The notes under the pieces were generated by a model. It made no database searches. It was not told where the DNA came from and saw only the letters and a list, made by a program, of their open reading frames with translations. DNA of 64,000 nucleotides from the sequence record OM386653.1; one strand, given 5' to 3'. The position numbers were made by a program, and so were the translations under genes. The DNA comes from Escherichia phage vB_EcoM_ESCO8. Each line of letters begins with the position of its first letter. The stretch's first letter is position 1. This document shows, piece after piece, positions 1 to 64,000 of the stretch.

Positions 1-1
1 C

Positions 2-475
2 AGAGCGGTAATATATCCAGACTTTGATGAAAGAGAAATATGGCTTAAGGAACACCACTATGATCCAGAAAATGTCAACTGGTGCAATCTGGATGTTGGT
101 AAGTATCCGCGAGATAAGGGCATCTTGAAATATTATGCTTGCTATACGGTGGATAACATCTATGAATACTACGTGTTTCGTAGTTTGATTATCCATCTAA
201 ATAAATTGGGTGCTCTAACAGGGGATTCTCAATTTACTCTAGGCCACTATAAACCATTTAAGAAAGGTGGAGAGCACTTTCCAAGCAATTGGATTATACA
301 AACATTAAAAGATAATTCTCGTGCTAGTGATGTTATCCCAGACAAAAAAGAAAAGTGGACATGGCATGAGCAAATGGAGTATATTATACAACATATGCCA
401 CAACGTGTATTGTATGAGGAAAAGTTGGTCAACCGTTGTGCCGAGTTAATACAGATTGTTAAAGGGTTTTACTAG
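2..475 (+). CDS. hypothetical protein, 5'-partial (frame open from the window edge; the ORF-track start at 125 is an internal TTG)
   Basis: Frame 2 is open from nt 2 to the stop at 475; no recognisable motifs. Confidence 0.45.
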   Translation, partial: RAVIYPDFDEREIWLKEHHYDPENVNWCNLDVGKYPRDKGILKYYACYTVDNIYEYYVFRSLIIHLNKLGALTGDSQFTLGHYKPFKKGGEHFPSNWIIQTLKDNSRASDVIPDKKEKWTWHEQMEYIIQHMPQRVLYEEKLVNRCAELIQIVKGFY

Positions 476-483
476 GGGGAAAT

Positions 484-960
484 ATGTCTAAACGTTTTGG
501 TCGTAATCAAAAAAGAAAGTTAAGTGCTCAACTAGCAACTTTGCAAAAAGAGGTTAACACTTTACAAAAAAGTGTTTGTGAACTTAAGGAACAAAACCAA
601 CTTGAAAAAGAGTGTATCCAGCTTACACAGGAAGTTATTGGTGAGTATTTTCCTTCACTAGTTCCTAAGAAGGTGGCTCTTAGGGAAAATCTACCTTTTA
701 CTTTATCCTTAATGCAAGCAAATGATAGATTCCAAACTGAAACTGATGATTTGATGTTTGCAATGCATCAATTACATGGTTTAGAATATACAGCACAAGT
801 GGATAAACTTCGTAACATGTTATATGTGCGGGTAGAAACACCTAAAGGTGAGACAGTAGCTTTTAATTATAATTTCCAACAGCTACCTGATCATATTATT
901 GAACAAATTTTAAAACGAGATTTTGTTCCTATGCTTGTTAAACAAATTAAGAGAGGTTGA
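484..960 (+). CDS. hypothetical protein
   Basis: 158-aa ORF with ATG start; coiled-coil-like N-terminus; no motif recognised. Confidence 0.5.
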   Translation: MSKRFGRNQKRKLSAQLATLQKEVNTLQKSVCELKEQNQLEKECIQLTQEVIGEYFPSLVPKKVALRENLPFTLSLMQANDRFQTETDDLMFAMHQLHGLEYTAQVDKLRNMLYVRVETPKGETVAFNYNFQQLPDHIIEQILKRDFVPMLVKQIKRG

Positions 961-961
961 A

Positions 962-2698
962 ATGGCTAAGAAAGAGTTGAGCTTCACTCCAACAGAAGAG
1001 CAAACAGCTATTAAGGAGGCTTTTCCAGACCATCGCTTTTTAACTATCCAAGCTAAATCTGGATCAGGCAAAACGTCAACACTTTATTTGCTGGCTAACA
1101 GTACAGAAGATCGCATTCTTTACTTAGCTTTCAATAAAAGCATGGCAGAAGAAGCACGACGTAAGATGCCACTAAATGTAGAATGCCGTACATTGCATTC
1201 TATTTGCTATCAATTCCTGGATCATCGTTTACGTGCAAAACTGTCACGACCAGAAGGACAGTATGTTAACGTTGCAGGTACAGGTAGCGAGATAGCAAAG
1301 AAATTTAAGATTAATAATCTTATTGATAAACGAGGGAAAACACTTTTAACTCGTGCTATGATCGGTTTAATGATCAAGCAAACCGTAGGTAAGTTTGAAT
1401 TTTCGGATGATCCTTTTATCAGCCGTAAACATTTTCCTAGTGTACATCTTGCAGATATTAAAAGAAAAGGTATTAACGAACACAAACTAATTACAGAAGT
1501 AGTTAAGTATGCAAAACAACTGTGGCGAGAGCGCATCGATCCTAACACAGATACTTTGATGACGCATGACACCTATGTAAAATTGTTTGAATTGTCTGGT
1601 GCTGATCTTGGTTATGATATTATTTTTGGTGATGAATTCCAGGATGTTAACCCTGCATTCTTGTCTATTCTGCGAAATGCTAAATCTGCAAAACAAGTAG
1701 TAGTGGTGGGTGACGAATATCAGAGCATCTACCAGTTCCGTGGAAGCCAAAATATGATGAAGGAAACCTCTACATATGGGGCAGAGCTTCCATTAACTGC
1801 TTGCTTCCGTTTTGGCCCCAAAGTGGCAAACATTGCCAATATGATTTTAAGCGATAAAGAACCTTTGCGTCATCCTTTGGTTGGTAAAGGCTTTGATACT
1901 GTAGTAGGTAGCTACAAATCAGATGTTGTAGACTATACAAAACCTTACACTATCATCTTTCGCAAGAATTTAACCTTGCTTATGGAGGCAATGGATCGTA
2001 TTGCAGATGGGGAAGAAATTATTATTAACGTAGATACCAGAGATTTTATCTCTATGGTAGATAGTGTTAATGCTCTTCGGAGAGGAGATATTGAGAAAGT
2101 AAAACATGAAACTGTATTACCTTACGCAGACTGGAATGAATTTGTTGAGTGTGCAGAGGCTGATCCAGATGCTAAACGCTTGTTAAACATCGTAGTTTCT
2201 GGTAAGGCGAACACTATAGCACATACACTTAGAACGCATAGAAATTCTCCTACAGCAAAAGTCACACTGACTACAGCACACAAGTCTAAAGGTTTGGAGT
2301 GGGATCAGGTTATTGTTGCTAATGATTTTCCTTCCAACTATGATAAAAAGACTGGTGAATGGATAGGACTGGAAGAGGCAGAGCGAAACCTACTGTATGT
2401 AGCGCATACCCGTTGTGTTAAATGCTTACAATGGAACACAACCGTACAGGAGATTATAGATATCAACCGTGTTGCAACAGAGAAAGTACCAACAAGCACC
2501 ACTTTACCGATCAATGGTATTAAACTTGGTGTATTTGGCGCTGGCACATCTCGAAAAGCTGTAGAAAAATTTGTTGCAGATTCTTTTGATGGTAACTATA
2601 ATCATGCACAAGCATATGAGAGTTGGTTAGAGGAAGGTGAAGGTGATTTTTTAGGTGAAATAAATCTTTTACCAGATATAAATAAACTGGTAAACTAA
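962..2698 (+). CDS. UvrD/Rep-family (SF1) DNA helicase
   Basis: Walker A AKSGSGKTST; motif II GDEFQD; motif III VVVVGDEYQSIYQFRGS typical of UvrD-like helicases; start moved to ATG 962 (MAKKELSF) behind GAGAGG, ORF-track start 923 is upstream in frame. Confidence 0.8.
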   Translation: MAKKELSFTPTEEQTAIKEAFPDHRFLTIQAKSGSGKTSTLYLLANSTEDRILYLAFNKSMAEEARRKMPLNVECRTLHSICYQFLDHRLRAKLSRPEGQYVNVAGTGSEIAKKFKINNLIDKRGKTLLTRAMIGLMIKQTVGKFEFSDDPFISRKHFPSVHLADIKRKGINEHKLITEVVKYAKQLWRERIDPNTDTLMTHDTYVKLFELSGADLGYDIIFGDEFQDVNPAFLSILRNAKSAKQVVVVGDEYQSIYQFRGSQNMMKETSTYGAELPLTACFRFGPKVANIANMILSDKEPLRHPLVGKGFDTVVGSYKSDVVDYTKPYTIIFRKNLTLLMEAMDRIADGEEIIINVDTRDFISMVDSVNALRRGDIEKVKHETVLPYADWNEFVECAEADPDAKRLLNIVVSGKANTIAHTLRTHRNSPTAKVTLTTAHKSKGLEWDQVIVANDFPSNYDKKTGEWIGLEEAERNLLYVAHTRCVKCLQWNTTVQEIIDINRVATEKVPTSTTLPINGIKLGVFGAGTSRKAVEKFVADSFDGNYNHAQAYESWLEEGEGDFLGEINLLPDINKLVN

Positions 2699-2708
2699 GG
2701 GGGTTAAA

Positions 2709-2960
2709 GTGGCAGGGTATCATTTGAAGGAGATTAGCAAAGAGGAATATGGTTCTATTGCTAAAATTCAAGAAGAGCTTTATGAACTTCAGGATGCTAT
2801 TGATCAAGATTGCAAGCTGATGCAACTTATTGAGTTATCAGATATTGTAGGCGCTGTTGAAGGTGTTCTTGAACAGCATTTTCCTGATATGACGCTTCAA
2901 GATTTGATCACTATGTCGAACATTACTAAACGTGCATTCCGCAATGGAGGTCGCTCATGA
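2709..2960 (+). CDS. small all-alpha protein, possibly MazG-like NTP pyrophosphohydrolase
   Basis: GTG start behind AAGGGGG; pattern IQEELYELQDAI...ELSDIVGAVEGVLEQ resembles the MazG/HisE EExxE...D motif; tentative. Confidence 0.3.
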   Translation: MAGYHLKEISKEEYGSIAKIQEELYELQDAIDQDCKLMQLIELSDIVGAVEGVLEQHFPDMTLQDLITMSNITKRAFRNGGRS

Positions 2961-3529
2961 ATGTTGAAGTAATAGCCCAAGCTATTGATTACTATGGTCG
3001 GTTTGCACAAATGTTGGAAGTTCCATATCTCGTGGATGCTGATATACTGGTGTACACACTACCAGAAAATAAAGAGGATCGCCCATTAGGGCATCCTAAC
3101 GGTAAATACTATGTAGCCAGTGCAGAACAATCTTTCCTGCAAATGGAGAAGGATGGTTTTGAATTTGCAGCAGGTAATCCTTATATGGCACTAACACCAT
3201 GTTACCGTACAGAAGAAAATTTAGATGATACTCATTTCAATATTTTCTTGAAATTGGAGTTGATTGAGTTCTATCCTGATGCTACAATTGAAGAGTATGC
3301 TAACTCTATGCGCTGTTTCTTCTCTACTTACTATGGAGTTAAAACATATTTAGTACCCACTAATATTGGGGTTGACGTAGAGGATGAATATGGTTTAGAA
3401 TTAGGTTCATTCGGTATGAGGGAGTCTCCAAAAGGTCATCCTTATATCTATGCAACAGGTATTGCGGAGCCTAGGGCTTCACTGGCAATAAACCGTGTTG
3501 TAAATAAGATTCAAAGCATTAGCAAATAA
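2957..3529 (+). CDS. hypothetical protein
   Basis: 190-aa ORF, start overlaps upstream stop; no motif recognised. Confidence 0.5.
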   Translation: MNVEVIAQAIDYYGRFAQMLEVPYLVDADILVYTLPENKEDRPLGHPNGKYYVASAEQSFLQMEKDGFEFAAGNPYMALTPCYRTEENLDDTHFNIFLKLELIEFYPDATIEEYANSMRCFFSTYYGVKTYLVPTNIGVDVEDEYGLELGSFGMRESPKGHPYIYATGIAEPRASLAINRVVNKIQSISK

Positions 3530-3541
3530 GAGGAGAATAGA

Positions 3542-3976
3542 ATGTCTATTGTGACACAAATGAAAGCAGATCGTATCTTAGCACGTACAACCGATAAGGG
3601 TGCTTTTGCTTTGTTAACTAATATTATTGGTGAGTTTGACCTTGCTCGTACTCAAAAGGCAAATCTAAATAAATCAGAAGACGATATTATGATTAACATT
3701 GTTAAGATTGGTATTGCACACGCTAAAGAGGAGCTAGACTCACTTAAGAAAGTTAATGCTTCCCTTAGCAAATGTGAGCGAGCTATGCGTGATATCACCA
3801 CTCTGGAAAAATATTTACCAGAAATGCTATCTGAAGATGACCTTCGAGCGATTGCTGAAGAATTTGCCTTGACAGGCAAGAAAATGCCAGATATGATGAA
3901 ACACCTTAAAGCAGAGTATCCGAATCAATATGATGGAAAACTTGCTTCTACCATTGCAAAAGAAATTTTAAACTAA
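3542..3976 (+). CDS. GatB/YqeY-domain protein
   Basis: 144 aa; C-terminal pattern EKYLPEMLSEDDLRAIAEEF...DGKLASTIAKEILN matches the YqeY-family layout. Confidence 0.5.
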   Translation: MSIVTQMKADRILARTTDKGAFALLTNIIGEFDLARTQKANLNKSEDDIMINIVKIGIAHAKEELDSLKKVNASLSKCERAMRDITTLEKYLPEMLSEDDLRAIAEEFALTGKKMPDMMKHLKAEYPNQYDGKLASTIAKEILN

Positions 3977-3993
3977 TTTAGAAGGAGAACATA

Positions 3994-4944
3994 ATGATTG
4001 CATTTTACGCTAATAAACTGGAAGTTAAAAAAGCAGCAGAAGAGATGGGTATCCTGCATATTCTTAACGAAGCAATTCACAAAAGTTTTGGTTACACGTC
4101 TGAAGCAGAAATCAATGATCTGATTCACAGTGTTAATGACTTGTTCTTCTACCCTAACTTTCTACAGCAATTAGATGGTTGTGGATTTGAATATATGGAG
4201 CTTCATCCTGAATATACATTTATGGAAGTAACACCTGAAGGTTTTCTGGAGATTATTCGTACTGAATATCTTGCTAAAGAGGATAAAGAAAAAGATATGG
4301 CTGAAAAAGTACAACTGACTGTGCATAATACGTGTTTCCTGGATACTGAGGCCACGGAAGAAAATATTAATTACTTGCTTTCCGTTTGTAATCCTCATTG
4401 TCCACAACCACATTGGAAAAATGCAGATCATTATCTAATGTATTCAACTGAAGAAAACATTACTTTCTTCGATGAAAATAGTGGTATTAATGGTGCACAT
4501 AAGAATTCTCCATATAGGAAAGATCGGTTTGTAGTTGATGTAAAAACATTTACTAAACTGTTTGAGGAGTATTATTCAAAAAATGAAAGTAAGACTGAAT
4601 CTTCACCAAAACCACGTTTTCGCCGACCGCGTAAACCTGTGCCTACTCGTTCTGTAAGTTATGTTCGTATCATTTACACTACGCAGCAGGTATATACTCT
4701 TAAGAACGTAAGTACCCTTTCTGTACAAGAAGATGTAATTAATATTGTGCGTAATAATGTTATTACAGAGGGTATTGAGGAAAAGATTATGTCTGTTATC
4801 GATCCTAAACTTGTTATGGCAATCATTATTAATGAACCAAAAGGTGTAACAACATTGTTCCGAAATATTCATGGCACTTGGGAAACTCAAGTTGACGGTT
4901 TGACTTCTGATGGTTGTACACGTATTACCAAAAACCTTGACTAA
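3994..4944 (+). CDS. hypothetical protein
   Basis: 316-aa ORF behind AAGGAG; no motif recognised. Confidence 0.5.
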   Translation: MIAFYANKLEVKKAAEEMGILHILNEAIHKSFGYTSEAEINDLIHSVNDLFFYPNFLQQLDGCGFEYMELHPEYTFMEVTPEGFLEIIRTEYLAKEDKEKDMAEKVQLTVHNTCFLDTEATEENINYLLSVCNPHCPQPHWKNADHYLMYSTEENITFFDENSGINGAHKNSPYRKDRFVVDVKTFTKLFEEYYSKNESKTESSPKPRFRRPRKPVPTRSVSYVRIIYTTQQVYTLKNVSTLSVQEDVINIVRNNVITEGIEEKIMSVIDPKLVMAIIINEPKGVTTLFRNIHGTWETQVDGLTSDGCTRITKNLD

Positions 4945-4992
4945 GATCAAGGACAATCTTACGAAAAAGATTTAAAATAAAGATCCACCCTA

Positions 4993-5020
4993 AAGCCAGC
5001 TTAATGCTGGCTTTTATTTT
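4993..5020 (+). terminator. intrinsic terminator hairpin (aaagccagc / gctggcttt) plus T-tract
   Basis: Perfect inverted repeat with 3-nt loop followed by ttatttt; the ORF-track NrdD start at 5004 lies inside it. Confidence 0.6.
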
Positions 5021-5033
5021 CCACGGAGGATTA

Positions 5034-6833
5034 ATGACCCAAAAACTATATGAGGATGTAATCGGATTCCTCGAACAAACATCCGAAGAATTTACTCGTG
5101 AAAATGCAAACAAACCTGCAATGATTGTTAATACTCACCGAGACTTACTAGCAGGTATCCTAAGCAAGCACATGGCAATGACCCATATTTTACCGGAAGA
5201 TCTGGCAGAATGGCATAAAAGTGGGTATGGTCACATTCACGATTTAGATTATTTACTCTCACCTTTAACTAATTGTTGCCTGGTAAATTACCAAGATATG
5301 CTTGAGAACGGTTTCCGTATTGGTAATGCACATATTGAAAAACCAAAATCTATCGGTGTAGCGACTACTGTCCTAACTCAAATTATTCAAGCAGTAGCTT
5401 CTAGCCAATATGGTGGACAAACTTGTGCACATGTTGATACTGGGCTTAGTCAATACGTTAAAGCAAGTTTTAATAAAATATATGCCGATGTTGGCGATTA
5501 TGATATTGCTATGCGTATGGTAGATAAACAGGTCTATGATGCAATGCAAACTTTAATCTACCAGGTGAACACTCTAATGAGTGTAAATGGTCAGTCACCT
5601 TTTATAACAATTAGTTTAGGTTTGGATACCTCTGCTTTTGGTAGAATGATCACTAAAAACTACCTAATGGTGCACAAACAAGGATTGGGAAAAGATAGGG
5701 TAACTCCTGTGTTTCCTAAAGTTATCTTCTTCTTGGAAGATGGTGTTAACATGAAAGCTGGCGATCCAAATTATGATTTGAAGCAACTGGCAATGGAGTG
5801 TTGTGCTGAACGCATTTATCCTGATTTTATCTCTGTACCTTTAAACAAAGAAGTTACAGGATCTTCAGATGGTCGCGTCACAAGCATGGGTTGCCGTAGC
5901 TTCTTGTCATACTATGCAACAGAGCAAGGTGAAAAATATGATGGTCGTTTCAACTTAGGCGTAGTTTCTTTAAACTTACCTATCATTGCAGCAGAGTCCC
6001 GTGAAAAGGGCATCTTATTTACTGAACTGTTGGAACAACATATGGAGATGGCGTATAAGGCACATATGCTACGTGTTAACCGTATTAGACATACCAAAGC
6101 ATCTCAAAACCCTACATTGTTTATGGAAGGGGCTTTAGCTCGACTAGAAGCTAATGAAGAGATTGGTAAGCTATTTGAAGGTGGTTATGCCTCTATTAGT
6201 ATCGGTTATGTAGGTTTAGCAGAAGCTATGGAGATTTTATACCCAGGTAACACCAATCCAAAAGCAATGGGTAAAAACATCCTTCAATATATGAAGGATA
6301 TCTGTGGCACATTTAAAGAACGTTCTGGTTTAGCTTTTAGTTTGTATGGAACACCAGCAGAATCCTTGTGCTATAAATTTGCCAAAGCATTAAATGATCG
6401 CTATCCTGGTTCTATTGATCGTGACTACTTGACAAACTCTTTCCATCAACCTGTGTGGATGCACACTACCCCGTTCCAAAAGTGGGATTATGAGGAAGGT
6501 TTTGCACAAATCAGTAATGGTGGGAACATAGGCTATGTAGAAACACCAAACCTTAAAAATAACTTGCAAGCACTGGAAACCCTTGTAGATTATGCCTACA
6601 ACAAAATTCCTTATTTTGGCGTGAACCAACCTGTAGATCAGTGTTTCAAATGTGGTTTTCATGGTGAATTTAAGGCAACAGCTAAAGGCTTCGAGTGTCC
6701 AAGTTGTGGCAATCATGAGGAAGAATCTATATCTGTAATCAGAAGAGTGTCAGGATACCTGTCTGCCCCTAACTCTCGCCCTTATAATAAAGGTAAAATG
6801 CAAGAGGTATTAGAAAGGGAGAAACATTTTTGA
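5034..6833 (+). CDS. nrdD: anaerobic ribonucleoside-triphosphate reductase (class III RNR), NrdD
   Basis: C-terminal zinc ribbon CFKCGFHGEF...CPSCGN followed by glycyl-radical motif RRVSGYLSA; length about 600 aa; start set at ATG 5034 behind GGAGGA. Confidence 0.9.
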   Translation: MTQKLYEDVIGFLEQTSEEFTRENANKPAMIVNTHRDLLAGILSKHMAMTHILPEDLAEWHKSGYGHIHDLDYLLSPLTNCCLVNYQDMLENGFRIGNAHIEKPKSIGVATTVLTQIIQAVASSQYGGQTCAHVDTGLSQYVKASFNKIYADVGDYDIAMRMVDKQVYDAMQTLIYQVNTLMSVNGQSPFITISLGLDTSAFGRMITKNYLMVHKQGLGKDRVTPVFPKVIFFLEDGVNMKAGDPNYDLKQLAMECCAERIYPDFISVPLNKEVTGSSDGRVTSMGCRSFLSYYATEQGEKYDGRFNLGVVSLNLPIIAAESREKGILFTELLEQHMEMAYKAHMLRVNRIRHTKASQNPTLFMEGALARLEANEEIGKLFEGGYASISIGYVGLAEAMEILYPGNTNPKAMGKNILQYMKDICGTFKERSGLAFSLYGTPAESLCYKFAKALNDRYPGSIDRDYLTNSFHQPVWMHTTPFQKWDYEEGFAQISNGGNIGYVETPNLKNNLQALETLVDYAYNKIPYFGVNQPVDQCFKCGFHGEFKATAKGFECPSCGNHEEESISVIRRVSGYLSAPNSRPYNKGKMQEVLEREKHF

Positions 6834-7300
6834 ATTACGCCGGATATGAACCTGTTGACATGCTCAACGGTGATGGTGTAAGATGCTCTTTGTGGGTGAG
6901 CGGTTGTAGCCACGGTTGCCGTGGCTGCTTTAACCAGAAAGCCTGGTCGTATAACTACGGACAAGAGTTCACTACTGAAACATTAGATCTTATCTTGAAA
7001 GATTTATCTCGACCTTTCATTAAAGGATTAACAGTTTTAGGTGGTGAACCTCTTGACAAAGAGAACATTGACACTGTAGAGTATGTTCTTGAGAAGGTAA
7101 GAGATTGTTTTGGAAACAAAAAAGATATTGTCTTATATACAGGATATCTTTTTGAAGAAATTCCAGAGAAAATTAAAAAACTGGTTGACATAGTAATAGA
7201 TGGTAAGTATGATATGACTCAACCAACAACGAAACGTTATAGAGGTTCAGATAATCAACGAATGTGGGTTAAGAAAGACAACATTTGGGAATCTGACTAA
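6830..7300 (+). CDS. nrdG: anaerobic RNR activating enzyme (radical SAM), NrdG
   Basis: CSHGCRGC (CxxxCxxC) radical-SAM cluster motif, 156 aa, directly downstream of nrdD; TTG start overlapping the nrdD stop. Confidence 0.85.
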   Translation: MNYAGYEPVDMLNGDGVRCSLWVSGCSHGCRGCFNQKAWSYNYGQEFTTETLDLILKDLSRPFIKGLTVLGGEPLDKENIDTVEYVLEKVRDCFGNKKDIVLYTGYLFEEIPEKIKKLVDIVIDGKYDMTQPTTKRYRGSDNQRMWVKKDNIWESD

Positions 7301-7320
7301 ATTAAATAGAGGAGAAAACT

Positions 7321-8481
7321 ATGTTTACAGTATTCGGCAATCAAATCTTCCTGCGTCAGAAGTCTGGTACAGATATTGAAGAAATTCCAGCAGGAACTTT
7401 TGGTGTAGGTGTTACTCAAAGTGGCGAGTTCTTCCTGTATCCTAAAAACGATATGGAAGTCCCTTCAGTAACATACGGTGATACTGATGATAAATCAGAA
7501 CGTATTATCAAGACGTTCCTTAGCCGCAAAGGTAAAAACACAGGTGTTCTCCTTGAGGGTACGAAGGGTAGCGGTAAAACTTTGCAAGCTAAAATGCTGT
7601 CTTCTGCTCTTCGTGAAATGGGTATTCCTACTATTTCTATCGGTAGTGCTTTTAATGGTGAAGGCTTTATCAATTTTATGTCTAAAATCACACAACCTGT
7701 GATGATTATGATCGATGAATTTGATAAACTGTATGCTGAAAAAGATGCACAGGATGGTTTGCTTACCCTGCTGGATGGTGTTGGTGGCTATGACAAGCTG
7801 TTTGTATTGACTAAAAATGATGGTTATGTATCAGAATTTTTGCGTAATCGCCCTAGCCGTATTTTCTACAGCTTTAACTATAAGAAACTACCTAAAGCTA
7901 CTATGGATGATTATCTGGCTAAAAATCTGGAGAACAAAGCCTTTTTACCAGATTTTGAAACGCTTTATAATCTGTCCGTGGACTTGAACTTTGATATTGT
8001 TCAGTCATTAGTAGAAGAACTTAACCGTTACCCTAATGACAAATTCTCTGATGCACTTGCATTAATGGGTATCAGTATTACTGAACACCGCTATGCTGCA
8101 AAAGAAGTTAAACTTCTGAAAGTTAACGGTGTAGATCGTACAGGAGATGTTTCGGCAGATACCGATATTGACGGTATGACAGCACAGGGTTTGTTTAGCG
8201 GTAATCGTTATGTTGTAGCTGTAGACCATAAGCTAGGAGAAGAGCATCTTCCTGAAATGGAAGGAGTCGTTACCGTAGAAGATAAAGACGAAGAAGGTGA
8301 CTACTACTGGGGTGTAGACCGTATCTTGCTGACGTATGATGAAAAACACATCCGTACAATGGGCGGTGACGGTTATCACTTTATGTTCACCGATGATAAA
8401 GGTAACAACATTGAAGTTGTTATTAAAAACAAAGAACGTAAAAACTACACAGAGTATGTGTTTGGTGGTCGTTCTTACTAA
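7321..8481 (+). CDS. P-loop/AAA-type ATPase
   Basis: Walker A GTKGSGKTLQAK and Walker B-like VMIMIDEFDKL; function not assignable. Confidence 0.6.
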   Translation: MFTVFGNQIFLRQKSGTDIEEIPAGTFGVGVTQSGEFFLYPKNDMEVPSVTYGDTDDKSERIIKTFLSRKGKNTGVLLEGTKGSGKTLQAKMLSSALREMGIPTISIGSAFNGEGFINFMSKITQPVMIMIDEFDKLYAEKDAQDGLLTLLDGVGGYDKLFVLTKNDGYVSEFLRNRPSRIFYSFNYKKLPKATMDDYLAKNLENKAFLPDFETLYNLSVDLNFDIVQSLVEELNRYPNDKFSDALALMGISITEHRYAAKEVKLLKVNGVDRTGDVSADTDIDGMTAQGLFSGNRYVVAVDHKLGEEHLPEMEGVVTVEDKDEEGDYYWGVDRILLTYDEKHIRTMGGDGYHFMFTDDKGNNIEVVIKNKERKNYTEYVFGGRSY

Positions 8482-8489
8482 GTGATAAA

Positions 8490-8514
8490 AGGAGGCGAAA
8501 GCCTCCTTTATTTG
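8490..8514 (+). terminator. intrinsic terminator (aggaggc-GAAA-gcctcct) plus T-tract
   Basis: 7-bp GC stem with GAAA tetraloop followed by ttatttg. Confidence 0.65.
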
Positions 8515-8515
8515 T

Positions 8516-8719
8516 ATGGAGGGTATTATGGATCATTATTTTGTTTTTAAAGATAAAGTTGATACCGCAGGTGGTCACGTTGCTAAAAATGATCGTGACA
8601 TTAAAGAAGTATTAGGAGATCTGATTAACATTTTAGAACAAAAAGAGTTGCTTTTAGATAAGGATATTGCTAGACTTCTTGGTGTGGGGATAAGTGACAT
8701 ACAAAGATTACCATTCTAA
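8516..8719 (+). CDS. hypothetical small protein (true start may be ATG 8528)
   Basis: 67-aa ORF immediately after the terminator; GGAGGG precedes the second ATG. Confidence 0.35.
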   Translation: MEGIMDHYFVFKDKVDTAGGHVAKNDRDIKEVLGDLINILEQKELLLDKDIARLLGVGISDIQRLPF

Positions 8720-8730
8720 AGGGGAAGAAA

Positions 8731-8886
8731 ATGCTTACAGATGATGAATATAAAGCTATCCAAGAAAAACTAACGGAACTTGAAATTCTTGCTGTCAATA
8801 TTAAAGATCAATCACATGCTGGAAAGTTACTACATCAAGAGATCAATAAAATTAAGCAGATGATATTCTTTTGGACGGAGGATTAA
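8731..8886 (+). CDS. hypothetical small protein (51 aa, absent from ORF track)
   Basis: ATG behind AAGGGGAAG; translated by hand MLTDDEYKAIQEKLTELEIL...FFWTED; fills the gap before the HAD gene. Confidence 0.3.
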   Translation: MLTDDEYKAIQEKLTELEILAVNIKDQSHAGKLLHQEINKIKQMIFFWTED

Positions 8887-8888
8887 AA

Positions 8889-9545
8889 ATGACTGTTAAG
8901 CATATTTCTTTTGATGTATGGAATACTCTTATTACTGCTAATCCTTTGTATGCAGAAGAACGCAACAAGGTTATTGCCGAGTATGCCTCTTGTTCTGAGG
9001 TAGAAGCAGCTACCGTATATAAAGAGGTAAAAACTCTCCTGGATTTAAAAGCAGAAAAAGGCATTTGTGGAACATCTAGAAATGCTTGGGAAACACTTTC
9101 TGCTCGTTTGAACATTGATCTTGATAAAGTAGATGGGTTAAAAAGAGACTGTTTAGCAATGTTTATAAAACATCCTCCAACATTAAACCCTGAACTTTGC
9201 AAGAAGTTGGAAGAGCTAAGTTCAACCTATTCTTTGAGTATTAAAAGCAATACTAATTTTGTACCTGGTAGTTTTTTAGCTGTATATTCTGGCTTGACAA
9301 AATTACCATTCGACTTTATGCATTTTTCTGACGAGTTTTGCTTGTGTAAACCAGATCCTAGGTTTTTTAAACTCTCTTTTGATGAAATGGTAACGTTTGA
9401 TCTCGCACCAGAGGAGATCTTACACGTTGGAGATAGTTTGATCTATGATGGAAAAGCTGTTGACATAGGGATGAAGTTCTGTCATATTATTAATCCAGAA
9501 GACTTGTTGGCTAAACTTAAAAAAGAGGAACTTATTAATGCGTAA
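8889..9545 (+). CDS. HAD-superfamily hydrolase (phosphatase-like)
   Basis: Motif I ISFDVWNTLI (DxWxTL variant) and motif IV VGDSLIYDGKAVD; start set at ATG 8889 behind GGAGGA. Confidence 0.6.
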   Translation: MTVKHISFDVWNTLITANPLYAEERNKVIAEYASCSEVEAATVYKEVKTLLDLKAEKGICGTSRNAWETLSARLNIDLDKVDGLKRDCLAMFIKHPPTLNPELCKKLEELSSTYSLSIKSNTNFVPGSFLAVYSGLTKLPFDFMHFSDEFCLCKPDPRFFKLSFDEMVTFDLAPEEILHVGDSLIYDGKAVDIGMKFCHIINPEDLLAKLKKEELINA

Positions 9546-10395
9546 TCAAATTCAACATTTTGCTAATACTTTTACTAACCTGAAGGAAGCAAAATTTAAC
9601 ATTGCAGATTATTCCAAGCTAAAGTTTGGTAGTAACCAGGCAGCAAAAAGAATGGGGCGCATTCTGGCTGAAAGTTTCTTTTCCAAGTATGAAGAACGAC
9701 TGGTAAATGAAAGTTTTGTTGTTATTCCATCTCCATATAACTATGTGAAAAATGCAGCTACAGTGTTATCTGAACATTTTGTAGATCACCTCAACTACCT
9801 AATCTCTATCAAAGGAGGTAAAGCAGTGGAGTGGGATATCGTTCATCGTAAAGTGAGCTATATCAATGATTATGGATTTCTTAGCAAAGAAGATCGTAAG
9901 GCTTTGATCGATGGTGACACTTTCTCTATCAATCGTGATTTCTGGGGTAATAAAACTCTGATTTTCATTGATGATGTTAATATTACAGGAACGCACGAAG
10001 AAAAACTTATTGAAATTTTAGACAAAGAAGGTGTTGAAAACGATACGTTTTTCCTGTACTTTGCAAAGTATGAAGGTACAGAAGCCAATACCGAAGCTGC
10101 ACTTAACTTCAACTATATCAATAACCTGGCAGCTTTTATTAAAATGATTAAACAAGAAACTGATGCTAAATGTTTGGTTCGTCCTATTAAGTATCTAATG
10201 AGTCAAAGCGAAGTTGATTTTAAAATTGCACTTTCACAGCTTCCTTTGTATTATGTAGAACAACTGTTCTTTGGTTGCCTTGCAGAAGGCTACAATAACA
10301 TTGAAAAATATAAAGAGAACTTTGATTTCCTACGTCAATTTTTTGAAAGCAACATTATCAACAAATCTAATGTTAAAGGGGATTATTATGTCTAA
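9538..10395 (+). CDS. phosphoribosyltransferase (PRTase)-like protein
   Basis: PRPP-binding-type motif TLIFIDDVNITGTHEE; start overlaps the HAD stop, suggesting translational coupling. Confidence 0.6.
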   Translation: MRNQIQHFANTFTNLKEAKFNIADYSKLKFGSNQAAKRMGRILAESFFSKYEERLVNESFVVIPSPYNYVKNAATVLSEHFVDHLNYLISIKGGKAVEWDIVHRKVSYINDYGFLSKEDRKALIDGDTFSINRDFWGNKTLIFIDDVNITGTHEEKLIEILDKEGVENDTFFLYFAKYEGTEANTEAALNFNYINNLAAFIKMIKQETDAKCLVRPIKYLMSQSEVDFKIALSQLPLYYVEQLFFGCLAEGYNNIEKYKENFDFLRQFFESNIINKSNVKGDYYV

Positions 10396-11104
10396 TAAAG
10401 TAATGACTTTCGGAGATCCTATCACCAATATTACAGAAAAAGATTTTGGGCGTGTAGCAACAGATAAAGATGGTGTCTTAAGAATTCGTGTACAAGGTAT
10501 TACAGCACAGGATGAATATGCTGTGTATGTTTCAGGTCTTAACTATATTGATGATCGCATTACACAAAACTTTGCACTGATCGGTGGTGTAGAGAAAATG
10601 TATTGGGAAGATGAAATTGTAACAAGTTATCCGGCAGGTATCATTGAGGTATACGGTGATCTTTTAGCAGCAGCCGAGAGAGGCGATATAGACGCTATAG
10701 CACACTGCTGTAACTGTTTTTGCACTATGGGTAGTGGTATTGCACCAAAAATTAAAAGCAAGTGGCCTGGTGCGTTTAAAGCAGATTGTGCCACTAAACA
10801 TGGTGATTATAAAAAATTAGGTACGTTTACCAAATATATAGAAAACAATTTGACAATTTATAATTTATATGGACAATATGGTTATAGTCGTCGTGAGGAA
10901 GGTAAGCGTGACCTGAATTATGAAGCTATCTACAATGCGTTAGATAGTATGGGAGACGATGTTGTATCTTCAGGCGGTAAAATTGTAGGTTTACCAATGC
11001 TTGGTTGTGGTTTGGCTGGAGGTTCTTGGAGTATTGTAAAACTTATGATCGAAGAAACTCTAGTAAACAAAGGTTTAAATGTAATTGTTTACAAACTGAA
11101 ATAA
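10388..11104 (+). CDS. macro-domain-like protein (ADP-ribose-derivative binding/processing), tentative
   Basis: DAIAHCCNCFCTMGSGIAPKI resembles the macro-domain block DAIVNAAN...GGGV.GAI; C-terminal GKIVGLPMLGCGLAGGSW resembles the second macro block; start at ATG 10388 behind AAAGGGG. Confidence 0.4.
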   Translation: MSNKVMTFGDPITNITEKDFGRVATDKDGVLRIRVQGITAQDEYAVYVSGLNYIDDRITQNFALIGGVEKMYWEDEIVTSYPAGIIEVYGDLLAAAERGDIDAIAHCCNCFCTMGSGIAPKIKSKWPGAFKADCATKHGDYKKLGTFTKYIENNLTIYNLYGQYGYSRREEGKRDLNYEAIYNALDSMGDDVVSSGGKIVGLPMLGCGLAGGSWSIVKLMIEETLVNKGLNVIVYKLK

Positions 11105-11113
11105 GGAGAAAGT

Positions 11114-11320
11114 ATGGCAGGTGTTTTAGCAGTATTAGGTTGTTTTATTGTTGTGTTTTTGATTGTGTTAATCCCTAGTTGGCTACTGCTTTTAGCATAC
11201 AACTATATGATTGACATTATCGGCTTAGACTGGCATCATGTTCCTGTAACGTTTTGGAGTGTAGTCTGTGTGACGTTCATTCTTGCGGTACTTCGTGGTA
11301 TCTTTCAATCTAACAAATAA
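11114..11320 (+). CDS. small membrane protein (two predicted TM helices)
   Basis: 68 aa, strongly hydrophobic; AAGGAGA RBS. Confidence 0.45.
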   Translation: MAGVLAVLGCFIVVFLIVLIPSWLLLLAYNYMIDIIGLDWHHVPVTFWSVVCVTFILAVLRGIFQSNK

Positions 11321-11334
11321 GAGAGGATTTTTAT

Positions 11335-11583
11335 ATGCGTAAAGTAAATGTTGAAGTGCTTGAAAAATTTAGAAACACTCGTGATTGTACTATCGGCAAG
11401 GTTTACGAGGCTATTCTCCTTGAAGATGGAGATCAAGTTCCTGCCCCGTATCACGCCTTTAATGGTCAAATCAGCAAAGTGGAAGGTGGTCTTGCTATTT
11501 GCTTTATTGATGACGTAGGTGATGCTGTAGCTTTCCCTGTCATTAACAAAGAAGATAAACTTAAAATTACAGAACTGAACTAG
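11335..11583 (+). CDS. hypothetical protein
   Basis: 82-aa ORF behind AGAGAGGA; no motif recognised. Confidence 0.5.
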   Translation: MRKVNVEVLEKFRNTRDCTIGKVYEAILLEDGDQVPAPYHAFNGQISKVEGGLAICFIDDVGDAVAFPVINKEDKLKITELN

Positions 11584-11611
11584 TTGACTTTCTTTAAAAA
11601 CAGTTTATAGT
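11584..11611 (+). promoter_or_regulatory. sigma70-like promoter (TTGACT-16-TATAGT) upstream of the TerC-family gene
   Basis: -35 at 11584-11589, -10 at 11606-11611, read directly from sequence. Confidence 0.45.
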
Positions 11612-11623
11612 ATAAGACATAGA

Positions 11624-11642
11624 GCGGAGGATTGTCCTCCGC
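11624..11642 (+). other. 5'-proximal stem-loop (gcggagga / tcctccgc) in the TerC leader
   Basis: Perfect 8-bp inverted repeat with 3-nt loop just downstream of the predicted start site; no T-tract after it. Confidence 0.4.
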
Positions 11643-11660
11643 ATTAAAGAGGAGAAAAGA

Positions 11661-12638
11661 ATGCAACTGGGTTTCCCAATTATTGATGTGGTTGTTTTAG
11701 TGGGTATTTTAGTCTTGTCGATTTGTATTGACTTCTTTGGACACAGAGAAAACAAAGAAATTTCATTTAAATCTGCAATTGGCTGGTCAATTTTCTGGAT
11801 TGGGGTATCATTAGCCTACTATGGTTTTGTATACTTCCAACACGGTGCTGATTTTGCGAGCTTGTTCTTGAGTGGGTATGTGTTGGAGAAATCTCTTTCT
11901 GTAGATAACTTAGTAGTATTTGTAGCAGTATTCGCAAGTTTTGGTATTAAAAGCACACACTTGCAGCACAAGATTCTACTTTGGGGTATTGCAGGTGCGA
12001 TTGTCTTCCGAGGTGTGTTTGTAGCAGTAGGTACTTACTTGTTGAGTTTGGGCTGGTATGTTAATATCTTCTTCGGTGCTGTCATCCTTTTCTGTGCGGC
12101 TAAAATGGTATTCGCTGGAGATAATGATGCAGAAGTTGATTACTCTAAACACTGGGCTACTCGCATTGTTCGTAAGCTGTTCCCTGTATCTGATCAGATG
12201 GATGGTGAGAAGTTCTTCACAATCAAAAATGGTGTTCGTGTAGCAACTCCGGCTCTGGTTTGTGTGTTTGTAATGGAAATGGTTGACGTAATCTTTGCAG
12301 TAGACTCTGTTCCAGCAGTAATTGCAGTGACACAAGAACCTCTGCTGGTGTTCTCTTCGATGCTCTGTGCAATCTTAGGTTTACGTGCTCTGTTCTTTGT
12401 TCTTAGTGTTGCACTGAAGTATTTGGTTCATCTGGAGAAAGCAGTTATCGTAGTCCTGGTGTTTGTGGGTGTAAAACTGATGTATCACCCGTTTGCAGAA
12501 ACTCTGCACGCAAAAGTGAGTTTCCTGCCAGCACACATTGACCCGACGATCAGTATGTATATTGTGTTAGGTACTCTTGGGCTGGGTGTTCTTGCAAGTT
12601 TAATCTTCCCTGAAAAAGAAGACCAGGCTGTTGCTTAA
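11661..12638 (+). CDS. TerC-family integral membrane protein
   Basis: Polytopic membrane protein, 325 aa, with the TerC-family signature region GYVLEKSLSVDNLVVF; strong RBS AGAGGAGAAAAG. Confidence 0.75.
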   Translation: MQLGFPIIDVVVLVGILVLSICIDFFGHRENKEISFKSAIGWSIFWIGVSLAYYGFVYFQHGADFASLFLSGYVLEKSLSVDNLVVFVAVFASFGIKSTHLQHKILLWGIAGAIVFRGVFVAVGTYLLSLGWYVNIFFGAVILFCAAKMVFAGDNDAEVDYSKHWATRIVRKLFPVSDQMDGEKFFTIKNGVRVATPALVCVFVMEMVDVIFAVDSVPAVIAVTQEPLLVFSSMLCAILGLRALFFVLSVALKYLVHLEKAVIVVLVFVGVKLMYHPFAETLHAKVSFLPAHIDPTISMYIVLGTLGLGVLASLIFPEKEDQAVA

Positions 12639-12645
12639 TTCATTA

Positions 12646-12666
12646 AGCCCCTTCGGGGGCTTTATT
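12646..12666 (+). terminator. intrinsic terminator (agcccc-TTCG-ggggct) plus T-tract
   Basis: GC stem with TTCG loop followed by ttatt, directly after the TerC stop. Confidence 0.65.
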
Positions 12667-12677
12667 GAGGTGATCTG

Positions 12678-12884
12678 ATGGTGGTTTTACGTGTTCTTTG
12701 GATTCTGTTTGAAAATATTTGTTTTGCTCTAGGTTTGTTTTGTTTGATTTTTATCTTGACAACATATATTGATAACCATACAATTACTATCAACAGGAAC
12801 GGAGAACAGATGTATTGTTTCTCTAGGGATTTTAAAAATTGTGTTGAGATTTTAAATGAGAGGGTTACAAATGAAAAACATTAA
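12678..12884 (+). CDS. hypothetical small membrane protein (uncertain)
   Basis: 68-aa hydrophobic ORF behind GAGGTGA; overlaps the lipoprotein start. Confidence 0.25.
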   Translation: MVVLRVLWILFENICFALGLFCLIFILTTYIDNHTITINRNGEQMYCFSRDFKNCVEILNERVTNEKH

Positions 12885-13461
12885 ATCTTTTATTGTTGCA
12901 GTTGTTTTAGGTAGTGCATTGCTGGTAGGTTGTGATGATTCTGAAAATGTACAAAATCAACGTTACCAACAAACACCAAATCAGATGGTAGATGAACAAT
13001 ATGTAAATCAGCCTGCACCTCAAGTTGTTCAAGCAGCACCTGCACAACCTTCAACAGTTGTTGTGCAAGGAGGCGGCAGTGGTTCTTCTGGCGTAGGTGA
13101 GTTTGCTACAGGTATGCTTCTTGGTCATATGTTGAGTGGTAATAGTGGCGGTGGTGGTTATAGAGATGGCGGTAGCAATACAACAATTATCAATAACAAC
13201 GCTGCTCCTACAACTAATAGTAAAGCATATACAACACAAAAGCATAGGTTTTATGATAAACAAGGGAATACATATACAACCACTAAACAAAACACAATTA
13301 AGCAGCAAAGTGTACAAACGTATTCACGCCCATCAACAACAAAAGTGAATAGTGATTACTCTGCTCGTAAGTCTTACTCAAGTCCTATTAGCTCTTATAG
13401 TAAGTCTTCGAAAAGTTATTCTTCGTCGAAACGTAGTTTTAGTAGCTCACGTCGTCGTTAA
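12871..13461 (+). CDS. lipoprotein with glycine-zipper-like segment and Ser-rich C-terminus
   Basis: Signal peptide MKNIKSFIVAVVLGSALLVGC with lipobox LVGC; Gly-rich stretch GGGSGSSGVGEFATGMLLGHMLSGNSGGGG; start at ATG 12871. Confidence 0.6.
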   Translation: MKNIKSFIVAVVLGSALLVGCDDSENVQNQRYQQTPNQMVDEQYVNQPAPQVVQAAPAQPSTVVVQGGGSGSSGVGEFATGMLLGHMLSGNSGGGGYRDGGSNTTIINNNAAPTTNSKAYTTQKHRFYDKQGNTYTTTKQNTIKQQSVQTYSRPSTTKVNSDYSARKSYSSPISSYSKSSKSYSSSKRSFSSSRRR

Positions 13462-13496
13462 TAATTTAATACAGATTAAATAAGAAGGAGAAACAG

Positions 13497-14348
13497 ATGA
13501 AACTAGAAGTTGGTAAAGTGTATCGCCTGGAAGGTTGGATCTTTAATCAAGAAATTCTTGAGAAGAATAAAGATGGTTTTGAGTTTGTTGGTACTACCAA
13601 GGAAAGTATGCACAATGACGAATACTGTAAATTCGTTGGTAAAAATACAGGTCAAGAACAATTTTGCTTTAAGAGCGCAATCGGTGATTATGCTTCTGTA
13701 ATGCCAACACCAGAAAAGACTTCGAAGCAATATACTGTCTTTGGTGTAAAACTTGAAGAACTTGTAGAACACCCACGTTTTGAAGAGTTCAAGGTTGCTG
13801 CAATGCGCAAGCATTCTGAAATTAAAATACATAATTTGTTTGATTTAGAAGATCGGTTTGATATCTTTATGTATGATCGCAGGGAAAAGCATTTTGATGC
13901 AACGACTTCAAAATTTGCTGCAACAGAGGATATTAAAATCCTTGATGTTGATACCTTTCTTGAGAGTGTATCGTTTGTATTCATTCCTAAATACAAAAAA
14001 CGTAGTGATCATAAACGTGTGAAAGGAACTCCTCGTAAAAAACGTACTGTAAACAAAGCAACTTTGCACTTCACTTCTGGTGATAAATATACTCTCAAAG
14101 GGTTTGAAAGTGTTTTGTATGATGCTGGAACGGGTAATATCAAGTTTATCATTAAGGCAACCTACAAAGGTACGGTATTGCACGAAGAGGCTGTTACACT
14201 ACCTGTATTCGATATCTCTCGTGTTGAGGTACGGGGTGTTAAAGAGTCCTTCGATCTGGATTTCTTAACTGCTAATACCACGGGTTATGTTAATCTGGAA
14301 GCAGATGGAGCATTTATTACTACAAATTATTTAGATATGTTTGTTTAA
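13497..14348 (+). CDS. hypothetical protein
   Basis: 283-aa ORF behind AAGAAGGAGA; no motif recognised. Confidence 0.5.
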   Translation: MKLEVGKVYRLEGWIFNQEILEKNKDGFEFVGTTKESMHNDEYCKFVGKNTGQEQFCFKSAIGDYASVMPTPEKTSKQYTVFGVKLEELVEHPRFEEFKVAAMRKHSEIKIHNLFDLEDRFDIFMYDRREKHFDATTSKFAATEDIKILDVDTFLESVSFVFIPKYKKRSDHKRVKGTPRKKRTVNKATLHFTSGDKYTLKGFESVLYDAGTGNIKFIIKATYKGTVLHEEAVTLPVFDISRVEVRGVKESFDLDFLTANTTGYVNLEADGAFITTNYLDMFV

Positions 14349-14365
14349 TACTTAACTTGTGTTAT

Positions 14366-14391
14366 GATGGTGGTATAGAAGTATCACCATC
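14366..14391 (+). other. stem-loop (gatggtg ... caccatc) between ORF 13497-14348 and the TelA-like gene
   Basis: 7-bp inverted repeat with 12-nt loop; no T-tract. Confidence 0.3.
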
Positions 14392-14416
14392 TACTAAAGA
14401 ATATGGAGGAAATTGA

Positions 14417-15520
14417 ATGTCCAGTCCTTTTATCAGTGCCGTAAAAAGCAAACCGTCTGAAATGAGTGTATTCACGGCAACAACAGAAAAAAGTAAGTCT
14501 TTGTTTGCTCCAACTGCTATGGATGCAAGTCCTGTATATGCCCCTGCTGTTGCACGACCTGTACAAATGCTGCCTCCAATGTCTCGTGAAGAGATTGAAC
14601 AGGTTGGTGCTGATGCAGGACTTACTCTTCGTAACCTTAATGCTGAAGTGCTTAAACACCAGCGTTCATCTCAGGGAGATGAAATGAGTGAACGTTTAAC
14701 TGCGCTTATTAAGCAAGCAAAGCAACTTGATCCTAACTCTATTAAACAATCTAAAGGTTTAGGTAAACTAGTTAAGAAAGTTTTAGGTATGAAAGAAGAT
14801 TTGTTTGGAGAATTTGACACCATCAATAACCGTATTGAAGGTTTGGTAAAGACACTCCAAACAGACTTGAAAAAAGAAGAAGATTCTTTACGATATCTGC
14901 AACGTTTAGAAGAGGCTATTGCAAAATATGCCCTTAGTTTAAACAGGGATATAGAGCTTCTAACAGCTACTTATGAAAAAGAAGAAATTCGCCTTAATAC
15001 ACTGCCTGAAAATGAGGTAGAAGAGCGTCAACGTACTCGTGATACTATGGATCTGCTTGAAATTCGTATTGCAGACCTGAAAGCCTTACGCTTACTATGT
15101 GTTCAGATGGGGCCACGTGTACAAAGTATGCAGAAAGTATCTGCAAGTTTGATGCGATCAGCCCGTAATATTGTGAATAATGTTATCCCTGCTTACTCTG
15201 CAAACTTTTCTATGCATATTGAAAGTCTACGCCAGAAGAAAGCAGCCGATACACAGAACAATGTACTAAATGAATTTAATGCTGCTATTGCAATGGGTAG
15301 TGATTTGGCTGCACAAAACCAAATTGAAGCTACACAACTTGCTAATCGTCAAGTATTGGATATTGAAACATTACGTCGTGATCAAGAAAACTTGGTTAAA
15401 ATGTTGGAAGAAACTAACCGAATCAACACTGAAGCCCGTGCTGCTCGTATTGATTACATTCAAGAAGTGCAATCTCTTGAAGATGGTATGATTCAAACTG
15501 TTAAACGTGGTCTACTTTAA
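14417..15520 (+). CDS. TelA-like (toxic anion resistance family) protein, tentative
   Basis: 367 aa, largely alpha-helical/coiled-coil, size and neighbourhood with TerC, TerD and vWA genes fit TelA; no diagnostic motif confirmed by eye. Confidence 0.4.
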   Translation: MSSPFISAVKSKPSEMSVFTATTEKSKSLFAPTAMDASPVYAPAVARPVQMLPPMSREEIEQVGADAGLTLRNLNAEVLKHQRSSQGDEMSERLTALIKQAKQLDPNSIKQSKGLGKLVKKVLGMKEDLFGEFDTINNRIEGLVKTLQTDLKKEEDSLRYLQRLEEAIAKYALSLNRDIELLTATYEKEEIRLNTLPENEVEERQRTRDTMDLLEIRIADLKALRLLCVQMGPRVQSMQKVSASLMRSARNIVNNVIPAYSANFSMHIESLRQKKAADTQNNVLNEFNAAIAMGSDLAAQNQIEATQLANRQVLDIETLRRDQENLVKMLEETNRINTEARAARIDYIQEVQSLEDGMIQTVKRGLL

Positions 15521-15533
15521 GGAGAAATATATT

Positions 15534-15740
15534 ATGAATATTAAAATTTACAAACTGTCTGGTTCTATGATTGCTGTTCAGTATGATAATGAAGATCGTT
15601 ATGTTCTCCTCCAGGATGCTTGGTTAGATGATCCTAATGTATTCACTGTCCTGCGAGAACTACGTTCTGTCTATACCTATTCTTCTAAAGATGGTTTTGA
15701 CAATTCAACGATGGAATTGGTAAAAGAGGAGAATGTGTAA
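15534..15740 (+). CDS. hypothetical small protein
   Basis: ATG 15534 behind AAGGAGA. Confidence 0.4.
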   Translation: MNIKIYKLSGSMIAVQYDNEDRYVLLQDAWLDDPNVFTVLRELRSVYTYSSKDGFDNSTMELVKEENV

Positions 15741-15940
15741 TGAGTAAAGATATTCACTTAACTCGTGAAGAATTGCAAACCATTATGGAAGATGCTTTCA
15801 TTGATGGTTGGAAACAAGGTCAAGAATCAGATTGGTATGATGCCGAAGATTTTTTGTATTATCATATGACTGCACCTGTAGACGAGCAAACACACTCTGA
15901 AACAACTTTGGCTTTAATTGATCTTAAGGCTGGTGTATAA
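15740..15940 (+). CDS. hypothetical small acidic protein
   Basis: 66 aa; carries motif LTREELQTIMEDAFIDGWKQG shared with the next ORF. Confidence 0.4.
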   Translation: MSKDIHLTREELQTIMEDAFIDGWKQGQESDWYDAEDFLYYHMTAPVDEQTHSETTLALIDLKAGV

Positions 15941-16503
15941 TGGGGTGTTTTAGTTTCTTGTGCAAAGAGTCTGGTAATGCTGCTCTTTCTACCTCTTTTG
16001 ATGGCTCTCCTTGCTACCTATTTCTTTTGAAAGGTGGTAAGGTTGTCGAAGAGATGTATGGGAATTATGATAGCTATGGTAGTGTTTTCTCTAACGAAGA
16101 AGATAAACATGGCAATCGTAAAAGATTTAAGTGGTCTATGCCTTGGGAAGAAGTTTGTAATTTGATGTTCTCTTCCGATCTTGGAGATGGGATTGCTCTG
16201 GTATTAGAAGAGCACTTTACAGGTGAGATCCCAACAGAAAGATCTGAAGAAGATCCTAACCAGGGTTGGGGTGATGGAGAAGAAGATCCAGATTGCTTCT
16301 TCAACACTGAAAATAATAAATTTAAACGTGTTGACAATCCTTACCACAAAGTGCATAATACTTGCATTGAGACAGAAGAAGACTCAAAGCTAGAAATTGA
16401 AGATGATTTAGTTGTAACTATCTCTTTAAACGAGTTGCAAAAAATCACTAGAGAGGCTTTCTATTTAGGTTGGAAAGTAGGTAAAGGAGGAGATAGTGCT
16501 TAA
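15940..16503 (+). CDS. hypothetical acidic protein
   Basis: 187 aa; C-terminal LNELQKITREAFYLGWKVG echoes the motif of the upstream ORF. Confidence 0.45.
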   Translation: MGCFSFLCKESGNAALSTSFDGSPCYLFLLKGGKVVEEMYGNYDSYGSVFSNEEDKHGNRKRFKWSMPWEEVCNLMFSSDLGDGIALVLEEHFTGEIPTERSEEDPNQGWGDGEEDPDCFFNTENNKFKRVDNPYHKVHNTCIETEEDSKLEIEDDLVVTISLNELQKITREAFYLGWKVGKGGDSA

Positions 16504-16765
16504 ATTTAATATCAAAGACGACAAATCAGATGAACCTAAATGTTTTGGAGAACTTGACGTAGGTGATACATTTGTATATTATGTTGCCTATCAAGATTCT
16601 GGTTTAGATACGTTCAGAAACTTAGTGTTTATTAAAGTTAATACAAACCAAGCAATGTGTCTGAACGGTTCGCAAAGAGGTCAACTTAGCTGTATTTCGT
16701 ATGATACAGAAATGGTAGAAGTGGATTTAGAAGTTACTAACATTACACTCAGAAAGGAGAAATAA
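16496..16765 (+). CDS. hypothetical protein
   Basis: GTG start behind AAAGGAGGA; 89 aa. Confidence 0.4.
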   Translation: MLKFNIKDDKSDEPKCFGELDVGDTFVYYVAYQDSGLDTFRNLVFIKVNTNQAMCLNGSQRGQLSCISYDTEMVEVDLEVTNITLRKEK

Positions 16766-16766
16766 T

Positions 16767-17561
16767 ATGTCCAATAAAATCAGTCTTAAAAAACGTCAAG
16801 AAACTCTTACCGTATCTCTGCGTAAGAAAAAGATTAACGATGTTGTTCTTCGTGTCGGTAGCGCCTTAGATATTTCGGGTAGTATGTGTGAGCTGTATCG
16901 TGATGGCACTGTTAGTGATTTTGTAGGTAAGCTACTGCCGTTTGGTATGAAGTTTGATGATAATGCACAGATTGACATGTGGGCTTTCAATAGTTCTTCT
17001 TTTGAACTGCCTCCTGCAACGGCTGATGTATATGATGATTATGTCGGCTCTTGTATGTCTAATGTTTGCATCAATGGTGGTACAGCTTATGCTCCAGTAA
17101 TGCAAGAGATCTATGATACATACTTCGGTAGTGTACCTATGAAAAATATTACACGCGAAGTCGTTGAGTATGAAGAAGTTCCGGCTAAGGGTTTCCTTGC
17201 TAAACTAACTGGTAAAAAAGAACGTGTAGAAGTTACACGTACTGTTGTAGAACAGGTTGTAGATACTGATGCACAAGTTGATCGTACTCCTGCAATGATT
17301 TTCTTCCAAACTGACGGGGAGAACATGGATACTTCAGCAGTACGTAGTTTGCTGAACAAACACCGCAACACTCCTGTTTACTGGTTTATGGTTGGTGTAG
17401 GTAATGCAAACTTTAAATTCCTGAAAGACTTGGCAAAAGAATACGATAACGTTGATTTTATCGGTATTGCAGATTTGTCCTTGTCTGACGAAGAACTTTA
17501 CGATAAACTGCTATCCGAAGAGTTTGGCGAGTGGGTTAAAAAATTTGGAGCAAAAGCGTAA
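16767..17561 (+). CDS. von Willebrand factor A (vWA) domain protein, TerY-like
   Basis: MIDAS-type motif ALDISGSM (DxSxS) near the N-terminus; 264 aa. Confidence 0.6.
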   Translation: MSNKISLKKRQETLTVSLRKKKINDVVLRVGSALDISGSMCELYRDGTVSDFVGKLLPFGMKFDDNAQIDMWAFNSSSFELPPATADVYDDYVGSCMSNVCINGGTAYAPVMQEIYDTYFGSVPMKNITREVVEYEEVPAKGFLAKLTGKKERVEVTRTVVEQVVDTDAQVDRTPAMIFFQTDGENMDTSAVRSLLNKHRNTPVYWFMVGVGNANFKFLKDLAKEYDNVDFIGIADLSLSDEELYDKLLSEEFGEWVKKFGAKA

Positions 17562-17568
17562 AAAACGC

Positions 17569-17596
17569 TTGACTTTGTAGAAAAGATTAGTAAAAT
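17569..17596 (+). promoter_or_regulatory. sigma70-like promoter (TTGACT-16-TAAAAT) driving the TerD gene
   Basis: -35 at 17569-17574, -10 at 17591-17596. Confidence 0.5.
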
Positions 17597-17633
17597 AGAC
17601 AACGTAAATTAACAACAAAGGAGATAATAAATT

Positions 17634-18230
17634 ATGACTCAGAAAATTTCCCTGAAAAAAGGTTCTAGCGAAAAAGTTTCTCTGAAAAAGATTGCACCAG
17701 CACTGAAACGCATTCGTCTGGAATTCTCTTGGAAATCTAACGAAAAACTGGATCTGGATGTTAGTGCTCTGATTTGCCGACACAATGCATCTGGTCTGCC
17801 GGAACTGTTGTCTCCTCGCCACCTGGTATGCTACGCACAGAAATTTGATCCTGAACGTTCTACTTTTGCAGGTGAAGATGTTCGTGACGGTGTAGGACAA
17901 ATGGAGCAGATTGATGTTACACTGGATAATATCTCTGCTGAAGCACAGGAAATTGCATTCGTAATCACTATTGATGACGAAACGGGTAAGAAACGCCTTG
18001 GTCACGCTACCGAAGGTTTCCTTAAAATCTTCGATGATGAACGTAACGTTGAACTGCTGGATTTTGACTTCTTGGCTCCAGAACTTGCAGGTAATACCAT
18101 TTGCCACGTTGCCTCCCTGGTGCGGGAAGATAGCGAATGGAAACTGAAAGCATATGGTGTAGGTAAAGCTGGACTTGACATTTATGATGTAGTTAAAGCG
18201 TTTGGCGCTGGCGACGATTGGTTCGAGTAA
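17634..18230 (+). CDS. TerD-domain protein
   Basis: N-terminal ISLKKGSSEKVSLKK, LDLDVSALI, GEDVRDGVG and C-terminal WKLKAYGVGKAGL blocks characteristic of TerD; strong RBS AAGGAGA; codon choice strongly biased to CTG/CGT/GGT/GAA/AAA. Confidence 0.8.
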   Translation: MTQKISLKKGSSEKVSLKKIAPALKRIRLEFSWKSNEKLDLDVSALICRHNASGLPELLSPRHLVCYAQKFDPERSTFAGEDVRDGVGQMEQIDVTLDNISAEAQEIAFVITIDDETGKKRLGHATEGFLKIFDDERNVELLDFDFLAPELAGNTICHVASLVREDSEWKLKAYGVGKAGLDIYDVVKAFGAGDDWFE

Positions 18231-18239
18231 TAAATCATA

Positions 18240-18262
18240 GCGCCCTTCGGGGCGCATATTTT
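18240..18262 (+). terminator. intrinsic terminator (gcgccc-TTCG-gggcgc) plus T-rich tail
   Basis: Perfect 6-bp GC stem with TTCG tetraloop followed by atattttaaat. Confidence 0.7.
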
Positions 18263-18282
18263 AAATAGAAGAGGAGAAAACA

Positions 18283-18885
18283 ATGGGTATTACTTTAGAA
18301 GGTCAAAAACTTATTCGCAGCGGTAATTTTCTTGTGGATATTGACAACAATGAAGATTATGCTTTAGAAGTTAGTGATGTACTGTTTAATGCTTTGCAGT
18401 CTGGTTTCAATTTTGAAGTTTATGAAGTAATCCGTGGAACTAAACTCAGAGAAACCCTTGGATCAACTAGTGATGTTTATTCTGCGATCTGGCAATATTT
18501 CGGGTTAATGGATGGTAAGACATACCTTACTGATAGTTATTCTGAAGATGTTGTTTATCTTGATATGGAAGAGTTTCGTCGTCTGTTCAAAAGTGAAGAA
18601 AATGAAGAAGAGGGTGAACTTTTTGAAGGAATTACTCTCGAAGGTAATGTTGAAATTGTGTATAAAGCAGGAAAAACATTCCACTTGCGTGAAAACGGTA
18701 AAGCAAAAGTTGATTTTGTAAACAAGACAGTAACAACTGAACATAATTATCTTAAAGATGGTCAACCAGCTTTTGAACGTGTAACAATTAAATTTAAAGT
18801 ATTGTCTGCACTAGTTACGGATCAAGAACGTATTGATTTTGTAGAAGATGGTGTAGTAACTCATACAAAGGTTTACAACATCTAA
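18283..18885 (+). CDS. hypothetical protein
   Basis: 200-aa ORF behind GAGGAGAAAA; internal echo GITLEG appears twice. Confidence 0.5.
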   Translation: MGITLEGQKLIRSGNFLVDIDNNEDYALEVSDVLFNALQSGFNFEVYEVIRGTKLRETLGSTSDVYSAIWQYFGLMDGKTYLTDSYSEDVVYLDMEEFRRLFKSEENEEEGELFEGITLEGNVEIVYKAGKTFHLRENGKAKVDFVNKTVTTEHNYLKDGQPAFERVTIKFKVLSALVTDQERIDFVEDGVVTHTKVYNI

Positions 18886-18917
18886 CAGGGTGTAAGAGGG
18901 GGATAATCCCCCTCCAC

Positions 18918-18946
18918 TTGCAAAACAGCCTCTTCTGTGTTACAAT
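18918..18946 (+). promoter_or_regulatory. sigma70-like promoter (TTGCAA-17-TGtTACAAT, extended -10)
   Basis: -35 at 18918-18923, TG at 18938-18939, -10 at 18941-18946; upstream of the SleB-like hydrolase gene. Confidence 0.5.
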
Positions 18947-18977
18947 AAAAGTTCGTTTAACAAAATAGGAGGCAAGT

Positions 18978-19487
18978 TTGTCAATAAAAACCTTTGTCGC
19001 AATTGCGTTACTATCCTTAACTGCTTTTACATTTACACCTGTTGTGGCGCAAGCCGAAGCTGCAAACGTAAAAACTGCTAAAGTAGTTCACAAGTGTACA
19101 AAGCGTGATAGTAAAGAAAATCTATTAGCTTGTGCAATCTATGCAGAAAGTCGTAATCAAGGAAAGCGAGGTATGTCTGCTGTTGGTAATGTAGTATTGA
19201 ATAGGGCTAGAGATTCATATTTCCCTGATACTATAAAAGAAGTTTTGTTTCAAAAAGGACAATTCTCTTACACAAAGACATTCAACGTTATGGAACGTGA
19301 TAAGTGGAAGGAAGCTAAGACTATAGCAGAACGTCTACGTTATCTCGATACGCATTTTCCAGAATTACGAATTGCATTAGATATTACAAAAGGAGCATTA
19401 TACTTTAAAAAATCTACAATAAGAGCACACTGGGAAAAAGATATGGTTCTAGTGTACCGCTACAAAGAACATCAATTCTATCGCTAA
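18978..19487 (+). CDS. secreted cell-wall hydrolase, SleB/CwlJ (Hydrolase_2) family
   Basis: Signal peptide ending VVAQA; conserved blocks LLACAIYAESRNQGKRGMSAVGNVVLNRA and VLFQKGQFSYT; TTG start behind AGGAGG. Confidence 0.65.
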   Translation: MSIKTFVAIALLSLTAFTFTPVVAQAEAANVKTAKVVHKCTKRDSKENLLACAIYAESRNQGKRGMSAVGNVVLNRARDSYFPDTIKEVLFQKGQFSYTKTFNVMERDKWKEAKTIAERLRYLDTHFPELRIALDITKGALYFKKSTIRAHWEKDMVLVYRYKEHQFYR

Positions 19488-19497
19488 GGAGATATAG

Positions 19498-19776
19498 ATG
19501 AAAGATGGCGTTATCGTTGCAAGTTATCTTGTTATTGGTCTTACAGAAGAGGATGTACATTACATTAGGAAACATTTAGAACAGTTTGCAATGATGTTCA
19601 TCGAAGACGAAGACAATATGGATGTTTATTCAATTGAAATGATCAATGATAACGTCTATCCTTGTATAGCTTTACGAGTCGATGAAGATGTTTGGGAACG
19701 TTTTTCACGTAGTCACGATAATGTTGAATGTTCTATGGTTATGTCACAAAGCAACATACTGGGAGTGTTACACTGA
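19498..19776 (+). CDS. hypothetical small acidic protein
   Basis: 92-aa ORF behind AGGAGA. Confidence 0.45.
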   Translation: MKDGVIVASYLVIGLTEEDVHYIRKHLEQFAMMFIEDEDNMDVYSIEMINDNVYPCIALRVDEDVWERFSRSHDNVECSMVMSQSNILGVLH

Positions 19777-20006
19777 TGGCTGATGTTATTGAAGTTAACT
19801 TTAAAACAAAAAAGAAAGTTGATAAGTATACAATCTTAAAAAATATTTGCGTTGTGTGCTTCAATTCTGTAATATATGACTCACGTAAGGGCGAAAATGA
19901 AAATGAACCTTACATCCAGATTTCTAAAGGTAAAGGGCAGTGTATCTGCAAAAACTGTGCTGTAGCAATTAAGGAGGTTGTAGATGAAAACCATTGGGAT
20001 CAATGA
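19776..20006 (+). CDS. small zinc-ribbon protein
   Basis: CVVC ... CICKNC four-Cys pattern; ATG overlaps the upstream stop (TGATG). Confidence 0.4.
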   Translation: MADVIEVNFKTKKKVDKYTILKNICVVCFNSVIYDSRKGENENEPYIQISKGKGQCICKNCAVAIKEVVDENHWDQ

Positions 20007-20178
20007 TACTGGCGAAGTTGTAAAATCTTGGGATGATCTTAGTGGTATCCCTACAGATAAATTGATTAAACTGCGTGATGTTTGTCGTGATCATCTTAAT
20101 GAAACGTATAAAGAGTATATGGAAGCACGAGATCACAGTTTAGCTATCCAAATGGAACTCGCAAAACGTAATCAATAG
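19984..20178 (+). CDS. hypothetical small protein
   Basis: 64-aa ORF behind AAGGAGG. Confidence 0.4.
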   Translation: MKTIGINDTGEVVKSWDDLSGIPTDKLIKLRDVCRDHLNETYKEYMEARDHSLAIQMELAKRNQ

Positions 20179-20235
20179 GTAAAACCATTTAGACTTTTTA
20201 GTCTAAAAATGCTAAAGTAATAATACGGAGGGAGT

Positions 20236-20799
20236 ATGATATTTCACATAACTCCCTATCTTTCTGGAGATATTGGAAAAGGTATCAATGACACAATAAG
20301 TGTCTTACCAGAAGATAGTTGGATTTGCCTAAGAGACATTGATACAATGTTTCTTCTTCCAGAACAACCTGCTTGGCTGGAATCAATAGTCCGTTCAAAT
20401 CCTGATTTTGATGTTCTTGGTGCATCTTGTAATAGATTGGGATCAACATATCAATTATTTAATAATGAAAGAAGTGAAGATCCGAATATACTACACCACA
20501 TTGAGATTGCAAAAAGAGCACATCTAGAATGGGGAAACTCAATAGAGGAAGTACCTACAGATGCTATCTTAGCAGGATTCTTTCTTCTCTTTCGTAAGAG
20601 TCTGTGGAATGAAATCCCTTTTGAGGAAAGATCAATACAGTTTGATATAATTTTCTCTAAAGCATTGCACGCTAACAATAAAAGGCTAGGTTTACTACGT
20701 GGGTTATATTTATTTCACACATACCGTTTAGGTAATGATGATCCTAGAAAAGCTATTTCACACCTTTTACATTGTCAAGACATGAATAAAATTATTTAA
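20236..20799 (+). CDS. hypothetical protein, possibly nucleotide-sugar transferase-like
   Basis: DxD-like LRDIDTMF; AT-rich codon usage; assignment weak. Confidence 0.3.
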   Translation: MIFHITPYLSGDIGKGINDTISVLPEDSWICLRDIDTMFLLPEQPAWLESIVRSNPDFDVLGASCNRLGSTYQLFNNERSEDPNILHHIEIAKRAHLEWGNSIEEVPTDAILAGFFLLFRKSLWNEIPFEERSIQFDIIFSKALHANNKRLGLLRGLYLFHTYRLGNDDPRKAISHLLHCQDMNKII

Positions 20800-20808
20800 G
20801 GAGTTATT

Positions 20809-21495
20809 TTGGAAAATACAAAAATTGGTGTTGGTGTTATTACTGTAGGTAAGCGTCCTCTTAAAGATTATCTTGTGACTGATCCTAATGCTACTTTTGT
20901 TGTACAGTATGATCGGGAGCGAAAAGGTGTTGCATATGCTCGTAATGAACTGATGAAAAAGTTTTATGATGAAGGGTATGATTACTGGTTTATTTTTGAT
21001 GATGATTGCTATCCTGTTGTTCAAGGTTGGGAAACATATTTTGTAAAACAGGCGAAGGAAAATGGTTGGGATTTCTTTGGTATGCCTGAATACTTTAAAG
21101 ATAAAGTAAAAGGTATTGAAGGGGAAGTGGTTATTTGGGAACTAGGTATGTGCCAGTTTGGTATGTATTCCCGTGCAGTTATTGAGAAAGCTGGCTATTT
21201 CCGCTCATACACCCACGGTTATGGATATGAAGATGCAGAGTGGATTCATCGCGTTCCACTGGCAGGTTTGAACCGAGGTATTCAAGGCGTGCCATGTCCT
21301 ATTCGAATTATGGCGTTTATCCATCCTGATGATGTATTTGGAGACAATCCTTTACCTTTTGCGAATCTGTCAAAAGAAGAGAAAGAACAGGGGATTGGTG
21401 TAAACTGGGAACAATATAAACAATCCTTGGAGGATCTTCGCAATGGTAAAACTTTTATCTCTTATGAGGAGGCTCAAAAATATGGTAAATCCTAA
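20809..21495 (+). CDS. glycosyltransferase, family 2-like (GT-A fold)
   Basis: Pattern GVAYARNELMKKFYDEGYDYWFIFDDDCYP matches the GT2 block (ARN...G.dY..f.DdD); TTG start behind AAGGAG. Confidence 0.5.
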   Translation: MENTKIGVGVITVGKRPLKDYLVTDPNATFVVQYDRERKGVAYARNELMKKFYDEGYDYWFIFDDDCYPVVQGWETYFVKQAKENGWDFFGMPEYFKDKVKGIEGEVVIWELGMCQFGMYSRAVIEKAGYFRSYTHGYGYEDAEWIHRVPLAGLNRGIQGVPCPIRIMAFIHPDDVFGDNPLPFANLSKEEKEQGIGVNWEQYKQSLEDLRNGKTFISYEEAQKYGKS

Positions 21496-22456
21496 TACTC
21501 CTGTACTTAAGTGTGATAATAAGTTAGGCAGTGGTTGTGATTACCATCGTATTGTAATGCCATTTGCTGGAAATACGTTTAAACCTAAGAAAGACGTTTT
21601 AGTTTTTAATAGAGTGTATTCTCGTGGAGCAGACGAGGTTAAACGCCTGAAGGCACAAGGTGTTAAGATTATTGTTGATTTAGATGACTTTTATTCACTT
21701 AATCCTGAACATTATATGGCTGGCGTATTTACTAATCATTCAAAGACTATTGTAGAGATGGTTAAGTTAGCAGATGTTGTTACTGTAACAACAGAATACC
21801 TAGCTTACAAAATTCGTCATTTAAATCGTAATGTTGTCGTAATTAGAAACGCACTACCTTACGACGAAGGTCAATTTACTTTGACAAAAGACCGTAATTC
21901 TGACACGCCTATTATCTGGGCTGGAGGAGCAAGCCACGAGCCTGATTTATCTCTTGTAGCTAATACATTTGATGATACACTATTGACAATTGCAGGGTAT
22001 GAAGTGTATCCTTCTGCACCTGTTGGAAATAACAGTCAGTATCTAACTACTGCGGAGTGGGTTAAAATAAAACGTAAAATTCCAAATGCACAGTATAAAC
22101 CAGCTATTAAAAATTTAGGTGAGTATATGTCTGTGTATGACGGTCACAGCATTGCAATTGCTCCCCTGGTAGATAATGACTTCAACAACTGTAAAAGCAA
22201 TTTGAAGATTTTGGAAGCAGGTGCAAAGGGTCTTCCTATTATCTGTTCTCCTGTGCTGCCGTACTTCAATCCGGTAGATGCAAAGGCTGTTATCTATGCA
22301 GACTCTAAAGCATCTTGGCATTATGAAGTTGTCAAGCTAATGAGGAACCCTAGATACACAGAAGATCGTGGTATGATGCTTGCAGAACACGTTCGTCTTA
22401 ATTATAATCTTGCAGATGCCAATGAACTGCGTCGTCAAGTTATTGAAAGTCTTTAA
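21482..22456 (+). CDS. glycosyltransferase (GT-B fold), paralogue 1
   Basis: C-terminal block NNCKSNLKILEAGAKGLPIICSP (GT1-type E..G.P motif); start at ATG 21482 behind GAGGAGG; clear paralogy with the next gene. Confidence 0.5.
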   Translation: MVNPNTPVLKCDNKLGSGCDYHRIVMPFAGNTFKPKKDVLVFNRVYSRGADEVKRLKAQGVKIIVDLDDFYSLNPEHYMAGVFTNHSKTIVEMVKLADVVTVTTEYLAYKIRHLNRNVVVIRNALPYDEGQFTLTKDRNSDTPIIWAGGASHEPDLSLVANTFDDTLLTIAGYEVYPSAPVGNNSQYLTTAEWVKIKRKIPNAQYKPAIKNLGEYMSVYDGHSIAIAPLVDNDFNNCKSNLKILEAGAKGLPIICSPVLPYFNPVDAKAVIYADSKASWHYEVVKLMRNPRYTEDRGMMLAEHVRLNYNLADANELRRQVIESL

Positions 22457-22467
22457 CAAGGAGTTAT

Positions 22468-23412
22468 ATGCCTAATATTATTCTTGACACACGCGGAAAT
22501 GAAAAGTATAGTGTATGTGATTTTCATAGAATCATTTTGCCATATAAACGCAAACTGACCATTAATCCTAAGCATAATATTTTTGTGTTCAATGGTGTAC
22601 CAACACGTGGAAAGCCAGGTTTCCTGGCTCTTAAACAACTTGGGTTTAAATTGGTAATGGATCTGGATGATTCTTTAATTATTCCTGAAGGACATATGCT
22701 TGAAGGACTATTTGAAAATCAAATCCGAGATGACCTAAAATGGTTTCTTGAAAGAAGCGATCTTGTAACTACAACAACTCCGGCATTAAAGGTTGAATTA
22801 AGCCAATACAATGATAATGTACATATTGTGCCTAACGGACTACCTTTTGATGAAGGACAGTTTGTTCTTACTAAAGATCGTTATTCTAAAAGTCCACTGG
22901 TTTGGGCGGGAAGTGAAACCCATAAACATGATTTAGCAATTCTTCCTGATTTTGGTAAAGATTTAACTTTATGTGGATTTCGTAGAGATCACGAAGAGTT
23001 AAGTAGTGCTCAATGGTTGCAAATTAAAGAAGATATTCAACCAGATTGTGTTTATGAAGGTATTCGTCCTTATGAGTGTTATATGGAAGCATACGATGGT
23101 CATCAAATCTCCATAGCTCCATTAGTAAATAATCATTTTAATAATGCCAAAAGTAATTTAAAAATTCTTGAAGCTGGTGCTAAAGGTTTGCCACTCGTTT
23201 GTTCGCCACGAGAGAACTATTATACTGAAGAATTTAAAGATCTAATCTTCTTTGCTGATTCAGTTAAAGAGTGGAAAGATATTGTAGAATACTTAATCGA
23301 ATCTCCTGATGTTTGTATTGAGAAAGGATTGGCTCTTGCTAAGTATGTAAGAGATAACTACAATATTGATGATTTAAATGAAACCCGCAGACTGCTTATC
23401 GAGGATTTATAA
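22468..23412 (+). CDS. glycosyltransferase (GT-B fold), paralogue 2
   Basis: Shares CD(Y/F)HRI, LTKDR, WAG, NN(C/A)KSNLKILEAGAKGLP and LNE(L/T)RR blocks with paralogue 1. Confidence 0.5.
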   Translation: MPNIILDTRGNEKYSVCDFHRIILPYKRKLTINPKHNIFVFNGVPTRGKPGFLALKQLGFKLVMDLDDSLIIPEGHMLEGLFENQIRDDLKWFLERSDLVTTTTPALKVELSQYNDNVHIVPNGLPFDEGQFVLTKDRYSKSPLVWAGSETHKHDLAILPDFGKDLTLCGFRRDHEELSSAQWLQIKEDIQPDCVYEGIRPYECYMEAYDGHQISIAPLVNNHFNNAKSNLKILEAGAKGLPLVCSPRENYYTEEFKDLIFFADSVKEWKDIVEYLIESPDVCIEKGLALAKYVRDNYNIDDLNETRRLLIEDL

Positions 23413-23681
23413 TGAACACTTTTGATTTTGAGTATAAACAAGATAATAAAGAACCTATTATTGTTGAAGTAGATTACTATTATGAAGAACCTAACCCTTT
23501 CTCACGAGAAAGTGATTGGGATTATTATGGTGGTCTTATTGTTGATGGTATTAGGTTTTATTCTGGTACAAAAGAACTTTTTGATATAGATATTTCCCCA
23601 TCGGAAATTGTTTACCAATTTAAGAAACATATGGAAGATTTGGAAATGCAATATATTATGGAGACAAACGAATCATTTTAG
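23412..23681 (+). CDS. hypothetical small acidic protein
   Basis: 89-aa ORF overlapping the upstream stop (TAATG). Confidence 0.4.
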   Translation: MNTFDFEYKQDNKEPIIVEVDYYYEEPNPFSRESDWDYYGGLIVDGIRFYSGTKELFDIDISPSEIVYQFKKHMEDLEMQYIMETNESF

Positions 23682-23693
23682 TAGGAGAATCCT

Positions 23694-25466
23694 GTGTCTT
23701 ATGTTGTAAATAAATATGGGTATAACATTGATCTAAGTCAAGAAGGACATACTGGGTGTCCTCGTTGTATGAAAGGAGGGCGTGATCGATCACAAAACAA
23801 TTTGATGGTATATGGCTTAGATGCCGATGAAGACCATCGAGGCGCACATTGTTTTTCTTGTGGCTTTACTATCCCTGATCAAAAATGGTTAAATGCACAC
23901 GGCGAAGAAATTGAAGAGGAGGATATCTTGGGTAGTGAGTTTAATCCAGAAGTACATGATAAACTAAAAGCCAGCACTGGAACTAATCCAAAAGGTTATC
24001 GCGGTATTCGTGAAGATATCTCTAAGCCTTTCGGTGTACGTTATATGTACGATGAAGCTACTGGCGAAGTAATTTCAACACTATACCCTACAACTAAAGA
24101 TTACAATATTGCTGGGTATAAACAACGTATCGATCCAAAAGATTTCTCGCATCCTATCGGTGAAACAGGAAAGGATTGTGATCTTTTTGGGGAGTTTAAA
24201 TATCGTAACCACAGCGGTACTATTCTAATCGTTGGTGGTGAACACGATATGCTGGCTGCAACACAGATGCTAAAAGATTATAACAAGGGTGGTAAATATC
24301 CTGTTCCTGCTGTAGTATCTGGTACTTGTGGCGAAACATCTCTGCATAAGCAGCTTCAACATCGTTATAAATTCTTAGATCAATTTAAAAAGATTGTTCT
24401 ATGTATGGATAATGATGAAGCTGGACGTGCAGCAGTTGAGAAATGTGTTAAAATCTTACCACGTAATAAAGTTTACGTGATGGAACTAACGGATGTTAAA
24501 GATCCTAACCAGGCACTAGTAGAAGGAAAAATTGATCATTTTATTGATCGCTTTTTCAAAGCTAAATTGTACACACCTGCTGGTGTTTACGCTTCTAACG
24601 TACTGTATGAAGCAGCCTTGGAATGCCTGGAAGCTAAAATGATCACCCTTCCTCCATTCATGCGTGTTGCTTCTAATATGTTAGGTGGAGGCTTGGTAGA
24701 AGAAGAAATTACTGTTATACTTGCAAAAACAAGTATCGGTAAGACACTGTTGGTTAACGAGATTACAAAGCACATTATTCTTGCACATCCAGAACATACT
24801 CTTGGTATTTTATCTTTGGAGGCAACGTATAAGAAGTATTCTCGTAACTTACTGTCTTCATTCTTGCATATCCCTCTTCACCGTAAAACGAAAGAAGAGA
24901 AGGAAAAGATTTTAAAAGATAATGAAGAAAAGATTCGTGATTTTTACGAACGAGAAGATGGAACACCACGTTTCTATGTTTGTGATGATCGTGGAGCTAA
25001 CGTAGATGTGATTAAAGAGAAGGTTCTGGAAATGATTATTTATTTCGGAGTAACCATTCTTGTTATCGACCCTTATTCTGATTTGCTTTCTGGTATGGAC
25101 GTGTCACAACAAGAGGAACTTGCGACGTGGCTGAAACGCATTATGAAAGAGTATGCAATAACCATTGTTGTAATTTCACACGTTAAAAAGTCTTCTAACA
25201 ATAGTAATGAACATATTGTAGAAGATGATGCAATGGGTAGTAGCTTCCTTGCTAAAGGTGCTGGTATCACAATTGCGCTGGAGCGTGATAAACAAGCTGA
25301 AGATCCTATGGAACGTAACCGCACATATTGCTACATTCTAAAGAACCGTGAGTTCTCAGAGACTGGTGCAGCAGGTAGTTTCTTCTATGAGATTAAAACA
25401 GCTACACTTCACGATTACGATCAATACACAAGTAACCCAGAGAACATCTCTGCTGGTTCTTATTAA
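23694..25466 (+). CDS. bifunctional DNA primase/helicase (T7 gp4-like)
   Basis: N-terminal zinc finger CPRCMKGG...HCFSCG, TOPRIM-like acidic blocks ILIVGGEHD / LCMDNDEAG, DnaB-type Walker A LAKTSIGKT and Walker B LVIDPYSDL; GTG start behind AGGAGA. Confidence 0.85.
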   Translation: MSYVVNKYGYNIDLSQEGHTGCPRCMKGGRDRSQNNLMVYGLDADEDHRGAHCFSCGFTIPDQKWLNAHGEEIEEEDILGSEFNPEVHDKLKASTGTNPKGYRGIREDISKPFGVRYMYDEATGEVISTLYPTTKDYNIAGYKQRIDPKDFSHPIGETGKDCDLFGEFKYRNHSGTILIVGGEHDMLAATQMLKDYNKGGKYPVPAVVSGTCGETSLHKQLQHRYKFLDQFKKIVLCMDNDEAGRAAVEKCVKILPRNKVYVMELTDVKDPNQALVEGKIDHFIDRFFKAKLYTPAGVYASNVLYEAALECLEAKMITLPPFMRVASNMLGGGLVEEEITVILAKTSIGKTLLVNEITKHIILAHPEHTLGILSLEATYKKYSRNLLSSFLHIPLHRKTKEEKEKILKDNEEKIRDFYEREDGTPRFYVCDDRGANVDVIKEKVLEMIIYFGVTILVIDPYSDLLSGMDVSQQEELATWLKRIMKEYAITIVVISHVKKSSNNSNEHIVEDDAMGSSFLAKGAGITIALERDKQAEDPMERNRTYCYILKNREFSETGAAGSFFYEIKTATLHDYDQYTSNPENISAGSY

Positions 25467-25476
25467 GGAGAAAAAT

Positions 25477-25872
25477 ATGAAAGACAACGAAAACATCCTC
25501 TATGGGGTATGCCCTTCTGCTTTAGCGTATGATTATACGAAAACTATTGCTAAGTTTAAATTTCAAGACGGATCAGAATTAGAACCATACGGTTATGCTT
25601 ATGGTGAACATTTGTGGTTTGAGGATGGTTGTCTATACCTTCTCATTCAAACTACCAGTGGTTTTGTGGGAGAGCTTGTAGATCGTATGTTGAAAAATGT
25701 CAGTGATAAAGTTATTCTTGATATCACTAGTAAGGATGAAAACATTAATAACATTGTTTCCACTTTTAATGGTTTGACAGGCACTGTTAAAATTGAACGT
25801 GTAGGCTTGAGAAATACCAATGGTGTCCCTAATTGCCTTATTAAAGTACAACTAAGTGCTGACAATAAATAA
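25477..25872 (+). CDS. hypothetical protein
   Basis: ATG 25477 behind AAGGAGAAAAA; ORF-track start 25348 overlaps the primase gene. Confidence 0.45.
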   Translation: MKDNENILYGVCPSALAYDYTKTIAKFKFQDGSELEPYGYAYGEHLWFEDGCLYLLIQTTSGFVGELVDRMLKNVSDKVILDITSKDENINNIVSTFNGLTGTVKIERVGLRNTNGVPNCLIKVQLSADNK

Positions 25873-25877
25873 CAAGA

Positions 25878-25897
25878 AGGGGCGAAAGCCCCTTTAC
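25878..25897 (+). terminator. intrinsic terminator (aggggc-GAAA-gcccct) plus ttt
   Basis: GC stem with GAAA loop after the 25477-25872 ORF; short T-tract. Confidence 0.5.
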
Positions 25898-25921
25898 AAA
25901 ACAATTAATTTGTGGTACAGT
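25893..25921 (+). promoter_or_regulatory. putative sigma70-like promoter (TTTACA-17-TGgTACAGT) upstream of the DNA polymerase gene
   Basis: -35 at 25893-25898, extended TG at 25913-25914, -10 at 25916-25921; weaker match. Confidence 0.3.
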
Positions 25922-25962
25922 ATTAACAAATTAAGACTTTAGAAATATTTTAAGGAGGGAGA

Positions 25963-28542
25963 ATGGGAGCTTTTACTTTCGACATTGAAAGTAACAACTT
26001 GCTTAATGACGAAAGTGTAGATTACTTGGCAAGTCCATATCGTTTAAAAGATAGTTTTGCAATGCACTGTATTGTGTGCGAAAGTCATGATACTGGAGAG
26101 ATTATTGCTTTCCATGATGGTGATAAATATCTTTTCGATGGTCGTCCGTATGTTGAGACTGACGGAAAGTATGAATACCGACTGGAGGAATATGAGCATT
26201 TAGAATATACCCATTTCCCTCTTAAAGATTTTCCTGATTTTGTAAATGGAACAGGTAAATTTAAAGGTAATTCAAACTATAAAATTACCAAAGTAGTTGG
26301 ACATAACATCATTAACTTTGACTTACTGGCAATTAAATTATTTTTTAAACTCAACTACAGTATTAAGTACAATACTTGGGGTAATAGTAACATTGAAATT
26401 TGTGATACTATGATCTTAAGTAAGACACTAAACCCTGATCGCTTCGGTGGTCATAGTCTGGCAGAGTTATCTAAGAAAGCTGGAGGGGATGTTAAAATTG
26501 ATTTTAGAAAAAACATTCCTGAAACTGAAAGATTTAAAACATTTGCAGCAGATATGCTGTATTACTGTATTTACGATAACAAAGCTAACACCGCAGTGTT
26601 CCGTTATTTGATGGAAGAGTGGGGTGATTATAACAAGTGGTCTGAACCATTTAACTTAGAACAACGTGTAGCTGATATTATTACACGTCAAGAGCACCGT
26701 GGCTTTGCTTTCAATATGAAACAAGCAGAAGATAATATTCGTGATCTGGATGCTCGAATGGAAGCATGTCGTTTAGAGGCAGAACCTGTGCTACCTCCTA
26801 AACCTGCTACTAAAGGTTATTTGAAATCATTCATTCCACCTAAACTACAGTTTAAAAAGAATGGTGAACCTTCAAGTAACATGATAAAGTTTGCAGAGAA
26901 ACATTCTGGTGAACTTGTACAAAAAGAAGATGGTTGGTGGCTATTTGCATTAGGTAAAGAGTTTAAACTACCTATTCCAGCAGAAGAACCTATTTGTGAT
27001 CCTACAGTACCTGCTACTTTAGACGACACTACACATATTAAAAACTGGTTAGTTGGTTTAGGTTGGAGTCCATCTGAATATAAAGATAAAGATATCACTC
27101 TTAAATCTGGCACTAAGATTAAGAAAGATGAAGCACAAATGGAGAAAGCTATTCGTGACTATGTTGATCAAACATTAGCATCTAACTTCTGCCAGGACAG
27201 ATGTGATCATCTGGAGTGCACACCAGAAACTTTGGAATGGAAACTAAGAGATCGTATTGCTAAAGCTAAAGGTCGTGGTGTTAAAGTGCTTACGAACCCT
27301 TCCTTTACAAAAGGGCAAGAGAAAGATATTTGTCCTAACTTGGAAGCACTAGGTGAAAAGTTTCCTTATGCTACGCAGATTGTGCAGTATCTTACGTATA
27401 AACACCGTAGGAACTCTATTCTAGGGGGTGGTGCTGATTGGGAAGAAGATGAAGAGGATTACGATAAAGGTTATCTGGCAGCAGTAAGGGCTGATGGTCG
27501 TATACCAACTCCTGCTGCAACGTGTGATGCAGCTACGTCTCGTATGAAACATAGGCTAGTAGCAAATATCCCACGTGTAACATCTCTGTACGGATATGAA
27601 ATGCGTAACTTATTTGGTGTAGAAGTTCCAAAATACTTCCAAATTGGTTATGACTTTGATTCTCTTGAGGCAAAAATAGAATCACACTACTGTTGGCGGT
27701 ACGAGCAGGAACCACACGAATATTGTAATGCTCTGTTATTGGAAAAACCTAATGACGTTCATACAATGATGGCTCGACGTATTTCTGACACTATTGGTCG
27801 TAAGTTTGAACGAAGCCCTGCTAAATCTGTTAAGTATGGTATTACTTATGGTGCTCAAGCTGCAAAAGTAGCAAAAACTATAGGTAGTGATATGTATACA
27901 GGACAGCTTGTATACGATGCTTTCTGGGAAGCTGCAAAACCTCTTGCGCTTCTTAAAGAACGTCTGCATGACTTTTGGGTTAAAACAGGTAAGAAATACA
28001 TTCTGGGTATTGATGGTAGGAAAGTACCTACACGATCTGCACACGCAATACTTAACTCTCTGTTCCAGAGTGGTGGTGTTATTTGTGCAAAAAGAGCAAT
28101 GGTTATCTACGACGATCTTATCGAAGAAGAAGGATTAGCTGTTGACTTTTTTGTTGATGACTGGAAAAATAAGTCATTCGTTCAACAAATGATTGCATAT
28201 CACGATGAAGCACAGCTTGAAGTAACTCGTGATCTGGTGCATTTTAAATGGTTCTCTAAAGAATCTTTAGGTTGGACTCAAGTTGATGATCCAGAAGAAC
28301 AAAAGAAAATTGATAAAGAATGTTTGGATAAAGTTAATGCCTGGAAAGAAGAGGAAGAGAAACGTACTGGCAAGATTTGGGCTAACGTACATGAATCTCC
28401 GAAAGGTGGTTGGTTTACAGCCTACAGTCGTGCTGGAGAATTAGCATCTATCGCTGTTAATAAAGCTGGTGAGTATTACAATCTTAATGTACCTCTCACT
28501 GCTGGTTACGATGTTGGTAACTCATGGGCGTCTTGTCACTGA
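25963..28542 (+). CDS. DNA polymerase, family A (T7-like) with 3'-5' exonuclease domain
   Basis: Exo I FDIESNN; Pol A motif A YDFDSLEAKI, motif B RSPAKSVKYGITYG, motif C HDE (AYHDEAQ). Confidence 0.9.
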   Translation: MGAFTFDIESNNLLNDESVDYLASPYRLKDSFAMHCIVCESHDTGEIIAFHDGDKYLFDGRPYVETDGKYEYRLEEYEHLEYTHFPLKDFPDFVNGTGKFKGNSNYKITKVVGHNIINFDLLAIKLFFKLNYSIKYNTWGNSNIEICDTMILSKTLNPDRFGGHSLAELSKKAGGDVKIDFRKNIPETERFKTFAADMLYYCIYDNKANTAVFRYLMEEWGDYNKWSEPFNLEQRVADIITRQEHRGFAFNMKQAEDNIRDLDARMEACRLEAEPVLPPKPATKGYLKSFIPPKLQFKKNGEPSSNMIKFAEKHSGELVQKEDGWWLFALGKEFKLPIPAEEPICDPTVPATLDDTTHIKNWLVGLGWSPSEYKDKDITLKSGTKIKKDEAQMEKAIRDYVDQTLASNFCQDRCDHLECTPETLEWKLRDRIAKAKGRGVKVLTNPSFTKGQEKDICPNLEALGEKFPYATQIVQYLTYKHRRNSILGGGADWEEDEEDYDKGYLAAVRADGRIPTPAATCDAATSRMKHRLVANIPRVTSLYGYEMRNLFGVEVPKYFQIGYDFDSLEAKIESHYCWRYEQEPHEYCNALLLEKPNDVHTMMARRISDTIGRKFERSPAKSVKYGITYGAQAAKVAKTIGSDMYTGQLVYDAFWEAAKPLALLKERLHDFWVKTGKKYILGIDGRKVPTRSAHAILNSLFQSGGVICAKRAMVIYDDLIEEEGLAVDFFVDDWKNKSFVQQMIAYHDEAQLEVTRDLVHFKWFSKESLGWTQVDDPEEQKKIDKECLDKVNAWKEEEEKRTGKIWANVHESPKGGWFTAYSRAGELASIAVNKAGEYYNLNVPLTAGYDVGNSWASCH

Positions 28543-28569
28543 CATCTCTTTGATTTTAAAGGAGTTTTT

Positions 28570-29166
28570 ATGCTTACCGTATATGGTGAAGGTATTAATG
28601 ATTTGGAAGGCGAGAGTACGCTACCTGGTAGTAAGAAACTAACGCCGCATTATATGAAATGGATGGCTATGTTGGGGAGGTGTTACTCCCCTTGTCAACA
28701 AGAACGTGATCCTTGTTATAATGGGGTGACGGTTTGTGAAGAATGGAAACTGTTCTCCAATTTCTACTCCTGGTTGCAAACTTGGGATAACTGGGAAAAC
28801 TTAGAACTTGATAAAGATATTATAGGAGGGAGAGTTTACTCTCCCGATACCTGTCTTTTAGTAACAGGAGATCTTAACAAGTTCTTAGCTTATAGAGTAA
28901 GTAAAAGATCTCATGGGACTATGGTAGGATGTAGTTACGAAAAAGATCGTAAAAAGTATAAAGCCCATATTCAACGTGATGGACGTATTATAACGCTGGG
29001 ACGTTTTAATACTGAAATTGAAGCGCATCTTTGCTGGTTGAAAGCTAAGGCAGAGCAGCTTACAAAATTCTTTGAAACTGAAGATGAAAGAGTTGTTCCA
29101 CATCTTAAAGCACTATATAATGAAATGCTTGAGTATGTAGAACAACACAAAGAGTGGACACGATAG
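28570..29166 (+). CDS. homing-endonuclease-like protein with AP2-type DNA-binding domain
   Basis: C-terminal block YKAHIQRDGRIITLGRFNTEIEAHLCWLKAKAE resembles AP2 domains of phage homing endonucleases; sits between DNA polymerase and the next gene. Confidence 0.4.
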   Translation: MLTVYGEGINDLEGESTLPGSKKLTPHYMKWMAMLGRCYSPCQQERDPCYNGVTVCEEWKLFSNFYSWLQTWDNWENLELDKDIIGGRVYSPDTCLLVTGDLNKFLAYRVSKRSHGTMVGCSYEKDRKKYKAHIQRDGRIITLGRFNTEIEAHLCWLKAKAEQLTKFFETEDERVVPHLKALYNEMLEYVEQHKEWTR

Positions 29167-29174
29167 GAGAAAAT

Positions 29175-29768
29175 ATGAATATTGAAGATCAAAAAGTACG
29201 AGCTTTAGAAGTATTACGTATGTGCCAACTGGTAGATCCGTTTGCAATTGTAGCTGGCGGCGCTGTACGTGATTGGCGATTAGAGAAACCTGCGCAAGAT
29301 ATTGACATTTACTTGCGTATGCCTAACCACAATACACTCGTACTAGTAGAGAAATTTTTGATGTTGGGTGTTGGTGCACGTAATGTTAAACAACTTACTA
29401 AGCAAACAGAACACACTTATGCCGAACTACCACATTTGAAATGGGTATTTGAAGCATACTATAAAGATCTTAAGTTTAACTTTATGATCATGGAAGAGGG
29501 TGTACGCAGTGAAATCGTATGGAACTTTGATGTGGCTATTTGCCTGTGTTACTGGGATGGTCAAAATTATGTATATCATCCAGACTTTGAATTTGCACTG
29601 AAAACTAATATTTGTACTATTAATCACCGATACACAGGTAAGGAAGCACACGTCCGTAAAATGGCAGAACGTTTCCCTATGTTCCGCTTTGTAAAAGACG
29701 TTTTCATTCCCAAAGAACCAGAAGTACGTACACTGGATTCATTTAACAACGAAGAATTTAAGATTTAA
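29175..29768 (+). CDS. Pol-beta-superfamily nucleotidyltransferase, CCA-adding/poly(A) polymerase head-domain-like
   Basis: Motif AIVAGGAVRDW followed by DIDIYL (GGxVRD ... DxD); only about 197 aa, so head domain only; start at ATG 29175 behind AGGAGA. Confidence 0.5.
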   Translation: MNIEDQKVRALEVLRMCQLVDPFAIVAGGAVRDWRLEKPAQDIDIYLRMPNHNTLVLVEKFLMLGVGARNVKQLTKQTEHTYAELPHLKWVFEAYYKDLKFNFMIMEEGVRSEIVWNFDVAICLCYWDGQNYVYHPDFEFALKTNICTINHRYTGKEAHVRKMAERFPMFRFVKDVFIPKEPEVRTLDSFNNEEFKI

Positions 29769-29771
29769 GTG

Positions 29772-29801
29772 TTGACAAACATTATAATTATGTGTTATTA
29801 T
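29772..29801 (+). promoter_or_regulatory. sigma70-like promoter (TTGACA-18-TGtTATTAT, extended -10)
   Basis: -35 at 29772-29777, TG at 29793-29794, -10 at 29796-29801; precedes ORF 29812. Confidence 0.5.
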
Positions 29802-29811
29802 GAGGACTTGA

Positions 29812-30210
29812 ATGACAGATAATCGTTCTAAAATCTTAGTCGAGACGTTCTACAGTAGAGAAACTAACCGTCTTGAGCTAACTAAAAAAGATGTTGAACC
29901 TCAAGATAATACCTTTTTTATTCAAATACTATGTCTCTTTGGTGGATACAACCGTTTAACAGTGCGGGTAGAAAACAAAGAGATATCTGAAACCACTATC
30001 ACAAAACGTGAGCTTATGTTACTACAGGATACAATACGAGATGTTTTGGATAATCCTGGAAAAGCAAAAGTAATTAACCTTGGTGGAGAAAAGATACAAA
30101 TCCTCCATTTCGAAAGTGGTGAAATAGGATTTGGTATTGGTCTTGGTAAATACCTGTTGGAAGAAACTGACGCTACTCTTTTACGAGAGTTTTGTGTTAA
30201 AGTAATGTAA
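29812..30210 (+). CDS. hypothetical protein
   Basis: 132-aa ORF downstream of the promoter. Confidence 0.45.
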   Translation: MTDNRSKILVETFYSRETNRLELTKKDVEPQDNTFFIQILCLFGGYNRLTVRVENKEISETTITKRELMLLQDTIRDVLDNPGKAKVINLGGEKIQILHFESGEIGFGIGLGKYLLEETDATLLREFCVKVM

Positions 30211-30226
30211 TTATAGAGGAGAATTT

Positions 30227-31174
30227 ATGCCAGTAATTAATTCTGAAATCGACCGTCGTACTAAAAAAGAAGCATTCTGGGCTGAAGGTATCGTTGAATA
30301 TGTCAAACTGGATAAGTTTGATGAAATGAAAGTCTCTTATATTAAGGTTGCAGGTCAGCCAGATAAGAAAATTGAATCAACTCACAAAGCATCTCTGCTT
30401 ATTAAAGAGAAAGGTGCTAGTGCTGATGATAAAGGTGTTTGGGTTAGCCTAGGTGAAGTTAAACTGCATCCAGAACATGAAAACCTGCAAGTTAAAGATG
30501 GTGACAAGTGGGTTACTATCGAAAAAGGTGTAGAACTAACTATGGATGTTAAACCTTCTGAATGGAATGGCAAAACATACTACAATTCCTCTAAAGGTAA
30601 AATCACTATTCTTTCAACAGAAGGTGTTCAGCAAGCACAATCTTCTTCAAAAGGTGGAAATAAGCCATCTAATAACGAAGGTAGCAAGCCTAACTACAAA
30701 AAACGTGATACCGTAGGGATTGAAACAGGACACGCTGTAAACGGCGCTCTGGAGCTTCTACGTGCTGGTGTGAAAGGTGATGCTTTCGACTTGGCTGGTG
30801 TGGTACAATCTGCAACTGTTACTCTGAAAGCAGAAATTGCTAAAGATCGTGGCGTTGATGTGACTGACTATGATCTTGGTGCTTCAGTTGGACACGCAAT
30901 TCTTAACGCTTGTCGTGATCATACAGGTAAAACTGTAACGGCAGAAGAGATTATTGAAGCTGCTCGTGAAGTTCTTGCTTTGTCTGATAAAGTAGCTGCT
31001 GCTATCCGTGGAATGTCTACCCCAGTACAAGAAGTTAAGAAAGAAACTAAAAAAGTAGAGAAGAAAGAGCCAGCACCGAAAGAACCAGAACCTGTTGTTC
31101 AAGATTTCGATGATGATATCCCATTTGCTCCTATTGGTTTGCAGTATGGTCGAAACTTCCTGCACTGTTTCTAA
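30227..31174 (+). CDS. SSB-like protein carrying an E. coli SSB C-terminal tip motif (DFDDDIPF) followed by a 15-aa extension
   Basis: Acidic, Pro-rich linker ...KKEPAPKEPEPVVQDFDDDIPF then APIGLQYGRNFLHCF; N-terminal region compatible with an OB fold but not confirmed. Confidence 0.35.
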   Translation: MPVINSEIDRRTKKEAFWAEGIVEYVKLDKFDEMKVSYIKVAGQPDKKIESTHKASLLIKEKGASADDKGVWVSLGEVKLHPEHENLQVKDGDKWVTIEKGVELTMDVKPSEWNGKTYYNSSKGKITILSTEGVQQAQSSSKGGNKPSNNEGSKPNYKKRDTVGIETGHAVNGALELLRAGVKGDAFDLAGVVQSATVTLKAEIAKDRGVDVTDYDLGASVGHAILNACRDHTGKTVTAEEIIEAAREVLALSDKVAAAIRGMSTPVQEVKKETKKVEKKEPAPKEPEPVVQDFDDDIPFAPIGLQYGRNFLHCF

Positions 31175-31198
31175 TAGTTAAATATTGTGTAAATATAA

Positions 31199-31222
31199 GG
31201 AGCCTAACGGCTCCTTTTCTTT
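31199..31222 (+). terminator. intrinsic terminator (ggagcc-TAAC-ggctcc) plus T-tract
   Basis: 6-bp stem followed by ttttctttg after the SSB-like gene. Confidence 0.6.
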
Positions 31223-31234
31223 GAAGGAGATATA

Positions 31235-31966
31235 ATGAGCGAATTTGTAAACAACACCGCGTTAAACTACCTGCAAACCCTCGAAAGCAATAGTGTAGAT
31301 TTGATTCTTACTGACCCACCATATGCTATTTCTCGTGACACAAATTTTCAATCTGGAGAGCCTACTGGAAAAGATACAGATAGATTCCGTGTATCTTACA
31401 ACTTTGGGGATTGGGATGTTGTAGATATTCCTTACTTTAAAGAAGTATTCAAAGAAGCCTATAGGGTGCTTAGAAAAGGTGGTACTTGCATAGTTTGGTA
31501 TGATATCTGGAAGATCCAGGAGCTACGTGAAATCCTTGAACCGCTTGGTTTTCGTATGTTCCGTACTATTGAATGGATTAAAACAAACCCTGTACCCATC
31601 AACAGTGGTGTTAACTACCTTAGTAACGCTAAAGAGATGGCTATTGTTTGTGTTAAAGGTTCTAAGCCAACCTTCAATGCCTCCTACCACAAGGGTGTGT
31701 TTGAGTATCCTATCTATCAAGGAGCAGATCGTTTTCATCCGACACAAAAACACTTGACTTTGTTTTGTGACCTTATTAATATACATACCAACGAAGGAGA
31801 TGTAGTCTTAGACTTCTTCTCTGGAAGTGCAACAACACAAGTTGCGGCACTTTTAACAGGTAGAGAATACTTAGGCTGTGAAGCCGATGTAAATATTTTT
31901 AAGCAAGCGGAGGAACGACTAAATGAGTACACTGAACAGCAAAATCACCCTGAAAGCACTGATTAA
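31235..31966 (+). CDS. DNA methyltransferase, beta-class (N6-adenine or N4-cytosine)
   Basis: Motif IV ILTDPPYA near the N-terminus and AdoMet motif I VVLDFFSGSATT near the C-terminus (IV-before-I order). Confidence 0.75.
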   Translation: MSEFVNNTALNYLQTLESNSVDLILTDPPYAISRDTNFQSGEPTGKDTDRFRVSYNFGDWDVVDIPYFKEVFKEAYRVLRKGGTCIVWYDIWKIQELREILEPLGFRMFRTIEWIKTNPVPINSGVNYLSNAKEMAIVCVKGSKPTFNASYHKGVFEYPIYQGADRFHPTQKHLTLFCDLINIHTNEGDVVLDFFSGSATTQVAALLTGREYLGCEADVNIFKQAEERLNEYTEQQNHPESTD

Positions 31967-32354
31967 CAACGGTATGAACCTGGACTCTGGTCTGTCTCCA
32001 AAGATTTCTATGGCACGACTAGAACAAGTTACTGGTCTTCGTCAAGTAAGTAATGGCGGTAAGATTATTCGTGATGACGCTGTACCTTTTAATAAATTTC
32101 AGATTGAACGTCATTACGATCCTGTAACTGCAAGTCTCACTGGTGTAACTTTCTCAGGTTATCGTACTGCCGGATACCAACGTAAGGTTGTAGCTGAACG
32201 TATTAAAAATCGCAAACAGAAAATTGCAACATTGAAGAAACTAGTAGAGAAAGATGTTTCAGAACTTCTTAACCTGTATGAAACTCTTGAGACAAAAGGT
32301 GAAGATCATAAACTCTTCTCTAAAGAAGATGTGAGCGTAATTTTCACTGATTAA
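31923..32354 (+). CDS. hypothetical protein
   Basis: 143-aa ORF behind GGAGGA; overlaps the methyltransferase 3' end in another frame. Confidence 0.4.
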   Translation: MSTLNSKITLKALINNGMNLDSGLSPKISMARLEQVTGLRQVSNGGKIIRDDAVPFNKFQIERHYDPVTASLTGVTFSGYRTAGYQRKVVAERIKNRKQKIATLKKLVEKDVSELLNLYETLETKGEDHKLFSKEDVSVIFTD

Positions 32355-32361
32355 GATAAAA

Positions 32362-32385
32362 GAAAAGGAGCCTATTGGCTCCTTT
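32362..32385. terminator. bidirectional terminator (aaaaggagcc-TATT-ggctcctttt) between the convergent blocks
   Basis: Perfect 10-bp inverted repeat with its own A/T tracts, placed between the last plus-strand and last minus-strand gene. Confidence 0.7.
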
Positions 32386-32389
32386 TTGT

Positions 32390-34276
32390 TTATGTAACAT
32401 TGACTGTAAATCTGACAAGAGGTGATAACACGTCATTATCAGCATCATAGTGTGCAACATCAAACACTGCTGTACCTGCTGCAAACCCGTATTGTTCAAC
32501 CTGATCTGCATAAGTAAATGTGTAAGTGTTAGTATCAAGAGTTTGTTCTGTAAGAATTGCTGCTGTGAGGACGTTTACATTTCGGAAGTAATGTTTGGTA
32601 TATCCTGCTGGTTCCCAAGAAATAATTGCATCTTGGTTAGCTTGTCTTACAGCGGCTCCTCCTGTTGGAACAGACATATCAACCCAAACAGGTGGTGTTG
32701 ATGTTAAATCTGTACCGTCTGCTGCTGATTTAGCAAGTTTTGTAGCTGCTGTTTGATATACAGAAGAAATATAATGGATACGACCATCAATACCTTCTTC
32801 ATAAACATAACCACTGTAACGTTCAGCACCATCTACCCAAGAACCAATGATAACATCATCACGTGCTGTAGAGATGGTTCTTTGTACATTTCTGTACTTC
32901 TGCCAATCCACACCATTAACTTCTACACCATATAAATAAGAACGTCCTAGGATCTGCCAAACAATTTTTGCTTGAGAAGCAGGAACTATTGTACGCATCT
33001 TATCAAAGATAGCTATCGTAGCATCATGGTAACGTGTAGTGTTACTGTACCTACCTGCAACAGTCGAAGATGCTGATACAGCATCATTTTCACCTTGTCC
33101 CCAAATAATTGCTTTAACCTTACTTGCATAAGGTGTGACTTTAGTGATAAAGTTAGTTAAGCATGGCCCATCTGCTGTGTTATCCAGATCATACCAGTAG
33201 TTGTCTGGTGTACCTGTTCCAGCTTTATCGTCAGCATATTTATCTGCTGCTGATGATCCAGAAGCTGTATTTAACGGAAGAACTTCAGCATTTGCTAAAC
33301 CACGTTGCGTAGCATATGCATTACGGGTTGTTGTGCTACTCATTACTGCTTTATTTGCACCAGATAATTCTGTAAAGTGTGCATTTACGTTATCTTGTCC
33401 AGCAAAGACAATAACTTCTTTAATGAACGAATCATCTGTAGCTATTGAGTTATTAAAGATAACGGCTGCTGCTTTGGTGCTCTTAACGCTAATTTTAAGG
33501 TATGTTGGAGCAAACCCATAAAGAGGAATAGAGTCAGAGATATCAAAGTAAGCGTAAGTATTCGTGGTTGTTGTAGTCCACTGAACACTATTATCACTTA
33601 AATCTAATACTTCTACAGTATAAGTATCACCGTCTAGTGGATCAGTTACATCCCAAGCAACACGAACGTCTCCATAACTGTTTGCCACGGCTGTTACATT
33701 AGAAATAACAGGAATAGCATTAACACCTAAATAAGAACTATCAGAGGCCACAACTGTTCCTTGATACGTTGCAGTACAACCTATACGGCAATTGCCATCT
33801 TTAAGAGCAGTTATTAATCCTGTAGGGCTTACAGTAGCTACTTCTGGATCTGTTGTGGTGTATGTAATTACCATATCTGGAAGGTCTTTAGCACCTTCTG
33901 GACTGATTGTAGCAACCAACTGTTGAGTAGTGCCTACATCCATAGCCGATAGACTTTCAGTGTACACACTTAATTCTGAAGCATAACCACCAGATTGATC
34001 AGTTAAGACAGCACCTAAATTATTTTTAGCTGTCATTATTGCATCAAAACCACCTTCAGCAACAAACTCCATCATACCATTATTATCTATAACCATTTTG
34101 GTATTATCTGAAGATGAAAAAGCTATATCAAATAACGCACCATCTTCGGGTGTAACTGTATATGTCAGTTGTTTTTTACTACCAACTATTGCAATGCCAA
34201 TAGAGGAAGTGGTTATAGATGTAGCTGTTACTACTGAAGCTGATGTTGTTGACATAAATAAAGGAATAGGATACAT
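32390..34276 (-). CDS. tail-associated protein with Ig-like (Big_2-type) domains and a SASA/SGNH-like carbohydrate-esterase-like domain
   Basis: Big_2-like pattern VITYTTTDPEVATVSPTGLITALKDGNCRIGCTA; esterase-like blocks VIVFAGQDNVNA and AIIWGQGENDAVS (compare SASA GQSNM and QGESD). Confidence 0.5.
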   Translation of the reverse strand: MYPIPLFMSTTSASVVTATSITTSSIGIAIVGSKKQLTYTVTPEDGALFDIAFSSSDNTKMVIDNNGMMEFVAEGGFDAIMTAKNNLGAVLTDQSGGYASELSVYTESLSAMDVGTTQQLVATISPEGAKDLPDMVITYTTTDPEVATVSPTGLITALKDGNCRIGCTATYQGTVVASDSSYLGVNAIPVISNVTAVANSYGDVRVAWDVTDPLDGDTYTVEVLDLSDNSVQWTTTTTNTYAYFDISDSIPLYGFAPTYLKISVKSTKAAAVIFNNSIATDDSFIKEVIVFAGQDNVNAHFTELSGANKAVMSSTTTRNAYATQRGLANAEVLPLNTASGSSAADKYADDKAGTGTPDNYWYDLDNTADGPCLTNFITKVTPYASKVKAIIWGQGENDAVSASSTVAGRYSNTTRYHDATIAIFDKMRTIVPASQAKIVWQILGRSYLYGVEVNGVDWQKYRNVQRTISTARDDVIIGSWVDGAERYSGYVYEEGIDGRIHYISSVYQTAATKLAKSAADGTDLTSTPPVWVDMSVPTGGAAVRQANQDAIISWEPAGYTKHYFRNVNVLTAAILTEQTLDTNTYTFTYADQVEQYGFAAGTAVFDVAHYDADNDVLSPLVRFTVNVT

Positions 34277-34295
34277 TTAATCTCCTTAAACAATA

Positions 34296-34311
34296 AGCCC
34301 CCGAAGGGGCT
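34296..34311 (-). terminator. hairpin (agcccc-TTCG-ggggct on the minus strand) between fibre genes
   Basis: GC stem with tetraloop after the 34316-36277 stop, followed by a weak T-rich stretch before the next RBS. Confidence 0.4.
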
Positions 34312-34315
34312 TTGA

Positions 34316-36277
34316 TTATGTGCGTTTAGCAACAATAGCATCCACGTAATCACCAACACCACAATATGTTAGTTGTAGTATTGTTACTCCGTTAGGATCT
34401 GTATTAATATCACTAGAACCAATTACTTTATAAGATGGATCTAAAGTAACAGTACGACCTCCAGTGGCATCTTGGATAAGATAAACTATTGCAGAGAATG
34501 GTTTAGGTTTTGTGCTATCTTCGACACCAGGCCATGCTTTTATAGTAGAGTTACCAGTAAGATTCAACACATTCATGTTATGTGTTCCTGGAGGTGTCCA
34601 GTCACCTGTAACAGAGTTGTTGGTATATGCTGTAACCTCTATAAAATTAGTTGTTACTTTTGTTGGAACTATATCTTGACCATCTACAGAACTGGTGAGT
34701 TCTTCCCATGCTCCATCTTTACGAGCATAGATCTTACCGTCACTAGGTGCATCTGTAATGCTAGGTAGTGTACCTTGAGAAGTCCAGACAGTTGCAGATG
34801 TTTTTAAGAACACCTCGCCAGTGGAGATATTAAAGGCATAATCCCCTTGTTTACCATCACTAGAGATTGGATCTGTTGTTTTAACAATCCAAGTTGCACC
34901 GTCTGTACCGTTAGTACCAGCGTCACCTTTCTCACCCTTATCACCTTTCAAACTGCCCATATCTACATATTCAGCAGTTTGAGTTTGTTCATCATAGGTG
35001 TAAATGTAAAGATGACCTGTGTCTTCCGTTAGATAAGCATCACCGTAATTGGATGTAGGAGGAAGTGCACTTGCAGACGCAACGTGTCCTTTTGCAGTGA
35101 TTGGAGTACCAGCTAAACGACCAACATTTGTCCACTGTGTGGCTCCTTGCAACCAAACCCAAAGTTCATTATTGATCAGATAACCATCACCATCTTCTCC
35201 AGTTTGTGGTAGTTCAGAAGTGTCAGTCAGAATATCAATAATGGTCAACCCTGCACCAGTTGGCCCCGTCAAGCCTTGTATACCCTGCTCACCTTGATCA
35301 CCCTTGTCTCCCTTATCACCTTTTTCTCCTTTCAGAGAGGCAATATATTCGTCAATAGTACCAACGTTACCAGCGTTTAACCAGACTTGATAAGCTGAAT
35401 CACCAGTGTTACCCTTATCTCCTTTGTCGCCTTTATCTCCTTTTGGCCCCACTATAGCACCCATATTGATCCATTCTACACCGTTTGACACGTATAGATA
35501 TGTACCAATACTCCATGCTTGAGATGTGTTTCCAGGAGATGCAGAAGGAAGATCTGAAACGGAATTAGCTGCACCTTGGTAATCAAAACCATTAGCATTG
35601 TTACCTGGTACACCTTGTGGCCCCTCTGGGCCAGGCTCCCCTTTATCACCTTTAATTGAAGCAAGATAATCTAGTTCTGTACCTTGGTTTCCTGCTGCAA
35701 GCCAAACTTGATAAGCTGATTTACCTTCTGGCCCCTGTGAGTTTACTTTTCTCCAAGCAGTACCATCCCAAGCATACATATTCTCGCCTACAATCCATGC
35801 ATCTCCTGCATTGTTTCCAGTTGTAGGTAATTGGTTGGTATTAGATAGCGTCCCTAGCAGCTTTAATGGAGCACCTGGATCACCTTTTAAAGAAGCCAAC
35901 CACTCTGTCTCAGTACCTTGGAAACCATTGTCTACGGCAATCTGGTAAGCTGATTTACCAGCTTCTGGAATGGATTCTCTAAGATCTTCAATTTCAGCTT
36001 CAATAGCATCTAATTCTGATTCTATTTGAGCAATGTCATCTGCATTACCCACATTTTTCCAAGCTGTATCTGAAATACCTCCAGTAGATGTAGGAGTAGA
36101 GTTAGCAGGTACAACTTTAGGTAGAGAACCTTTCCACTGATAGTAGTTACCGTCAGTTTCAAAGAGCAATGCTTCACGAGCATCTCTTAAGGTAAAACCA
36201 CTTGCAAAACTTCTACGCTTTCTATAGCGAGACTCTACCATGTCTGCAATGGCACTATTTGGACGTGTTAAAATCAC
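34316..36277 (-). CDS. tail fibre protein with collagen-like G-X-Y repeat blocks
   Basis: GPKGDKGDKGDKGNTGDS, KGEKGDKGDKGDQGEQGIQGLTGPTGAG and GDKGEKGDAGTNGTDG tracts; coiled-coil-like N-terminus. Confidence 0.6.
   Translation of the reverse strand: MILTRPNSAIADMVESRYRKRRSFASGFTLRDAREALLFETDGNYYQWKGSLPKVVPANSTPTSTGGISDTAWKNVGNADDIAQIESELDAIEAEIEDLRESIPEAGKSAYQIAVDNGFQGTETEWLASLKGDPGAPLKLLGTLSNTNQLPTTGNNAGDAWIVGENMYAWDGTAWRKVNSQGPEGKSAYQVWLAAGNQGTELDYLASIKGDKGEPGPEGPQGVPGNNANGFDYQGAANSVSDLPSASPGNTSQAWSIGTYLYVSNGVEWINMGAIVGPKGDKGDKGDKGNTGDSAYQVWLNAGNVGTIDEYIASLKGEKGDKGDKGDQGEQGIQGLTGPTGAGLTIIDILTDTSELPQTGEDGDGYLINNELWVWLQGATQWTNVGRLAGTPITAKGHVASASALPPTSNYGDAYLTEDTGHLYIYTYDEQTQTAEYVDMGSLKGDKGEKGDAGTNGTDGATWIVKTTDPISSDGKQGDYAFNISTGEVFLKTSATVWTSQGTLPSITDAPSDGKIYARKDGAWEELTSSVDGQDIVPTKVTTNFIEVTAYTNNSVTGDWTPPGTHNMNVLNLTGNSTIKAWPGVEDSTKPKPFSAIVYLIQDATGGRTVTLDPSYKVIGSSDINTDPNGVTILQLTYCGVGDYVDAIVAKRT
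34897..35455 (-). repeat. three blocks of collagen-like (Gly-X-Y) triplet repeats within the fibre gene
   Basis: Seen on the plus strand as ccttt(a/g)tc(a/t)cc units at about 34921-34945, 35281-35330 and 35411-35450. Confidence 0.6.
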
Positions 36278-36296
36278 TTTACTACTCCTTTTATAA

Positions 36297-36316
36297 AGGG
36301 GCTTTCGCCCCTTTTT
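36297..36316. terminator. hairpin (aggggc-TTTC-gcccct) with flanking A/T tracts between tailspike and fibre genes
   Basis: Inverted repeat with T5 on the plus side and AT-rich on the minus side. Confidence 0.4.
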
Positions 36317-36318
36317 AA

Positions 36319-38733
36319 TTAAGCATTATTGACAGTAACAAAAGTAACAGGATTCAGAGCTTTAATTTGTGTATTCTCTGCTGTAGGTGTTACAATTGGA
36401 TCTGCAATATCTATTGTGTACAAACTATTTGTCACGTATGTAGCACGTGCTATAGTTGTCACAAGATCGCCGCCATTTGCACCTGCACCTGGAATAACAA
36501 TCTTAGTACCTGCTGCTTTAGCGTAGCCATTACTAGCCCAGTTTAAAGCATTAGACTGTAGATAGGTTTGACCTGTAACAGTTGCTTTTATTTTCTCGTT
36601 GGCACTAAAGAAAGCACCACCTACTGTAACAACATGTTTTTTACCGCTTGCACAATGAATAACTGTTCCAGTAGGGAATTCACGCCCACCTGGGAATTCA
36701 TCATAAGCTGTAAAATATTGTTCAGAAATAGTAGTTAAAACTGGCCCACGATGACCTGTACCATCAACAGCAGTTGGAACACCAAAGTTATTTCCAACCT
36801 GATCGCAACGATCAGTGTAGATTTTAGCAAAAGAAACTGTTGTTTCATCTCCGCTAAGTGCTGTACATCCTACCCACTTCATATACGTGAATTGGCTGCG
36901 AGTATAGAAACCGCCACCACTTCCTTCTCCGCTTCCGTGTTGACCAATAAAGTCAATACTACGGCAACGAATATTATTAAAGGTAGAGCTAGATGGTAGC
37001 CCACGCCATTTAAAAACATTACAATTGATGTTACTAACAATTGTAGAGTTTTCCCAGGCATCTGATCCAGCCGTTGCAATCTCAATTGAAGATTCTGGAA
37101 TATCCAAATTCTTAATTGTAAAGTTAATTGGTGGCCCCGCATATCTTCCACTGTTAACACCCCAGTCAATAAAGACCATGCGTGTTGAAACAGACGGATC
37201 ATTAAGCAGATAACCAGTTAAACCATCAACTTCAAAATCTTGGCATCCGTATAATGCAACACCACAAGTAGTTAAACCTGTACCTGTTGAAACTGCTGTG
37301 TTAGGATAAACTTCGTTATCACGTATTGTGAAGTTTTTACCCATTTCAACGTGTAGACATTGACGGCAATTGTAAACCCTATTCCCAACGATACTGAAAT
37401 TACGTACATATTGTGAGTCAGGAACATCAACACCATATGGGCCACTACCTGCTACACCAATACCAATACCCCAGTTTGCCCCTTGTCCAGAAGCATCTAC
37501 GTTAGCAATGTGGTTATTCTCGATAATCAAACCTTCAGTGTAGTGTTTTTGAACTACGTTAAGTTCAATAGCATCACCTTTAATATCGTGAATATAGTTG
37601 TTAGAGTAACGCCCGTAGGTCATTACTTCTCCAGTACCTTGTTGCAGGATCGCATATTTACAACCATACATTTCGTTGTAACTGAAGTCCAACGTACCTT
37701 CACTTGTCATTGCTTGCATTAAGAATGCTGCTGTAGATGTTGCGTTGGAGAAGATATTACGATAGAATCGGCAATCACCACCTAACATCTTAACATAACA
37801 TTTTTCAAAGCGAACGTTTTCCATCCAACAGGACACAGTAGAAATCATTGTTCCACCGTTACCAGTGAATGTACCACCATACCAACGAATACCAGACATA
37901 GCAATTGAGCTTGTGAATCTATAATTCTTATCTGCACGTACTTGAATGTTATTCGTGTTAGCGAAAGTAATAGTTTTTAAAATTGCTTGAGTATCATCGG
38001 TAACTCCATCACCAATTGCACCAAACTGCTCAGGCGTTACAAAGTATTGAGCTTGTAACAGGTTGCCTCCAGATGGAAGACCAACCATTGCTGCACCAGT
38101 GGTAGATGACAAAAGGTTTTTCTCTACGTAAGAAGTAGAGGCTGTTGTTTTACCAATAAAAGCAAACAATTTGTTAGGTAGACCAGTAGACGGATCTAAA
38201 CCTAATGGTTCTGCCAGAATAATTTTACTATCTCTGATAGTAAATGCTTCACCTTGAATCTGAATTACACCGTTAATGGTGACAATAGCATTATCAAAGA
38301 TATAAGGAGGACTGATTTCTGTTTCATATCCTGTAGCACCTTTAAAATACCAAGGATACACATCTGAAGCTAACTGTTCAGTTTTAAGAGCGTATAGAGT
38401 CCAGTTACTGTCTCCTACAGGTGTACCCTGCATAGGTACAGGGTTCGCAGTAGTGGCAGATGGGGCATAATAGTACCCACTCAAGATACCGTTTTCAAAA
38501 TAACGTAACTGGTTAAATACAGTTTCAGTTGATCCTGCTGACCAAGCAACAGGACTCTTAAAGAAGAAGTTATCAACAAGTGCTTTACGCAGTGTAGGTA
38601 TTAAACCTGTTTCGGTTTCTACAGTTGCTGTAGCATCTCCATTAATAACATCATGCATCTGGTTAGACGAGAATATAACAAGATCAACACCTTGTTCTAG
38701 TGTCGTAGCAGGATATGTTGGAAAATTCGCCAT
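36319..38733 (-). CDS. tailspike-like protein (probable right-handed beta-helix, depolymerase-like)
   Basis: 804 aa; long central region rich in Asn/Gly/Thr with periodic hydrophobic repeats typical of pectate-lyase-like beta-helices; fold assignment is inference. Confidence 0.45.
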   Translation of the reverse strand: MANFPTYPATTLEQGVDLVIFSSNQMHDVINGDATATVETETGLIPTLRKALVDNFFFKSPVAWSAGSTETVFNQLRYFENGILSGYYYAPSATTANPVPMQGTPVGDSNWTLYALKTEQLASDVYPWYFKGATGYETEISPPYIFDNAIVTINGVIQIQGEAFTIRDSKIILAEPLGLDPSTGLPNKLFAFIGKTTASTSYVEKNLLSSTTGAAMVGLPSGGNLLQAQYFVTPEQFGAIGDGVTDDTQAILKTITFANTNNIQVRADKNYRFTSSIAMSGIRWYGGTFTGNGGTMISTVSCWMENVRFEKCYVKMLGGDCRFYRNIFSNATSTAAFLMQAMTSEGTLDFSYNEMYGCKYAILQQGTGEVMTYGRYSNNYIHDIKGDAIELNVVQKHYTEGLIIENNHIANVDASGQGANWGIGIGVAGSGPYGVDVPDSQYVRNFSIVGNRVYNCRQCLHVEMGKNFTIRDNEVYPNTAVSTGTGLTTCGVALYGCQDFEVDGLTGYLLNDPSVSTRMVFIDWGVNSGRYAGPPINFTIKNLDIPESSIEIATAGSDAWENSTIVSNINCNVFKWRGLPSSSTFNNIRCRSIDFIGQHGSGEGSGGGFYTRSQFTYMKWVGCTALSGDETTVSFAKIYTDRCDQVGNNFGVPTAVDGTGHRGPVLTTISEQYFTAYDEFPGGREFPTGTVIHCASGKKHVVTVGGAFFSANEKIKATVTGQTYLQSNALNWASNGYAKAAGTKIVIPGAGANGGDLVTTIARATYVTNSLYTIDIADPIVTPTAENTQIKALNPVTFVTVNNA

Positions 38734-39074
38734 TAATTTTTGTCCTTACTTTGTGTGCGCTTTGTAATCTCCTCTAGCATTAATTGAACAGGAGCATTTT
38801 TTAAATCCATTATTTTTTCAATCTTCTGTTCTAAGGCAGTATTATTTGCCATTAATGTAGAGTTGATCTGGTTAAGCATTTGAGCAAGTTCTGCTTTGGT
38901 AGCATAAGTGGATTCAACAAACACCAACTTCTTTTCTAGTTCGCGGTATTTGTCTTCCATTTTATCCAAATCACTTGCCATATCATCTATCTTCTGTTTG
39001 AAGACCACCCAGATTACGCCAATAAGAGGGATAATCGCCTCTTTAGCGATATCCCATACTTCTGTTAGCTCCAT
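38733..39074 (-). CDS. membrane-anchored coiled-coil protein (function unknown)
   Basis: N-terminal hydrophobic segment AIIPLIGVIWVVF then charged coiled coil. Confidence 0.35.
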   Translation of the reverse strand: MELTEVWDIAKEAIIPLIGVIWVVFKQKIDDMASDLDKMEDKYRELEKKLVFVESTYATKAELAQMLNQINSTLMANNTALEQKIEKIMDLKNAPVQLMLEEITKRTQSKDKN

Positions 39075-39083
39075 ACATTGCCC

Positions 39084-39635
39084 CTATTTCTTAGGTCTTG
39101 TAGGCCAAGTTATATTAGGTGCATCTTCAACGTTAATTTGAATTAATGTTGCACGATAGAGTTTAACTTTTCCTAACCAATCTTTTTGTTCTTCAGATAA
39201 ACCTTGTAATTCCTCTAAATCTTGAATCGCAGACACTTGATTCGTAGCCCAAGTTAGCTCCTTTTCTAACTTAAGAGTAGCATCTTCAATAGCAAGATTA
39301 TTGTGAGGAACAAACTTACCTTCAACATATTGCCAAGAGCCAATGTTACTTTCATCTTCTATTTTATCTGGTACATTATATGTAACTAAAATAGATTGTC
39401 CGGCAGGGAAATAGGTAGTAACATCTTTAGTAGCACCACGTACAATATTATTATCATCTAAGGTAATAAAATAAGCGTCGGGATATTCTACCATCAAAGT
39501 TTTTTGAAGCTGATACCAGTCGTTACCATCTTTGTCTTGCAAAAAACCACCACCAACAGAAAGATAAAGAATATTTTCTTCTGTTAACTCTGGTTCATAC
39601 AATTCAAAACCTGTAAAAATAACGTCTTTTTTCAT
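39084..39635 (-). CDS. tail fibre assembly chaperone-like protein
   Basis: 183 aa directly downstream of a fibre gene; C-terminal ...LYRATLIQINVEDAPNITWPTRP resembles Tfa-family tails. Confidence 0.4.
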   Translation of the reverse strand: MKKDVIFTGFELYEPELTEENILYLSVGGGFLQDKDGNDWYQLQKTLMVEYPDAYFITLDDNNIVRGATKDVTTYFPAGQSILVTYNVPDKIEDESNIGSWQYVEGKFVPHNNLAIEDATLKLEKELTWATNQVSAIQDLEELQGLSEEQKDWLGKVKLYRATLIQINVEDAPNITWPTRPKK

Positions 39636-39644
39636 AGACTCTCC

Positions 39645-40628
39645 TTACGAAACGTTGGTTACTGTTATCCAGCTACCATTAATATAATATTGTAGCGGGG
39701 CTGACCAATACCAAGCACCACGAAGTTCTTTCTTGTCACCAAAACCCCAACCTGTGATCACGTGACCAGCATAGAAACGAGACTCAGATACACCAGCTTG
39801 GATACGTGTTCCAAGACGGATAGCAGACACAACAGAAGAAACTCTATTGTTAATGCTATTAATTTGGCCTTGCAAGTTACTATTAACGTTGTTAATATTA
39901 TTTTGCAGTGTGCTTTGCAATGAGTTTAGTCTGGAGTTAAGATAATCTAATCTTACAAGAGCATTACCATTGCCAGTATCTTGACCAGAATTAGAACGAG
40001 GATTGTCTATTAAAACATAACCTGCATCATACAAACGGACTCCACAAGATGTTCCTCCAGTAGATGGATTTATTCTATAAATATAGAGTTGACCACCTGC
40101 ACCTGGTTCAGAAGACATATTGCCTACTGTTTGTCCATTATAGTTTCTAAAAAATAATGTTGCAGGATCTGTAGCACCTGTACCACAAGTGTAAATATCA
40201 CCTGCATAGATAGCACCACCATTATCACGCTTAACAAGGACATTCCCTACAACTTGGTTTGATGTTGCGTCTGTAATGTTAGCTGATAAGTGATTATGGC
40301 TGTTATCTACTACTTGAATAGATAATGTTACAGCAGCATTACCATTCCATGTGACTTCACCTGTAGCATCACCTGCCATTGTAATTTTAGTACCGACTAT
40401 AGGAAGATATGTAGTAGGCAATGTTGGGAAGAATTCATCTTGCATATAGCGAATCCAAGACCCAATATTGTTTAAGATCCAGTTCATTTCTTCACAAGTC
40501 ATAATCTGACCAAAGTCCATACCAACATTACGGATGGTTTCTTTTGGTCTAATCTTGTTTGTGTTTCCCGTTCCTGGGAGGGTTACTGTTTGTGTCGCCC
40601 AGTCAGGGTAGTATTGTGGCTTTGCCAT
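39645..40628 (-). CDS. tail fibre protein
   Basis: 327 aa, Asn/Gly/Thr/Ser-rich with NxxN repeats; position upstream of the Tfa-like gene. Confidence 0.45.
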   Translation of the reverse strand: MAKPQYYPDWATQTVTLPGTGNTNKIRPKETIRNVGMDFGQIMTCEEMNWILNNIGSWIRYMQDEFFPTLPTTYLPIVGTKITMAGDATGEVTWNGNAAVTLSIQVVDNSHNHLSANITDATSNQVVGNVLVKRDNGGAIYAGDIYTCGTGATDPATLFFRNYNGQTVGNMSSEPGAGGQLYIYRINPSTGGTSCGVRLYDAGYVLIDNPRSNSGQDTGNGNALVRLDYLNSRLNSLQSTLQNNINNVNSNLQGQINSINNRVSSVVSAIRLGTRIQAGVSESRFYAGHVITGWGFGDKKELRGAWYWSAPLQYYINGSWITVTNVS

Positions 40629-40641
40629 TAAGAGTAACTCC

Positions 40642-41271
40642 TTATTCTATTTGAGCTATCAGCATAGTCATTCGCCCTGTATCATCTCCTTCAGCCTCGG
40701 TGTAAAGAGAACCTAAACCACCTATACCATGAGGTGGAGTTGTGGCATAATAGGAAGTGAAACCAAAGGCTGCACCCGCTTTCGCACCTAAGCGATAACT
40801 ACTTAGGATCGGGAAAACGTTAAGTAACTGTGCTACTGCCTGATCGGATTGTAGACACAAATTATAAAAGAATACGTCGAATGTTTTATTTAATCCAACG
40901 TATGTATTGATCGTTTCTTTTTCTGTTCCTGTAAAACGAGCGAACATATCAATGATATCATCTCGCGTACCAGAAGACGCAACACGATAAGCCCTGATTT
41001 TTAATATTGTACGATACTCTTCATCTGTAGCACCATTTCTTTCCATTCCCATCTCTTCACCAATAAGATCTAAATACTTACCAGTTGCAGTAGAGATTAA
41101 GCGGTGTTTGGCAAGATAGATCATTGCCTGATCTATCTTTTGTTTTTCGCTAGAAATGATATAGAGTAGTTTGACAATGTTCGGAGAAGATTTAAAATCT
41201 TCAATCAGTAGGTCTTTAACATCTTCATTGATACTATCCCACGTTGTCACATGGTCAACACTCACTGCCAT
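40642..41271 (-). CDS. baseplate/tail structural protein (unassigned)
   Basis: 209-aa ORF inside the structural operon. Confidence 0.35.
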   Translation of the reverse strand: MAVSVDHVTTWDSINEDVKDLLIEDFKSSPNIVKLLYIISSEKQKIDQAMIYLAKHRLISTATGKYLDLIGEEMGMERNGATDEEYRTILKIRAYRVASSGTRDDIIDMFARFTGTEKETINTYVGLNKTFDVFFYNLCLQSDQAVAQLLNVFPILSSYRLGAKAGAAFGFTSYYATTPPHGIGGLGSLYTEAEGDDTGRMTMLIAQIE

Positions 41272-41273
41272 TT

Positions 41274-42761
41274 TTAGACTCCGTACTCGTAGGAAATATT
41301 ATCAAGGTCAAAGGATGGTACAACATTGTACGCTGGAGTGATATCTCCCTCATTATATTTACTGTCATCCTCAGTATTAAGTTTAACATAAACACGGAGA
41401 GAAGTCAAGCGTCCGAACGCAAGTGCAGAATAAATTACACCTTTTATCTGATCGTTAGTTACTGTTGACCCTAGCTCAAAATAAGCCTGTAAGTTTGCAA
41501 GAGCAGAAACAATATTTTCCCTTTCTGTTGTACTTAGCACACTACCATTGCCAGTTTGATACACCAGTTTAAGTGAATATTCAGCATTGTCACCAGGAGA
41601 AAAACGAATTACTTCTTGACCGCCATCTTCTGTTACGATAGTAATTGCTGTTGTACCATAGGTTAAGGTGTTAATAGGCTTAGTATTATAAATAACCTGT
41701 GCAACTTCTTCTGCTGTACCACCATACACAATAGTCTGGAATGTCATAGCTGGAGCATGTTCCTGATCATGTAATGTAGGGTTATCATAAATCTTAACCT
41801 TTGTCACACCATCTGTCAGTAGCAGAGCTTTAACAATAGCAGCACGAGTAGCAGCATTAGCTTCATCCATATTATCATTGAAACGAGAACGGAATTCTGC
41901 ATCTGTTTCAACATCTGTACCTGGAGAGAATGGATAGAAGTTACCTGTATCTAAAAAGCCTGTAAACGTTGAAGAAATACCTGTGATACTTTCTGTACCT
42001 ACTGGATTATAACCAACGTCTGAACACGTAACTGGAATTTCACTCCATTTTGTACCAATTGCAATAGATGCGTAAAATTTCACTGGTGTTACTAGACCTA
42101 TTGGGTTAACATTATCTTCTGGATTATAACCCATATAAACATTACTAGCATCATTCCATACTAAAGCACGATCTGTTGTTGATACGTTAGCTTTAATGAA
42201 ATTCGTGAGATCTAAAATAAAGTTTGTATTGCTAGGACTTAATGTTTTACTGTTAAGACCACCATCAATAGCACTTTGAATGTAGAAAGTAATAGAAGTT
42301 TCACCAGAAGCTGTTGCGTTTGCTTTAGAAATGGTGTATGCTCCAATCTTAGCATTCAACATTGTTGGTGCACTGATATAATATGTCAAATCGTTATCGG
42401 CATTAAAATAAACATCTGTGCTTAGTTCATAAGTCCAAGCTGCCTTATTGTTAGATTTAACATAAGCATAACCACTACCAGCAGAAGCAGCTTTACGATA
42501 AAAACCTCTTTTAGAGAAGATTTCATCAAGGTAAATACCTTCTGCACCATCTAAGGTTTGGGTATTGTAAACACCTTGCATACCTTCCCAAAGGGTGTAA
42601 TCTGTATATGCAATAATACGAAACAGTTGACCAAAGACAGTATCTTCAGATGTAGCTGTATCTGCACCGAAAGTGTTTTTCAATGCTGTCATATAATTAT
42701 TTAAAATATCATCAAACGTTGGAATTACAAAACCAGCATCTGTTAAACCATAATCTGCCAT
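41274..42761 (-). CDS. baseplate/tail structural protein (unassigned)
   Basis: 495 aa; translationally coupled to the upstream small ORF (TAATG overlap). Confidence 0.35.
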   Translation of the reverse strand: MADYGLTDAGFVIPTFDDILNNYMTALKNTFGADTATSEDTVFGQLFRIIAYTDYTLWEGMQGVYNTQTLDGAEGIYLDEIFSKRGFYRKAASAGSGYAYVKSNNKAAWTYELSTDVYFNADNDLTYYISAPTMLNAKIGAYTISKANATASGETSITFYIQSAIDGGLNSKTLSPSNTNFILDLTNFIKANVSTTDRALVWNDASNVYMGYNPEDNVNPIGLVTPVKFYASIAIGTKWSEIPVTCSDVGYNPVGTESITGISSTFTGFLDTGNFYPFSPGTDVETDAEFRSRFNDNMDEANAATRAAIVKALLLTDGVTKVKIYDNPTLHDQEHAPAMTFQTIVYGGTAEEVAQVIYNTKPINTLTYGTTAITIVTEDGGQEVIRFSPGDNAEYSLKLVYQTGNGSVLSTTERENIVSALANLQAYFELGSTVTNDQIKGVIYSALAFGRLTSLRVYVKLNTEDDSKYNEGDITPAYNVVPSFDLDNISYEYGV

Positions 42762-43006
42762 TAATTATCCTCCTTATCAGGGGCAGGTGATCTGCCCCAA
42801 CGTAAATCTATTAAATTCTTCATTAGTCTGGATGGTGTGATCATAAAAACAAAAGCCCAGCCCATCCATTCAGGAATTTCTTTATCAATTCCCAAATAAA
42901 TAAACATACTGGACATAACAATCATACCAATAGCATTCCAAACTTTAGTAGAACTGACTTTATTATCAGGATATGTACAGAACATACCTATTAAAAATTT
43001 TCTCAT
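42761..43006 (-). CDS. small membrane protein (two TM segments)
   Basis: 81-aa hydrophobic ORF; contains the RBS AAGGAGG of the next gene. Confidence 0.4.
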   Translation of the reverse strand: MRKFLIGMFCTYPDNKVSSTKVWNAIGMIVMSSMFIYLGIDKEIPEWMGWAFVFMITPSRLMKNLIDLRWGRSPAPDKEDN

Positions 43007-43144
43007 GGTGCGTTCTCATTACTTTTTAAATCACGATATACAGCTAATTCCCCAAGGTCTACAGAACCCGCTGAATGCACAAGTACAGCAGCACTAAGAC
43101 TAAAAGCAGTTCACCTGATTCATTCATAATATTACCGTAATTGT

Positions 43145-43161
43145 GCCCCCAATTCGGGGGC
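43145..43161 (-). terminator. GC-rich hairpin (gccccc / gggggc) downstream of the tailspike gene
   Basis: 6-bp GC stem; the U-rich tail is better on the plus side, so function is uncertain. Confidence 0.3.
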
Positions 43162-43173
43162 TTAGTGCTTATT

Positions 43174-45408
43174 TTAAAATATCATATTTCCTGTAGTTAC
43201 TATTGCGGATGAGTTTGTTGGTTCATTCACTCTTGTAACACCACGTTCCACATTACCTGTATGGTTCAAATAACTACCACCTGACGGAACAGTAGTCTGG
43301 AACTCAATACTACCACCCTGAAAGGTGTTCCCCGTAGAGTGTACACGGAAGACCCCCACTCCATTACTCAAACGATATGCTTTCGTACCGGTGGGGAGAA
43401 AAGCTACGTTGTTTTTATAGCTAAAGGTTATAGGACCAGAACCTTCGTCATCTTTATCAAGGCTAAAGTGACTGTTCAATCCGCTGGCACCAGTACCAAT
43501 CTGGCTCAACCCATGTACTTTAACTACCTGCTCCTTCGTTCCCTGGAATGAGAACCCAGTATTAGCCAAACTACCACCATTAATAGTAAATCTAATAGCT
43601 TGAACTATATTCTCCGGCGATGAACCTGAACCTACCAATTCGCAATCTATGAATGAAACCGCTGAACCACCAATGTAAGCAGAGTTGAAGTTTCTTACGT
43701 AGGTATTATCAAACACTACATGCTGTGTGAGCACATCAGGTAATGCCATCCCGCTCTGAGTGCTCAATATCACATCACCACCAGTGACTTTTGCGCCTCT
43801 ACCATAAACATTGGAACTCTGTGTGAATCTAAGTCCTTTATCGGCATCAGAGCTGTTGGCTCCAACGGTTACGTCGTTCAGAGTGTTTGCATCATTGTTT
43901 ACTCTAGCACCCTTAGTGAATACAGCTTGCTCAATATGCAGATTTGTTACTTTTGCCGTTGCAATTAAGTAATCACCAAAGTGGTTGGCTACGTGTATAG
44001 AGTCGGCTGAACTACCGTAATATTCGCCTGAGTTTGCGAAAGATAATAGTCCGTAGCAATTCTCGTAAGACAAATGATGCTCAAAAATACCATGCGTAGT
44101 GAATGCCCCATTTCTGGTGCCAGTTTCACCACAGTTCCTTACATTACAATAACTAGCCCCACTGAAATCTACGATATGTCGACCAGAGATATTGTATAAA
44201 TTCTCACAACGGCATTGATATGCATTGTTGAATTGGACAACATGGTCGCTACCGGGAACTCTAGGGAAGTTAGTAGTCGTATCGTGGACAAACACTTTTC
44301 GCACATAAGCTGTTACAACCATAGGGTATGGGTGGTCGTAGCCATCGCCAAGTGATACGTCTGCATTGTTAACGTACTCAAGAGAGACTAGTGCGCATGA
44401 TTGAGCACTAGCAAATGCATCACCGGAGCCAGTAGCATCAGTTATATTTTGGTTCCACCTAACGCCTTTCACCTTTATTTTTATATTTTCTAAAGGAGTA
44501 ACCTCTCGATAGCTTAGTGAACGACCGACAGATAAAGGCCACCCGGTCTTATAATCCACCCTTAACTGAGTTACCGCACCCCCGCTCCCTTGCACCTGCG
44601 TCATGACATTAATTTCACGACCAATGGTTCCGCTGCCTACATCAGAACTCATAATGACCCATTGCCGCTGGGTAAAGAGAGTGTTGTTTGTACACCAATA
44701 GGTGGTATCACCCTTGCTTATCTGGTTTGTTAACACAAAAGAGTCTATCAAGTTTCCAACACTTCCCCTGAACGCAATAATACCGGGGAAACGGTAGTTT
44801 GTGGTGTTAGAAGAACCAGTCCTGTCAGGGATATGTCCTTCAGGTGCGTTCCACAAAATAATGGTGTTCGGCAGCCATAGCTCCAAGTCACCACGCGTGA
44901 TTACGATATTATCTGTAAGGATTATCTCAGAGAGGTTGGAACTCAATTTCGTGATGGAACTGTTTACCGCCCGACGGAAAACGTCAGTTGCGTCAACCCC
45001 GGTGCGTGCTCCGAAGTCTTCTAGACTTGCTTCATTGGTATTAACGCAAACCCAAGCATAACCACTAGTTGTGGTAAAGATTGTCCCGCCGTTATCCACA
45101 AGTCCAGGGGTGTTAGAGCTTCGGAATAATCTGTTGCCACCTGATTCTATATCAGAATAGTAACTTTTAAGGCGGATAACTTGCCCCGGAAAATCCGGTT
45201 CAATAGTTCGAAGAGTAGCCACATCTGGACACTCACCTATAAACTTATATCCATCTGTATCTTTCAACTGGGTGGCTAAAACCACCCCAGTGTCAGTAAG
45301 AAAGTTGGAAACTGTGCTTTTAACAGTTTTATCAGATTGATCTAAAACCAGGTAATCTGAACCATTAACTTTTGATGTTTCGGGTAAATTAGTAATTGTA
45401 GTTGACAT
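43174..45408 (-). CDS. tailspike protein, apparently chimeric (phage-like N-terminal anchor plus GC-richer distal domain)
   Basis: 744 aa; N-terminus MSTTITNLPETSKVNGSDYLVLDQSDKTVKSTVSNF typical of fibre/spike anchors; central and C-terminal coding sequence visibly richer in G/C than neighbours. Confidence 0.5.
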   Translation of the reverse strand: MSTTITNLPETSKVNGSDYLVLDQSDKTVKSTVSNFLTDTGVVLATQLKDTDGYKFIGECPDVATLRTIEPDFPGQVIRLKSYYSDIESGGNRLFRSSNTPGLVDNGGTIFTTTSGYAWVCVNTNEASLEDFGARTGVDATDVFRRAVNSSITKLSSNLSEIILTDNIVITRGDLELWLPNTIILWNAPEGHIPDRTGSSNTTNYRFPGIIAFRGSVGNLIDSFVLTNQISKGDTTYWCTNNTLFTQRQWVIMSSDVGSGTIGREINVMTQVQGSGGAVTQLRVDYKTGWPLSVGRSLSYREVTPLENIKIKVKGVRWNQNITDATGSGDAFASAQSCALVSLEYVNNADVSLGDGYDHPYPMVVTAYVRKVFVHDTTTNFPRVPGSDHVVQFNNAYQCRCENLYNISGRHIVDFSGASYCNVRNCGETGTRNGAFTTHGIFEHHLSYENCYGLLSFANSGEYYGSSADSIHVANHFGDYLIATAKVTNLHIEQAVFTKGARVNNDANTLNDVTVGANSSDADKGLRFTQSSNVYGRGAKVTGGDVILSTQSGMALPDVLTQHVVFDNTYVRNFNSAYIGGSAVSFIDCELVGSGSSPENIVQAIRFTINGGSLANTGFSFQGTKEQVVKVHGLSQIGTGASGLNSHFSLDKDDEGSGPITFSYKNNVAFLPTGTKAYRLSNGVGVFRVHSTGNTFQGGSIEFQTTVPSGGSYLNHTGNVERGVTRVNEPTNSSAIVTTGNMIF

Positions 45409-45416
45409 TTTTACTC

Positions 45417-47576
45417 CTATATATAAAATTTTTGTGTTGTTACTAAATCTTCTCCAGATTTAGTGGCTAATGTAATTCCGCTTATAGTAGCAATCGTAAC
45501 ATTTACCTGTTTAAGAGTGATATCTTGCAAATAGCAATTCAAAGGCACATTACCCATATAAAAAACTTGGGATTTTGAATTAAGAACAGTTATTGAATCA
45601 TGCATTATTTGTGGATAAGCCCATATGTATTGATATAAACCAACAAACTTCTGGTCATTCAATACAATATTACCTATAATCATTTTCCACAAATATGTTC
45701 TGTAGTCTGATTCAGGATCAAAGCCATATAATGGTGCTAGAGGTGCATCTGGAACAAACCCTGCAAGATAATGTATCTTATCATAACTAAAACCTAGTTG
45801 CTCATTAGGTATTGTGATAGCGTCAAAAGATCTTTCCATCTTACCTTCCAACAACCAATCATAACATTCTGAACAATAAAAGTCAAAGTTTTCTGGGATA
45901 TAATAATCTTTAGGGAAGTTAACAAATTCCATCATACCGTTACCTAAGATGGATGGTACAAATGGTAACAATGTAACTTTTGCTCCAGGATATGCTAATC
46001 TAGTATCTGTTGCAAATTTAGCAACACGCAGTCCTAATGTTTTAGATAGGAATGCATAATATTCATCATATGGTGTACCAGTTTTATAATTCTTAACTGT
46101 ACCAACATCTTGTGCATATAATCCAGTTTCATTATTAAATGCAACTTTGGTTGCATAATCATAAATACACGGGAGATTGGTAGCTGTGTTATACCACCAC
46201 CACGGTTCACCAACCTGAATAATAACCGGAAGATCATTAGCAGCGGATATAGAAGCTATCTTATTTATTACACCTTGTAAATAATTCATCCCTTCATCAA
46301 TTGAAGGAGATAAAACATAACTTGGTGGCTCATAACCTGTAGCAGCAAGATCATCATTCCAAGCATGTTGTACCCATTCTACAGGACACACTGTACTCAT
46401 AAGTTCAAAACTTAAGGAGTTCATTACTGTGTAGCCCATAGCTTTTGCATTAGCGTGGAAATTATCAAACCAGGCTTCTGTTGCTGGGTTTAAATATTCT
46501 GTTCTGTTCAAAGCCCATTTATTAGATCCAGCATCCCAACTAAATTGATAATAGTGTGACATACCATTATAATGGTTAATCATATCTCTATAACCTAATC
46601 TATAGGTGTTAGAAATAACTCGCTCTGGGGTCAGGTTATACATATCATCATAAGATGTACACATTCTTATGGTGTGTGCTGGAACATTTAAATTACCCAT
46701 ATTCATCATACTGTAACCAGTATCAGGCTCCAGTATGGTAAACTTAAAGGAAAGATCCTCATTATCTACAGGTATAACATCTTCAATTTCTTGATACCTC
46801 GTTGAGATCAAAGAGAAGAACATGTTATCTATCTGTGTAGTGTCAACAACAATATCATTTTCTGACCCAGATTTTAAATTTGAGAAATCTAATTTGATTA
46901 TTGCTGTTTTACCGTCCTCTGAAACTTCTTCTGCATAAAAGTTTAGAGATACATAATGAACTGTTTCATCCTTCAGTGTCACTGTTAAGGATGGCATTAA
47001 TTTTTCTTCTTTTAACCCAGGAACACCTTGACTAAGTTCCATTTTAAACCAAAGTTTTTCTTTACTTAAATCAGAATGTTCTTGGTAGCCTAATCCTTTG
47101 TGATCATATTTATCGTAAGTTGACCAAATAATCCCAGCAAGACCAGCCACTGTCCTATTAACCATTCTTGCTGTGAAAGAATCACCATTAGAGATAATAG
47201 AACAACTCTCTGTTGCTTGAGAATCTATTGTCCAAAACTTAGGATCAAACATTCTAGACTTCACAACAGGCCAAGTTAGCGGGGTTGTATTCGATTGATT
47301 AGTCGTAATAACACAACGAATTTCTTCATTGATCATCATGTTATTTTGACTTATGCTAGTAATCTCAAGAGTAAAATAAAGATCTAAAGAGTTTGCCGGA
47401 CGTTCATATACATCAACCACTACAGTAACAGAATCTGCATCAGAAGGGAACGTTACTGTTCCCTGTTTAGCTACATAATCTCTACCAGCGACCGCCGTTC
47501 CATCGACGGTCTTATAGCTGAATGAACTGGCATTTACTCTCGTATTTCGAGTTACAGTAAAAATAGCCTGTTTCAT
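45417..47576 (-). CDS. large tail-associated protein (fibre/spike-like)
   Basis: 719-aa ORF in the tail region; no motif recognised. Confidence 0.4.
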   Translation of the reverse strand: MKQAIFTVTRNTRVNASSFSYKTVDGTAVAGRDYVAKQGTVTFPSDADSVTVVVDVYERPANSLDLYFTLEITSISQNNMMINEEIRCVITTNQSNTTPLTWPVVKSRMFDPKFWTIDSQATESCSIISNGDSFTARMVNRTVAGLAGIIWSTYDKYDHKGLGYQEHSDLSKEKLWFKMELSQGVPGLKEEKLMPSLTVTLKDETVHYVSLNFYAEEVSEDGKTAIIKLDFSNLKSGSENDIVVDTTQIDNMFFSLISTRYQEIEDVIPVDNEDLSFKFTILEPDTGYSMMNMGNLNVPAHTIRMCTSYDDMYNLTPERVISNTYRLGYRDMINHYNGMSHYYQFSWDAGSNKWALNRTEYLNPATEAWFDNFHANAKAMGYTVMNSLSFELMSTVCPVEWVQHAWNDDLAATGYEPPSYVLSPSIDEGMNYLQGVINKIASISAANDLPVIIQVGEPWWWYNTATNLPCIYDYATKVAFNNETGLYAQDVGTVKNYKTGTPYDEYYAFLSKTLGLRVAKFATDTRLAYPGAKVTLLPFVPSILGNGMMEFVNFPKDYYIPENFDFYCSECYDWLLEGKMERSFDAITIPNEQLGFSYDKIHYLAGFVPDAPLAPLYGFDPESDYRTYLWKMIIGNIVLNDQKFVGLYQYIWAYPQIMHDSITVLNSKSQVFYMGNVPLNCYLQDITLKQVNVTIATISGITLATKSGEDLVTTQKFYI

Positions 47577-47584
47577 TATTTTCC

Positions 47585-50461
47585 TTATTTGGTTACATCA
47601 ACACTAATATCATTCATAGTTAGAACAGTTAGTGTTGGTATGTTACTATTATCCAAAATTGGTAAAGCGTTTTGAGGGTTTAGTTTACGATACAAGGCAT
47701 ATAAACCAAAACCACGTAATAGTTCTCCAGCATGGAAACCAAAGAACATTCCGTTATCTGAATCTGGGCGTGGTGCAACACTCCAGGAACCATTCATCGG
47801 ATGGTTAGGGGAAAGCACAATATAGTTTTGCTGAATCAGATCAAAACATCTGTCTGCTACAATACCAATGTTTGGAATTTGTGAATCATAACCTGCCAAG
47901 CCCATGATTGAACAACCCGCCATAAACAGTGCAGACATATGACTAGTAAAGTCATCTATAGGCGCAAGAACTGTACCATCTGGGTTAAAGATAGTTGGTG
48001 TTCTTCCATCATTATTGTCTTGGAACCATTTAAGGTAGTTGATCCAATTTTTACAAACAGTTACTAGTTTTTCAGGAGGTGTTTCTCCTCTTTGTACAAG
48101 TTCGTATACAGCATGACAAGCACAGTAGAATGCACGAGCTTCATAACCATCCCACGCTTTTTCATTCCAGTGTTTCATAGTAAACGTATTAGGTTCACCG
48201 TATTTTCTTGCATCCCAACGATCCCACACATATGCTTGTGCCATAGGCCCAGGCATCACAGGATCAAACGTGTTATAAAACCACATTTGAGCATCATACA
48301 AGAAATCAATACTGTTGTTTAAACGTGTCCAATCAATATCCCTACCTGCGAAACAGTATAAGGAAGGATACTGGTATCCTGGGTATGGAATACCACGCCA
48401 TCCATCGTATAATGCAGTGTTTGGGTCACTGATATTAGAGAATGGAATTATTCCTGGTGTGTAATTAAGACTATTTAACTTATAGTCAATAATAGTACAA
48501 TCACCTAACTTAGCAGTATGAGGACTTGAAGCCTGTACAGTAATACGGAAGTACATGGTATAATCATCACCAGAAGATGACGAATATCTTTCAGGTACAT
48601 CGTTAATACAATAGAAATCTATTGTTCCTGTTAAACCATTGACAGGAGCCGTATCAAGAACTAAATTTACCTGATCTACAGCAGTAAGATTTATTGCTGA
48701 AGGTTTAGGATCTGTTTCTGGATGATTAGGCTGGTAAGCACTTAACTTAAAAGCAGAGGCTGATAAAGTCTTCGTACTCCATGCCCCTTGCGTTTTAGGC
48801 AGCATAGCCCACCATCTCCAACCTTGAGCATCCGTGATAGTCATGTTAAAGTCATCTTCATATGTTCTATATGTAATAGACTTAACATTAGCTTTTGATG
48901 TAGGAGTTAACCAAAAACCAACAGTAACACCACCATCCGTATCCATTGATGCAGTAACAATCTGGTCATTATTAGTTCCAGCAATACCTGTTACATACTT
49001 ATATTGTACCACAGTATTGTCACCCCAGTCAACAATAATTCGCGGATCTGCGATAATATATGTTCCACCATTTGGAGGGGTACTTCTCATAAAGCTGGAT
49101 AATGGAATATCCATGCTTGTCATATTCGCTGTACCTAGTGGTAAGCCACAACGGTAAGTTACTGTGTTATTTTCATCTTTGGTCTTACTTAGCTCCAATT
49201 CTGGACGGAAAAGGATACCATGTCCTGCGTCATCTACACCTTGGAACTGAACTCGTAACTTAGAGTTCTGATCAACTTTAAACCAAATAGATTGCTGTTC
49301 TAATGTTGTTTGAGCAGCAACATCTTGTCTAATAACAATATAACCTAAAGTATCTCTTGAATATTTAGGTATTGCTGTAGATGGATACGAATAATCGTAA
49401 GAGATGCCATCTGTAAACGGAATAGTTGCATATGTAGACTTACGGAAGAATTTATCAAACATATCAATGTTTGAATAATCTTGACACACTAACAGTGAAG
49501 ACTGCCAGCATAGCCAATATTTTCTTTCCCCTGTAATTTGGTACATCAGGTAATTAGCATCACACCACCAAGTTTCGGCATCTGACGCATTATCCTGAAA
49601 GCCCATTTCTACCGGAACGTTAACTGGTCTGTTATGCCACATAGTGTTACGCTCCATTAAATAACCACCGTGTTCAACAGGGTTACAAGTCGCGTAGTTA
49701 AATTTATATGTACCGTTTACAGAAGTATTTTTTAGTTGAACTGTTCCGTATTGAGATGTTGGAAAACCTTCTTCTAAGATATTTCCATCCCAATCAACTT
49801 TACGTCCTAGACGATCAATGATCCAATCAACATCCCATTGATCTCCATTCTTAGACCAATCTGTTGTACCATCTGCATTAACAGCATATACTGTAGCGTT
49901 TACAGAGTTCCATCCTAGATTACCATTAAAAGCAAACCATGCTTTGTCAAGGTATTCTCCCCAATGTGGAGCACCATGAGGAATAACTGTTCTACCGTTA
50001 GTCCACGTCATTAAGCTACCCTTGAAACCTCCGTGTGTAGGGTAGCCATCATCTGTAAGAGGATAATGTGCAAGGCGTGGTTCTTTACCGTTAATAATCC
50101 AATTAGGGCGATATTTTGCTGGCGGATCTGGGATAGGTTGACCGCCAAAGAAGTAATCTATATAGGCTTGCCAATATTTTTTAGCAGAGTCTAAATACTT
50201 TGTATCGCCGGAAGCTAGGTATGCATAAGCGCAACCAAGAATAAGCACGGATTGACCTTCTGTTGTAGCATCCCCGTTTGGTTGCCCTTCTTGAGCAGTC
50301 CAGTTTATAAAGTGTCTGTTATTAGCTAGAACGTTTTGTGGGTTTAATACATAGTGTTGCACTGTAGGATCTACAGTTAAACCTGTATTACGATCTAAGA
50401 ACTGAATATGTCCATCGATCAGTTGAAAAACATTGTCAATTCTGTGCTTAATTCTTGACAT
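47585..50461 (-). CDS. large tail-associated protein, possibly carbohydrate-active (fibre or depolymerase)
   Basis: 958 aa, Trp/Tyr-rich; no motif confirmed. Confidence 0.4.
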   Translation of the reverse strand: MSRIKHRIDNVFQLIDGHIQFLDRNTGLTVDPTVQHYVLNPQNVLANNRHFINWTAQEGQPNGDATTEGQSVLILGCAYAYLASGDTKYLDSAKKYWQAYIDYFFGGQPIPDPPAKYRPNWIINGKEPRLAHYPLTDDGYPTHGGFKGSLMTWTNGRTVIPHGAPHWGEYLDKAWFAFNGNLGWNSVNATVYAVNADGTTDWSKNGDQWDVDWIIDRLGRKVDWDGNILEEGFPTSQYGTVQLKNTSVNGTYKFNYATCNPVEHGGYLMERNTMWHNRPVNVPVEMGFQDNASDAETWWCDANYLMYQITGERKYWLCWQSSLLVCQDYSNIDMFDKFFRKSTYATIPFTDGISYDYSYPSTAIPKYSRDTLGYIVIRQDVAAQTTLEQQSIWFKVDQNSKLRVQFQGVDDAGHGILFRPELELSKTKDENNTVTYRCGLPLGTANMTSMDIPLSSFMRSTPPNGGTYIIADPRIIVDWGDNTVVQYKYVTGIAGTNNDQIVTASMDTDGGVTVGFWLTPTSKANVKSITYRTYEDDFNMTITDAQGWRWWAMLPKTQGAWSTKTLSASAFKLSAYQPNHPETDPKPSAINLTAVDQVNLVLDTAPVNGLTGTIDFYCINDVPERYSSSSGDDYTMYFRITVQASSPHTAKLGDCTIIDYKLNSLNYTPGIIPFSNISDPNTALYDGWRGIPYPGYQYPSLYCFAGRDIDWTRLNNSIDFLYDAQMWFYNTFDPVMPGPMAQAYVWDRWDARKYGEPNTFTMKHWNEKAWDGYEARAFYCACHAVYELVQRGETPPEKLVTVCKNWINYLKWFQDNNDGRTPTIFNPDGTVLAPIDDFTSHMSALFMAGCSIMGLAGYDSQIPNIGIVADRCFDLIQQNYIVLSPNHPMNGSWSVAPRPDSDNGMFFGFHAGELLRGFGLYALYRKLNPQNALPILDNSNIPTLTVLTMNDISVDVTK

Positions 50462-50934
50462 TAAATCACTCCTGCCATCACTAAACTACCTATCCAGGTA
50501 GCTCCATTATCATAACTAACAAATTCAAAAATATCTGTAGCTCCCTGTTTATAACTCAAAACAGGAGCGCGACCAAAACTCCATTTAACAGATTGAGGCC
50601 ACGTTACTTTATTTGCTCCACTGCCTTGACGTAGGGATAGTGTAAAGTTTTGAACAATGTTAGTTGTAACTGGAACATTACTAAATGAAATACTGCAAGT
50701 TGGACTAGATAAAGTGGCAGAGAAATACTCTGCCGTGCTAATATCTAAAGCTAGGGTATTTGTAACAGTACCCCTTGCAGAAAGACGGTTTCGTGTAACA
50801 CCAGCACCCGCAAGAAGAACACGTAATGATGTTTTCTTAGTGATGCCTGATTGATCTGTTACAAAATAATCTGTGTCTGAAACAGATGTTGTTACAGGTA
50901 GATCAGACACCTTGATTGTAGTTAAATCAGCCAT
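50461..50934 (-). CDS. tail/baseplate structural protein
   Basis: 157-aa ORF, overlapping coupled starts. Confidence 0.4.
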   Translation of the reverse strand: MADLTTIKVSDLPVTTSVSDTDYFVTDQSGITKKTSLRVLLAGAGVTRNRLSARGTVTNTLALDISTAEYFSATLSSPTCSISFSNVPVTTNIVQNFTLSLRQGSGANKVTWPQSVKWSFGRAPVLSYKQGATDIFEFVSYDNGATWIGSLVMAGVI

Positions 50935-51562
50935 TATTATTTGTAGCTCCCATTGTTGCTGTTATAGCATAGTTGTAATTGGTTGCAAGACCTTTATTGG
51001 CTTCGTTAACAAGGTATTTTTCAATCAATGCCTCGTTAGACCACTCATTCCACCAAGTAGAATAAGTATCTTTAGGAAGACCAACAATGTTAATAAAGCG
51101 ATAGAGTCTATTTGCAGATTCAACAATTTCAAATGCTTCACAAGTGATTGCTGCATTATCATCACCAGCTTCTGGATAGATATATTCTTCAGACGGCTGT
51201 GTACTGAATAGAGCACTAACAACTTGTTCACCAACTGTAACAGTAACGTTCATTGAGTAATACCTATCATCTCTATCATAAGAGGATGTGTAGGAATTAA
51301 TATTATCTATATAAACATTACTTGCGATAGTTGATAAGAAAATGCGATCAACAATCTCTTTCTTCTTGGCAACACCAATAATCTCTTGCAGATATGGAAC
51401 CCCAAAATTAGAGTTGAGGAACCATTCTCCACGGAAAGTTCTAAGTGTTATTCCAAGCGTCTGTGCTGCAATTTCACTTTTAGTTGTGGTTAGTGTTAAA
51501 TCACCATCCACCATTACTAAATCGTTAGAACCATCAAGTTTTAAATCAAATGGTATTCCCAT
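50927..51562 (-). CDS. baseplate protein (unassigned)
   Basis: 211-aa ORF downstream of the spike-like gene. Confidence 0.35.
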   Translation of the reverse strand: MGIPFDLKLDGSNDLVMVDGDLTLTTTKSEIAAQTLGITLRTFRGEWFLNSNFGVPYLQEIIGVAKKKEIVDRIFLSTIASNVYIDNINSYTSSYDRDDRYYSMNVTVTVGEQVVSALFSTQPSEEYIYPEAGDDNAAITCEAFEIVESANRLYRFINIVGLPKDTYSTWWNEWSNEALIEKYLVNEANKGLATNYNYAITATMGATNNNG

Positions 51563-51565
51563 CTG

Positions 51566-52303
51566 TTAACCTCCATTTGGTTTGTCGGAAGTAACAGTGC
51601 CACCACCAGTTTCAACACCGCGTACAGGGTGTGTATGTGTGTGTAAACCAATGCCACCACTATCTGTCATACGACCGTCAGGTGTGATTGTTAAACCGTT
51701 TAAATTTACAGTACCACCTTTATATGTCATAGTCCCACCTTGCAGTGTAAGTTTTCCTCCTCCTGCATCGGTAAGGACAATACTGTTTGGTGTCATATCT
51801 ATTTTCATACCTTGTGTGTTGTACACAGATATATTACCGTTAGGATCAAACGAAGCGTAAGTTTGCTTATTATTTGAGATAACAACTTTTTCAGAATCTA
51901 CTTCTTCTGAAGAATCTGTAGCTGTTGCTATCTTAGGAATAAAACAGGCGGGATACAAACCACAAGGTTGAATTAATGTTCCGCTGCTGGCTGTATCTCC
52001 ATCTGTCTGGAAAGCATTCGACGGATCTCTTTCTGAAAAGACAACAACACCAATATCTCCTGCTTTAATTGGAAATGAAATTCTACCTGTACCACCACCA
52101 TTTACCATAAAAGGAACATCGTGGAATGTTGGGTAATCTATTTCATCTTCAGTAGACCTGGTGTTTTTTACAATAGATTCTAAAGTTACTGTCTTAGATC
52201 CATAATCTACACCAATTACCCTTACAGGTAAAGATGTATGTACTTCCGCAACTTGCTCGTTGATTAATCCACGGATTGCTGTTACAAAATTTAAAGCATC
52301 CAT
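51566..52303 (-). CDS. baseplate central spike-like protein
   Basis: 245 aa; Gly-rich C-terminal beta-strand repeats GGTMTYKGGTVNLNG and an HxH-type tip LHTHTHPV, as in metal-binding myovirus spike apexes. Confidence 0.45.
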   Translation of the reverse strand: MDALNFVTAIRGLINEQVAEVHTSLPVRVIGVDYGSKTVTLESIVKNTRSTEDEIDYPTFHDVPFMVNGGGTGRISFPIKAGDIGVVVFSERDPSNAFQTDGDTASSGTLIQPCGLYPACFIPKIATATDSSEEVDSEKVVISNNKQTYASFDPNGNISVYNTQGMKIDMTPNSIVLTDAGGGKLTLQGGTMTYKGGTVNLNGLTITPDGRMTDSGGIGLHTHTHPVRGVETGGGTVTSDKPNGG

Positions 52304-52305
52304 TT

Positions 52306-53316
52306 CTAGCCCTTCTTAATAATTGCAGATACAGATACAGACTCTACTTCAGTTGTCCAGTCTTTACCTTCCCTATCTCCTGTATGAACAACAGACACCA
52401 CCTTAAAACCACCATCATAGTTATGACTCTTGAGCCAAACAGTTTTTTCTGGTAAGATAGCACCGTTCATTTCACATCTGAACTTAACACCATCTGTAGG
52501 CTTTTTAGCTTTCTTAGAAGATTTAGTTACTTTTTGTGTTGGTTTAATATCATTGTGGAAAGGTTCTGGACTACCAATTAAACCTGTTTCTGCACTAATA
52601 TATGCGCATCTTGCACTAGACATTTGTGATCTTGGTGTTACGTAAACAGATCCATCTTGTATCGACACATTGTGATCAATACCTTTACAGATACTTTCTA
52701 AGTAATGTGATGTGTTACCACACATAGCTGTTGCAGATGATAAAGTTTGCTCTGTGTCTACGTGAATATTACCTTCTGTAGTACCTAAATCTTTAACTAA
52801 GTCTTTAACAACTTTACTTACTTTTGTACCTTTCGGATAACTTCGGCTTGTCCTTGCTTCGGAGATGTTAATACCACCATCCAGACAATGTAACACTGTA
52901 CGTCTGTCTGTATTGTTAAACGTATCACTCACCCATTGCACCGTTCCCTTAAAGATCATAATTAACTCTTGACCTTCATAACCTACCGCTAAAGCAACAG
53001 CCAAGTTGTTACGAATACCCTTGTTAATATAATTAACAGTATCATCACTTAGGTTATAAATAGTTATCTCAGCTTGATTAGGATCTTTATTATTATCTTT
53101 TCTTATTGTGAAAGATATTTGGTGCTCCGTAATAACATACAAATTAGGGGTTGATTTTTTAGCATCCCCTAGTTTAGTATCTAAGTCTACTGTAGATTTG
53201 AAAGAGGAATTTTTTGTCCTTTTTTCTTTAGTATTAGTAGCTGTACCTATTAACAGTTTGTATGCTCTGTTTAGATTGGGTGCAGGAGCTTTTGTATAAT
53301 CTCTTTTTTCTGCCAT
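52306..53316 (-). CDS. baseplate hub-like structural protein
   Basis: 336 aa, position between putative tail-completion genes and the spike. Confidence 0.3.
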   Translation of the reverse strand: MAEKRDYTKAPAPNLNRAYKLLIGTATNTKEKRTKNSSFKSTVDLDTKLGDAKKSTPNLYVITEHQISFTIRKDNNKDPNQAEITIYNLSDDTVNYINKGIRNNLAVALAVGYEGQELIMIFKGTVQWVSDTFNNTDRRTVLHCLDGGINISEARTSRSYPKGTKVSKVVKDLVKDLGTTEGNIHVDTEQTLSSATAMCGNTSHYLESICKGIDHNVSIQDGSVYVTPRSQMSSARCAYISAETGLIGSPEPFHNDIKPTQKVTKSSKKAKKPTDGVKFRCEMNGAILPEKTVWLKSHNYDGGFKVVSVVHTGDREGKDWTTEVESVSVSAIIKKG

Positions 53317-53331
53317 TTAAAACTCCTTTTA

Positions 53332-53751
53332 TCATGCTTGATATGGAAGAGCGTCGATATAAACCAAAGCAAATCTTTTATCTACACCTGTGTCATAGTA
53401 ATTAGGTCTACCGTTTATTTTAACAGTATCTACCAAATAAAGTTGACCATCCGGTACAGATTCTATATACTTATATGGTTCTAGAAGATCTAAACCATTG
53501 GTTACTTTAAAAGTTACACTAGGATTATCTCCTGATAAGCCTAATTGCATTTGCCACGACTGATCTCTTGTATTCCACCTCAAACGTATATCATAATCTA
53601 CTCCATCGAGAGTTACTGTATATGTTTGATCTGGATACTGTTCTGTAGGTAAGTACCAAGAATAGTAGCCTAAAGTTCGATCAATAAATACTGCATTGTA
53701 GCCACTATTAGATGTGCTTCTACTGATCTTTGAATAAGATGAAATAGCCAA
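53332..53751 (-). CDS. structural protein (unassigned)
   Basis: 139-aa ORF. Confidence 0.4.
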   Translation of the reverse strand: MAISSYSKISRSTSNSGYNAVFIDRTLGYYSWYLPTEQYPDQTYTVTLDGVDYDIRLRWNTRDQSWQMQLGLSGDNPSVTFKVTNGLDLLEPYKYIESVPDGQLYLVDTVKINGRPNYYDTGVDKRFALVYIDALPYQA

Positions 53752-53762
53752 AAATTTTCTCC

Positions 53763-63382: not shown

Positions 63383-63913
63383 TTATTTCTGGGCTTTTTT
63401 AAGTTCAGCAGCTTTTTGACGAATCAGTTCAGAAGCAGATTTAGCAACAGGTTCTTTGTTTTCAACATCAACACCTACTTCTTTGCCAAATTCTTTCTTA
63501 ACTGTTTCAACTTCTTCGCGAGCTTTTTCAAATGCGGTAACAACAGTTTCAGCAATTTCTTTGTTATCTACTAGGTATTTAACAAGTGCTTCAACTTTGT
63601 CTTCTTCAACATAGCCATAAGACTTAATTACATTGGTATAGTCTTCTTCGATACGAGCAATCTCTGCTTTACGAAGTTCTTCGGCTTCTGCCTTAGCTTT
63701 GTTGATTTCTTCCTGTGCTTTAGCTTCTGCCTCTGCACGAGCTTCAGCAGCAGCTTTTTCTACCGCTTCTGCAATCTGTGCTTTAATAAGGTCTTGCACC
63801 TCAGCAGATTTCAGGAATTCTTCTTTGTTAATATTTTCCAAAGGGGTATCTCCTTTATTTATATCGGTTGTGTTTGCAGATTCAAGATCTGCTGGATTAT
63901 CCTCTGCAATCAC
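63383..63913 (-). CDS. scaffolding protein-like (Ala/Glu/Lys-rich coiled coil)
   Basis: EAVEKAAAEARAEAEAKAQEEINKAKAEAEELRKAEIARIEE low-complexity coiled coil immediately upstream of decoration and capsid genes. Confidence 0.5.
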   Translation of the reverse strand: MIAEDNPADLESANTTDINKGDTPLENINKEEFLKSAEVQDLIKAQIAEAVEKAAAEARAEAEAKAQEEINKAKAEAEELRKAEIARIEEDYTNVIKSYGYVEEDKVEALVKYLVDNKEIAETVVTAFEKAREEVETVKKEFGKEVGVDVENKEPVAKSASELIRQKAAELKKAQK

Positions 63914-64000
63914 AGAGTCTTTATTAGTACGAGCTTCGTGAGCTTTTACTAAATAATCTTTTACGTGATCAAACTTAATTGCGCTCTTAACTAAATCACC

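What the first reader, a model, noticed from the sequence alone, without database searches (positions are those of the whole stretch)
30227..31174. SSB C-terminal tip motif DFDDDIPF embedded 15 residues from the end of a 315-aa protein
The octapeptide DFDDDIPF matches the E. coli SSB C-terminal tip, which recruits many host genome-maintenance proteins and normally needs a free terminal Phe. Here it follows a Pro/Glu/Lys-rich linker but is extended by APIGLQYGRNFLHCF before the stop, and no stop codon lies nearby in any frame. Either this is a phage SSB with a masked or proteolytically exposed tip, or a decoy that mimics the SSB tail to sequester host partners. The N-terminal domain is not obviously a canonical SSB OB fold.
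Basis: partly seen in the sequence, partly recalled or inferred. Interest (0 to 1): 0.5.

Follow-up and report, generated by a model that had tools for sequence, protein, structure and literature searches.

The report
Phage SSB with extended tip tail
The gene is the likely single-stranded-DNA-binding protein of a phi92-like E. coli phage, and the 15 residues after its host-like DFDDDIPF tip are not an error but a conserved add-on peptide that many phages and prophages attach to their SSBs and that no paper I could search mentions.

Summary
ORF 30227-31174 (+) encodes 315 aa ending ...DFDDDIPF(300)-APIGLQYGRNFLHCF(315).

It is not a sequencing error. At least 55 phi92-like (Justusliebigvirus) genomes carry the same protein.

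The protein is the only annotated SSB in one fully annotated close relative and lies in a T7-like replication module. It is predicted to have an OB-like domain, a four-helix domain, a disordered linker and the tail.

Most homologues do end at DIPF. About 20 of 100 carry the same kind of extension, scattered over the family tree.

The same roughly 15-aa module (PF|AP[IV]GL[QP][YF]...hydrophobic end) follows the tip on at least eight unrelated scaffolds. These include canonical prophage SSBs (411 of 5426 complete E. coli genomes for one subtype alone). It also ends the primase-helicase of Vequintavirinae-like phages.

Variation in it is synonymous only: 6 synonymous and 0 nonsynonymous changes between proteins about 63% identical. 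So it is a selected, horizontally exchanged short linear motif.

Best reading: a bipartite docking tail that replaces the free-carboxylate contact and changes which partners bind. The partner is unknown, and capping or processing remain possible.

No searched paper, Pfam, NCBIfam or PHROG model or PDB chain covers the extension.

Verdict: a new variant of a known kind, of moderate to high interest.

The parts
29772..29801 (+). sigma-70-like promoter (TTGACA-18-TATTAT, TG extended) in front of the two-gene unit orf132 + SSB
   Evidence: 11 of 12 matches. This is a consensus match only; 3 sites were found against 4.2 expected in shuffles, so it is weak evidence.
29812..30210 (+). 132-aa ORF of unknown function (phrog_16560), always directly upstream of the SSB gene in relatives with and without the extension
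30214..30220 (+). Shine-Dalgarno-like AGAGGAG, 6 nt before the ATG
   Evidence: read directly from the sequence.
30227..31174 (+). SSB gene, 315 aa, PHROG 4477
   Evidence: E=2.5e-101. Annotated as SSB in ESCO32, Eryne, JLBYU50 and BME3.
30227..30616 (+). residues 1-130: predicted beta-rich OB-like domain
30617..30706 (+). residues 131-160: disordered Ser/Gly/Asn/Lys linker
   Evidence: pLDDT 42-64; variable in alignment A1.
30707..31012 (+). residues 161-262: four-helix domain, the most conserved part of the family (GHAVNGALEL...YDLGASVGHAILNACRD)
   Evidence: pLDDT 89-97 with helices 163-179, 186-208, 215-230 and 239-260. Invariant columns. The only part shared with the 400-aa Vequintavirinae homologues.
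31013..31102 (+). residues 263-292: Pro/Glu/Lys-rich intrinsically disordered linker
   Evidence: pLDDT 46-60; length and sequence vary in A1.
31103..31126 (+). residues 293-300: DFDDDIPF, identical to the E. coli SSB C-terminal tip but internal here
   Evidence: The family profile matches only the last 21 residues of E. coli SSB (1eqq) in the PDB.
31127..31171 (+). residues 301-315: APIGLQYGRNFLHCF, the conserved tail extension (junction PF|AP, G+4, L+5, Y+7, hydrophobic C-terminus)
   Evidence: motif statistics over 135 distinct tails; synonymous-only variation.
31197..31226 (+). intrinsic-terminator-like hairpin AAGGAGCC-TAAC-GGCTCCTT followed by a T-run, 23 nt after the stop
   Evidence: A similar hairpin follows the gene in relatives with (P0004) and without (P0006) the extension.

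Best explanation
[quoted passage not shown] Its predicted layout is an OB-like ssDNA-binding domain, a conserved four-helix domain, a disordered linker and a C-terminal tail.

The tail has two parts. The first is the host-type SSB tip (DFDDDIPF). The second is a roughly 15-residue module (APIGLQYGRNFLHCF) fused directly to it.

Shown here:
- The extension is real and under strong purifying selection.
- It has a fixed length of 14-15 aa.
- It has invariant junction and core positions: IPF|AP-x-GL-x-Y ... hydrophobic-x-x-hydrophobic-COOH.
- It behaves as a portable cassette, gained, lost and swapped among at least eight unrelated SSB-type scaffolds and a phage primase-helicase.

Inferred: IPF plus the extension work as one linear docking motif of about 20 residues. 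The extension takes the place of the free alpha-carboxylate that classical SSB partners (ExoI, RecO, chi, PriA, RecQ) use. The phage SSB therefore no longer docks in the classical way and is redirected to a different or additional partner at the replication or recombination site.

The same module sits on prophage SSBs that have no polymerase of their own. No neighbouring gene always accompanies it. The partner is therefore most likely a host protein common to gamma-proteobacteria. Its identity is unknown.
For: Real and conserved:
- The same 315-aa protein occurs in at least 55 phage genomes.
- The window tail differs from the Phapecoctavirus tail by 6 synonymous and 0 nonsynonymous changes in 18 codons, although the proteins are about 63% identical.
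- The subtype APIGLPYPRHAIYVI is encoded by 31 distinct DNA sequences.

SSB identity:
- The gene lies in a replication module with primase-helicase, a PolA-type polymerase and a methyltransferase.
- It is the only SSB annotated in the complete Eryne genome.

Modularity:
- The extension is present in about 20 of 100 homologues. It is scattered on the tree with at least 14 parsimony changes, and identical tails sit on distant branches.
- The same module follows the tip on canonical PF00436 SSBs, phrog_743, 7364, 9002, 2544, 3284 and 32668.
- It occurs in 46 gamma-proteobacterial genome loci, more than 160 viral contigs and 190 phage records.
- One subtype is in 411 of 5426 complete E. coli genomes, inside lambdoid recombination modules.
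- The GKSRIYAL subtype occurs both on an E. coli prophage SSB and on PHROG-4477 proteins.

Docking motif rather than filler:
- Over 135 distinct tails, P-2, F-1 and A+1 are invariant. P+2 is present in 128, G+4 in 121 and L+5 in 119; Y or F at +7 occurs in 117. The length is 14-15 aa in 118.
- The same motif ends the primase-helicase of Vequintavirinae-like phages (...DDDTPFAPIGLQYAKHAIYVI), in genomes whose SSB also carries it. This echoes the paired T7 gp4 and gp2.5 tails.

Loss of classical docking is expected:
- GFP appended directly to the SSB C-terminus abolishes ExoI binding (PMC7293020).
- RecO Arg132 anchors the carboxyl end, and IPF is the ordered, dominant part of the tip (PMC3152348).

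Partner not locally encoded: the most common neighbour family is in only 19 of 82 loci.
Against: - No binding partner was identified and no interaction could be modelled with these tools.
- AF2 gives the tail low confidence (pLDDT about 50) and no structure.
- Close relatives without the extension (80-87% identical) evidently work, so the extension is accessory.
- The second half of the extension differs between lytic myoviruses (GRNF[LI]HC[FI]) and prophages (PRHAI[HY][AV]I) of the same host. That is not obviously what a single host partner would predict.
- The window phage's own primase-helicase lacks the motif.
Confidence: 0.5

Rival explanations
1. Cap or mask. The extension exists mainly to block the free carboxylate. 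The phage or prophage SSB would then not recruit host SSB-interacting proteins to mobile-element ssDNA (nucleases ExoI and RecJ, helicases RecQ, RecG and PriA), and would not be read by host systems that use the tip.
For: A direct C-terminal GFP fusion abolishes ExoI binding and behaves as dominant-negative when expressed from a plasmid (PMC7293020). The carboxyl end is anchored by an arginine in RecO (PMC3152348). The extension is confined to mobile-element SSBs in prophage recombination modules next to Erf, Rad52-like annealases and anti-RecBCD genes. Frequent gain and loss fits an arms-race accessory.
Against: A cap needs neither a fixed 14-15-aa length nor invariant AP-x-GL-x-Y. Losing the tip would be a simpler way to avoid recruitment, yet IPF stays invariant in all 135 extended tails. 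The same motif on a primase-helicase tail is not explained by masking an SSB tip.
Confidence: 0.18
2. T7-like internal replisome tether. In this phage the tail binds the phage's own PolA-type DNA polymerase (or its primase-helicase), as the acidic tails of T7 gp2.5 and gp4, each ending in Phe, bind T7 DNA polymerase.
For: The phage has a T7-like replisome: a Toprim-DnaB primase-helicase, a PolA-family polymerase and a thioredoxin-domain protein, with no clamp or clamp loader annotated. In Vequintavirinae-like phages both the SSB and the primase-helicase end in the motif. The role of the gp2.5 tail with T7 polymerase and helicase is summarised in bioRxiv 10.1101/2025.11.11.687766.
Against: The same module is common on SSBs of lambdoid prophages and plasmids that encode no polymerase or helicase of this type. 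No neighbouring gene always accompanies it. Relatives with the same polymerase and helicase lack the extension.
Confidence: 0.15
3. Pro-tail or degron. The extension is removed by a protease at F300|A301 to expose a classical tip at the right time, or it targets the SSB for regulated turnover.
For: The junction PF|AP is invariant and the C-terminus is non-polar. The phage genus encodes an HslV-family peptidase.
Against: I know of no cytoplasmic site-specific protease shared by all the hosts and elements that carry the motif. The known ATP-dependent proteases degrade processively rather than trim (general knowledge). Degrons do not usually keep a fixed internal GL-x-Y core. Prophage and plasmid carriers lack the HslV-like gene in the regions examined.
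Confidence: 0.1
4. Tail-mimic decoy. The protein is not an SSB but a decoy that soaks up host SSB partners.
For: The tip is identical to the host tip. There is no sequence homology to known SSB cores.
Against: It is the only SSB candidate in the genome and sits in the replication module. It has a predicted OB-like fold. A tip without a free carboxylate is a poor mimic for the known pockets.
Confidence: 0.04
5. Artefact. A sequencing or assembly error, or a neutral read-through past a lost stop codon.
For: Most homologues, and the PHROG, NCBIfam and Pfam profiles, end at DIPF.
Against: At least 55 independent genomes carry it. Variation is synonymous only. The same motif occurs on many unrelated genes.
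Confidence: 0.01

Closest known systems
E. coli SSB C-terminal tip (SSB-Ct, DDDIPF) and its partner pockets
   Same: The octapeptide DFDDDIPF is identical and is preceded by a disordered linker. IPF is the invariant core, as in the RecO and ExoI complexes, where only the hydrophobic end is ordered.
   Different: Here the Phe is not terminal, so the alpha-carboxylate used by the known pockets is absent. Fifteen further conserved residues follow. The DNA-binding core is not a PF00436 domain.
Phage T7 gp2.5 (SSB) and gp4 (primase-helicase) acidic tails ending in Phe
   Same: A T7-like replisome. A related tail motif sits on both the SSB and the primase-helicase in Vequintavirinae-like relatives. 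The tail serves as a protein-protein docking element (for the gp2.5 tail).
   Different: There is no homology to gp2.5. The motif is longer, has a hydrophobic second half, and also occurs on prophage SSBs that have no phage polymerase. The window phage's own helicase lacks it.
Phage HK620 SSB, whose last six residues (NDYPPF) recruit its cognate annealase Sak4 (PMC5928155)
   Same: A mobile-element SSB whose variant C-terminal tail is needed for a specific partner. Extended-tail prophage SSBs likewise sit next to annealases.
   Different: The HK620 tail is still a terminal ...PF. The extension described here comes after the PF, and it is found next to several different annealase families and in phages with none nearby.
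Artificial C-terminal fusions of E. coli SSB (SSB-C-term-GFP)
   Same: The tip is made internal by added residues.
   Different: The fusion is a laboratory construct that loses ExoI binding and cannot be the sole SSB. The natural extension is short, conserved and selected.
RPA32 / STN1-type OB proteins

Membership tests
PHROG 4477 (phi92 / rV5-like phage protein, function unassigned) | significant match to the family profile | tested here: met
   E=2.5e-101, 340 bits. The profile ends (position 393 of 393) at residue 300 of the protein.
Bacterial SSB family (Pfam PF00436 / TIGR00621) | sequence match of the OB core to the family model | tested here: not met
   No Pfam or NCBIfam hit. hhalign of the N-domain profile against canonical SSB OB domains gave probability 0.2%.
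Bacterial SSB family (Pfam PF00436 / TIGR00621) | OB fold | tested here: inconclusive
Bacterial SSB family (Pfam PF00436 / TIGR00621) | disordered linker ending in an acidic ...D-I-P-F tip | tested here: met
   Residues 263-300.
Bacterial SSB family (Pfam PF00436 / TIGR00621) | the tip Phe is the last residue (free alpha-carboxylate) | tested here: not met
   Fifteen residues follow F300.
Functional SSB (any fold) | binds ssDNA and is required for replication or recombination | not testable with these tools
   Supported only by context: the replication module and its status as the sole annotated SSB in the Eryne genome.
Extended-tail SSB class (defined here, no published name found) | junction [IVT]-P-F | A-P | tested here: met
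   IPF|AP at residues 298-302. P-2, F-1 and A+1 are invariant in 135 of 135 distinct tails.
Extended-tail SSB class (defined here, no published name found) | core G+4, L+5 and Y/F+7 after the junction | tested here: met
   G304, L305 and Y307. Class frequencies are 121, 119 and 117 of 135.
Extended-tail SSB class (defined here, no published name found) | extension of 14-15 residues ending hydrophobic-x-x-hydrophobic-COOH | tested here: met
   15 residues ending L-H-C-F. 118 of 135 tails are 14-15 aa long.
T7 gp2.5-type SSB | homology or fold match to gp2.5 | tested here: not met
Beta-clamp-binding motif (QL[SD]LF / QLxLxL) | match to the consensus | tested here: not met
   Compared by eye with the position table. 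Q at +6 is not conserved (Q74, P47), and the last six residues ([HN]-[AL]-[IL]-[YHN]-[VCA]-[IML]) only loosely resemble QLxLxL. The consensus is recalled from general knowledge. No binding test was possible.

The most novel reading that the evidence does not exclude
Mobile elements of gamma-proteobacteria share a previously undescribed, horizontally exchanged C-terminal docking peptide (IPF|AP-x-GL-x-Y...hydrophobic end). These elements include large lytic myoviruses, lambdoid prophages and plasmids. They fuse the peptide to the host-type SSB tip, and sometimes to their primase-helicase. It would define a second mode of SSB-tail recognition that needs no free carboxylate. It would let foreign SSBs take over or avoid a host hub protein while staying distinct from the host's own SSB.
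Probability: 0.4. Interest if true: 0.75.

Novelty: new variant of a known kind. Interest (0 to 1): 0.6.

Why it matters
The SSB tip is the central recruiting handle of bacterial genome maintenance, and the accepted rule is that it must be the free C-terminus. Here a large natural class of phage, prophage and plasmid SSBs breaks that rule in one conserved way. One subtype alone is present in about 8% of complete E. coli genomes. If the extension redirects or blocks partner binding, it shows how mobile elements separate their ssDNA transactions from the host's SSB interaction network. It would also matter for recombineering with phage SSB and annealase pairs, for models of phage replisome assembly, and for SSB-tip inhibitors being developed as antibacterials. 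The hypothesis can be tested directly with peptides and a single stop-codon mutant.

Tried and rejected
- Sequencing error or read-through: rejected.
- Another tip-bearing ORF in the window: none.
- Sequence homology of the core to known SSBs or to any solved structure: none. Only the tail matches E. coli SSB.
- Foldseek against viral models: only uncharacterised relatives and weak SSB-like hits. The afdb50 library was unavailable.
- Remnant of the extension after the stop codon of a close relative without it (P0006): the alignment is ambiguous (8 of 11 matches, by eye). This says nothing about how the extension is lost.
- A gene that always accompanies extended tails: none. The top neighbour family is in 19 of 82 loci, and the neighbours are ordinary prophage early genes such as a recombination-associated exonuclease (phrog_724), Erf, a repressor and methyltransferases.
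- Clamp-binding motif, ClpX/ssrA-like or MuA-like degron, PDZ-type C-terminal ligand, membrane anchor: considered from the position table. None fits well and none was testable.
- A PDB chain containing the extension: none.
- Literature strings IGLQY, DIPFAP, DDDIPFA, RHAIHAI, GRNFLHCF and others: no paper. Papers on phage SSB tails (HK620 Sak4; Retron-Eco8) do not concern this extension.
- Complex prediction with host or phage partners was not possible, because the structure tool takes single chains from the window only.
- Apparent relaxation of the acidic residues in the APIGLPYPRHAIYVI subgroup was not compared with a matched set of free-tip SSBs, so I do not rely on it.

Full report
**1. 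The observation**

The ORF at 30227-31174 (+) is real and encodes 315 aa.
- DFDDDIPF occupies residues 293-300 (nt 31103-31126).
- APIGLQYGRNFLHCF occupies residues 301-315 (nt 31127-31171).
- The stop is TAA at 31172-31174.

The exact octapeptide is expected about 4e-7 times by chance in the six-frame translation of the window. It is the only such tail in the window.

Downstream of DIPF there is no stop in any + frame before 31172.

The gene has a Shine-Dalgarno-like AGAGGAG 6 nt upstream of the ATG. A terminator-like hairpin follows at 31197-31216. With the upstream 132-aa ORF and a promoter-like site at 29772-29801, it may form a two-gene unit. The promoter evidence is weak.

**2. Where the window comes from, and whether this is an error**

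The region is 100% identical to Escherichia phage vB_EcoM_ESCO32 and at least 98.4% identical to phi92 and other Justusliebigvirus genomes.
- The same 315-aa protein, with full coverage, is present in at least 55 phage records at 95% identity or more.
- It also forms a cluster of 86 member sequences in the protein collection.
- Resequencing is therefore unnecessary: the extension is not an indel artefact.

**3. What the protein is**

Sequence searches gave the following.
- Pfam, NCBIfam and the PDB sequence search find nothing for the body of the protein.
- PHROGs places it in family 4477 with unknown function (E=2.5e-101). The profile ends exactly at residue 300.
- A family profile matches the PDB only through the last 21 residues of E. 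coli SSB.
- A profile-profile comparison of the N-terminal domain with canonical SSB OB domains is negative, at probability 0.2%.

An AlphaFold2 model built on 45 homologues is confident for two domains.
- A beta domain covers residues 1-130 (pLDDT about 90).
- A four-helix domain covers residues 163-260 (pLDDT about 95).
- The two are separated and followed by disordered segments.

Context agrees with an SSB role.
- The gene lies after the primase-helicase, a PolA-type polymerase, an HNH endonuclease, a nucleotidyltransferase and a small ORF. It lies before a DNA methyltransferase.
- In the fully annotated genome of phage Eryne, which carries the identical protein, it is the only gene called SSB. 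The replisome there looks T7-like, with no clamp or clamp loader annotated.

I conclude that it is the phage's SSB. This rests on fold prediction, tail and context, not on homology or an assay.

**4.

Of 100 homologues, most end exactly at ...DDDIPF. About 20 carry an extension of the same type, for example:
- APIGLQYGMNLLHAMP
- APVGLQYARHAISALYA
- SPLGLQYPNHSMYALYA
- APIGLPYGRNFIHCI
- APVGLQYGRSKIYAL

On a neighbour-joining tree of the conserved helical domain the extended members are scattered. The tree is rough, but it needs at least 14 parsimony changes. Identical tails also sit on distant branches.

A relative that is 80% identical and lacks the extension stops right after DIPF, just before a terminator hairpin.

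The extension is thus an accessory cassette that is repeatedly gained, lost or swapped.

**5. The extension is a widespread module**

A profile of tip plus extension retrieves NCBI-named SSB fragments from Salmonella, E. coli, Proteus, Tatumella and Klebsiella. Their tails include DDDIPFAPIGLPYPRHAIYVI, DDDIPFAPVTLPFPRHAIHAI and DDDIPFAPIGLQYPALLLCI.

Collection scans extend this.
- A scan of one genome per species finds 46 loci in Enterobacterales, Vibrionales, Alteromonadales, Pasteurellaceae and Pseudomonas. Most are canonical PF00436 SSBs of 150-250 aa.
- Pattern scans of viral contigs give more than 160 further loci.
- 190 phage records hold at least 80% of the composite tail, out of 611 records that match the 27-aa query at E up to 1.
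- One subtype alone is in 411 of 5426 complete E. coli genomes. It lies in lambdoid prophage recombination modules with Rad52-like or Erf annealases, HNH, ssb, a 3'-5' exonuclease and an anti-RecBCD gene.

Besides PHROG 4477 and PF00436, the module follows the tip on phrog_743, 7364 and 9002 (all annotated SSB). It also follows the tip on phrog_2544, 3284 and 32668 (function unknown).

The GKSRIYAL subtype occurs both on an E. coli prophage SSB and on PHROG-4477 proteins.

In Vequintavirinae-like phages the DNA primase-helicase ends ...DDDTPFAPIGLQYAKHAIYVI or ...DDDTPFAPIGLQYANHAIYVL. One viral contig carries both this helicase tail and an extended SSB tail (L096 and L171).

**6. Selection and motif anatomy**

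Over 135 distinct tip-plus-extension combinations:
- P-2, F-1 and A+1 are invariant.
- P+2 is present in 128, G+4 in 121 and L+5 in 119. Y or F at +7 is present in 117.
- The last residue is I, M, L or V in 115 of 135 (F in the window phage's own tail), and the one before it is V, C or A in 104.
- 118 extensions are 14 or 15 residues long.

Selection is evident at the DNA level.
- The window-type tail is identical in Justusliebigvirus, Phapecoctavirus and phage PsgM04F. The DNA differs by six synonymous and no nonsynonymous changes in 18 codons between proteins about 63% identical.
- The peptide IPFAPIGLPYPRHAIYVI is encoded by 31 different DNA sequences.
- This is strong purifying selection on the peptide.

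IPF stays invariant in every extended tail.

**7. Mechanism**

Shown:
- a selected, fixed-length, modular C-terminal peptide fused to the SSB tip;
- it occurs on replication and recombination proteins of mobile elements;
- no single gene always lies next to it.

Established knowledge:
- Classical partners bind the hydrophobic IPF end, and an arginine anchors the terminal carboxylate (RecO: PMC3152348).
- Appending GFP directly to the C-terminus abolishes ExoI binding, and such fusions cannot be the sole SSB (PMC7293020).

Inference:
- The natural extension removes the classical docking mode.
- Because IPF and the extension are conserved together, they act as one docking motif of about 20 residues for a different or additional partner.
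- That partner is probably host-encoded, given the carriers that have no replisome of their own.

Rivals:
- A pure cap. This is argued against by the fixed length, the conserved core, and the motif on a helicase.
- A T7-like tether to the phage's own polymerase. This is argued against by the prophage carriers.
- A pro-tail or degron. No suitable protease is known to me.
- A decoy, or an artefact. Both are very unlikely.

I could not model complexes, so the partner is unknown.

**8. Comparison with what is known, and novelty**

The tip is the E. coli SSB-Ct. The paired SSB and helicase tails echo T7 gp2.5 and gp4. Partner-specific phage SSB tails are known from HK620 and Sak4 (PMC5928155).

The new element is a conserved extension after the tip. 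Nothing searched covers it.
- No paper in the searchable library contains the motif strings.
- No PDB chain contains the extension.
- Every PHROG and NCBIfam SSB-type profile that matched in these scans ends at the tip.

The library lacks most subscription-journal papers, so a prior description cannot be excluded.

I rate this a new variant of a known kind.

Noticed in passing
window 29154-29768 (+): A 204-aa nucleotidyltransferase (phrog_1614). Its homologues in two related metagenomic phages carry precomputed hits to PF26128 (Gad2, the anti-Gabija protein family). The window protein itself gave no Gad2 hit at E up to 0.01, only a sub-threshold PolyA_pol head-domain match.
   Followed up: partly
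window 29812-30210 (+): A 132-aa ORF of unknown function (phrog_16560). It lies directly upstream of the SSB gene in every relative examined, with or without the tail extension. It may be co-transcribed, given the promoter-like site at 29772-29801 and the terminator-like hairpin at 31197-31216.
   Followed up: partly
window 28570-29166 (+): An HNH endonuclease ORF (phrog_953) lies between the DNA polymerase and the nucleotidyltransferase. It overlaps the start of the next ORF by 13 nt.
   Followed up: no
L052 2399-2581; L053 2396-2578; L059, L077, L096 (691-aa ORFs): The DNA primase-helicase of Vequintavirinae-like Klebsiella and Salmonella phages ends in DDDTPF plus the same extension (APIGLQYAKHAIYVI or ...ANHAIYVL). 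This is a tip-like tail on a non-SSB replisome protein.
   Followed up: partly
protein P0184 (340 aa): A metagenomic protein with three internal repeats, ERFDDD[IV]PFS. These are tip-like motifs inside a protein with no PHROG or Pfam match. It is a candidate multivalent tip mimic.
   Followed up: no
phage records MG065639.1 (Campylobacter phage A150), OR584014.1 (Pseudomonas phage PsgM04F), OK210077.1 (Serratia phage KKP_3264), OL656106.1 (Salmonella phage UAB_1): Records labelled with non-Escherichia hosts carry this locus. A150 is 98.4% identical in DNA over 29800-31400. KKP_3264 and UAB_1 are among the 55 records at 95% DNA identity or more and encode the same protein at over 99% amino-acid identity. 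PsgM04F has a homologous SSB gene with the identical tail. The host labels may be wrong or reflect contamination.
   Followed up: no
L226 (phage Eryne) 11426-12079 and 14059-14319: This Justusliebigvirus genome encodes an HslV-family peptidase and a thioredoxin-domain protein. Both bear on the processing and T7-like rival hypotheses.
   Followed up: no
window 25963-28542 versus L001 7436-10750: The DNA polymerase CDS is 2580 nt in the window and in phage Eryne, but is annotated as 3315 nt in ESCO32. The cause could be a different start, an insertion or an intein. It was not examined.
   Followed up: no

Follow-up and report, generated by a model that had tools for sequence, protein, structure and literature searches.

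The locus and its gene

The window, a stretch of 64,000 nucleotides from the genome of Escherichia phage vB_EcoM_ESCO8 (OM386653.1), a phi92-like phage of the Justusliebigvirus lineage, carries on its minus strand an ORF at 43174..45408 that opens with ATG and encodes 744 aa, exactly as first given. The product is an exact match to the ESCO8 tail spike UPW37474.1 ("additional tail spike"), whose gene was assigned the phi92 gp143 position in the ESCO8 paper (PMC10269720). The gene occupies a slot between two conserved neighbors, a gene for a NCTSP-like protein of about 719 aa and one for an 81-aa protein (Table 1), and the same synteny is found in VEcB, ALITA, EC.P2, ZCKP1, nieznany, Ec-G1, JLBYU50, PaulScherrer and 92CQ. 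The NCTSP-like gene is 97.9% identical in nucleotide sequence to its counterpart in VEcB and has a GC content of 0.348 (GC3 0.247); the 81-aa gene is annotated as a 'membrane protein' in relatives and gave no family match in a Pfam search. The slot itself is empty in the genome of outra and, according to the ESCO8 paper (PMC10269720), in ESCO32. The first-pass annotation had counted at least five further large fiber or spike genes in the phage, and such genes are indeed present, encoding proteins of 958, 719, 804, 653 and 628 aa.

The two parts of the spike gene differ sharply in their distribution among related phages. The first 159 nt (53 codons) are matched at 95-100% identity in 80 Stephanstirmvirinae-type phage records, and the flanks of the gene are 97-99% identical to those of sister phages, in agreement with the conserved anchor that had been proposed from the sequence. 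In none of these 80 records does the match continue beyond nt 159. Relative to VEcB the break spans 45259 to 43006, and homology to both VEcB and outra restarts exactly at 43006. The anchor (MSTTITNLPETSKVNGSDYLVLDQ...LKDTDG) is nearly invariant across ten sister phages compared, while no pair among these ten shares the distal part in full length, which varies from 452 to 857 aa. The slot is thus a hypervariable position of the subfamily. In the monomer model residues 1-51 have pLDDT values below 50, and the 53-residue anchor presumably docks the spike on the fiber or baseplate network of the virion.

Table 1. Features of the spike locus (positions in the 64,000-nt window)
Feature	Position	Strand	Basis or match
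Conserved 719-aa fiber or sheath-like protein gene (left flank)	45417..47576	(-)	Pfam NCTSP_N, TIM-barrel_NCTSP, Calx-beta
Native N-terminal anchor, codons 1-53 (MSTTITNLPETSKVNGSDYLVLDQSDKTVKSTVSNFLTDTGVVLATQLKDTDG)	45250..45408	(-)	homology in 80 records
5' crossover, 6-nt microhomology GATGGA, codons Asp52-Gly53	45250..45255	(-)	common to recipient-type and donor-type sequences
Distal cassette, presumed import, codons 54-744 and stop codon	43174..45249	(-)	98.96% nt identity to L016/L017
Small N-proximal domain, aa 54-140 (boundaries approximate)	44989..45249	(-)	PDB and PHROG matches
Predicted right-handed parallel β-helix, about aa 141-475, presumed catalytic body	43984..44988	(-)	
C-terminal β-rich part, about aa 476-744, separately exchangeable	43177..43983	(-)	internal mosaic breakpoint
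3' crossover zone ACTAAGCCCCCGAATTGGGGGC	43145..43166	(-)	common to window, L016/L017, L004, Ec-G1
43-nt spacer segment	43107..43149	(-)	100% identity to L016 16225-16267
Relic, last 32 codons of an ORF of about 101 aa, without start codon	43007..43103	(-)	99% nt identity to sisters
Conserved 81-aa membrane-protein gene (right flank)	42761..43006	(-)	homology to all sister phages resumes

Relatives of the distal module

The closest relatives of the distal part are found outside the Stephanstirmvirinae. Between 45255 and 43145 the window aligns without gaps to two contigs, L016 and L017, with 22 mismatches in 2,111 nt (98.96% identity). The corresponding sequence of the contigs encodes the C-terminal 693 aa of a 1,184-aa TSP4-like tailspike, and nt 154-683 of the spike gene are matched there without a difference. 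In backbone sequence the two contigs share 97.8% identity with Agtrevirus AV101 (Ackermannviridae). A second carrier, L004, is a Zewailvirus-like myovirus (backbone 90-92% identical to Zewailvirus ZCEC13) with a module at 92.1% nucleotide identity, and more distant copies (68-71%) occur as spikes of P22-like prophages in 15 E. coli genomes. The level of identity to the Agtrevirus-like gene is in accord with the horizontal and recent exchange that had been read from the composition of the gene.

The module is carried by at least six different N-terminal architectures, with at least four other, unrelated anchors besides that of the window, and its more diverse relatives (61-83% aa identity) all lie behind non-Stephanstirmvirinae anchors. 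Together with its absence from the 80 sister records, this bears out the earlier proposal of host-range module swapping. The window copy differs by only 3-5 aa from P0025 and P0015, as against 15-19 aa from other 744-aa copies. Stephanstirmvirinae and Agtrevirus-type copies of the module interleave, so that repeated or bidirectional exchange fits better than a single event. In a collection of 50,697 phage records, which evidently lacks ESCO8, megablast and blastn returned no DNA match to the distal module, and the best tblastn match was a Vibrio phage 'hemagglutinin' at 25% identity.

Junctions and downstream spacer

A domain-wise homology search, as had been suggested for finding the junction and the donor, places the junction at 45250-45259 and identifies the partner lineage as Agtrevirus-type. 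Identity to ALITA-type sisters extends through nt 159 of the gene and identity to L016 and L004 begins at nt 154, leaving the six nucleotides of the Asp-Gly hinge in common. Whatever the anchor, the module begins with this hinge.

The 3' crossover zone, which occurs once in the window (0.01 occurrences expected by chance), is also found in the sister phage Ec-G1 despite its unrelated spike. It includes a GC-rich hairpin (43145-43161, folding energy -13.9 kcal/mol) that forms the intrinsic-terminator stem in donor-type loci. After the hairpin L016 and L004 read TTTTCTT, as opposed to ACAATTA in the window and Ec-G1. A promoter and terminator scan of 42700-43400 reported no sites by its criteria, the hairpin failing them because the T-tract is missing in the window. 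The reading frame is unbroken across both junctions.

Further pieces of tailspike-cluster DNA lie downstream. The 43-nt spacer segment, likewise present in Ec-G1, has its counterpart at another intergenic site within the Agtrevirus-like tailspike cluster. The adjoining relic reads in a single frame to its stop codon (...SAAVLVHSAGSVDLGELAVYRDLKSNENAP) and matches the 3' end of small 'tailspike protein' ORFs in PaulScherrer, ALITA and Ec-G1. These small ORFs share 63-84% aa identity with the first 94 or so residues of the L016/L017 tailspikes, the ORF of about 101 aa being itself a piece of the N-terminal domain from an Ackermannviridae tailspike.

Base composition and codon usage

The compositional break that the first-pass annotation had described is confirmed by sliding-window GC, codon usage and change-point analysis. 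GC in 200-nt windows varies between 0.29 and 0.37 across 45200-45700 and between 0.41 and 0.49 across 43200-45200, and the highest-GC 2-kb stretch of the whole window starts at 43251 (0.443, compared with a mean of 0.380; sd 0.029 in 500-nt windows). A single maximum-likelihood change-point for 43007-47576 falls at 45297, where GC steps from about 0.35 to 0.44; its log-likelihood ratio is 21.3, compared with a maximum of 7.5 among 300 codon-block shuffles, and its 2-log-likelihood support interval (45124-45366) takes in the homology junction. In codons 1-51 (nt 1-153) GC amounts to 0.353 and GC3 to 0.275, in the remainder of the gene to 0.440 and 0.390. At synonymous sites the corresponding GC3s is 0.381 for the module, 0.250 for the anchor and 0.237 for the backbone. 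The AT-rich 5' part had been drawn at about 45200-45408; it is AT-rich as described, but the native part extends only over 45250-45408 (159 nt). Similarly, the enrichment placed especially at 44400-45100 does peak there, with CCC, CCG and CGG codons at 17.2 per 1000 (codons 104-336) compared with 4.2 in the backbone, an excess that had been correctly noticed, but the whole distal 2.08 kb is raised.

Among the 53 ORFs of at least 150 aa the spike gene ranks second for GC3 (0.383 versus 0.264 ± 0.047 for the others), and the six other fiber or spike genes are at 0.20-0.27. The first rank is held by the major capsid gene (61949-62950), and TerC and TerD likewise have a high GC3, so composition would not have been diagnostic by itself. 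Moreover, the description of the module as GC-richer is valid only relative to this AT-rich phage. Its GC3 of 0.39-0.40 exceeds that of the backbone here (0.26) but is below that of the Agtrevirus-like and Zewailvirus-like carriers (0.48-0.60 in L016 and L004; in the Agtrevirus-like contig 0.55-0.60 versus 0.39 for the module), in which it is the GC-poorer part. In composition the module stands apart from the backbone of each carrier examined; composition thus flags the graft and cannot name the donor, and its use as a donor fingerprint was abandoned. In 9 of 10 sister phages GC is higher in the distal part than in the anchor; chimerism characterizes this slot throughout the subfamily and is not peculiar to ESCO8.

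Predicted fold and function of the module

Structure prediction, which had been proposed for the distal domain, indicates a β-helix tailspike depolymerase fold. The AF2 monomer model (mean pLDDT 73) contains a central right-handed parallel β-helix, the protein has the arrangement of a particle-binding N-terminus with an exchangeable receptor-binding part, and the structural neighbors of the module are lyases, hydrolases and epimerases. Sequence matches in the PDB to CBA120 TSP2 (5w6p, 6w4q; E 2.4e-11) and to 6tgf (E 6.8e-8) are limited to query aa 39-140. PHROG tail-fiber and EPS-depolymerase families match the stretch before the β-helix, and the PHROG hits are to generic tail-fiber families only (aa 16-268). 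The local Pfam (E up to 0.01) and NCBIfam libraries returned no family for the protein; PF27114 (Phage_tail_beta), precomputed on most homologues, is absent from the local Pfam scan, whose copy may predate that model. The module is itself mosaic, with a breakpoint near aa 475: the homologous locus L006 is 91-96% identical in nucleotide sequence after this point and only 50-75% upstream of it, and L005 shows the opposite pattern. The cassette may recognize one particular surface polysaccharide, either an O-antigen or a capsule, and cleave it, and the spike would form a trimer.

O8 was considered as the receptor and not adopted. Two carriers of the prophage homologue at about 70% identity are ST410, one of them typed O8:H9 (PMC8110189; PMC7283256), and AV101 TSP1 is O8-specific (PMC10791037). 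In the annotated phage collection, AV101 included, no spike is more than 25% like the module, and for this reason the O8 assignment was not made.

Comparison with known spike systems

The spike occupies the same position as phi92 gp143, as one of several co-encoded spikes or fibers that each add a glycan specificity. Such a multivalent 'Swiss army knife' adsorption apparatus has been described for phi92-like phages (PMC11984140, PMC8594841), which include Justusliebigvirus and Phapecoctavirus. In contrast to gp143, which is an endosialidase, the ESCO8 protein carries an unrelated β-helix module, and none of the endosialidase β-propeller, β-barrel or tail-spike domains (Pfam End_*, E up to 0.01) is found in it.

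Receptor-binding-domain exchange is documented for Ackermannviridae tailspikes (AV101 TSP1-4, CBA120 TSP1-4), and receptor-binding domains common to AV101 TSP4 and a phapecoctavirus have been published (PMC10791037). The small domain preceding the β-helix resembles that of Kuttervirus CBA120 TSP2. However, the Ackermannviridae PF18668-type N-terminal domain, carried by the 1,184-aa relative, has no Pfam match in the ESCO8 protein, which shares only residues 54-744 with the PF18668-bearing P0001, P0003 and P0015 and, lacking this region, cannot join the Ackermannviridae branched complex.

The tailspikes of P22-like (Lederbergvirus-type) prophages, represented by P0004 with 180 member sequences, are about 70% identical in aa sequence over the whole module and likewise join an N-terminus that binds the particle to an exchangeable β-helix module. 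They differ in their PF09008 head-binding anchor, in their podovirus virion and in their GC content of 0.38; the relatives P0004 and P0005 carry PF09008, which has no Pfam match in the ESCO8 protein. Solved β-helix depolymerases (phi297 gp61, LKA1 gp49, Klebsiella K1 lyase, K64-1 S2-4, AP22 gp54) share only 13-15% sequence identity and include both lyases and hydrolases, so that they predict neither the chemistry nor the substrate of the ESCO8 protein.

In the T-even phages distal tail-fiber adhesins are swapped at conserved motifs, and P2 tail-fiber genes are transferred horizontally, according to references listed in PMC11414711. Specificity modules are there likewise exchanged at short conserved flanking sequences; unlike in those systems, the 5' site here lies at a domain hinge and comprises just 6 nt, and a noncoding terminator hairpin serves as the 3' site.

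Evolutionary history of the spike

The spike is very probably an accessory phi92-like tailspike in which a native anchor has been joined to a cassette acquired by recombination with another phage genome. The cassette probably entered by a double crossover, presumably with a co-infecting phage or a prophage as the partner. Of the two crossovers, the left would have taken place in GATGGA at the Asp-Gly hinge and the right one in the terminator hairpin of about 21 nt just past the stop codon, which would already have been present in the recipient slot. The nearest known partner is a TSP4-like spike encoded by an Ackermannviridae phage of Agtrevirus type (99% nt identity), and the 691-residue cassette would add one host glycotype to the range of the phage. 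Transfer into Justusliebigvirus appears to be the more likely direction. It is favored by the terminator T-tract, intact in L016 and L004 and lost in the window, by the Ackermannviridae tailspike N-terminal relic downstream in the slot, and by the deep diversity of the module family outside the Stephanstirmvirinae.

The module is, however, foreign also in the Agtrevirus-like contig and in L004, which leaves room for a third, unsampled source. Both Justusliebigvirus and the Agtrevirus-type phage could then be recipients, the module having moved repeatedly among virulent phages from a reservoir such as the temperate phages and prophages of Enterobacteriaceae. A GC3 that fits no carrier backbone, the related spikes in P22-like prophages of E. 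coli and the interleaving of copies between the two families are consistent with such a reservoir, and prophages have been proposed as a receptor-binding-domain source by the AV101 authors (PMC10791037). Nevertheless, the prophage copies are only about 70% identical and differ in composition (GC 0.38, GC3 0.26), no candidate closer than the Agtrevirus-type copy at 99% was found, and the spacer holds other pieces of Ackermannviridae tailspike-cluster DNA. This history is rather unlikely.

The reverse direction, in which a module resident in the Stephanstirmvirinae was donated to Agtrevirus-type and other phages, appears very improbable. A module AT-richer than the Agtrevirus and Zewailvirus-like backbones is what an AT-rich donor would supply, and several independent 744-aa copies exist in the Stephanstirmvirinae; but its synonymous-site GC (0.381) is well above that of the Stephanstirmvirinae backbone (0.237), it is missing from the 80 sister records, and its diverse relatives all stand behind other anchors. 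The lost T-tract and the truncated Ackermannviridae relic also argue against donation from this side.

Substitution patterns were not retained as evidence of timing or direction. The differences from L016, 22 in all, are not biased between AT and GC (10 versus 11), and no signal of amelioration emerges by which the event could be dated or oriented. Polarization with outgroups gives 21 GC>AT versus 9 AT>GC changes on the window branch and 8 versus 6 on the L004 branch, a result suggestive at best of amelioration.

A shift in GC and codon usage arising from amino-acid composition or codon-usage selection in a structural gene, with no transfer at all, would find a precedent in the major capsid gene, which tops GC3. 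The present shift sits at synonymous sites, spares the six other fiber or spike genes and coincides with a sharp homology break and with 99% nt identity to a gene of an unrelated phage family, so that the no-transfer reading seems effectively refuted. That the junction is an assembly artefact in a chimeric contig has next to no probability, since no supporting evidence was found, the exact protein is deposited in a complete phage genome, four further sequence variants with the 744-aa architecture are together spread over more than twelve contigs, of which the longest measure 143-152 kb, and the frame is intact across both junctions.

A more general idea, to which little probability is attached, is that the Asp-Gly hinge codons ('DG[YAF]xxIG') and the post-stop hairpin are a conserved pair of 'cassette ends' across unrelated phage families rather than chance sites of crossover. 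The groups concerned are Stephanstirmvirinae, Ackermannviridae, Jameshumphriesvirinae and P22-like phages. If true, the cassette ends would constitute a quasi-standardized exchange format that moves complete receptor-binding cassettes between virulent phages of very different backbones, and frequent, ongoing and bidirectional traffic would account for the way in which Justusliebigvirus and Agtrevirus copies interleave.

Implications

Spike exchange between Agtrevirus and Stephanstirmvirinae has already been published and modular spike evolution is well documented; the locus is a clear but ordinary case of trade in host-range modules that leaves the current picture unchanged. It provides an example at nucleotide resolution of a virulent, AT-rich, jumbo-class myovirus acquiring a predicted host-recognition enzyme from an unrelated family, with layered relics of earlier swaps beside a 6-nt hinge and a terminator hairpin. 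The exact junctions could be used for engineering spike modules into phi92-like therapeutic phages. The "additional tail spike" of ESCO8 is now tied to a module family of Agtrevirus, Zewailvirus-like phages and prophages of E. coli ST410.

Compositional Break within the Spike Gene

The first-pass annotation had reported a break in composition between an AT-rich anchor and a GC-richer distal module; this observation is confirmed, and its interpretation as a chimera is supported. GC content in 200-nt windows is 0.29-0.37 at 45200-45700 and 0.41-0.49 at 43200-45200, and the spike gene falls in the 2-kb stretch where GC peaks across the window (0.443; mean 0.380). A maximum-likelihood change-point lies at 45297 (support interval 45124-45366; LLR 21.3, where 300 codon-block shuffles reached at most 7.5). 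The shift is located at synonymous sites, where GC3s rises from 0.237 in the backbone and 0.250 in the anchor to 0.381 in the module. The spike gene ranks second of 53 ORFs in GC3, the six other fibre/spike genes are backbone-like (0.20-0.27), and the CCC, CCG and CGG codons said to be abundant at about 44400-45100 are indeed enriched approximately fourfold there. However, the major capsid gene tops the window in GC3, with high values for the TerC and TerD genes as well, and therefore composition alone is not conclusive.

The capsid gene (window 61949-62950; Phage_cap_E, Pfam, E 1e-39) forms the other GC-rich island (GC 0.463, top GC3 0.395), which probably reflects expression-linked codon bias rather than transfer. 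The TerC-family and TerD-domain genes (window 11661-12638 and 17634-18230; GC3 0.380 and 0.357), among the most GC3-rich ORFs of the window, may be acquired accessory genes.

In an Agtrevirus-like contig all four spikes have a GC3 of 0.33-0.39 against a backbone of 0.55-0.60, and in a Zewailvirus-like contig the module (0.40) contrasts with a backbone of 0.48-0.58. The module therefore retains its own composition wherever it is located (GC ~0.44, GC3 ~0.39, regardless of carrier); P22-like prophage relatives are lower still (GC 0.38). It appears GC-rich here only because the ESCO8 backbone is AT-rich, and its description as GC-richer thus holds against this backbone and fails against the Agtrevirus-like and Zewailvirus-like ones. 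Composition is a marker of the graft, not of donor identity. Neither polarised substitutions nor the 22 differences from the Agtrevirus-type copy gave a detectable signal of amelioration.

A Hypervariable Slot

The 744-aa product matches exactly UPW37474.1, the 'tail spike protein' of Escherichia phage vB_EcoM_ESCO8. This phi92-like Justusliebigvirus (Stephanstirmvirinae) has a genome of 148,860 bp, and its description assigns the gene to the gp143 position (PMC10269720). The surrounding 20 kb share 97-99% identity with many Stephanstirmvirinae phages, except for ~11% of the length. Only nt 1-159 of the gene are matched in 80 phage records (95-100%), none of which extends beyond; homology with phage VEcB ends at window 45259 and restarts at 43006, precisely where the following gene has its start codon. 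The anchor, MSTTITNLPETSKVNGSDYLVLDQ.DKTVKSTVSNFLTDTGVVLATQLKDTDG, is common to ten sister phages, whose distal parts (452-857 aa) include no pair alike over full length; four of the ten have just the first 100-175 residues past the anchor in common. The distal part exceeds the anchor in GC content (0.41-0.48 versus 0.35-0.38) in nine of the ten. In phage outra the entire slot is empty (L018 6480-6512 versus window 43006-45521), and the spike is therefore dispensable. Thus, anchor-only conservation, varied distal parts and the empty slot of outra define a hypervariable, dispensable spike slot, of which compositional chimerism is a general property.

Outra is the closest published relative of ESCO8, and the deletion there reaches into the 719-aa gene upstream, whose final ~35 codons are replaced (691 aa in outra). 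This conserved neighbour (window 45417-47576) has Calx-beta, 'non-contractile tail sheath' N-terminal and TIM-barrel domains (Pfam), and is variously labelled in relatives as tail fibre, 'capsid and scaffold' or glycosidase/deacetylase fibre. The N-terminus (window 50797-50910) of a 157-aa tail-fibre protein (ORF 50461..50934) is a weak paralogue of the spike anchor (39% identity, aa 5-42, E 1e-4), and a similar docking site may serve both proteins.

Coordinates of the spike gene and of related ORFs in the spike slot
Feature	Location	Strand	Description
Spike gene	window 43174..45408	minus	ORF, 744 aa
Relic	window 43007-43103	minus	last 32 codons, without start codon, of ~101-aa ORF
Small 'tailspike protein' ORF, sister phage	L014 5129-5434		homology to Agtrevirus-type spike N-terminus
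Small 'tailspike protein' ORF, sister phage	L012 5305-5613		homology to Agtrevirus-type spike N-terminus
Small 'tailspike protein' ORF, sister phage	L011 5106-5414		homology to Agtrevirus-type spike N-terminus
Small 'tailspike protein' ORF, sister phage	L010 6094-6402		homology to Agtrevirus-type spike N-terminus
Small 'tailspike protein' ORF, sister phage	L008 5159-5350		homology to Agtrevirus-type spike N-terminus

Relatives and Carriers of the Module

DNA and protein-level searches of the annotated phage collection returned no close module relative. A large protein database contains 12 module clusters (61-95% identity) with PF18668-type, P22 head-binding or unrecognised N-termini ahead of the module, and the 90% cluster includes architectures of 744, 904, 914, 938 and 1,184 aa. 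The 1,184-aa spike, P0015, is encoded in a four-gene tailspike cluster on Agtrevirus-like contigs that share 97.8% identity with Agtrevirus AV101 in the baseplate region. At the DNA level it aligns to window 45255-43145 with 98.96% identity (22 mismatches, 0 gaps, first 530 nt identical), as expected of a horizontally exchanged module on a conserved anchor, and this comparison is the decisive one for the question of the module's origin.

The module is also carried by a Zewailvirus-like ~48-kb myovirus contig (92.1% nt identity), a siphovirus-like contig and one more phage, and relatives at 68-71% nt identity reside in P22-like prophages of 15 E. coli chromosomes. Between the window copy and two of the 1,184-aa copies there are 3-5 residue differences, against 15-19 to other 744-aa copies; this interleaving of copies between families suggests that the module has been exchanged repeatedly. 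The module is itself a mosaic (43177-45249) with a breakpoint near aa 475 (window ~43984): one carrier locus, L005, has 85-94% nt identity up to ~aa 475 and 50-59% thereafter, and another, L006, shows the opposite pattern (91-96% after ~aa 476). The β-helix body and C-terminal domain therefore exchange independently.

L016 and L017, the two Agtrevirus-like contigs, are near-identical but for spike three of the cluster (16441-19688), which is of the β-helix type in one (818 aa) and an endosialidase in its counterpart (1,086 aa); this is another live case of cassette replacement. Among the E. coli loci with the ~70% homologue (L003, 5308-7758; L002, 5311-7758), that of strain 1EC187 (L003; ST410 O8:H9) lies within what remains of a degraded P22-like prophage at argW/intS; K71-77, another of the 15 matching genomes, is also ST410. 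A red-fox isolate carries the homologue in a fuller P22-like prophage beside the bio operon, and the 1EC187 and red-fox copies have a GC content of just 0.38.

Junctions and Direction of Transfer

Sequence comparison, suggested as a check for junction and donor, gave the Agtrevirus-like spike gene as nearest known partner. On the 5' side, sister-phage identity extends through ...GATACAGATGGA (gene nt 159) and identity with the Agtrevirus-type gene begins at GATGGATATAAG (gene nt 154); the overlap of the two, nt 154-159, therefore places the crossover in the 6-nt GATGGA of the Asp52-Gly53 codons. The 'DG[YF]K.IGEC' hinge is the module start behind every other anchor too. On the 3' side, donor-type identity runs past the stop codon as far as the end of ACTAAGCCCCCGAATTGGGGGC. 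This hairpin is followed by a T-tract (terminator-like) in L016 and in the Zewailvirus-like contig L004, and by none in the window. Because phage Ec-G1, with an unrelated spike, has the same hairpin and downstream sequence as the window, the hairpin probably pre-existed in the recipient slot, where it would probably have acted as the right-hand homology arm. The least conventional reading, that hinge and terminator hairpin are standardised cassette ends across phage families, seems improbable.

The 43 nt next to the hairpin match another intergenic segment of the Agtrevirus-like spike cluster at 100% identity. The full-length counterpart of the adjacent relic is intact in several sister phages and shares 63-84% aa identity with the first ~94 aa of spikes of the Agtrevirus type. 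These matches show that Ackermannviridae spike-cluster DNA had entered the slot earlier. The layering of such spacer relics favours import as the direction of transfer, and we infer that the module was brought into the Justusliebigvirus slot. The small 'tailspike protein' ORFs of sister phages (63-102 aa) lie downstream of the variable spike; intact ~101-aa ORFs may be either functional adaptors or mere relics.

Predicted Function and Comparison with Known Systems

The distal-domain structure prediction that had been proposed, a single AF2 monomer model, gave a β-helix spike (mean pLDDT 73) in which residues ~40-140 resemble the small domain preceding the helix in CBA120 TSP2. The protein is most likely a trimeric glycan-specific depolymerase that would add one extra O-/K-antigen type to the host range; its chemistry may be that of a lyase or of a hydrolase, and trimerisation, activity and receptor are likewise predictions. 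O8 was considered as receptor, following the ST410 carriers of the prophage homologue, and was not adopted; no phage record in the collection, which includes AV101, is >25% similar to the module.

Multivalent spike sets and allelic fibre-gene variation in phi92-like phages, and receptor-binding-domain exchange among Ackermannviridae, prophages and even a phapecoctavirus, have been published (PMC11984140, PMC8594841, PMC10791037, PMC11414711). Pfam searches of the window protein found none of the defining N-terminal or catalytic domains of Ackermannviridae, P22-type or endosialidase spikes: with the first two it has only the receptor-binding cassette in common, lacking the defining N-terminal domain of the one and the head-binding N-terminus of the other, and from endosialidase spikes it differs in lacking their catalytic domain. 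The ESCO8 spike is an unusually cleanly resolved case of known module exchange.
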